From Asterias rubens (taxonomy: Eukaryota): a stretch of DNA of 42,703 nt. This document shows, piece after piece, positions 1-42,703 of this stretch. Each line of letters starts with the position of its first letter. The stretch's first letter is position 1. A model generated the notes under the pieces. The model had not been told where the DNA came from, made no database searches, and was given only the letters and a program-made list of their open reading frames with translations. A program made the translations under genes and the position numbers. The stretch spans positions 11,119,298 to 11,162,000 of the forward strand of contig NC_047081.1 of assembly GCF_902459465.1 (NCBI RefSeq). Direction: 5' to 3'.

Positions 1-297
1 AAAAGAAAGATCTCATTTTCCTTTGTGCCGGTAACTCCTTGAGTCGGGCTACGTCCCGTAGCCTTAGATCTCAAGGGTCTTTCTCAGGATCCTCGCTGTT
101 CCCAAAAGCGCTGCCTTCTGTAACAGATCTACTCTCACATTTGTCCCTATTTCATCTAGATGTTTCCCCAGTGCTTTGGGAATGGTGCCAAGTGCTCCAA
201 CCACCACGGGGACTACTTTTACCTTTACCTGCCAAATCTTACGAAGTTCCCTGGCCAGGTCCTGGTACTTCTCGATCTTTTCCATCTCCTTCGAAGC
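1..297 (-). mobile_element. 5'-truncated R4/Dong-clade non-LTR retrotransposon: C-terminal restriction-like endonuclease end plus 3' UTR, continuing off the window start
   Basis: Minus ORF 64-285 (EKIEKYQDLARELRKIWQVKVKVVPVVVGALG...QKAALLGTARILRKTL) has the C-terminal motif pattern of R4/Dong/Rex6 ORFs. Its 5' truncation point abuts a (TAA)n tract. Confidence 0.8.
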
Positions 298-299
298 TA

Positions 300-351
<52 letters not shown>
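298..351. repeat. (ATT/TAA)n microsatellite, about 18 units
   Basis: Read directly from the sequence. Confidence 0.98.
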
Positions 352-509
352 GCACACTATGCGGTGTAAAAGAAAATGCAGTGAAAAGATTTGCGCCCTC
401 AAGTGTTTTAAAACACATTCGCACAAAAAACAGAAACTTGCAGTAGTGTCGTCGGGCGCGTGGCGTGGTTGTTGATTGAGGGTGGGGTTAAAGAAAAGGG
501 GATACATCT

Positions 510-581
510 GTACTCCTAGAACTATTTCGGTTTCGTCCGGCTACTCGTCTCCCGTACGGGAGACGATAGTTCTAGGAGTAC
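510..581. repeat. Palindromic mini-element upstream of the SLC35D3-like start
   Basis: Perfect 16-bp inverted repeats GTACTCCTAGAACTAT (510-525) and ATAGTTCTAGGAGTAC (566-581) enclose a perfect 20-bp palindrome CGTCTCCCGTACGGGAGACG (546-565). Confidence 0.85.
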
Positions 582-729
582 ATGAACTGTAACGGGAAAT
601 AACTGTAATAATAATTTATGGAGAGAAGAACGCCAAGTGTAGCTCAATTTGATGCAATACAGTTTGCCATTTGGACCATCGAATTGAGTTTTGTTTAACT
701 GTCTAGCCTTGCATTTGCAGTCTGTCAAA

Positions 730-3700
730 ATGACGGCCCCCTCCTCCCAGTCCCACAACCAAAAACAGCAACTCGAAATGCAGCGTGTGGCCGCCGGTCT
801 TGCTGCCGCCGTGTTTTACGGCGTCTGCTCCGGTTCGATGTCGTTTATCAACAAGGCCGTTCTTACCACTTACGACTTTGATTTCCCGTGTTTTATCATG
901 TTTTCTCAGATGGTAAGTCTTACTATGAAATGAGTACTTTATTGTTGTTATATTTATTTTGTGGTTTAGCTGTGTATGCTGCCGCACTCTGCTGGGGGAG
1001 GGGCCGGGGGGGGGGCAGGTGTCCAGACGGCAGACAAAATAAACATATAAATATTAATGGGACAACAAGGAGAAGTCCTCCAAGGGGGTCAACCAACATT
1101 AATTATGTAATGTAAATGTATGTCAGATTTAGCATTAATTTAATTGCTTAAGGAAAGTTCACTAGCAAAAAATTGCTAAATTATAGTATAGTTAGTATAT
1201 TAATTTTGGTTTTTACCCATAGTATAGTGCTTATTATAGTAGATAGGCAATTTAACTTGCCATTCAAACAAAAGCCAGGCTTTACTAAGTACAGTTATTA
1301 TTTTGGGGTGATGTTAGTTAGTTGCGATAACATTTGGAAAAGTTTCCGTATGGCGCCACCACTTTTTCATTCTATATGAAATAATATAGTATCTAATTTA
1401 CCTCAATGAAATATCCCTTTTTGTAAAATTGAGTGAAAAAGTGGTGGCGCCATACGGAAAGTTATCCTAACATTTAACCCTTCTCTTGGCCTTCGTGAGG
1501 AGGTTACGTTTACCGCAACACAAATATTTGATTTTTACCACAACACAAATATTTGATTTTTACCTTCAAAGTGTTATTTTTCACAACTTTTATTAACATT
1601 CATCTATTGTTTTTCTTTTTTTCAGATTTTCACGGTGACTCTGCTGACCTTTCTAGGAAAGATCAGTCAAGTTTCCCTACCGACTGCCTCCGTTCACAAC
1701 CTCAAGATTTGTTGTCTTCCGTCATTATTCTGGCTACTCCACGCCGTACTTGCCCTACATGCCTTGAGTGGGATGAACATCGCCATGTACACCGTACTAA
1801 AAAGATGTGTGCCTCTGATGAATCTGTTGTTAACGCCTTTACTGATGAAGAAAGGAACCCCAAGGCTGGCTGTGGTGGGCTCTGTATTGATGATGACTGC
1901 TGGGTGCTTTTTTGCAGGTAAGGGAAGGGGCTGTTACTTCACTGGTAATAATGGATAGCACTAAGCGTTATCGATCGCCATATTTGAGATGAAACAATGG
2001 AAAAGTGCTTGCGTGTACTCGCTGCACACAACTCTCAGCCAATGATAGCCTTGTATGCCTGCACATTTCATCAAATATGGCGTCGATGACGCTTAGCGCA
2101 ATCTATCTATAGAGGCAGCAGTTTCCTCTTTGGCCATATAGTTTGCCATGGTGCCCCTTAAAAATTTTCCAGCAGAAATTGACATTGCTTTTCTAGAAAA
2201 TAGATTCTCTACTATACAGTAGTTGTTGCTTTGATGTCTTGAAATAATTTTCATATCAGTATGCTAACTGTTTCAAGGATCATGGGTTAGTCTACATTTA
2301 TTTGCTTATAAAACTGATTTAGTTATATGATTTGTTTTCACTATTTATAATGCATGACATCAAAATGTTTACCACTTACCCCCCCCCCCTTAAAACTTGT
2401 TCTACTCGCACATACTTTTATTTGTAAAATGTGATATTTAATTTTTTTAGGAAACCATTGATATTACAGTATTTTTAGTTTTGTTTTCTTGTCTGTTATT
2501 TTTTACATAAAATGTTACTTTATCTACTCTATATTAGTTTTACAACCAGATGTTTGGCAGCATCTACCTAGCCAACGGATCGATCGCAGTAATTGCTAGG
2601 CCTATAGATACTTTTGTCTCTCCCACCCTTCTGGAAGTATTGTAGTGTTTTGTATTGTTGTGTTAATTGGCTGAATATAATAATAATAATAGGCCTAGAG
2701 GCATTATGAATTAGGTTGGGTCGTGATTGCAATGTGGATGATTGTAATAGTATCGTACATGTAGTTCTATCAGTGTGTGTTAAGGAAACTAAAGAAATAG
2801 GCTAGCAGTTTTGATACTGTTTCAATTAAGGATTTGAAACTTTGCATGGTGGAAGGGGGCCGAAGTATTTATTTAACAAAGAGAATATCTCTTTCAATAT
2901 CTCTTTCGTGATTGCAATGTGGATGATTGTAATAATATCGTACATGAAGTTCTATCAGTGTGTGGTTTAAGGAAACTACAGAAATAGGCTGTCAGTTTTG
3001 ATACTGTTTCAATTAAGGATTTGAAACTTTGCATGGTGGAAGGGGGCCGAAGTATTTAACAAAGAGAATATCTCTTTCAGTATGCTGTGATCATCTTCAG
3101 GAGTTCTTCAGGAGAAATACTCTGATTGTCTTCCCCTCCAGACGATTGGAGCTTACTGTTCGATGAACTTTACAGAACGACCACTACTCAAAAGAGATTT
3201 TTCACATGGTGTTACCACAAACCTCTCTTAGCAATGTCATTTTGTTTGATTGTGATTTCGATTTCACACCAATCATCTAGGAATGGGAGATCTGACCTTT
3301 GACCTCCAAGCCTACACCTACGGAATGTTGAGCGTAGTCTCCCAGTCCCTCTACCTAACCCTCGTGCAGAGCATCGGGATGCAGCAAGACGCTTTCTCCC
3401 CAGCGGGCATCATGTACCTCAACTGTCTCAACTGCCTTCTGCCGCTTTTTGCTGTCTTGTTCCTATCCTCAGAGATCTCGGGTATCATGGACTTTGAGGA
3501 CCTGTCTTCCCCGAGGTTCCTCATGATCTTCGCCCTCGTTGTCTCAATGGGGTGCGTTCTAAACTACGCCATCTTCCTATGCACTATCTTGACCTCTGCC
3601 CTCACCACGAGTGTCGTGGGGGTCATCAAAAGTGTCGTTGTGGTGGCAGTTGGGATGTTTACACTCGGAGGGGCGCCAGTGACTTTACTGAGCACAATCG

Positions 3701-3849
3701 GGATCTGTATGAACACGCTGGGTAGCAGCTGGTACACGTACGACAAGTACCGGGCAAGGATTGTAAACAATGGCGAAGTGGACAGTGTATCAACGAGTAA
3801 AGTTTCTACAGCTCCAGCAACCGGGAATATAAATGGGTTTCACAGCTAG
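730..3849 (+). CDS. SLC35D3: SLC35D3-like nucleotide-sugar transporter, 347 aa, 3 exons
   Basis: Exons 730-912, 1626-1917 and 3281-3849 have GT-AG ends, phases 0 and 1, and total 1044 nt. The protein is multi-TM. Motifs FYGVCSGSMSFINK, MYTVLKRCVPL, GDLTFD and SALTTSVVGVIKS fit SLC35D, and KRCxPL and GVxKS are closer to D3 than to D1/D2. Confidence 0.85.
1336..1467. mobile_element. 132-bp MITE with GG termini and an 8-bp target site duplication, nested in a hairpin mini-element
   Basis: TAACATTT at 1328-1335 and 1468-1475. Perfect 27-bp inverted core at 1343-1369 / 1434-1460, with termini GGAAAAG.../...GTTATCC. Confidence 0.8.
1954..2107. mobile_element. MITE with about 35-bp imperfect terminal inverted repeats
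   Basis: Left arm GCACTAAGCGTTATCGATCGCCATATTTGAGATGAAA; reverse complement of the right arm GCGCTAAGCGTCATCGACGCCATATTTGATGAAA. Confidence 0.7.
2721..3078. repeat. Tandem duplication, 2 copies, period about 185 bp, in SLC35D3-like intron 2
   Basis: TCGTGATTGCAATGTGGATG...GAGAATATCTCTTTC starts at 2721 and again at 2906 with a few substitutions. Confidence 0.9.
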
Positions 3850-5939
3850 AAAATTGTCGTAAATTATTTCGCTTTTTCAGAAACAAGTTTGTTTGTCACC
3901 AAACTATTTATTTATAAGGAGGGTAGGAGGGTGTGGTCACAGGTAGTGATTGGAAGGGGGCTATAATGTGGCTGAAACATAACATACATGTATGACCTCT
4001 GACCTGTATTACAACTCAATTTCATTTAATATCGCACAAGGTTCACTGTATCATTTGCTAAAATGTTTTAATTTTTTTGTATAAATGTCACACAGTTAAC
4101 TTTTTATTCGTTTGACACTGAAAGGTAACAGGTTTACAAATGTGATTTTACAAGATTTTTCTATTTTGACTGAGTTTACTTTTACACATGTTTTGTTGTT
4201 GTCCAGTCCCACATTTCATAAACGAATGTCAGCTAAAAACTAGAGGGCAATTTGCCAAATTGAAAATTATCTTGATAGTATTTTGTTTACCGGGGTAGAG
4301 TGTCAAGAAAACTTTTATTTGAGAGGGGGTGGTGGGGGGAGCCAGCTTGGTGACTTGCCAAAGACCAATTTTGTCCACCATTTTTAAGAACGATTAGAAC
4401 CACACTGTATTCAATAAGGTCACAGAAATAAACCTTTTTTTTTTCGCAAATGAGTTTAAATCAGATAGTTTTGAATTAACAGCTTTCTACATCTCAAAGT
4501 AAGTGTTTAGTAGTATTTTTAGAGGAATTACCATAGGTATACCCACCCTTTAAAACAACGGACGCTTATTTTAACTTAAAGTATTCAAATTATACATTTA
4601 TTTTAGATTTTTGAAGGAAACGCCAAAATTGTTATTGGTTTATTTTTATTGGTAGTAATAATAATAGTATTATATTTTCACGTACAGTATTCCTAGTGTA
4701 TACTTTGACATTAACAATGTTATTACTTTAGGAAACATTTTTTCAGTGCTCAAAGGTTTATTATAGAAAGTTAACTTAGAGGGGCTCCATGGTCAAATTC
4801 AATTTTGTTCTGCATTCATTTTTCCAATAGATAGAGTCCTTCTGGAGAAGACATTACAAATCTCTAGATTCTTGTGTAAAATAGTGTAAAATTAAGTAGC
4901 AATGCAAAGGTTGTGGGTTTGAATCCCCCTCAGCGATTCGCCTGTGGATTTTTTGTCTCCACAGAACTCGGGGAGAGTACACAGAGCAAATGCACATCGG
5001 TGTAAGGGTTTAAAAACAAATAACATTCTTTATCTCCAATTTGCAAAATCTATTGAGACATTTTATTTTATACTCATTTGAGCGAACATTTGAAACATGA
5101 AGTAACTGGAAATCAACAATAATGTACAGACCTGTGTCTTGTGGATATTGAAATGTGATGGATTGGATAATTTGGGACGTTGACTAATTTTGCACTTGGA
5201 GGGTGTCACATGCATGTACATGGGCAATATTGGTATCACTTTAAAGTGATGTAAGAGACTTCTATCTACTGAGTCTATCTACTGAAATTTGAAATTTGAA
5301 TTTTTTGAGCCCCTCTTATTTTTTTTTTTTTAGTAATGATCGTAAATATTGTTGTTTGTTCTTTTCATCTTGTTTTTAAAAAGAGGTGTTAGGATTTTTA
5401 TTTTCCATTATATGACTGTAGTTTATTAATGACATTGAAAAGTACTTGTTGGTAAGGCATCTTCGCAAAACCTATTCAAGGATAAAATGCAGGAAAGTTT
5501 TATACACAAAGAGTAAACCAGTTTAAAAGTTTATTTCGATCAAAAAGTTCCTGGCTACTTTAATACATGTATGGTGACACAATCGTTGCTCGAATTCATT
5601 TGTTGTTGTCATAAATTCATGATATTTATCTTGATCACTTTCATCAGAAAATATTTTTTTATTTTTCTACTATAAACATAATGCATCAGGAACATTGAAT
5701 TTTGCAATAAAAGAATCAACATGAGATGTTGTTTCCTCATCACAGTATTTTATGTTTGGCTCTTTGATCTGCTTCTATTTTGTCATTTTTTGTTCTTCAT
5801 TTCATTGCTTTACAGAAAAAGGGCAAAAGGATACCTTGGTTTTTCTAAACGTTTAATTGTTTCAATCCTATTATTAAAATCAATGTGGATGTATACAATC
5901 AAAGTAGGTTGTGAAAATTTCATTTGTTTTTTCTAAGGA

Positions 5940-6040
5940 AGTGGTCAAGTGGTAAGTGGTTAGACTGCAGGACTTGCAATCACAAGGTTGTATGTTCGAA
6001 TCCTCCAGCTAACTGCTGATTTCACAATGACTATAATAAA
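5940..6040 (+). mobile_element. tRNA-derived SINE head fragment
   Basis: A-box-like TGGTTAGA and B-box GTTCGAATCC are present, but no intact acceptor stem is evident. Confidence 0.5.
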
Positions 6041-6499
6041 CATTGTTGTCTAGTTACTGAAACACAATTTCTTTTGTGTTATTCATAATCATAGACGTTA
6101 AACCAATGTTGGTATGAGAGAGATTGATTGTTGCCAGCTTGGTGTTTATATCCCTTTGTGGGAGTTTGCCGAGTTCCCTTGATGGGAAGATCATTCAAAC
6201 AATCAAACAAACCTATAAACCTAACTGCCTTTTACATAAATCTCAATGTCGGGATCTTTTATAACTAGTCGGTACACTTACTCTTTGCATCTTTGTTTAG
6301 TGACGTCCTTTTACAATGGGTTTGTGTCTTAAAAGTCTTGTATATCGTAAGATATACCGTATGGCAGTTAGACTATAAGTCTTCCTTATAAAAAGAAAGA
6401 AAAAAAGGTCGCATTTACAGTTGGGTGTCAAGCGTCATGACCAGCAGGTTCAGCTGTGTTCAAGAAACTCGATGCTTAGGTAAAAGGTTTCCACTTTAA

Positions 6500-6835
6500 A
6501 GCCATTGGACACTTCCAGTAAACAGTAATGTCCAAGGCCCACACTTTGTGTATCACAACGTCTTCTATATAAAATAGCAAACCTGTGAAAATTTAGGCTC
6601 AATCGGTCATAACCCACCCTTGTTTCGCCGTGTCATGACATGTGTTTAAAATAAATCCGTAATTCTCGATATCGAGAATTGATATTGTTTTAAATGTTTT
6701 CTCAAAAAGTAAAGAATTTCATTGAATATTATTTCAAGAGAAGTCGTTCACCATTACCTTCTGTAAGCCCTGTAAGTTATTTGTAAATCTTTGAACTTTT
6801 AATTTTCTTTTCTGTACCGAAAGTGTCCAATGGCT
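6500..6835. mobile_element. Kolobok-type MITE (TTAA target duplication, AG...CT termini)
   Basis: TTAA|AGCCATTGGACACTT ... AAGTGTCCAATGGCT|TTAA, with a perfect inverted repeat at 6495-6514 / 6821-6840. Confidence 0.8.
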
Positions 6836-7559
6836 TTAAACAAACTATTGGGCAATTTCATGTAAACTTAAGCAACCTATTAAAATTAAAAACAAACTGC
6901 ATACATTTAGCTAAAGAAATATGTTCTTATCTATTGAGTAAACCAGTACGGTACATTAGCCACCGTGTGCAAAGTTAAACATTTGAAATTAAGCCCAGTG
7001 CCCATTTTTTAGAGCTGCTTAGCAGAATTTATTGCTTAACGATTTCCTGCTAAGCAAAAATTAGTAGGGTACCAGTCACAAATGGTACATGTGAAATGAC
7101 AATGGTAATTTTTCTGCTAACCATAATTAGTTCACTCTTTTTCAAATATTTTTCTTCCAAAGTTATAAAGAATTTAATACAAGACATAGAAAAGAAATTT
7201 ATAACTTTTACAAATAAAACAAAATATCGAAGCTTACTTGCTCTTTCTAAAGGTATTAATTGAAAGCATTTGAATCACACCATGTATAGATAGTGAAATG
7301 TTACGTAAAACGCAATGCCTAAAATCCCACTACATTTTATCCTTTACATCACACCTTTGAAAACCCAAACCAGAATATGGCAACTTCTTACAATGTAATT
7401 TTTTGTATAAAGCCTTCCCTGCTCTACCGTATTCGAACAGAGCTTCATCAGTCAATAAGTACAACTTGATCATTAAGTACATCATTACTGCGTTTTTTAC
7501 AAAAGAAAACTTAACCCCAAACCCTGTTTGTTGCTTAGAGGTAATTAATTTATTGCTTA

Positions 7560-7738
7560 AGGCCCGGTCACACAGGCCCCGATAACGAGAAAGATAACGA
7601 GGAACGATAAAAATGCACGCCCTCGATTGGTTGAAATGCTCCACGCAGAATCACCCACGCTCATTCAACCAATCAAGGGCATGCATTTTTATCGTTCTCG
7701 TTATCGTTCTCGTTATCACTGCCTGTGTGACCGGGCCT
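7560..7738. mobile_element. PIF/Harbinger-type palindromic MITE with TTA target duplication
   Basis: TTA|AGGCCCGGTCACACAGG ... CCTGTGTGACCGGGCCT|TTA. The interior is also largely self-complementary. Confidence 0.8.
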
Positions 7739-8018
7739 TTAGCATCATTTCTAAAAACAATTTGAATTACCTAAATGTTCTGCGTGCAAAATGTTAAGAA
7801 ATTAACCTTTTCACCAATAAACAGAACCCAATTTCAAACTGCTGCTTTTTAAAAACAAGTAGCTAAGCACTAAACAATTTTGCTAACCAGATTAAAGGTT
7901 ACAAGCCAAAACACAAACGCATGTCTGCTTGCTTTTGCTCAGCAGAAAAGAACTTGTTAAGCAGCTCAAATTGTCTATCCACCTTGCTTCATATAAAAGA
8001 GTATATGTCTCTGTTTAA

Positions 8019-8171
8019 AGGCACTGGACACTATTGGTAAATACTCAAAATACATGTTAGCATAAAACTTACTTGGTAACAAGCAATGGAGAGCTGTTGA
8101 TAGTATAAAACATTGTGAGAAACTACTCCCTCTGAAATAACAAAGTAAATTACCAAAGGTGTCCAGTGCCT
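8019..8171. mobile_element. Internally deleted Kolobok-type MITE
   Basis: TTAA|AGGCACTGGACAC ... GTGTCCAGTGCCT. The interior matches, in inverted orientation, the copies at 8981-9258 and 21339-21691. Confidence 0.75.
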
Positions 8172-8222
8172 TTCAGAGTTTATTTTTTATGCGACAAACA
8201 AGACAAAAGCTTATTTGAATGT

Positions 8223-11200
8223 TTAGAATTTGTACTCCTTGCTCTTTTGGAGTGACGGCATTACGTCACTGAGGTTCTGGTCTAGTTTCTGATACCCGTC
8301 GTTGTTGCGTCTCCGGCGTTCGCTGGCATTTCTTCCCTCGATGATGACAGCAACGATCTGGAAGGAAAAGAGTCATGAATAATGCATCAGTTTCTCATGA
8401 ATAATTCATGCTGGTCATGAAAGATGAGTTAACATGGCAGGTAAACCAGTGTTAAAGGCAAAGTATACCTTTGGTTTTAACCATTCGATAGTTTTAATCC
8501 TACATAAAAGTATATAGGCCCTACAATAAAAGTAACCTGGGAAAATTAGGTAGTAGCATTTTTATATATCGCTGAAAAATTCACAGCGGTCATGTCCACA
8601 TAGGAAGAATAATCCATAATAGGAGACTTTCCAACGCTAGGTGGCAGCAGACATACCGGGTAAATTTCCATTGTTTACGTAGTTCTGAACATGCGCATAA
8701 TTCTGAGAACAATGGATTTACCCAGTAAGTCTGCTGCCCTCTATCGTCCCAGAAAGTCTCCCATTGGAATATACACAATCTGAGAAACGTATCGGACAGT
8801 AATATATTTCAGATCAAAATTTGGGGAGATAATACATCTTTTTCCAATAACCGCATTACTTCAAAGTGAAATGTTTCTCAAAAATGCTTTACTCTATCGA
8901 AAGCTGCTGTACTTCTAACCAGTAAGTTTTTATTTCCATTTTTTGAAGAGTGATAATTTATTGAACTGCGTACCTTCCCGGACATTGGTAATTGTCAAAG
9001 ACCAGTACGCTATTCTCACATGGTTGATCCCACTTGGTCTCACGTGGTGTCATCGAATTTGCAGATGCATAACAAAAGGCTTCAGCTGAAGTCTTATTAT
9101 TTGAGTGAGAAATTACCTCTTTCTCAAAAACTACATCATTTCAGAGAGAGCCGTTTCTCACAATGTTTTATACTCTCAACAGCTCTCCATTGCTCGTACC
9201 CAAGTAAGTTTTTATGACAACAATTATTTTGAGTAATTACCATTAGTGTCCAGTGCCTTTAAAAAAAGAGGAAATTCTGGAGGATAGAAAAAAATATAAA
9301 AAAATAAGGTGAACCAACCCTCTGTTTGTTGTGATACATGATGTATGTCGCCATGATGATGATGATGGCAATCAGAGAGTACGCCATAAAATGACTGCTC
9401 GATTCTTCTTCATCGAGATCCATAGAGCTGATCTCGGGCATCTTAAAAATTGTCTTCTCCTTCTCCAGGTTCTCCACGTAACCATCACTGTTTCCACCTT
9501 CTAATTCTTCATCTTTTATGTCAGACTGCTTATTTGAGTCAAACATCTGGAAAAAAAAAGAAGAAAATTAGTAAATAATAATAATAATACTAAGTTCTGG
9601 TTATCACACCCTCTAGGGGTGTATCAAGGCCCTCAGTATCGTTTCTTACAAGATATGTGGAGCTACGTTTTGTAGTATGAGACCTTTTTCTTTACAGGAC
9701 CATGTAACGGTTTACAGGGTGCTGTGGCGCAATTTGCAGCCGGTCAGACCAGGAATCACTGGGGTGGTAAACCCCTTCAGGGCTGTATGCTTCGTTTTTG
9801 AAAGGGCAAGGGCACCAAGGCATTTTCTTCTTGGTAAAGGGCACCCTATGATGAAATTGCAAATTTGTACTGGAGCATTTCAAGGGCACCAAGGCAATGA
9901 CCAGGGGACACGGAGGCAATCGCCTTCATTGCCTCCGTGAAGTATCAGGCCTGCCCCTTCTCTTTGTGATAAGTACACTGGGTTCCTTTACGTGCATTAC
10001 ATCACATATTTTGTGAAACTTTATACACAATATCAACCTCTACCCTTACAGGTACCCACTTCTACACCTGGGTGAAGAGATGCAATTATAGTAAAGTAGC
10101 CTGCTCGATGAAACAAGTGTTACGACCAGGACCTGAACCTACACCCAGATGACTCAACTACCAGACCTTGAAATTGATGCTCATCACCACTCGGCCATGA
10201 CACCCTACAAACTACTTAATCATCCTCTTGGGATGTCGTGGCTGAGCGGTTAAGAGCGCCGGATTCAAGCTTTGGTGTCTGACCAGCAGAGTGTGGGTTT
10301 TCGAATCCCAGTTGTGACAGTTGTGTCCTAGAGAAGGACACTTAACCACAAGCTTCTCTCCACCCAGGGGGTAAATGAGTACCTGTGAGGTCAGAGATAG
10401 TACTTGTGATTGACTTTTTATAGCTGAGTAGCGCATTTGTTGCACAAAGGCTGTATTCTCCCCAGGGAGCTGGCTGAGATGGTTTAAGGAATGATTTAGG
10501 GCAAGGGCACTAAGGCATTTTCTCTTTGGGAAGGGGCACCCTATGAGGAAACTGTAAATTTCTACTGGAGCATTTTAAGGGCACCAAGGCAATGGCAAGG
10601 GGCAAAGGAGGCAATCGCCTCCGTTGCCTCCGTGAAGAGTCAGGCCTGCCAGGGGTAATAATGTTAGGCACTTTGGGACGCCCTCCGGGTGTGAAAAGCG
10701 CTATATAAAAACTAACCATTATTATTATTATTATTAGCCTAACCTGTTTGAACGAGTCTTGTCCACCATCAGGTTCACTGCTGTACTCTGACTCTTCCTC
10801 ATCGCTGAATTCCTCAGTTCCCTTCTGGTTGCCTTTCCCATCTTCCGTTGAAGTTGTTGTATCATCTTGGTAGTCTGGGTAGTGACCTACTCGATCTCCT
10901 ACTTGTGGCTGCACTCCAACTTGTTGTTGATATCCAACTTGTGGTTGATCAACTAGGTCTGGTTGATCTCCTACTTGTGGTTGATATCCTACTTGTGGTT
11001 GATCTCCTACTTGTGGTTGATCTTCTACTTGTGGTTGATCTCCTACTTGTGGTTGATATCCTACTTGTGGTTGATCTCCTACTTGTGGTTGATCTCCTAC
11101 TTGTGGTTGATCTCCTACTTGTGGTTGATATCCAACTTGTGGTTGATCAACTAGTTCTGGTTGATCTCCTACTTGTGGTTGATATCCTACTTGTGGTTGA

Positions 11201-13563
11201 TCTCCTACTTGTGGTTGATCTTCTACTTGTGGTTGATCTCCTACTTGTGGTTGATCTCCTACTTGTGGTTGATCTCCTACTTGTGGTTGATCTCCTACTT
11301 GTGGTTGATCTCCTACTTGTGGTTGATATCCAACTTGTGGTTGATCAACTAGGTCTGGTTGATCTCCTACTTGTGGTTGATATCCTACTTGTGGTTGACC
11401 TCCTACTAGTGGTTGATCTTTTCCTTGTGGTTGATCTCCTACTTGTGGTTGATATCCAACTTGTGGTTGATCAACTAGGTCTGGTTGATCTCCTACTTGT
11501 GGTTGATCTCCTACTTGTGGTTGATCTCCTACTTGTGGTTGATCTCCTACTTGTGGTTGATCTCCTACTTGTGGTTGATCTCCTACTTGTGGTTGATCTC
11601 CTACTTGTGGTTTATCTACTACTTGTGGTTGATCAACTACGTCTGGTTCATCTCCTTCTTGTGGTTGATCTACTACTTTTGGTTGATCTCCTACTTGTGG
11701 TTGATCTCCTACTTGTGGTTGATCTCCTACTTGTGGTTGATCTTCTACTTGTGGTTGATCTCCTACTTGTGGTTGATCTCCTACTTGTGGTTGATCTCCT
11801 ACTTGTGGTTGATCTACTTGTGGTTGATCTCCTAATTGTGGTTGATCTCCTACTTGTGGTTGATCTCCTACTTGTGGTTGATCTCCTAATTGTGGTTGAT
11901 CTCCTACTTGTGGTTGATCTCCTACTTGTGGTTGATCTCCTACTTGTGGTTGATCTCCTACTTGTGGTTGATCAACTACTTCTGGTTGATCTCCTTCTTG
12001 TGGTTTATCTATTACTTGTGGTTGATCAACTACGTCTGGTTGATCTCCTTCTTGTGGTTGATCAACTAGGTCTGGTTGATCTCCTACTTGTGGTTGATCT
12101 CCTACTTGTGGTTGATCTCCTACTTGTGGTTGATCATCTAAAAAAAAAAAAAAGGGGGGGTAACAAATGTTAAAAAGTCAACGAAAAGAAAATGGTGTCC
12201 TTTTATATAATTTTCCTTTTAATTGCAGAATTTAATTTTTAACACCCAATTGCGATCCTTGTTGGCAGAAATGAGTCTAATCACTTAGTCCATAAAGTTA
12301 GGGATAGGATAAATCTAATGAACAATATCAGTTAAGTGTCTTGCTCAGGAACAAAAGTGCCGCGACCAAGTTTCAACCCACTTTGACTCAGCCACCACAA
12401 CTTAAATTTTGTATGATACGTCGACCACGACACGCTGAAAAGTCCATTCATGAATCTTTTTTTTTAATACCTTAAATACCCCATGGTATGAATCCCTACT
12501 CACACTGTGAATGAAGATGTACGTAAGATAATTTACCTGTAGAAGTTTCACCTTCATTAGCCGAAAAGTTTTTAAGAAAAAAGTGAAAATCTTAAAGAAG
12601 AAAGATGAGTTTTTAAGAAAAAAGTGAAAATCACAGAGCAATATTTTCAGGAGAGTCGCCTAACCCCATTGTACATGTATGCAAAAAGTAATAGTTTTTT
12701 GTCTCACTGAGACAAAAGTTACTTTTGTGAAATTGTTTTAATCATTTCTCAAATACTACAGCACCTCAGCAAGTAATATTTCAAGGGAAGCTTTTTACCA
12801 TCATTATCTTTAAATCGTGTTGAGTTTAATGTAAATCTGTAGACATTTGTGTTTTGTATCGTACAAAAAAAAGTACCACCACCCCTAAAACTAGTTGCGA
12901 TAACGTAACCCTCCTCGCCGTCGGGACAAGGGTTACGTTATCGCAACTACCTTAAAACTAACCCTTATTAGGCTGGTATGCATGTGTGTACGTCATCAGT
13001 AGGAAATCAAGTCCCTGGCACATCACAAGATTCATTTGACTAAAGCCACAGAATAAGCTGCAAATGGAACCTTCTGACGGTTGTCCGGCTAGGATATACA
13101 GAGTGGCAAGGGTGCTCTCTTCGACCATCAGTTCATAACCTTCGACTTGAGAGTAGGTCTTGGCTGTCTGGGAGATCATGTTGAAATCGGCACATACGCG
13201 TTCTATGGTTGATCGTTCCTGGGAGAATACATTGTAATACTTTAGAGACTCCGCTTGTGGGTCTCCCTCTTTGCTGCAGGCGCTAAGTGCCAACGACTTG
13301 AACAACTTGCACACTGATTTATCAATACTCAATTCAGTGTTTGAGTTGCAAACACTGTCAAATGGAGATTTGCCTGTGGAAATCGAGGGCAGGTAGAACA
13401 CCGGTGAAGGAATTCCACATTGCTCAAGGTTAAATACATCTTTCCCATCGACCACAGGGAAAGCTTCTGTGACGTCAAGCTGCGGCGTACTCAACAGCAA
13501 GAATGACGTGCCAATTATTATGTGGCAAATGTTCATAACACTTCTTGGTCCTTTGCTGATCAT
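8223..13563 (-). CDS. TGOLN2: TGN38/TGN46 (TGOLN2)-KCT2 family type-I membrane protein, about 785 aa, 4 coding exons
   Basis: Exons 13563-12963, 12137-10744, 9546-9319 and 8357-8223 have GT-AG ends, phases 1, 0 and 0, and total 2358 nt. Domain order: signal peptide, Cys-rich domain, (DQPQVG)n, acidic stalk, SSHF + TM + YHNKQRIVAVIIEGR, then a tail with YQKL (YxxPhi). An alternative start is ATG 13536. The symbol is family-level, because the tail end also resembles KCT2/C5orf15. Confidence 0.85.
8621..8762. mobile_element. GGAGACTTT...AAAGTCTCC MITE family, copy A, inside a larger TTAA-type element starting near 8452
   Basis: Long imperfect inverted arms. It is nearly the reverse complement of 23655-23796 and similar to 28561-28699. 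Confidence 0.8.
8981..9258. mobile_element. Kolobok-type MITE with truncated left end
   Basis: Right end GTGTCCAGTGCCT|TTAA. The interior is homologous to 21339-21691. Confidence 0.7.
9790..9955. mobile_element. Interspersed repeat (AGGGCACC...GTCAGGCCTG family)
   Basis: Near-identical to 10498-10648. Diverged relatives lie at about 15125-15225, 35475-35560 (inverted) and 39305-39430. Confidence 0.7.
10230..10735 (+). mobile_element. tRNA-derived SINE with (ATT)n tail, interrupted by a second repeat at about 10498-10648
   Basis: tRNA-like head (GTGGCTGAGCGGTTAAG...TTCGAATCCC), conserved core (CCACCCAGGGGGTAAATGAGTACC) and tail AAGCGCTATATAAA...(ATT)n. An uninterrupted inverted copy lies at about 25690-25970. 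Inverted fragments lie at about 9970-10205, 12270-12400 and 16520-16620. Confidence 0.75.
10897..12135 (-). repeat. Coding 18-bp minisatellite: 69 units encoding DQPQVG-type hexapeptides (one 15-bp unit)
   Basis: Minus-strand consensus GATCAACCACAAGTAGGA. Length is 1239 nt = 68x18 + 15, and the frame is open throughout. Confidence 0.97.
12892..12949. repeat. Perfect 21-bp inverted repeat with 16-nt loop (hairpin mini-element)
   Basis: TAGTTGCGATAACGTAACCCT (12892-12912) and AGGGTTACGTTATCGCAACTA (12929-12949). Confidence 0.9.
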
Positions 13564-13639
13564 GATGGATGATGATGAGAATACCCAATGATGAAGATGC
13601 TGGACTGGTGGTAGTTTGTCCAATTTCAGTCAGCCTGGA

Positions 13640-14309
13640 AACGTAATCACAAGTCCTTGCGAGACTTCTTATTTACTTGATTTTTTATAGTTCCTTTTGA
13701 CAGTCTGAGTTACTGCTTACTTTATTGAAGGCAAGACAAGTTGAAGGGGTAGCAATACACAACAACAAAATCACATCCCTACTAATTTAATACATGTACA
13801 TCAAAGATCCATCCAAAGATCAAGGACAAATCGTGTTTTGTCCAACTCTAAAAAGTTTAGTAGCTGGGAAAGTTCCGCGGCCTACCACCACACTGCACAA
13901 CACACTCTTTGTTTTGATGATGTCACTGCCTGATGACCACACTGCTCACAAGTGACTCTCGCAACAGAAATCCCCTTAAACTGTTTCAAATACTACGATA
14001 ATGCCAGCAACAACTGCATCGATTTTGAAGAAGTGTGTCTTGCTTACGTGGAACGTTGCATTGCCGGCTATGCATCATTGATAAACAACAACCAAAACTC
14101 ATTGAATATAGCGAATACGCTTTGCACTTTTGTTTGGGCGGCCTCTAGCGTCAGAAACAAGCCAGGCCGGAAATTGTGTTTGGGGACATGTGACTGCTCA
14201 TGTGACTTTTTCGGGTGTTCGGCAAGTCCATGAACAACAATAAATCTTGTTCGTTGTTGACTCTCCAACTTAACAAGAGTTAAGCTCAAGAAGAGTGACA
14301 ATAACACTC
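13640..14309. promoter_or_regulatory. Putative shared (divergent) promoter of the TGOLN2-like gene and MAN2B1
   Basis: The two start codons are about 750 bp apart, head-to-head. The region is relatively CpG-rich, with CCGGAA (ETS-like) near 14168, CATGTGAC at 14187-14194 and TCATGTGAC at 14198-14206. Confidence 0.55.
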
Positions 14310-17300
14310 ATGATGTTTCGGATGCCTCTCTTCACCACTTTGTCTTTCATTGCAGTTATATCTGTAGATTTTGCACAAGCAACATGCGGTTACAAGGTAA
14401 CAAAACAATACCACTACCAGTACAAAACTACAGCACTACAGACCAGACTAACTACAGACAGTACAGACTGCACAGTACAGTACATGTGCAACGAACTACA
14501 ACAAGCACTAGCACTATCAATAGAGAAGAATAGCTGATAATTTCGAGATTTAGAAGTATAAATATATTTCTAACTTTAGAATTAGATTTAGAATTTAGAA
14601 TTAGAATCATCACTGCCAGTGATGAGATCGATGTTAAAAGCGGAGCCATTAACAGCTCAACAAGGTGGGCTACAATGTCTAATGAATCCTACCATATCAC
14701 TCAAAACACTATTGAGGAAATAATTTGAAGAAAAGGGACAAAAACTTACCAGATCCCCGAGTGAAAGAGTAAAAAATGTTCCAGGTTGAAAATTCGAATC
14801 TTTTTTGGTTGAACTAAACCATTCTGTAAAAGGGGTGTTACAAGGCAGGGTCCTAGGAGATCATGATGGAAGGCGAGACATTGTTCATATAGTTTGTAAA
14901 AATAATATTAAACATTTGATTGTAGAGCTGTCCAGCCACTGTGCCCGGCATGCTGAATGTTCATCTTGTTCCTCACACCCACGATGACGTCGGATGGCTC
15001 AAGACCGTTGACCAGTATTATTATGGAGGTATGTAGAAAATGTCTCACTAAATCATGGTTTAAAGTGATGTTTTCTTGTCTACCATTAACGGAAGCAATC
15101 ATACTTAAACATGCCTTGAACTCGTTCTTGAAGGGTCAAAGCAAGTTCCCTCTGGTAAAGGTGCACTTCTATGAGGAAAATGTAAACTTGTCTGGAAACC
15201 TTGCACAGGGCACCACAGCAATGGGATACTTTTGAGACGCTGGTGGCAGCAGACATAATGGTCCCCTAAGGTGAACATAGACCTTTTCGCAAAAACCATT
15301 GCGCAAGCGCAGACTTATGAATGAGGTGCATTTTGGGATAGATATGGATCAAATTTGATCACCGGCTAGACCACAATGCACCTAATTCCAAGCTTTACGC
15401 GCGCACCCCAGTATTTGCGAAAAGGTCTATGCACAGTACTGCTCACACAGGTCTGAGCATGTGCACTACTGGCGAGAACTGTAAAAAAGGACAGTCCAAA
15501 TGTTTCCCCCTTGTGTGGGTTAATTCAATGTCATGGCCTGGGATTTGAAGCAGCCACCTTAGCCACCTTGAGTCTGTTGCACAAGATCACCATGGCCCAA
15601 TTTCATAGAGCTGCCTAGCACAAAAAGTAGCTAAGCACAACAAAATTATGCTTACCAGAGTATGGTCACCAACCAAATTGCAATCTTTGACTATTATCCT
15701 GCTAATTTTTGCTTCGCAGAAAATTGTTAAGCAATATTTTCTGCTTTTATAAGCAGCTCTTTGAATTTGGGCCCTAGCCACGATACGCCATCTTTTAGGG
15801 GGTACTTATTTGTTGATTTTGTTAATTATTTACAGACCGGAATGACATCCAACATGCAGGGGTTCAATACATTCTTGACACAGTCGTGTCCGAGTTGTTA
15901 AAGGACCCAGAAAAACGTTTCATCTATGTTGAAATTGCTTTCTTCGAGCGATGGTGGAACGAGCAAACGGACAAGATGAAGGGCCTTGTCAAACAACTTG
16001 TTAATGAAGGTAAATAGGATTTGAAACTTTACATGGTGGAAGCATAACTAAGAGAGGTTTGCGGTAACACCACATGAATAGCTCTTTTTGAGTAGTATTG
16101 ATTCTGAAAAAGAGCTGGTGATTAAAGAGTCGTTAACCACAATCCAGCTCCTCAGCTGCGAATAAGGATCATGAGCTTCCCAAAGTATTATAATTATTAT
16201 TATTATACCCAAAGAGCAAAAGTTGCTTGTCAATGCTAATGAAATATTTCACCATCGCCGTACTTTTCAGGGAGATTGGAGTTTGTCAACGGGGGATGGT
16301 GCATGAATGATGAAGCTGCGACTCACTACAACGCCATCATTGATCAGATGACCATCGGCTTACGATTCCTCAAGGAGACGTTTGGCGACTGCGCAAAGCC
16401 ACGGACAGCATGGCAGATTGACCCCTTCGGACACTCGAGGGAGTATGCCTCTCTCGTGGCCCAGGTAAATTAGAACTTCAGACAATGCCCTTCAATTAAA
16501 GGTGGAGTGAAGCAATTATAGTACAAGTATAGTACATGACTGGGATTCGAACCCACGCTCTGCTGAACAGAAACACCAGAGCTTGAGTTCGGTGCGCTTA
16601 TCCGCTTCGCCACAACACCCTATTCTATTATTTAGAATGGGCGCTTTATAAATCCATTTATTTTTATTTTTATTATTATTATTATTATGGTTATTTTCTT
16701 GGACACACAGATGGGATTTGACAGTCTGTACTTTGCTCGACTGGACTACGTCGATAAGGCAACGAGAATTGCAAAGGACAGGATGGAGCAAGTGTGGCAT
16801 ACATCACAGAGTCTTGGCAGTACCTCGGACCTGTTCTTCGGGGCATTGTTTGCCCACTATGGCCCGCCCAAAGGCTTCTGCTTCGATACCTCCTGCAATG
16901 ACCCCCCCATCATGGTACGGCACCCAAAATCAGTAAATCTCGCCTTGCTTGGCCTGCAGTTTAAGTCAATGAGAGACCAGCTTTTCGCGGGACTTTCTTG
17001 ACTAAGTGCTGCAAGCTTTGCCTAGTCATGGTTTTCCTCTTTGTTTTTTAATTCATTCCCGTTGTTGATTTTTCCTGTCATTCTCTGAGTGCTTTGCAAC
17101 CTTAAGAAAAGGCGCTATATATTATATAAGGCGCTGTTATTTTTAAAAACTATCCACACAAATCACCAAGATACAATAAAACTTACCTGTCGAAATTTCA
17201 TTTTAAAAGGTGGTCATGCTCTTGAGATATCGCCGCAAATCCAGCGCGGATATTCCCGTAATTGGAAAACACAAACTTAAAAAACGTTTCATCGTATTTA

Positions 17301-20300
17301 GTGCCCAATACCGAACTGTGTAAGGGTAACAGTTGCTATGTGGTGATGAATATCTATCGGATAGGTCTTATGCAAAAGCTTAGACCACAGTTTGCTTTCT
17401 TTTCTTTCAATAAAATGTTTATTCCATACTCTTTTAGAAAAAGAAAAAACAAAAGTTGAAATTCAACGAATCTAAAGTGCATTAAATTATACATAAACAA
17501 TATAATCTAAAAGCAAATAATAAATTAATAACTAGGAATTAGCTATGTATCTTATAGGTATTAATTATGTTAAATTTGCATCGGGGGCAAAGAATATTCA
17601 TTTCGATTTTACCCATATACACCGATGTGTGTTAGCGCTGTATACTCTGTACTTTCCCGAGCTCTGTGATAAAAATCACAGGCACATTACTTGGGGATTG
17701 GCACCAACGATCTTTGCATCTAGAGCAGTGTCATACCAAGTAGATGTAGGTGTTCTCTTTTGTATTTAATTAATTTTCTTGAATCTTCCCGAACCTTAAA
17801 GGAACACGTTGCCTTGGATCGGTCGAGTTGGTCTTTGAAAAGCGTTCTGTAACCATTTTCTACTTTTAAAACATCTTTCTCACGATATGCATTTCATAAC
17901 AAACGGTTTCAAACGCTTTTAATAGACCAACTCGTCCGATCCAAGGCAACGTGTTCCTTTTAAAACCAACCTGTCAAAAGTGGCTGTTATATTGTTTTTG
18001 AATTCTCTGTTTATATTTACAGGATGATCCCAATATGTTTGACTACAATGTAGATGAGAGAGTTGCTCTGTTTGTAAAACTTGCCAAAGAACAGGTAAGG
18101 GGTCTTGTCAAAAAATCAATTAAATTCTATTCAATTCACATTCACAAATACCATTATATGCAAACCTGTGGACCTTTATATTTTTGTGCTGACCAATGTT
18201 TTGCAACATCCTTTAATTAAAGTTGTGCAATGTTTTTATTGTTTCATTTCATTTCATTTATTCTGTTTATGAAGCCAAGGACTTTCAGGAAAGTGACCTT
18301 AATCACTGGGAATGTATTGTATTACCCAATAACCCTAGCCCTAACCCAAGACAAGTAGGGAGGTTTGAGTTTTGGTTGTGGGAGGAAAACCCCAGAGAAT
18401 TATTCCAGGGAGAACCCTCGCAGTCAAGTAGGGACTTAAAACCCAATCCACATAGTGTCACTAGTGTGATTAGAGCCGGTGTTCTAAAGGGGGTAAGCCA
18501 GGGTACTCGCGGCTGTATTTTTGTCTGGCTACGTCACCCGGAAAACTGAACACGCCGGAAAGCTTAAACCGTTCCAACAACGTGGTGAAATGTCCGGCTA
18601 CGTCACCCGGAAAAATGAACACGGCGGAAGACTGAAACCGCCACCCCGGTGTTCTAAAGGTGGTAAGTCAGGAAATAATACCACTACGCCAACCACCCAA
18701 TGGCAATTCATTTTGGGATAGCTACTTTTAACAGAAATATTTTCTGCACTTTTTCAGAACGCTACGTACAGAACAAACCACATTATGTTCACCATGGGGT
18801 CGGACTTCCAGTACAGCAATGCACACATGTGGTACGAGAATTTGGACAAACTTATCAAATACGTCAACGCCAAGGTGAGGAATCAACACTAATCAGCTAT
18901 TGCTTAAGCACTCGTTGTTTCAGGCTAGGACCCAATAATGGAGCTGCTTAAGCAGAAAATACGGCTTAATTCCTGCGGAGTAAAAATCATAATGATAAAG
19001 TTTTGACAATACATGTTTGAGATGTCGGCTCATAAATTGCTAGCCTGTTGGGCCACTTTTTTAAAAGCCTAAGTGCAAGGCCTGGCTAGGGTCTTCACTA
19101 AAAAGTCAGTTTGAAGCCTGAATGATGTAGATATTTACTAAATCACTGTGCAACTGCAACTCAAATGTTGCTCGTTAAGGTCAAAGAGATTTTAATAATA
19201 ATAAAATCATTATTTTTTGTTGTTCTGATGCACGCAGCAAAACGAAACAGGTGTGCATGCTTTGTACTCGACCCCATCATGTTACACAAAAAATGTCAAT
19301 CAAGTCGCCAAGAACTGGACCACAAAAAGTGACGACTTCTTCCCCTATGCTGATCACCCGCATGCTTTCTGGACTGGGTACTTCGTCAGTCGGTCAGCAC
19401 TCAAGGGTTACGTCCGAGAAACCAACACCCTTCTTCAGGTACCATGACAATTTTCATACAAGAATGTTTGACCTGAGAGCATTCTTACCCCGATGCAGTT
19501 ATTTTCTGAGTTCCGAATCTCTCGTTTACATTGCCGATGTGAAAAGGAGCCACAGACAACAAATATTTCTGTCAAAAATATCACTGCTTATATCGATTAA
19601 TTGACAATAGTGTACAGTTATGATCACTGCCCACAAAGATGCCCAAGTATGACGCCAACTGGGAACAATCTTTTTGTGTTGATAGTCTAATCCCTTAGCA
19701 CAGCCAAAGAATTGCAATGTTTAATTTTAAATTCTTGAATAATGCCATGCAAAATGAATGCCTAAACTGGAACTAGGACAAGATTTGTGATTTTTTTCCC
19801 TGAGGAGTTAAAATATTTATCCACAGTTCTGAAACCAAAAACTTACTGCACAGTTTTTAGACAATTTCTGTTTTACTTTCAGATTTGTAAACAGTTAGAA
19901 GTTTGGGGATCAGTGCTTCCTGGTTTAAAACTCCAAACAAACTCAGATTATCTAAGTAAGTACAATGGACCTTTCCCATGAAATATGCTAATTACATTCA
20001 CGCATGCGTACAGACCCTGTTGGTTGGCAAACGCCATAGAGTTGTGCACTAAGCAGAAGCGCAATCGCGTCTGCGTTACGCACCCCTTAGCCGTGTACAA
20101 AACAGCGCAATGTTCCCTCATTTTGCCAACCAAAACGTTAGTGCGCACGCGCTATGTGCAATTTACATATTTCATGGGAAGGGTCTATTCTAAGTAGGTA
20201 AGGTTTGCAGTGAAACAATGGAAAAATCTCTTTTGTGGGTAGTGGTGACTCTGGGAAGAGCTTGACGTTTCGATCAGTGTGCTCTAACTGTCTTATGGAG

Positions 20301-23300
20301 ATTGTGAACTCTGCTGTGTGTGTGAGCTTCGGTTTTCATGATTTTTTATTTTATTTTTGTTTTTGTTTTTTTTCCAGAAAAAGCTGAGGCTGTTGCTCAG
20401 CACCATGATGCTGTTTCGTAAGTTTATCTTCAAATGTTTACTCAGATTAGATTTCTCTGATGTCTCCTTTTTAGGGAGTGTCTTTAAAGAATTTAATTAT
20501 TTTTTAAAATTTTAGTGGTACTTCAAAACAGCATGTTGCTGATGACTATGCTGAGAGGCTCTACATTGGCCGCACTCAATGCAAGGTAAGTTAAATTGAA
20601 TTAAATGAAACGAAATATTCAAACTAATTATTTAAATTTATTTTAGATGTTGCAACACTTTTGTTCTTCATAATATTGATGTTAATTTAACCTTCCTACT
20701 TTCAGTCACAATTGTTTAAAGGTAGAATACAAAAATGGTTTTTGGCAACAAAATGCTGATTTATTGGCATAATTATACAGAAAGGTACAGTAGAAGTCAC
20801 ATGTGCAAGTTTCAACTGAATGTTGCCAAGAAAACTGCAAACAACTGTTTTGGTATTTTCCGTGAATCTATCCACGTTTAGTGAGGAGACACAGTTATCC
20901 AACCCCATTTTTGGCTTTAGCATTTAGACACCAATCCTCAGAAATTTGAGTTACTGTTTTGTGGTGAAAATTTGTTCAAACCATGTTTGCTTCGAAAGGA
21001 ATAAATTCTCAAAATAGTCTATACTATCAACAGCTGCAGTGCTTCTTACCAAACACAAATTTTAGGGTCGTTAGTTTCTGAAGTAGGTACTAGTCTATGA
21101 TGCTACCTTTACGCATGCGTATTGAAACGCAGCCTAGCGAACTTGTTCATTCATTTCTTTGCTCTCTGTCGTCATAGAGCCTTATTGGCAGTGTTCTCGG
21201 TAACCTGATGGAGAAAAATTCCTCCGTCCCGGCACCAACGCCCGAGTTCTGTGACTATCTCAACGTCAGCGTTTGTCCTATCACGGAAAACTCGCCTGAG
21301 GTAAGCCATTGATAAGTGTGTCATAATTCTATATTTAAGACACTGAACACTATTGTTAATTGTCAAAGACCAGTCTGCTCACTGGGTGTATCTCAACATA
21401 TGCATAAAATTACAAACCTGTGAAAATTTTAGCTCAATTAGCTGCGAAGTTGCGAGATATCAATGAAAGAAAAAACAACCTTGTCACACAAAGTTGTGTG
21501 CTTTCAGATGAATTCTGAGGTCTCGAAATCAAATTCGTGGAAATTTACTTCTTTCTCGAAAACTACGTTACTTCAGAGGGAGCCGTTTTTTCAAAATGTT
21601 TTATACTATCAACCTCTCCCCATTACTTGTTACCAAGTAAGGTTTTATGCTAACAGTTATCTTGAGTAGTTACCTATAGTGTCTAGTGCCTTTAAAAACC
21701 GCTTCACATATACTGGCTCCAACGATTTCCAGAAGTCCATTAATAATAATAATAAAGACTTGTAATGCGCACATATCCACCCTGCTGGGTGTTCAAAGCG
21801 CAGTAAAACTAAAAACAAAATGAAAGAAAACCAGACACAAAATTAAACCTGTGACATAAGATAAGTTTTGAGAAGAGATTTGAACTTTGTGGTACAAAGA
21901 CAAGATCTGAGATTAAGTGGTAGAGATTTCTCGATGCGTGGTGCAGCTGAAGAAAAAGACCTGTCACCTTAGGAGTGTCGAGACTTGGGTTCAATGAGCA
22001 TGGAACTTGCTTGTCTTTGATGGTGTACATCCTTCTTTTTTCTCCATATTTGTTCGTAAGGACACGGGGGTCGCACCAAAATTGATGTGTTTTGTTTGGC
22101 CATGACGCCATAGATCACATTGTCTATTAAATAATAATAATTAAATATGATTATTAAATCATCAAAATGGTTTAAGAATTGATTAATGGGGTTAATTTGA
22201 TATTAATCTTTGCCTTTTTTGGTTGTTCTTTCAGTTTACTGTAACCGCGTATAACCCTCTGGCACGAGCAGTGACAACAATTGTACGGATACCAGTGAAT
22301 TTCAACTACGCTGTAACTGGCCCAAGCGGAAAACCAGTTACAAGCCAGGTTCGTTAAAAAAGGGTTGAGGTAGCTTTGGGGTGACTAAAAGATAAAATTT
22401 ACATAATTTGATTCTGCGACCTACGGAGTAAAGTGTCAGTGCTCTACGATGGTGGTTTTTTTTATTGTTGGTCAAAATCTTGTAGATTCCAATTGTATTT
22501 CCACCCTTAGAAATTAAGTTTTCACAGTATACATATCTACATTTATGTAAGATTAAAACAATCCAATGGTTAAAAAAACCAAGGGCATACTTTGCCTTTA
22601 AATATTTACTGATAAACCACAAGGAGAACTGACTTGGTAAATATAAGTCATGTTTAGGGTATTGATAAAGTCAAATTAACCTGAACTAGTTTTTAACCTA
22701 GCTGTGACCGCTGAGTTTGCTTGCCTAGCAACTGAGCTATCTGGCCCTACGTCGGCGGTCTACGTAATCAGGGATGAGAACATTTCAGCCATTTATTTGC
22801 CTTTAAATATTTACTGATAAACCACAAGGAGAACTGACTTGGTAAATATAAGTCATGTTTAGGGTATTGATAAAGTCAAATTAACCTGAACTAGTTTTTA
22901 ACCTAGCTGTGACCGCTGAGTTTGCTTGCCTAGCAACTGAGCTATCTGGCCCTACGTCGGCGGTCTACGTAATCAGGGATGAGAACATTTCAGCCATTTA
23001 TTTGCCTTTAAATATTTACTGATAAACCACAAGGAGAACTGACTTGGTAAATATAAGTCATGTTTAGGGTATTGATAAAGTCAAATTAACCTGAACTAGT
23101 TTTTAACCTAGCTGTGACCGCTGAGTTTGCTTGCCTAGCAACTGAGCTATCTGGCCCTACGTCGGCGGTCTACGTAATCAGGGATGAGAACATTTCAGCC
23201 ATTTATTTGAATTAAGACTTTAAAGTCTGCCTGGTAAACAAAAATGCTGTATTTGTCCAAAAATAAAATAAATCCTGCTCTTTATCTACTCTAGCTCCGA

Positions 23301-26300
23301 GGAAGCTACTCCCAAAAGCTCCTTGGAATCTATAACTCCAGGGGTTACCAAAAGGTGGAAATGTGATCATTTCAATGTACATTCTAAGATCTGGATCCCA
23401 GGTTCAGACTTTTTTGTCAGCAATGACTCTCATCCCTGTCGTATACAGCCTTACTCTGCCTTCTTTCTGTTTTGTGGATATAATTCTCACAGTTGCAAGA
23501 CGTTTCAATGGGAACTAAAGAAGTCAGGAGATCCCATGGCAACGCATCCAAGGAGTTGATTTTCCCGATCACTGTACCTCAACTTGGCTTCAGTAACTAC
23601 GTCCTCAAAGTCTTGCAGAAAGGTAAAACTATCGTTTCAAAACAAAAAATAATCGGGAGACTTTCTGGGACGATAGAGGGCAGCAGACTTACCGGGTAAA
23701 TCCATTGTTCTCAGAATTATGCGCATGTTCAGAACTACGTAAACAATGGGAATTTACCCGGTATGTCTGCTGCCGCCTAGCGTTGGAAAGTCTCCTATTA
23801 TGTATGAAAGGTTAATGTATCAATGTAAAAGAGGAGCAAGCTCAATCAATTAGAAACTTTGTTCTCTGATGTTTGCCGTGCATCGTGTGCAACGGCCTTT
23901 TAGGGAGCATCTCAAACAGTTGGAACGGTAAAAATGCTCTTGTTGGATCGTTTTAAAGGTCCAGACTGACATAGGGACCGTTCCATGGGACTGCAGGAAC
24001 ATTCCATTGGAATACTCAAGCTTTTAGTACATGTATTCACTTGTGTAGTTTTGCTATCGTACTTAATGCATTTAATGTATTCAATAAGCACAGTGATGCA
24101 GTCCAGCGTGACCTTCTGGCACCCAATGGATTGTGGGTGCGTGCCCACGGGAATGTTCTTTTTTTACTGGACGTACCTGACTTTTGAGACCCTCCCTTTT
24201 TACTAAAAAACAGAAGATTTGTGGAAGTTTGAAGCTCCATTTTTTTCCTCAGAAAATTAACAAAATTTCTTTTGATGTTTGTGCTCAACAGGGGAAGCCA
24301 AGACATCAATTCTTCCTAAAGTGTACAAACCTCAGTCGGATGAAGTGATTGAAAACCAGGTAGGATACAATAGATGTTAATTTTTGTAATTGGGGATAAA
24401 GAATATAATTTTTTTTACTCTTACAGGGATGTGTATTAACCACTGTATACCAAAATGTAAGCTGTTGGAATGCTAAAGGTTTTTTAATGTTAAACATCTT
24501 TGCCCGAACAGTTTCTCAGTCTGACGTTTGACGGTAGTACAGGACTTTTGAAGTCGATGACAGACAAGAGGACCAAGTCATCCATAGCGGTATCGCAGTC
24601 TTTCCACTGGTACGAGAGCAGCACAGGAACATTTCTTTTCTCTCAGGCGTCAGGGGCCTATATCTTTAGGCCGACCCATCCCACTCCAAAGCCGTTGTTT
24701 GACGGCACGTCTGTTGGTATGACAGTCATTAAGGTAAGATGTCTTGTTTGTGGCAGGCTTGGTATTTTTCCTACCTAAGTCTGTTTTCCGATATGTTTTT
24801 CCTTGGATAGATTAGAAAAAAATGCTTTTAATAAAGCCTGAAAAGTCTATTAAAGCCTATACTGTGTGTTCTTGTAAGTAAGCGTGTACTTGATGAAATG
24901 TTCTTACTTTTTTCCAAGGACCAAAAAATAAACATATCTCCTTCTCAAGCTCACTGCACAACATCTCCCTTCTACAGCAGCAACTGAAGACACACCTGTT
25001 TACACTTTCTTTTACCAACCACTTGAGAATTCCCTCTTTTTCCATCTTGACCGGCGCCTTTGAATGATTTTATATTAGATTCAGTGTGTCTTTACAATGT
25101 TATAATTATTAACTATTATTTGGTTCTTAACTGCAACTGTCTTTTTCATTTTTTTTTTGTCTTAACAATTAACAGGGTCCTGTTGTAACAGAAGTACGGC
25201 AGCAGTTTCAGCCATGGTTGAGTCAGGTTATCAGACTTTACCCCAACAAGGAGTTTGCTGAGTTTGAATGGACCGTCGGTCCGATTCCATACAAGTGAGT
25301 TAGGGAAGTGACATTTCAAAAAGTAAACAAAATTTTAAAATTAATCTCTCTTTTTTTTTAGAGAGCACCAAAATTAAGGGAAGTGTTTCTGTCCTAATTA
25401 TTTTGTTTCTTTACTTTTTCTTTACACAAACTTGGTTTGTTTGTAAGGTTACCTTATTAAGTTTTGTTTGGTTTTGTGCTATAAAAAAAAGTTCAAACAG
25501 TTAGTTTCACAAAATTACATTTGGCTTGGCAATTAAGGTGACTTCTTTTTTTATTTTAAATCTTCCTGCTAATTCTGTATGTGGTAGGGCCTGTTCTTGC
25601 TTAATTTTACCAGTTGTAACTTGGCTTTGTACAAAAAATTTGAGAGCATTTTTTTTAAAGCCTAACAAGCAGGGAACCAGTCAAAATAATAATCTATTTG
25701 TATATAGCGCTTTATCACAGCCCGAAGGGCATCTCAAAGTGCTTCCAGCATTATTACCCCTGGTCATTGGGCCTTAAATCATTCCTTAAACCATCTCAGC
25801 TCCCTGGGGAGTATACAGCCGGTGCTGCGAGTTACCACGCTCAAAGCTAATCATTCACATAAACCATTTCTTCCCTCGCAAGTACCCATTTTACCCCTGG
25901 GTAGAGAGAAGCAATGGTTAAGTGTCTTGCTCAAGGACACAAGTGTCACAACCGGGATTCAAACCCAAAATACTAGTCCATGTCATGACATCTCTATACC
26001 ATTGATTTGTTTGTTTACCAGGGATGGAATAGGGAGGGAGATCATCACACGATTCGACACGGATCTAAAGACAAACAGTACATTTTACACCGATGCTAAT
26101 GGCCGACAGATGCTCAAGAGAATGTGAGTTTTGAAGGGCATATGGGACTAAATTTAATAAATTTTCATAAACTGGTCATTATTTTCTTTTCCTCATTTAA
26201 ATTTTTAGAGATCTCATTATTGTTTAAAGATGGCTTTTATATCTTTGTTTGTTGTAGCCTTAATCACCGTGCTGACTGGGTGTACGTCAATTCAGACCCA

Positions 26301-29300
26301 ACGTCTGGGAACTATTATCCAATCAACAGCCGAGCCTACATCAAGGTAAAAACTTGTCACTCATTGATGATCGCAGAAATGACTGCACTGGGCAGTGACG
26401 TCATGTGCACAACGTTTACTCCATATCTGACTAAAAATGTTGATATATTTCACAGGATGATACGAAGCAGTTGACAGTCTTGACTGATAGATCCCTCGGA
26501 GGAAGCAGCCTTAAGGATGGATCCTTGGAAATTATGGTACAATACAATAAAACTTTGTTGTCCCTGCAAGGGAAATTCCTCTGGTAATGACAAAATGAAC
26601 CAATCCTCTTGTTTAATTAACCCTTTAGAGACCATAGCGGCCACACACGTCTTGTACCAAAATGCTTATATAGGGGACACAAGCAGTTAGACATAATACT
26701 TCCCTTCACATAAAGAGGCCAAAGTAATCCAGTGTTCAGATATAATTTTTTCCAATGCAGTATGGTACTTAGTATCAATTTCTTAAAGTCAAGACTAAAC
26801 TTTTGTTTCATGCTATTTCTGTTGACATTTTCACTGACAAAATGTGATTGAACCTTGTGAGTTGGATGATATATCATGCAAAAATAATAACAATAAATAA
26901 AACCATTTTTGATTCTCTATTTTGACCCAAGGTCCAAAGGCGCACCCAGCATGACGACAGTCGAGGTGTGGGTGAGCCCCTGAATGAGACCGGACAGTTT
27001 GGTGACGGGATCATTGTGCGGGGTAAGCACAGCGTCCTCTTTACCTCTGTAGCCACGGCAGCCGCAGCCCACAGGACCCTAGGGGAGGAAATCTTCATGG
27101 CACCCTCGTTGTCATTTTCAAAATGGCAACCAGACTGGGCAACTAAGTTTAACACAATGGTGAGTTTAGACTCAGAGTTGTCCAGAAGCGCCGGCGATTT
27201 CAACGGCTATTGTGTCCTTTTGCTGCCTGTTTTTTTGAACTTTTTTTTGGTTACCCCAGTGGAAGTTTTGTCTATGATTTATAGAAAAAGCAAACTTTAA
27301 GCAACTCTATTAAATTGCCCCTTTGTAAGACACTTTGATTGTAAGTTTAAAAGCGGCTAATAAATGCCTCTATTATTGTTAATATTAGTATTAAATAATA
27401 AACAACAATTTAAAAATTCATTTAATTAAATGTTAACAATATTTACTAATTTTTTGTTATAATGAGGATTTTCATATACACTCAGTTTCTTTTGATGATT
27501 CTTTAAAAAATTTCCGTATCACAAAGTCTGAGACTTGGTGTAAAGTTGGAACTGAAGCACTATGCTATTATGAAGTCTTGAATTGAATTGAATTTAATTG
27601 AATTTTTATTTTGCAGAAGTCAATGGTGTCTGCCTCTCTTCCATCCAACGTACATCTTCTAACATTGGAGGAATGGACAGGAGACACTGTGCTGATCCGT
27701 GTAGAACATCAGTTTGAAATCGGCGAAGATCCAACACTCTCGCAAAAAGTCAAAATCCAGCTCAAGGTATGGCATGTAATGGATATTTAAATAAACTGTG
27801 TATAGACCGTATTGAATATGACGTCACTGTTCAAATATCTGCCATACAAATATGGCGTGTGTGCGTGTGCGTTGTCTGTTCATGTGCCGTAGAAATCAAA
27901 CCGAGAATGCTGCGTGCTTTATTGATATACGCCTTTGGACACGTATATGGTTTGCCCTACAAGATTGCGCTTTTCATAGCAAAAAAGGGAATATTCAGTA
28001 TGGTCTGTTGATCATTGAGAAATTTTGAGTGTGATTTGAACCTGCGACCTCCGATTTAAAATGCTGGTGCTTTACCAACTGAGCTAGCTAGCCTTAATGT
28101 TTGCAGTCTCCCTACTTTGTCAATAAAGTCTACGGTGCCAGCCATAAGCAATTCAGTGGTGTAGCCAGGTATCACACCCAAATTTAGGATACAACCTGAG
28201 CGGCAACAGAGGGATCACCTGAAGGGGATGCAACTTCTTTTATTTAAAATACCAAGTAATATACCGCGAGGAAAACTGACTAAGTAAATTTAAAATAACT
28301 GTTGGGTAACAAAGAATAAATCTACTGAAGTGGAATTTGAACCTGCGACCTCCGGATTTACATGCTGGCACTCTACAGCTGAGCTTTCTAGCCTAATGTT
28401 GGCAGCCTCTCTATTTCAATATTGTCTGAAAACGCGGCTGTTTTTTCTTTCATTATTTTCTTTAGACTTCGATGACCAATTGAGCCCCGATTTTCACAGA
28501 TTTGTTGTTTTATGCGTATGTAAGGATGCACCAAGGAGGATACCTGTCTTTGACAATGACAGACTTTTGGGGCGCTTGGTGGCAGCAGACTTACCAGGTA
28601 AAATCCATTGTTCTCACTAATGTGCGCATGCTCAGAACTACGTAAACAATGGAAATTTACCTGGTAAGTCTGCTGCCACCTAGTGTTCCAAAGTCTCCCA
28701 CTACCAAAAGAACACCTTTAGAAAACAAGTGCAATCTTTTATATTTTTTTATTCAGAGCTTATTTCAGCCGTTTGGTTTCACCAGTCTTAAAGAGGTGAC
28801 GCTATCGGCAAACGAGGCACTCAGTGATGAAAAACGCCTACAATGGAACATCAACGATAGCCCTATGCCTACTCCGCCAGGTATGTATAAGGGACGGTCG
28901 GGTTGGTGTGTAGTGGTATCTTACCTCACCTTTCATCACCTCTGGGACCCTGGTTCGAATCCTGCTAAATAACAATAATAATAAGACATTTGTAAAGAGC
29001 CTAATGCGAGAAGCCTCTAAGCGCATAAAGAGAACAATAAAGTATACAATTAGAGAAAGCTACAAATTACAAATAAGCAAAATGACATATTAAATTTTGT
29101 GATGGAATTATTTTCCAATCGATAGAATCCTCGTGTGAGTGGGGAAAAAAGTACAAGTCTCTAATCTTCAACTAAAATTAAACTATACTTAAGTATGATC
29201 ATGAATACATTGATGATTATTATTCCTTTTTTTCACAGCTGTCAAGCCTGATCCCGTACCCTCATCAACGTTGACTGTTTCTCTGACACCAATGCAGATA

Positions 29301-29336
29301 AGAACCTTTGTCGCAACCATCAAAAGGACAAACTAA
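14310..29336 (+). CDS. MAN2B1: Lysosomal alpha-mannosidase (GH38), 993 aa, 24 exons
   Basis: Exons 14310-14396, 14926-15028, 15836-16009, 16271-16464, 16711-16914, 18023-18094, 18758-18874, 19238-19438, 19883-19955, 20378-20417, 20516-20585, 21178-21300, 22235-22348, 23493-23622, 24292-24359, 24512-24733, 25176-25294, 26022-26123, 26258-26345, 26456-26536, 26932-27159, 27617-27766, 28757-28880, 29239-29336. All are GT-AG and phase-consistent, totalling 2982 nt. Signal peptide and catalytic/Zn motifs are intact: [47 protein letters not shown]-terminal LTPMQIRTF. Confidence 0.97.
15276..15431. mobile_element. MITE with ATAGACC...GGTCTAT termini
   Basis: Perfect 18-bp inverted repeat CATAGACCTTTTCGCAAA / TTTGCGAAAAGGTCTATG. 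Confidence 0.8.
15594..15777. mobile_element. MITE (GGCCCAATTTCATAGAGCTGC family)
   Basis: Imperfect inverted termini. Relatives lie at 30291-30479, about 41345-41523 and 6994-7125. Confidence 0.75.
17800..17958. mobile_element. Kolobok-type MITE with about 35-bp TIRs
   Basis: TTAA|AGGAACACGTTGCCTTGGATCGGTCGAGTTGGTCT ... AGACCAACTCGTCCGATCCAAGGCAACGTGTTCCT|(T)TTAA. Confidence 0.8.
18476..18672. repeat. Direct-repeat cassette: 27-bp outer repeats enclosing two 69-bp-period inner repeats
   Basis: CCGGTGTTCTAAAGG(G/T)GGTAAG(C/T)CAGG at 18476 and 18646. GGCTACGTCACCCGGAAAA-containing units start at 18522 and 18591. Confidence 0.85.
19965..20188. mobile_element. MITE with ATRGACC termini
   Basis: ATGGACCTTTCCCATGAAATATG / CATATTTCATGGGAAGGGTCTAT, a 23-bp inverted pair with 2 mismatches. 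Confidence 0.75.
21339..21691. mobile_element. Full-length Kolobok-type MITE
   Basis: TTAA at 21335-21338 and 21692-21695, with degenerate TIRs GACACTGAACAC / GTGTCTAGTGCCT. Confidence 0.75.
22591..23209. repeat. Three apparently identical tandem copies of a 205-bp unit in MAN2B1 intron 13
   Basis: The unit TTTGCCTTTAAATATTTACTG...CAGCCATTTA starts at 22591, 22796 and 23001. No mismatch was seen by eye. Confidence 0.95.
23655..23796. mobile_element. GGAGACTTT...AAAGTCTCC MITE, copy B
   Basis: Near reverse complement of 8621-8762. Confidence 0.8.
25690..25970 (-). mobile_element. tRNA-derived SINE, 5'-truncated and uninterrupted
   Basis: Its reverse complement aligns to 10290-10500 plus 10650-10710. 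Confidence 0.7.
27802..28008. mobile_element. MITE with ATAGACC-type termini
   Basis: ATAGACCGTATTGAATAT / ATATTCAGTATGGTCTGT form an imperfect inverted pair. Confidence 0.6.
28030..28415 (-). mobile_element. Two tRNA-like SINE heads about 300 bp apart
   Basis: TTGAACCTGCGACCTCC...CTGAGCT...CTAGCC at about 28036 and 28338, which is the reverse complement of an A-box/B-box arrangement. Confidence 0.5.
28561..28699. mobile_element. GGAGACTTT...AAAGTCTCC MITE, copy C
   Basis: Shares its arms and CATTGTT...GCGCATG core with copies A and B. Confidence 0.75.
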
Positions 29337-29930
29337 AAAAAAAAAAATTCTGCAGTAATGAAACAGTAAAATGGAAGGTTTTTGGTTTAAAAGCATTTTC
29401 TCAAATTGTCCACGTTATCTTGTCAAAGCATTACTAGTGATAAGCCCAGTTTATACTTCCTGCAAAAGCAAATATGATACAAATTTTGCCGTCACATATT
29501 CACAATGAATAATTCTGAAGAATTGGAGTGTGAAACATTCGCTGCGAAAATAGGGCTGTGTGCTGGAAGTCAAAATTTGTATCATTTGCATTCGTAGGAA
29601 GTGTGAGCCAGGCTTTATTGTGTATTTGCAGCTGCTTATAAATTGTCTATTGTTTTTAAGTACCACTAAAAATCTTTCCTGGAAACACTTTGCTAACTTA
29701 CTTCTGTTTTCATACTACGCATGTTTTGTTAAACAAAACAAATGGTAATATATTGTTATGTCATTAATGGTCTTCTGTTAGTTCACCTAAACAAAATTCC
29801 TTGAAAAAGTTATCAGCTTTTCTTTGCATGTTTTGTTAAGAAAACACAACATCCACTAAAACTTTCTTGTCTTCTGTATTCTTCAAAGGAAAATCATGTT
29901 TTAAAGTGAAGGAACAATGTGTGGTGAAGA

Positions 29931-30051
29931 GGTTTTCAACTAGTGGTTTCAACCCGCACAGAGGCCTGGACTTGATCATTTTACTGAGACGAAGTCAAGG
30001 TCAATTATCAAGAACCAGGCCTCAGCGGGTTTAAACCACTAGTTGAAAACC
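29931..30051. mobile_element. MITE with perfect 19-bp TIRs downstream of the MAN2B1 stop
   Basis: GGTTTTCAACTAGTGGTTT / AAACCACTAGTTGAAAACC. Confidence 0.8.
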
Positions 30052-32397
30052 GATTTCTGAAGTTTTTTAGTTTAGAACTTATTTATGACTTTGTTTAAAT
30101 GTCATCGATCTTTAAAAGAAGTAGAATTAGGTAGAAATTATTTGTTTTAGAACAAGTTTTAATACTGAAAGAAGATTTTCAAAATCCTGTCTTCATGAAT
30201 ATTGATATCCATTGTTATTAACAAAAAGGGACTACCATAGTAGTTCATTTGAGATAAGACTGGTCTTAACTCTTTGTGAAATCCACCCCAGGCCCCAATT
30301 TCATAGAGCTGCTAAGCACAAAAAGTAGCTTGGCACAACAAAGTTATGCTGACCGGATTTAAGTTACCAGCTAGAATATTATATCACATGTACAATTTGG
30401 CTGGTATTCTGCTTGTTTTTGCTTAGCAGAATATTGTTTAAGCATCATCTCTTCTTAAAGAACTATGAAATTGGGCCCAGGGCTAATACTGTTGCAGCAC
30501 CAAATGTGTCAGCATTTGATGGATTTCTTTTTTCGAGAAGCCATTGTCACTTAATATTGTTTTATTACTAACAGTGTGAGGAATAATTTATGCTTTAACA
30601 TTTCAATTCAGTGTTGATATTTTTTGTTATTAAACAGAGTTCAAAGAACTTTAATGGGTTGAATACTTTATGCAATCGTGTTGTAGTGTACATTTCATTG
30701 ATGCATTGTCTTTTATGTGTGACACAATATGCTAGCCAGTGGTGTTAAAAGATTAGGGCAAGAGGCCCCGAAAAGAAAATAATAATTTTGTCCCCATTTT
30801 TTTTTTAAAGATCATTAAAATAGTTTTCAAATGTTCACTCTCGAAAGTCATTTCACTTTCACCCGAAACGTGTGATGTTTTTTTTCTTCAAATGCCACCA
30901 CCCCCACGGCCCTAAATCGATCGGTACGTTTCACCCATAGAAATAGGGTTTCACCTTCACCATATAAAGTGGGGTCTTTCTCTATGATGATACAAAGTGG
31001 ATTGGACCATCCCAAATGGGGCTTTAGGTATGGATGAGGGAGATGGACAATTTATTTTCAGAAACAACTGGAACACGACAATAATATTCTTCTGTTAAAA
31101 CCAACCGGCAAAAGAGCTGACCCGCTTTGGAGTTGTTACAACTTTGTATAACCTTTTCGCCTCAGAACGTCTTCTTATCTAAAACCTGTCACCGCCCCAT
31201 GGCCAACCCCCACTGATGATCACGGCAAATGACACGCCCACTTTTATTATGCTAAGTATCGCAAAAAAATTAACAGAGGCACTAAGCACGTAGCATGTAG
31301 TTGGAGTGAGTAATTGTCTTCGGTTCTCCCAAAATTTCATTTCACCTGTAAATATGTGTGGATTCATTTCGATCGAAGAAGAAATCTAATCAAACTGAAA
31401 AGAAAATGAAAAAATAAACAACTAAAATGCATGTTGGAATTTATTTAATAGTTGAACACGGTCTACACGTTTTGAATTATTTTGTTGTACATGTTGATAT
31501 TGCTAAACATAGAAATTTTCAAGACGTGTCAAAGACTACCATTACGTGGAAGCGGCCAGGATTTCTACCTTATTTTCACACATTTCAGAATTTTCAAGTA
31601 AGTATTTGAATCATTTATGTTAAACAATATATACCTCATCCCTCTGTGTTATCGAACTGTTTAAAAATGTTCATTTTGATGGTATATTTCGTCAAAAACA
31701 AAGTCGCAAGAGAAATTTTCCTGTTGTCGGATTAAAAAAAAAAAGTGATTGGTAAATTCCGGCTTGCGTACTTGGCAGTCGAAAAATCACGAATCAACCA
31801 AAACGTAAAGACTGACATCTCTGATCCTAATGTCAAACTGCTTGGTGTTTTTCTCTAGGGCAATTTAACAACGTATTTACATTTCTCTACTTTAGGCTAT
31901 GACTCAAGCTTAGTTAGCCATTTTTTCTTAAACGGTTGTGTCATTTGTCATCTGGTCGTAATTCAATTGCATGATCAATTTGGTATTGTTCCAATTTGTT
32001 TGGATCGTGGCTGACAAGTGACATACTGACAGTGGACATTTTGTGGATGGTCAAGCATGACTTACAATATAGTGCTAACTTTGCAAAAAGGGCAGGCACT
32101 TTCATTTGAATTTCGTTTAATAAAGTCTTTATTAGGGGAGACTTTTGCACTACATCATGTACTGCAGTACATCATAGACTGCAAGACCGAGACCAGACAA
32201 CTCGTCCGTCGAACAACTCGTCCATGGTCATGGAGGTCATGCATGTACATGTACCATGGACATGATGGAGGAAGGAAGAGTGATACTGATAGTACTAGCT
32301 GCGATCCTTCCTCCATGCTCCTAAAGTCCTACTACATCTACATGTTATCTATAGTATGTACACAGGGGGTAACACACTACTTGGCTAGGTCCTAGAC

Positions 32398-32517
32398 CCA
32401 GTAACTGGGGCGCTGTATGCTCCTTTTTTTTTGCGTAATTTGTCATTATCGGTTGTACTAGCTAGGCCTATAAAATGACAAATTTCGAAAAAAGAAGTAC
32501 AGCGCACCAGTTACTGG
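32398..32517. mobile_element. Hairpin MITE
   Basis: The arm CCAGTAACTGG(G/T)GCGCTGTA...AATTTGTCATT is mirrored at both ends. Confidence 0.7.
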
Positions 32518-32523
32518 ATGTAG

Positions 32524-32699
32524 CCTGCAGCCGATTTCACGAAACTCTAGGATTAATCCTAACTCTAGTTAGGACGAGTAACCCGTCCTAATTTAGGATG
32601 GGTTTAATGCTTCCTACGTATTTGGATATGGGACTCAACTCGTCCTAAGTCCTAAGATTAATCCTAAGTTAGGAAGAGTTTGGTGAAATCGACGGCAGG
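32524..32699. mobile_element. MITE (CGATTTCAC(G/C)AAACTCT family)
   Basis: CTGCAGCCGATTTCACGAAACTCT / AGAGTTTGGTGAAATCGACGGCAG. Confidence 0.7.
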
Positions 32700-32908
32700 T
32701 CCCTTAACATGGAGAACAAAGGACTACGATCACAATAAATCATAGTTGGAACATTTTGTAAGAAACCTTTTTTTTGGAGTCCTAACAATTTGTTTGCCAA
32801 ATTTTAACCAATGGTTCAATGTTTCGTAAACCTCGGGTCTGGGACCGTTGGGAGGATTTAGGGTCATGAAACATTAAGTTTTCGAGAATTTTTATATAAC
32901 CATCTGAC

Positions 32909-33035
32909 TTTTCCTAGAAAGTCTACCAAGTTAACTCAGTCACCAACAGGAATTTTACTAGAAAGTCTACCAAGTTAACTCAGTCACCAACGGGAATTTT
33001 CCTAGAAAGTCTACCAAGTTAACTCAGTCACCAAT
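32909..33035. repeat. 3 x 44-bp tandem repeat
   Basis: CTAGAAAGTCTACCAAGTTAACTCAGTCACCAA at 32914, 32958 and 33002. Confidence 0.95.
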
Positions 33036-33276
33036 GGGAGAAACTCGTTTTGATACACCAAAGTGTAGGATAATTGCTTTACTGTAAAATAATTTGTGCA
33101 AAACTACAATTCCACAAATCAAATCAAACTTCTTAAATGAATAATTTGAATCCATTGTTTTCCTACCAGATTCTCTGGAGCCGAAATGGCATACTCTCTC
33201 CGATGTCTCTATACGATGTAATTCATTTCAAGATTTTTAAAGAGGAGGGAGAACTTGCCAGAGTTTGCCAGCAAAC

Positions 33277-34919
33277 ATGTCTGCCTCGGCAGATGTGTCC
33301 CTGAGCAAAGGGAGCCAGCCGAAAAGTAAGCGGTCCTTCATTGCCCGCCTGCCGTCTTTCCGCAAGAAAAAACATACTCCAGCTAAGGAGTCGGAACTTG
33401 ATATGCACTTAAGGAGTGCAGAGGAGGATCTGAATGGTGGTGTGAAGATAAGGCCCCCTAGCCAGGTCAAAAATCGCAAGGATGACAACGTGAAGAGGAA
33501 GTCCAAAACGTCTTCGATTGTCGCGAGCTACGAGAAGCGTTTGAGTGATCTGAAGGATGAAGAGAGCAGAACTAATGGTAAAAAAAATGGAAATGGAAAA
33601 ACATCTCCTGTGGACAATGGCGGGAAACAAAGTCCCCAGGGTGGGGCTACCACAACGACGACCCAAAAATCCTCGCGGTTTGGCTTTGGTTTTGCCTGGC
33701 AGAAAATCTCTTCTTTCGAGAACGGCAGTGGCAAAAAGACAGAGTCAAAAAAGCAAAGGGACGAATTGAATGCAAACATCCAGCAAGCTAGGGGTAACAT
33801 CAAGAGCCTGAGTTTGGACCTGGAATTACCCCATGGCTCCCCGCCAGACAGGGAGTCGACGAGTAGCGTCAAAACGCCGGAGAGTGATCGCAGCTCCTGC
33901 AGTTCAAACAGTAGTTTCAAAGTCTACGGGCAACCCATGCTGTACAAAAGTGTCTTCAGTGACGAGCCGAGGGGGCTTAAACGCCAGGCCAGCAGCAGCC
34001 AATCAGAGGGTTTTAACTCCAGCGGGATAAGCTTGTCAAGCTCTACATCCCCGCTGCATGATAAACTGAGAACTGCTGGAAGTGCAGCAACCCATGTTGA
34101 TAACTCTGAAAGCATATCACGGCTGACTCAGATGAACAGAACTTTCAGCAAAGAAGACAGCGGTGGTGGCGTTAATCCCAGTATTCATGATCGGACATAT
34201 CCTATCGAAGAATCACCGACTTGTATTGTGAACACTACTTTCAAGCTGGAGCCCGGAGACTACAGTGCTGAGAACACTGGAACGTCTGTCGAGCAGGAGT
34301 TACCTCAAAGTTCTCCCGGGGTGGTCAGGAAGGAAAACTCAATTTCCTGTGCTCGGGATCCTCCAATCAGTACAGCAGTAGTAAAGGATGGTGACGCGCC
34401 ATGCGAGTCAGGATCTCAGTCCAGGGCACTCGATAAAGTCACTCTGCTGAGGCAAGACGTTTCCCGACCGAGCGCTGCTAGCCCAGCCCAAGATATCCCG
34501 AAGGAAATCAATCCGCTGTTTGCTTGCATTAAAAATACTGATCCTTTGGTATCGCCAAGACATCGACCTACCTCAAACACTATGGGGGCTGTCCAGTCGT
34601 CCGCGGATGCTTTTTCCACGCCTGCAAGACCAGTTGAACTTCCCCTGCACCTCCGGAACCCCCACATCAGCGCCATAAAGCACTGTTCGGAGTCCCTGGA
34701 CTCCTGCGAACTGGACTCGTTGTGTTCGGAGGACCTCATGTGCGACAGCCGGTACCTGGATGACGACATGTTTGATACGAGAGACGAGTCGTGTCACCTT
34801 AGTCGCAGCTTGAGTGTGGAGGAAACGGCGGCCATGCACAGGGCACAACTTGGCTGGTCGGGTCGGGCCAGGGCCGTCAGCGTGGATCAGTTGCCGACTA
34901 ACTCCAGTCTGGAAAAAAG
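33277..34919 (+). CDS. First coding exon of a CCSER1/2-like serine-rich coiled-coil protein (gene continues downstream)
   Basis: Long, GC-richer open frame. Acceptor CCAG ends at 33169, an in-frame TAA lies at 33238-33240, ATG is at 33277, and the donor is AG|GTGGGT at 34920 (phase 2). From recollection of the family, N-terminal KRSFIARLPSFRK resembles CCSER1 RRSTLVSRLPIFRR, and LDSCELDSLCSEDLM resembles the CCSER SCELDEDDLML motif. Confidence 0.7.
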
Positions 34920-36479
34920 GTGGGTCATAAAAACTACACACAGGATATGCCCCTCTTACTCCTAACTCAATAAATCTGCAATGTGTAATAGGGAGGACAG
35001 ATGTGAGTAAGTCTGGGTCCTTTAATTGTTGGATTAGGTCTCCAGCGCTGTTTAAATGAGAGAATGAGTAATTTCCCTGTCAGAATGGTTTAGTCTGACA
35101 TTTAGTGTTGAGGCGCTACGTCTGTTGTTTTCCAGTTTAAATTGAGGATTTACTGTCAGACTATAATGTACTGTACAATGTACTTTTAAAATAACAAACA
35201 GACACTCCCAATTGCCTTTATTGGTATTGTAAATGTTTTACAGGCAAACTTTGCATTTTGAACACCCCTGTAAACTGACCAGCATGAAATTCCAAAAGTG
35301 CACGTCGGTTTTTAATAAGTTCCGGGTGCCCACTTAAACACCTTCTTCTCCTTCCAGGTATCTCCAGGCGCACTTGTTACCATTCTCTATTCCTTCAAAA
35401 TCCAACTGCATGTTTTGTATTTGATTCTGTTGAACTGAAGACTGCACTCATAAATTGCTTTTCATGGGTTGAGGACAGGCCTGGGATTACCCAGAGGTCA
35501 TATGGAGGCCTTGGCCTCTGTTACCCTGGTCTTGGCCTTGGTGCCCCTCTAGCAGTTTCATATAGACTTTAAGACCACTTAGTGCTCAGTTGTTTTTGAA
35601 AACTAAGCATTTGGCAAGCAAACCAACTGTTAGGAGAATTTCATTTTGCTACAGTATGTCAACGAATTAGGTATTTCAAAAGCATAATTTTATGTACAAT
35701 GTGTCACTATATCAGTACAAATTTCTTGTGTCAGAACATGTTGTAGCATGGTTGTAGTGTACATTATGATACATTGTAACAATGTTGGCCTATCACATTA
35801 GGAAGCAGTGATCAGTGCAGCAGATCAGGAAGCATGGAAATCGCAGACAACAAAGCATAGTTTGTTTCACTTGTATTTGAAGTGTTTCATTTCTACACAC
35901 ACAGTACAAAGAAATATGACCAACCATGAAGTGCAGTGTATCAATTCATGCATTCAGATTTTCACAACCTTTTCCTTTTATTTAGCTGACAAACATGACA
36001 AAAGAAATGAAATTACACTATTGTACCATGGAGGAATGATTTATTCTTCCATGATTGTACATTGTACATGAAGGCTACTTGACTTACACATGTATAGCGA
36101 GTACAATACGTACAAAACACAGTGTGTAATCTCCATAATGGATTAAAAATGGGAACAGTTGTGCACAGTTTATTATTATAACTATTACTAATAACAACAC
36201 AGTGCGTGAATTATTTGTGTTTATTACAGTGTATAGTTAGTACCCATGTAGGCCTAGTAGGATTTGTACAATAAGCTGAACTTGCAGCTCTCCCCAATGA
36301 CTGTTCATTATTAATCCACACAGGCTGGGCCGCTATGCTACCCAGTGACGTCAGAAGCCGATAAGTACTGCATTCAGCCCTGACTCACTGCGCCATATGC
36401 TTCGGCAATTACTTACAGTACAGTTGATATTCCCAAATAGTCTGAAAAATGTAGATGTTTTGAATAGTACACTGGAAAA

Positions 36480-37100
36480 AAGTACATGTTAGGAAACGAA
36501 CCGTGAAAGATCTGCCATGATGCAATTAACAATATGAGGAAATGTATTGAGACATTTTTGATGTTGATAATAATATTTTACATGACACATTGTTAAATAA
36601 AAGAGTTTTTTCCCCATTCTAATTACATTGGAAAACTAGGAAACGAACCGTGAAAGATCTGTTCCTACGGGATGCAATTAACAAAATGAGGAATTTTATG
36701 TAGAGAAAGTTTTTGATGTTGATTATAATATTTAATGACAAGTATGTATTATCAAAATAAAAGAGTTTTTTAACCTACGCCATTATTCAAACAAGTATTG
36801 TAAAAGTACAAATTAGGACACGAACCGTGAAAGATCTGTCCTACGGGGTGCAAAAATGAGGAATTTTATGGAGACATTTTTGATATTGATTATAATATTT
36901 TTATGACACATTAAAAAAAGAGACAAATTCACCACACTATTGCTAGCAAAACTATACCTGTCAGATGTGTACAAGTACACTGGAAATTAAGTACACATTA
37001 AGAACCGTGAAACATCTCTCCTGGTGGGGTGCAATATAACGAAATGAGGAAAATTTATAGTAAGGACAATTTTGATGTTGATTACAATCTTTTATGACAC
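36480..37100. repeat. Degenerate tandem array, 4 units of about 150-185 bp
   Basis: (GA)ACGAACCGTGAAAGATCTG...AATGAGGAA...TTTTGATGTTGAT recurs at about 36495, 36642, 36818 and 37002. Confidence 0.8.
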
Positions 37101-38959
37101 ATGATCTGAAGATGTTTTTGTGTTCCCCTGCTATTGCCAGCAAGATTGGTCGTTGAAGGTGCCTGCTTGTTAATTCTATTATTTATTTCGTTACTTTTTG
37201 CCCATAATTAGATAGTGTGTTAGCATTGTATTCTCAGTGCTCATGTACCCGAGCTCTGGGAAAAAACAAATCACAGGCGTACTGTATATTTATTACTGGG
37301 TGGGATTCATTATTGTTACATTCTGCAACCCTGCATGTACTTGGCTTGTTTACAGGTGCACCAAAACAGGTGTTTTCTGTAGCCTAAAGTTGTGGGTTGA
37401 TTGTTTTGTGTGCAATGACACACAAGAGAGCACATAAGGGCACTGTCAGCAAACTACACTACACTGTAGAATTCCCTTGAATGTTATTCTTAATACACTA
37501 TCTTAACTTGTAAACAACTATATGCTCAGCATGCAGTAAACACAGACTTTGAAACATGAGACCTTACAGACCTTACATGCACCATCTTTTTGTGTTTTAA
37601 GTGCGAACAAAACTGTTTGTTCTGCCACCATGTTCAATGTTATCACTTGTGGGAGGCAGGGAAAGGGTACAATGTTCTAGAATGATCTTCATTTTAGCAT
37701 GTACGTGATGTGTCATGAGACATGTACTCGCTGAATTCAAGACCATGTCCCAACAGAGTTGATTTGATGATCCTTTGTTAGGCCTATAAGTTGGTTCCTT
37801 ATCGCCTGTCGAAAAGAAAAGAAAAACCATGTTAAAATAGAAATTAGTCCTGTACGTAAAAACATACACATGTCAATTTTTCTGCGGACAACCTGAGTCA
37901 GTGGTCATGTGTTTGTACTTGGTGTGGCTGCACTTAATTTGTATTCTGTCATGATAAGTAAAAGGAATACAGTTACATGTAATGTAAATTGTAATTAAGC
38001 TACCGCGGAGTCTTTGTACAGTGCATTCATTAATTTGTGTCGACACTGTATAAATAGTGTAGACTGTAGGCGTAATGAAGACATTTATGTAACCATGAGA
38101 ATTTTGTTTTTGTTCTTCCGTGAGAATGGATTTTACAACCTTGGTTCACTTGTACGAGCGTACATATACATGTATATAGTACAATGTATATGTTTATCCC
38201 CCACAATAGCCCCATGCATAATGTAGTTAACACTAATGGTAGTGTGTGCATTTTGAATTATTCATAAATAATACAAAATACAATGGGGTACCTGTCAGCA
38301 TTTTTAACAAGAGATGGGCATGTTAAATTGATTGATGTGTGAATTCACCAACTTTGAGCTGTCATCATTTTGCATGTCAGCCTGTATACATGTGTATGTA
38401 CGTCTAGGCCTACGTACGTGTATTGAATATAATGACAGCTCTAAATGTGGATTTACTTGTAAGGATTTTGAGTGTTGTTGTGACAATCATAACCCTTCAA
38501 CCTAAATAGATACTGAACTGTACAGTAGAATCGTTTGTTTTTTTAATCGCTTCCAAGAATTAGGGAAACATAACAAAACAATAACATGGTCCTTTAATTT
38601 CCTAATGAGAAAGGAACTGTACTGTACATCCGGAGTCAAATCCTAGGCTAGGTGTTCATTTTTATATAATCTGCATTTAACCGAATCAATATTGTACTAG
38701 TGTCCTTGAAAATAGGTTTCCAGTAATTGTTTTGCTAATTACAGAGTAATCAATATTTTGTGTATTATGATAAATTTGGCAGCTGCAGCAAAAGTGGACT
38801 TCCATCAAGTAGGCTATTGTTGTTAGTTCATGTATTTGTACATGATGTGTGGGGGTGGTGAATGCAATAAATTGTGTAACATTCTCATGTTTTGAATTTT
38901 TAAAAATCAATAACACCATTCCCCTCCTGCATGTTTTTACATCTAATTTCTCACCCTAG

Positions 38960-39127
38960 GGTCGGCGTGACCAGGGGTCTGGCACCGTCACCCCTGGGGT
39001 TACCCCCTGGACGGAGAGGGGGTAGTAGGAACTACCCCGCCCACCCAGTGCCGGACGAGGGATGCCAGTCGCCTGTGGAAGAGCTTCAGTTTCTCATTAA
39101 CAGTTCTAGTTATCGTGATTCAGACAG
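38960..39127 (+). CDS. Probable downstream coding exon of the CCSER-like gene (168 nt, phase 2-2)
   Basis: GC-rich island with acceptor CTAATTTCTCACCCTAG and donor AG|GTACAC. Only the frame compatible with the phase-2 donor at 34919 is open (RVGVTRGLAPSPLG...EELQFLINSSSYRDSDR). Confidence 0.6.
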
Positions 39128-40621
39128 GTACACTTTGCAGTGTGTAGTTTTTTTTCTCTCACTTTGTGTGCGGTGCTTTGCAATGTTTTCTTCCCGGGTT
39201 TTTGGTGCTGGATTGCTTAACATTCTTTATCTGTCAGCTGCTACATGTTAACAGTATTTCCTTTGTACATGTAGATGGTATAGGATAGGCCATGAATTCG
39301 TTCCCGAAGGGCATGCACATTTTTCCTCTAGTGAAGGGCTCTCCAGATGAGGAAAATGTAAAGTTGTAGCGGAACTTTGCAAAGGGCACCACAGCAAAAG
39401 CACAGGGCACTCTGACAATTGCTGTAGATGCCGTTTGTTGGTTCGAGTCCAGTCACAGAAAAATGCTACACAAAATGTATCAAGTTTGCTACTCGAAAAT
39501 CATCAATATTATTGGCCTCATTGGTCTCTGTGTAAGGTGGGTTTGGCTGGAAGGTGGGGAGCTTGCTACCTACACAAGAGTTATCCCCAGGATGAGTCAT
39601 ACATGTAGCCCCTTCGCTAAACAACTACTGTAACCTGTTTGCCTCGTTCATGTTTCTAGGTGAAAATGAGACTGCAATTTTCCCAACCACTCTCTGTGAA
39701 TTTGCTTCCTGCAGAAGAAGTGCCCTTTGCAAAACGGCCTTGCCCTCTTCAAAGCTGAAATTCCAGGCCAGATAAAATGGCTGACTTGTTAGTCGGGAAA
39801 ATTGATTCTACCTTTGTCTCTGCTTTGCTTTAGAAAGTAACTTTCTATGTAGATTATTTTCTACTCTTTTTGCAGTTCACTTTGCAATCTCTTTTAGCAG
39901 TTTAGCCGTTTTTAAGCTCAGGTACATGTACTTGCAGTATTACCAACTGACAGCAGTTCCACTGATCATTGCTTTGCCAACCCACTGTTAAAAGGCAGGT
40001 TATACTTTTGGTAATTAGTGCACTCCACAAGTTAACGACCATAAAAAACTTACTTGGTAAAGACCAATAGAGGGCTGTTGATATCATAAAACATTATTAG
40101 AAACAACACCCTTTGTAATCATTAGTTTTGGAGAAAGAGATAATTTTTCATCCCAAAAATTTGAATCTGAGAAGGGCCTCAAGCATGAAGACTTTCTCAA
40201 GAACCTCAATAGGCATCTGAAAGCACCTAAGCAACACACGTGGGTTTGTTGGGGGTCATCTTGCAACTTTGAAGACCAATTTTCACAGTTCTTCCCAGAC
40301 TTGTCATTTTATGTATACGTTGGGATTCACCAAATGAGGATACTGTTCTTTGACAATTACCAAAACTATAACCCTGCCTTTAACTCGGCCATGTCTTCGC
40401 TTGGCATCATCGCCTCACACCTCACTCATTCTCTGCTTTTTTTCTGTTCTCTTGATAGTTTGAACAGTTTGAGTGTTTAAATCTTCAGCACCTGGTGGTT
40501 TTGCTTTGTTGGGTCTTCGCACCTCTCTTGCTGCTTAGCTGCATGTCTTTGATTGCACTAACGACACTCTTTTTCTTCACAGATTCCCTACTGCTTTCTT
40601 GTTGCATATGGCAAAATTACC

Positions 40622-40910
40622 TGGGGTCGATTTCATAAAGAGCTAAGACGATCTTAACTGTGTATCACTATTAGTTGCTGAGCAAAGTGTGATGTCACAA
40701 TACAAATCACCATGGTGATACTGGCAACTTATCTTAAGATTAATTTTAGAGCTTTGTGAAATCCAGCCACGGGGCCGATTTGACACAGAGGCTAATATTG
40801 ATCTTGACCGTGTATCAATTTTAGTTGCTAAGCAAAGTGTGATGTCACTATACAAATCACCATGGTGATACTGACTCGTCATAAGATGAACCTTGGTGCT
40901 TTGTGAAACA
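40622..40910. mobile_element. Two tandem diverged MITE copies
   Basis: GGGG(T/C)CGATTT...TAGTTGCT(G/A)AGCAAAGTGTGATGTCAC(A/T)ATACAAATCACCATGGTGATACTG...GCTTTGTGAAA starts at about 40623 and 40771. Confidence 0.7.
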
Positions 40911-41004
40911 CTTGTGCCTGTTTGTACAGTGAGTACAACTAGGTTGAATAATATTAACTTCTTGTGCTTTATCTCAAAATAGTAACACCTTAAAGATGTA
41001 CTTT

Positions 41005-41350
41005 TACTGCTGTTTCATTTTTTTGTGGGGATGGGGAGGTTGGAGTAGGGAAAGGGCTGGGGAGCGGCATGGTGAGCGTGTGGATCTTATGTATGTAAAT
41101 TATATACACCTTCATTGGCACCTTGAGCTGCATTTCAGTAGAGATCTACATACGTGTGTACTGCTGTGTCATTTTTTTTCTTGGGGTTTGGGAGGCTGCA
41201 GTTGGGGACAGGGTTAGGTAGGGTGGGATAGAGGAGATTGTGGGCGTGTGTAGATCATTTGTATGTAATGTATCGCCTACATTGGCACCATGAATTCTCA
41301 CTTTAATAGTAACACCCTACATATACTGCTGTGTCATTTTTGTGGGGATG
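41005..41350. repeat. G-rich degenerate tandem repeat, period about 155-165 bp
   Basis: TACTGCTGT(T/G)TCATTTTT recurs at about 41006, 41159 and 41324. Confidence 0.6.
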
Positions 41351-42703
41351 TTGCTACATGTAGAACACAGCTGCTCAAGCAAAAAATATTGCTTTCAAAT
41401 TTTGAGCCAAATTTGCAGGGGCCCCCAGTCAGAAATGGTGCATGTAACCTTATTTTGGCAAGCGTAATGTTGTTGATGCTTAACTGTTTATTGCGCTTTG
41501 CAGCTCTATGAAATTGGGCCCAGGTCTATAATACAATATACTATGTGAGCCTATGTTCTGTGGGGCATTACACTTTTTTTGCAAAGTCCTAGCTGATCCT
41601 GTCTGAACTTGTCTGAACTTGGCAAAGATAGTGACAGTGTAGATCCAGGTCCCTAAACCATGAAAACCTTTGGGACCGCTTACACTTTTTTTCTGCAAAG
41701 TCCCGGCTGAACCTGTCTGAAGCTTTCTAAAGTCGTAACAGACTGATCATAAACACTAAGCTGACGAGGGATTAAGATATAACCTACATTGGGTTTTAGT
41801 CAGAACCAGGATAACTGACACATACATTAATGCGACCCTGGAAGTTACACCCTGGGAGCCAACCAAAATAGTTCGTTGAAATTCCCTTTAGAAAGAAAAA
41901 AAAATTGCTGGTTTTATGCATGGAAATGAAAGAAGTATAAATTTTTTTTGTAAAATGTCACTTTCATAATCCAGTTCTGGAAGTTTGAGCATAATCGGTC
42001 AAAAAGTGGCTGCACTTTTTTGCAGGAAAAAAATGAAGAAAAAAAGGTTGAGCAGATTCATGGTTTGGTTATCGTTTAAAGTTGTTTTACACCACAGCCT
42101 CAACTTTGTCTATATAGCAGGGTTGGCCTTTTTACTTTTGTCAGTGACCTACAGCAGGGTTTGCCCCTTTAACTGTTTTTTTTAAATGTGGGACCAGTTA
42201 GCGCAGCATTAAACTAGTCTGTCAACTTTTTCATTATTAGTCCAAACATTTGGTTTTCAAATATAAAAGGTTGATCGACAAAAATGTATTATACCGTGTG
42301 CTTTGGTGTAATCTTAAATGCAGGACTAAACTAATTCTACCTCCATGGACTAATAATGTGACTTACTGCATACTTTTACAAATAAAATAAGGGTCGGCCA
42401 TAACTTGAAAGCTAAAGCATTTCCCAGATGGTGGAAATACATGTAGAAGAGATCTTTCACTTTTTATTTCGCGCTTGAGTTGAACACATCAATAAAACAA
42501 AATTTAAAGTGAAAAAAAAAAAAAACATGTTTTTTTAAAACATCAATATATTGTATGACGCAGACAGAAACACAAACTCCATGTACTCATGGTGTTATAT
42601 TTATAAAAGTGGGATTTTTTTTCTATGTTGATGGTTAATGTTTACCACATGTCACAATAGAATTACTCTATTTTTTTCCCTCGACAATTCCAAGGTTGGT
42701 GCC

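What the first reader, a model, noticed from the sequence alone, without database searches (positions are those of the whole stretch)
10744..12137. TGN38-family protein with a 413-residue Ser/Thr-free (DQPQVG)69 luminal repeat domain
Seen: one 1394-nt exon, in frame with both neighbours, encodes 69 tandem D/Q/P/V/G hexapeptides with essentially no Ser or Thr. Known: mammalian TGN38/46 luminal repeats are Ser/Thr-containing and heavily glycosylated. Inference: an independently evolved, non-mucin, acidic and disordered repeat that compositionally recalls elastomeric or low-complexity Gln/Pro/Gly repeats. It could act in cargo condensation, Ca2+ binding or transglutaminase crosslinking in the TGN or secretory granules.
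Basis: partly seen in the sequence, partly recalled or inferred. Interest (0 to 1): 0.7.

Follow-up and report, generated by a model that had tools for sequence, protein, structure and literature searches.

The report
Sea-star TGN38/KCT2-family protein, acidic repeat
A transcribed sea-star gene of the TGN38/TGN46–KCT2 membrane-protein family has a luminal domain made mostly of 69 tandem copies of the hexapeptide DQPQVG, with no sugar-attachment residues; this is an unusual but not category-breaking variant of a family whose luminal repeats are already known to evolve fast.

Summary
Window 12137-10744 (minus strand) is one 1394-nt exon. It holds an 18-bp x 69.2 tandem array (10893-12135) that reads as 68 hexapeptides plus one pentapeptide, 413 residues, consensus DQPQVG. 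The array has 0 Ser, Thr, Asn or Cys and a net charge of about -71.

Only this frame is open through the whole exon. It joins its neighbours through canonical GT-AG sites to give a 4-exon, 785-aa type I membrane protein.

Spliced transcriptome contigs from four runs (four studies) join 10744|9546 and 9319|8357 and run into the array. The exon1-exon2 junction could not be tested with reads.

The transmembrane segment and tail match Pfam PF17818 (KCT2), the family that also covers TGOLN2/TGN38. The tail carries YQKL where TGN38 has YQRL. This is the only PF17818 locus detected in the 417.6-Mb sea-star genome, so it cannot be assigned to TGN38 rather than KCT2.

The array is unique to this locus and had no relatives among 5.8 billion protein clusters (255-812 aa). 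AlphaFold predicts no structure for it. It has higher-order periodicity, and an in-frame indel polymorphism lies at its edge, so it behaves as a lineage-specific coding minisatellite.

The proposed functions (condensation, Ca2+ binding, crosslinking) remain untested. Verdict: new variant of a known kind, moderate-to-low interest. The scan noted this same stretch once before, as the same first-stage note.

The parts
12963..13563 (-). Exon 1 coding part: ATG at 13563, a signal-peptide-like N-terminus (about residues 1-34, 13462-13563), then an orphan region of about 166 residues with 8 Cys. It ends in phase 1, with GT at 12962-12961.
   Evidence: Hydropathy peak at residues 8-26. No Pfam hit, no atlas hit, and only same-species or near-species unspliced ORF fragments among 1.84 billion representatives. 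Single copy in its own genome. The runs that carry the spliced exon 2-3-4 contig also hold 66-94% of the sampled words of this exon.
12138..12962 (-). Intron 1 (GT...AG, with a long polypyrimidine tract before the acceptor).
   Evidence: Read directly from the sequence. The junction is not verified with reads.
10744..12137 (-). Exon 2, 1394 nt: the finding itself.
   Evidence: A spliced contig joins 10744 to 9546 in four runs.
10893..12135 (-). 18-bp x 69 coding minisatellite with consensus unit GATCAACCACAAGTAGGA (DQPQVG). 32 units are identical to the consensus at DNA level. Variant units recur at lags of 11 and 22 units.
   Evidence: Unique to this locus in the 417.6-Mb genome.
10744..10892 (-). 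Non-repetitive acidic linker that contains Ser/Thr (DDTTTSTED..., SDEEESEYSSE...). A 6-nt in-frame deletion, placed at 10890, is seen in 3 of 4 transcriptome runs.
9547..10743 (-). Intron 2 (1197 nt), mostly high-copy interspersed repeats.
   Evidence: Joint 9546|10744 'skips 1197, CT..AC' in all four runs.
9319..9546 (-). Exon 3: an acidic luminal juxtamembrane stretch, the EEESSSHF motif, the transmembrane helix (residues 718-736, 9334-9390) and HNKQR.
   Evidence: Pfam KCT2 23.5 bits, profile positions 98-143. Hydropathy maximum 2.07. Single copy in the genome.
8358..9318 (-). Intron 3 (961 nt). It is absent from the orthologous contig L008 of another asteroid assembly.
   Evidence: Joint 8357|9319 in four runs. 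L008 reads straight through.
8223..8357 (-). Exon 4 coding part: a basic cytosolic tail with YQKL (residues 763-766, 8283-8294) and stop TAA at 8223-8225. The 3' UTR continues to at least 8100.
   Evidence: Pfam KCT2 15.8 bits, profile positions 164-187. Contigs reach 8100-8148.

Best explanation
Shown: a single-copy, transcribed and spliced four-exon sea-star gene (13563-8223, minus strand) encodes a 785-aa type I membrane protein. In order it has a signal peptide, an orphan Cys-containing region of about 166 aa, a 413-aa (DQPQVG)n array, an acidic Ser/Thr-containing linker, a transmembrane helix and a 44-aa basic tail with YQKL. The transmembrane segment and tail place it in Pfam PF17818, the family of vertebrate TGOLN2 (TGN38/46) and KCT2. 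It is the only such locus detected in this genome. The array is a lineage-specific coding minisatellite. Only one reading frame has stayed open, its units vary mainly by amino-acid-changing substitutions that keep the D/E/Q/P/V/G composition, and it shows higher-order duplication and an in-frame indel polymorphism at its edge. Inferred: by analogy with TGN38/46, the YQKL signal (YXXPhi type) and the conserved transmembrane segment keep the protein cycling between the trans-Golgi network and the cell surface. The array would then form an extended, intrinsically disordered polyanion (net charge about -71, one Pro every six residues) that cannot be glycosylated. It would take the place of the glycosylated disordered luminal domain that in human TGN46 is needed for sorting the secretory cargo PAUF. 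It most likely acts through bulk physical properties (length, charge, weak multivalent or cation-mediated contacts) rather than through a specific fold.
For: Array and frame. Gene model with canonical splice sites and a single terminal stop. Transcription and splicing: one contig per run in four runs from four studies joins 8357|9319 and 9546|10744 and continues into the array, while unique intron bins have depth 0-45 against 161-938 on exons. Family: Pfam KCT2 hits on exon 3 (23.5 bits) and exon 4 (15.8 bits) are collinear in the profile. P0006, the naturally intron-less exon3+4 orthologue from another asteroid assembly, scores 48.2 bits against a cut-off of 26.2 and is 88% identical to the window's joined C-terminus over 93 aa. 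The atlas TGOLN2 cluster carries PF17818 in 99% of members. Single locus. Topology: the two highest hydropathy peaks are the N-terminal signal region and residues 718-736, and the tail has pI 9.7. Disorder: AlphaFold2 gives mean pLDDT 37.9 with no secondary structure. Lineage specificity: no relatives of the array and no other copy in the genome. Literature: YQRL is the critical TGN-localisation and internalisation signal of TGN38, and mutating Y or L to Ala, or R to Asp, abolishes it (PMC2119736 abstract); the sea-star K keeps the positive charge. Rat and human share conserved cytosolic and transmembrane domains but only about 25% identity in the bulk of the luminal domain, and the TGN46 luminal domain is disordered and required for PAUF sorting (PMC10928510).
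Against: Nothing here shows localisation or function. The C-terminus resembles KCT2 clusters slightly more than TGOLN2 clusters, and KCT2's function and localisation are poorly known, so the TGN-cycling analogy may not transfer. The window's own exons each fall below the Pfam cut-off because an intron splits the domain, and the joined protein could not be submitted by reference. The exon1-exon2 junction and the full length of the array in mRNA are unverified, because short-read contigs collapse about 60 nt into the array. Codon differences among units are 50 nonsynonymous to 6 synonymous and spread evenly over codon positions, so there is no purifying selection on the exact sequence; that also fits a functionless spacer. 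The AlphaFold run used a single sequence, which is weak evidence for disorder.
Confidence: 0.6

Rival explanations
1. Neutral coding VNTR. The array is a recently expanded minisatellite that is merely tolerated in an already disordered luminal stalk. Its unit sequence, charge and lack of Ser/Thr have no specific role. Only an open frame and rough length or hydrophilicity matter.
For: 32 of 69 units are identical at DNA level, and variant blocks recur at lags of 11 and 22 units, as expected from recent unequal crossing-over. Among units, 50 codon differences are nonsynonymous and 6 synonymous, with equal spread over codon positions. There is an in-frame 6-nt indel polymorphism at the array edge. 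No relatives exist elsewhere. In mammals too the bulk of the luminal domain is poorly conserved.
Against: 73 nucleotide differences from the consensus produced no stop in the used frame, while the other repeat frame that is open in the consensus acquired 11 stops. The substitutions stay within a narrow hydrophilic/acidic/aliphatic set, and none introduces Ser, Thr, Asn or Cys. The array makes up over half of an abundantly expressed protein.
Confidence: 0.3
2. A KCT2-like protein rather than a TGN38-like protein. It may be a cell-surface or other post-Golgi membrane protein that is not a TGN-cycling cargo receptor. The N-terminal Cys-containing region would then be the functional head and the array a rigid acidic stalk that projects it.
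For: The best atlas clusters are KCT2 (0.85-0.87) against 0.77 for TGOLN2. The tail runs 19 residues beyond YQKL and aligns to the very end of the KCT2 profile, positions 164-187 of 187. An orphan region with 8 Cys sits at the N-terminus. From memory, not checked here, mammalian TGN38/46 lack such a region.
Against: The atlas scores are below 0.9 and depend on protein length, so they are leads only. The genome has one PF17818 locus, so the KCT2/TGOLN2 split may post-date the echinoderm-chordate divergence. The YXXPhi motif with a basic X is TGN38-like. The N-terminal region has no detectable homologues and no confident fold.
Confidence: 0.2
3. Artefact. The array is misassembled or frameshifted in the genome, or the exon is not part of the mature mRNA.
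For: Transcriptome contigs stop about 25 nt beyond position 10930, roughly 60 nt into the array. The exon1-exon2 junction is untested.
Against: Four independent runs join exon 3 to the 3' end of exon 2 and continue into the repeat. The exon is exactly open in the one frame that links the frames of exon 1 and exon 3 over 1394 nt. The only length variants (a 15-nt unit and a 6-nt polymorphic deletion) are multiples of three. The listed joints (the best-supported of 117) show no alternative partner for 9546.
Confidence: 0.04
4. A structured hexapeptide-repeat rod. VGDQPQ resembles the left-handed beta-helix motif [LIV]-[GAED]-x-x-[STAV]-x, so 69 units could form a solenoid of about 23 coils.
For: Period of six with an aliphatic residue followed by Gly. 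A sub-threshold Pfam hit to LbH_EIF2B (E 0.12, 12.9 bits against a cut-off of 54).
Against: Pro occupies the inward-facing fifth position in nearly every unit. The Pfam score is far below the cut-off. AlphaFold2 gives pLDDT 37.9 and no strands.
Confidence: 0.03

Closest known systems
TGOLN2 (rat TGN38/41, human TGN46/48/51)
   Same: Type I topology. A Pfam PF17818 transmembrane segment plus tail, with an (E)SSHF-type entry into the membrane and HNK+R at its exit. A YXXPhi motif with Gln and a basic residue (YQKL against YQRL). The luminal domain is dominated by lineage-specific tandem repeats and predicted disorder. The transmembrane segment and tail are conserved while the luminal part evolves fast.
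   Different: The repeat unit is a hexapeptide (DQPQVG) in 69 copies, without any Ser, Thr or Asn, so mucin-type O-glycosylation and N-glycosylation of the array are impossible. TGN46, by contrast, is heavily N- and O-glycosylated in its luminal domain. There is an extra N-terminal Cys-containing region, and the tail extends 19 residues past the Tyr motif. Orthology to TGOLN2 rather than KCT2 is unresolved.
KCT2 (keratinocyte-associated transmembrane protein 2, C5orf15), the name-giver of Pfam PF17818
   Same: Best Pfam family and nearest atlas clusters. The tail aligns to the end of the KCT2 profile.
   Different: The KCT2 clusters seen are short (about 190-230 aa) and were not noted to contain long repeats. 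The sea-star protein is 785 aa, with over half in the array. Only profile positions 79-187 of 187 are matched; the N-terminal part of the KCT2 profile is not.
Coding minisatellites (VNTR exons), for example mucin PTS domains
   Same: A long, nearly perfect in-frame tandem array inside one exon, with higher-order blocks, polymorphic in-frame indels, and composition conserved rather than sequence.
   Different: It is not a PTS/mucin domain: it has 0 Ser/Thr. It is acidic and rich in Gln and Pro.
Acidic luminal low-affinity Ca2+-binding or aggregating proteins of the secretory pathway (granins, Cab45-type sorting). This is a functional analogy recalled from general knowledge.
   Same: Very acidic (pI about 4, 75 Asp/Glu in 414 residues over 10893-12135) and predicted disordered, in the lumen of the late secretory pathway.
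   Different: No sequence or domain relationship. It is membrane-anchored rather than soluble. Ca2+ binding was not tested.

Membership tests
Pfam PF17818 (KCT2/TGOLN2 family) | Match to the PF17818 profile above the gathering score (26.2 bits) | tested here: met
   Met with a caveat. The window's domain is split by intron 3, so it could only be scanned as pieces: exon 3 scores 23.5 bits (profile 98-143) and exon 4 scores 15.8 bits (profile 164-187). The pieces are collinear and sum to 39.3 bits. The naturally unsplit orthologue P0006 scores 48.2 bits over profile 79-187 and is 88% identical over 93 aa to the window's joined C-terminus. The joined window protein itself was not scanned, because no reference exists for a spliced product.
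Pfam PF17818 (KCT2/TGOLN2 family) | Type I topology: N-terminal signal peptide, a single transmembrane helix near the C-terminus, and a short basic cytosolic tail | tested here: met
   Kyte-Doolittle peaks at residues 718-736 (2.07) and 8-26 (1.57). The tail is 44 aa with pI 9.7. No dedicated signal-peptide predictor was available.
TGN38/TGN46 (TGOLN2 proper) | Tyrosine-based YQRL (YXXPhi) sorting signal in the cytosolic tail | tested here: met
   YQKL at residues 763-766 (8283-8294), preceded by D-G. Y, L and a basic residue are the positions whose mutation abolishes TGN38 localisation (PMC2119736 abstract).
TGN38/TGN46 (TGOLN2 proper) | Orthology to TGOLN2 rather than to its paralogue KCT2 | tested here: inconclusive
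   Atlas feature scores are 0.85-0.87 for KCT2 clusters and 0.77 for the TGOLN2 cluster, all below the 0.9 reliability line. There is one PF17818 locus in the genome. No chordate sequences could be fetched for a tree: the length filters of the search for homologous proteins returned only asteroid fragments.
TGN38/TGN46 (TGOLN2 proper) | Luminal domain heavily N- and O-glycosylated, with Ser/Thr-containing repeats | tested here: not met
   The array has 0 Ser, Thr or Asn. The whole luminal part of this allele has no N-x-S/T sequon. Ser/Thr occur only in the N-terminal region and the membrane-proximal stretch of about 100 aa. Other alleles carry one N-S-T sequon in exon 1.
TGN38/TGN46 (TGOLN2 proper) | Steady-state TGN localisation with cycling through the plasma membrane | not testable with these tools
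   Needs imaging of a tagged or antibody-detected protein.
Left-handed beta-helix hexapeptide repeats | Profile match and a predicted beta-solenoid | tested here: not met
   LbH_EIF2B scores 12.9 bits against a cut-off of 54. AlphaFold2 gives pLDDT 37.9 and no strands.
Mucin-type PTS repeat domains | Pro/Thr/Ser-rich repeats that offer dense O-glycosylation sites | tested here: not met
   0 Ser/Thr in 413 residues.

The most novel reading that the evidence does not exclude
The (DQPQVG)69 array is a functional, glycan-free polyanionic luminal scaffold. It would bind Ca2+ or condense cargo at the mildly acidic, Ca2+-rich trans-Golgi. That would make this sea-star protein a natural demonstration that TGN46-type cargo sorting depends on the physical chemistry of a disordered luminal domain rather than on its glycans or its sequence.
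Probability: 0.12. Interest if true: 0.6.

Novelty: new variant of a known kind. Interest (0 to 1): 0.32.

Why it matters
The role of the TGN46 luminal domain in cargo sorting was shown only recently, and whether it works through glycans, disorder or condensation is an open question (PMC10928510). A family member whose luminal domain is a long, uniform, acidic repeat that cannot be glycosylated offers a simple natural comparison and an easy recombinant substrate for testing those ideas. It also extends to an echinoderm the pattern seen in mammals: a conserved membrane anchor and sorting tail, with fast turnover of luminal repeats. Beyond that it is one lineage-specific coding minisatellite in an uncharacterised invertebrate gene, and no function has been shown.

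Tried and rejected
2. The search for homologous proteins with exon 2 gave only two weak compositional hits: a bacterial-looking Q/Y-rich protein and a bacterial kinase with a DQ-rich linker. Neither is a relative. The genome's own full-length protein is not in that collection.
3. The search of protein representatives with exon 1 found only an unspliced ORF fragment that is 97% identical, plus a spurious hit at 19% identity to a repetitive 1515-aa protein. Cluster members and their contigs are short metagenome contigs that do not reach exon 2.
4. The search for homologous proteins with exon 3 and with P0006 returned only asteroid fragments because of the length filter. No chordate TGOLN2 or KCT2 sequences could be fetched for a tree.
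5. AlphaFold2 on the N-terminal region gave pLDDT 31, which is unusable, so no fold search was run. The atlas search of that region gave no usable hit.
6. The left-handed beta-helix idea was rejected.
7. Literature searches for KCT2+TGOLN2 and for PF17818 found nothing. The exact mammalian repeat units (octapeptide in rat, 14-mer in human) are from memory and could not be verified in the held papers.
8. The plus-strand 441-aa ORF across the array (LLLVVD...) and the other repeat-derived ORFs are antisense or off-frame by-products of the repeat, not genes.

Full report
**What is in the sequence**

On the minus strand, window 12137-10744 is bounded by a long polypyrimidine tract plus AG upstream and by GT downstream. 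Tandem Repeats Finder reports a single array at 10893-12135, with period 18, 69.2 copies, 88% matches, no indels and score 1954.

Translating 12135-10744 gives 464 codons without a stop. The array is 68 hexapeptides plus one in-frame pentapeptide, 413 residues, with consensus DQPQVG. Over 10893-12135 it contains Q126, V69, P68, D66, G55, E9, L8, Y8, K4 and I1, and no Ser, Thr, Asn or Cys.

**Gene model**

Four exons join through canonical GT-AG sites into a 2358-nt CDS. It encodes 785 aa and has a single terminal stop.

| Exon | Window coordinates (minus strand) |
|---|---|
| 1 | 13563-12963 |
| 2 | 12137-10744 |
| 3 | 9546-9319 |
| 4 | 8357-8223 |

- Exon 1 ends in phase 1. Its last G plus the AT that opens exon 2 makes the GAT (Asp) codon that precedes the first array unit.
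- Exon 2 ends, and exon 3 begins, in phase 0.
- On the coding strand only the DQPQVG frame is open through exon 2. The other frames carry 17 and 65 stops.
- Within the array, the STTSRR frame is open in the consensus unit, yet it has acquired 11 stops through variant units. The used frame has none despite 73 nucleotide differences from the consensus.
- The only length irregularities are a 15-nt unit and a polymorphic 6-nt deletion. Both are multiples of three.

**Expression and splicing**

- In each of four runs from four studies, one contig of 644-701 nt covers the 3' UTR and exon 4. It then jumps 8357|9319 (skips 961, CT..AC on the plus strand, which is GT..AG on the gene strand).
- The same contig covers exon 3, jumps 9546|10744 (skips 1197, CT..AC), covers the unique 3' end of exon 2 and runs on about 25 nt past position 10930, roughly 60 nt into the array.
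- Unique intron bins have word depth 0-45, against 161-938 on exons, so these are transcriptomes.
- Three of the four runs carry a 6-nt in-frame deletion placed at 10890, the 3' border of the array.
- Four single-base differences are listed on the exons: two synonymous (N769, S650) and two conservative luminal changes (M707V, I698V).
- The exon1-exon2 junction is not verified by reads. The same runs do hold 66-94% of exon 1's sampled words.

**Family**

- Exon 3 and exon 4 each hit Pfam PF17818 (KCT2). They score 23.5 and 15.8 bits at collinear profile positions 98-143 and 164-187. Each is below the 26.2-bit cut-off because intron 3 splits the domain.
- A protein from another asteroid assembly (P0006, contig L008) carries exon 3 and exon 4 without that intron. 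It scores 48.2 bits over profile positions 79-187.
- The window's joined C-terminus is 88% identical to P0006 over 93 residues.
[quoted passage not shown] The family therefore covers both TGOLN2 (TGN38/46) and KCT2.
- The sea-star C-terminus scores 0.85-0.87 with KCT2 clusters and 0.77 with the TGOLN2 cluster. All are below the 0.9 reliability line.
- A six-frame search of the whole 417.6-Mb genome with PF17818 finds only this locus. Exons 1 and 3 are single copy.
- I therefore file the gene as a PF17818-family member, possibly a pro-orthologue of both vertebrate genes, and not as TGN38 specifically.

**Architecture**

- The two strongest hydropathy peaks are the N-terminal signal region (residues 8-26) and the transmembrane helix (718-736).
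- The tail is 44 aa and basic (pI 9.7). It carries YQKL at residues 763-766.
- In TGN38, YQRL is the critical localisation and internalisation signal. Mutating Y or L to Ala, or R to Asp, destroys it (PMC2119736). The sea-star Lys keeps the positive charge.
- The luminal side is uniformly acidic (pI about 4 to 4.8). The array region (10893-12135) alone has 75 Asp/Glu against 4 Lys/Arg.
- This allele has no N-x-S/T sequon anywhere in the lumen. Two near-identical exon-1 ORFs from metagenome contigs carry an Ile-to-Asn change that creates one N-S-T sequon.
- Ser/Thr occur only in the N-terminal region and in about 100 membrane-proximal residues, where they sit in acidic contexts.
- The N-terminal region of about 166 aa with 8 Cys has no Pfam, atlas or sequence relatives and no confident fold.

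**Nature of the array**

- It is unique to this locus in the genome. It had no relatives among proteins of 255-812 aa in the 5.8-billion-cluster collection.
- 32 of 69 units are identical to the consensus at DNA level.
- Variant blocks such as DQPDLV-DQPQVG(GTT)-YQPQVG recur at lags of 11 and 22 units.
- Codon differences among units are 50 nonsynonymous to 6 synonymous and are spread evenly over codon positions.
- This is the signature of a young or homogenised coding minisatellite. Its frame and composition are maintained, but its exact sequence is not.
- AlphaFold2 (single sequence) gives pLDDT 37.9 and no secondary structure. That fits disorder and argues against the left-handed beta-helix idea raised by a sub-threshold LbH hit.

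**Mechanism: shown and inferred**

Shown: the gene is expressed and spliced, it belongs to PF17818, it has type I topology and a YXXPhi tail, and its luminal domain is dominated by an acidic repeat that cannot be glycosylated and is predicted to be disordered.

Inferred by analogy:
- The tail and transmembrane segment would drive TGN-to-surface cycling, as in TGN38/46.
- The array would substitute for the disordered, heavily glycosylated luminal domain that in human TGN46 is required for sorting PAUF into CARTS carriers. Condensate formation by that domain is explicitly called speculative by its authors (PMC10928510).
- Between rat and human the anchor and tail are conserved, but the bulk of the luminal domain is only about 25% identical. 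The same contrast appears between the window and P0006, where conservation drops sharply just luminal of the EEESSSHF motif.
- Ca2+ binding, cargo condensation and transglutaminase crosslinking remain untested proposals.
- The main rival is that the array is a tolerated neutral VNTR.

**Verdict**

The independent origin and non-mucin character of the repeat are supported, while the functional ideas are untested. This is a new variant of a known kind and of modest interest.

Noticed in passing
L008:98-448 compared with window 8223-9546: In a contig of another asteroid assembly (GCA_014845345.1) the orthologous exon 3 and exon 4 are contiguous, with no intron 3. An intron-like polypyrimidine tract plus AG still precedes exon 3. 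So the 961-nt intron 3 of the window, which is full of interspersed repeats, is present in one sea-star lineage and absent in the other.
   Followed up: partly
window 10890: A 6-nt in-frame deletion at the 3' border of the array appears in the transcript contigs of 3 of 4 runs. This shows that the edge of the array is length-polymorphic.
   Followed up: partly
window about 13380-13390 (exon 1, LPSISTGK): Two near-identical exon-1 ORFs from ENA metagenome contigs (P0003, P0008) read LPSNSTGK. That allele creates the only luminal N-glycosylation sequon, which the window allele lacks.
   Followed up: partly
window 15886-17001 (+): Exons of a GH38 alpha-mannosidase gene (Pfam Glyco_hydro_38N, 34.9 and 26.2 bits) lie head-to-head about 2.3 kb upstream of the TGN38/KCT2-like gene.
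   Followed up: partly
window 33265-34965 (+): A 566-aa open frame in the most GC-rich part of the window (GC 0.47-0.52). It is Ser-rich with basic stretches and has no Pfam match. It may be a large exon of an uncharacterised disordered protein.
   Followed up: partly
window 3283-3849 (+): A 188-aa open frame with several hydrophobic segments, looking like a multi-pass membrane transporter exon. No Pfam hit at E <= 0.01.
   Followed up: partly
window 8575-8764, 9050-9334, 9715-9904, 10475-10664: Intron segments with word depth of 10^4 to 10^6 in all four transcriptome runs, covered by many short, slightly divergent contigs. These are high-copy interspersed (SINE-like) repeats that are transcribed somewhere in the genome.
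   Followed up: no
window 10848-12173 (+): A 441-aa antisense ORF (LLLVVD repeats) and several SYLWLI ORFs span the array. They are by-products of a repeat unit that lacks stops in four of six frames, not genes.
   Followed up: yes
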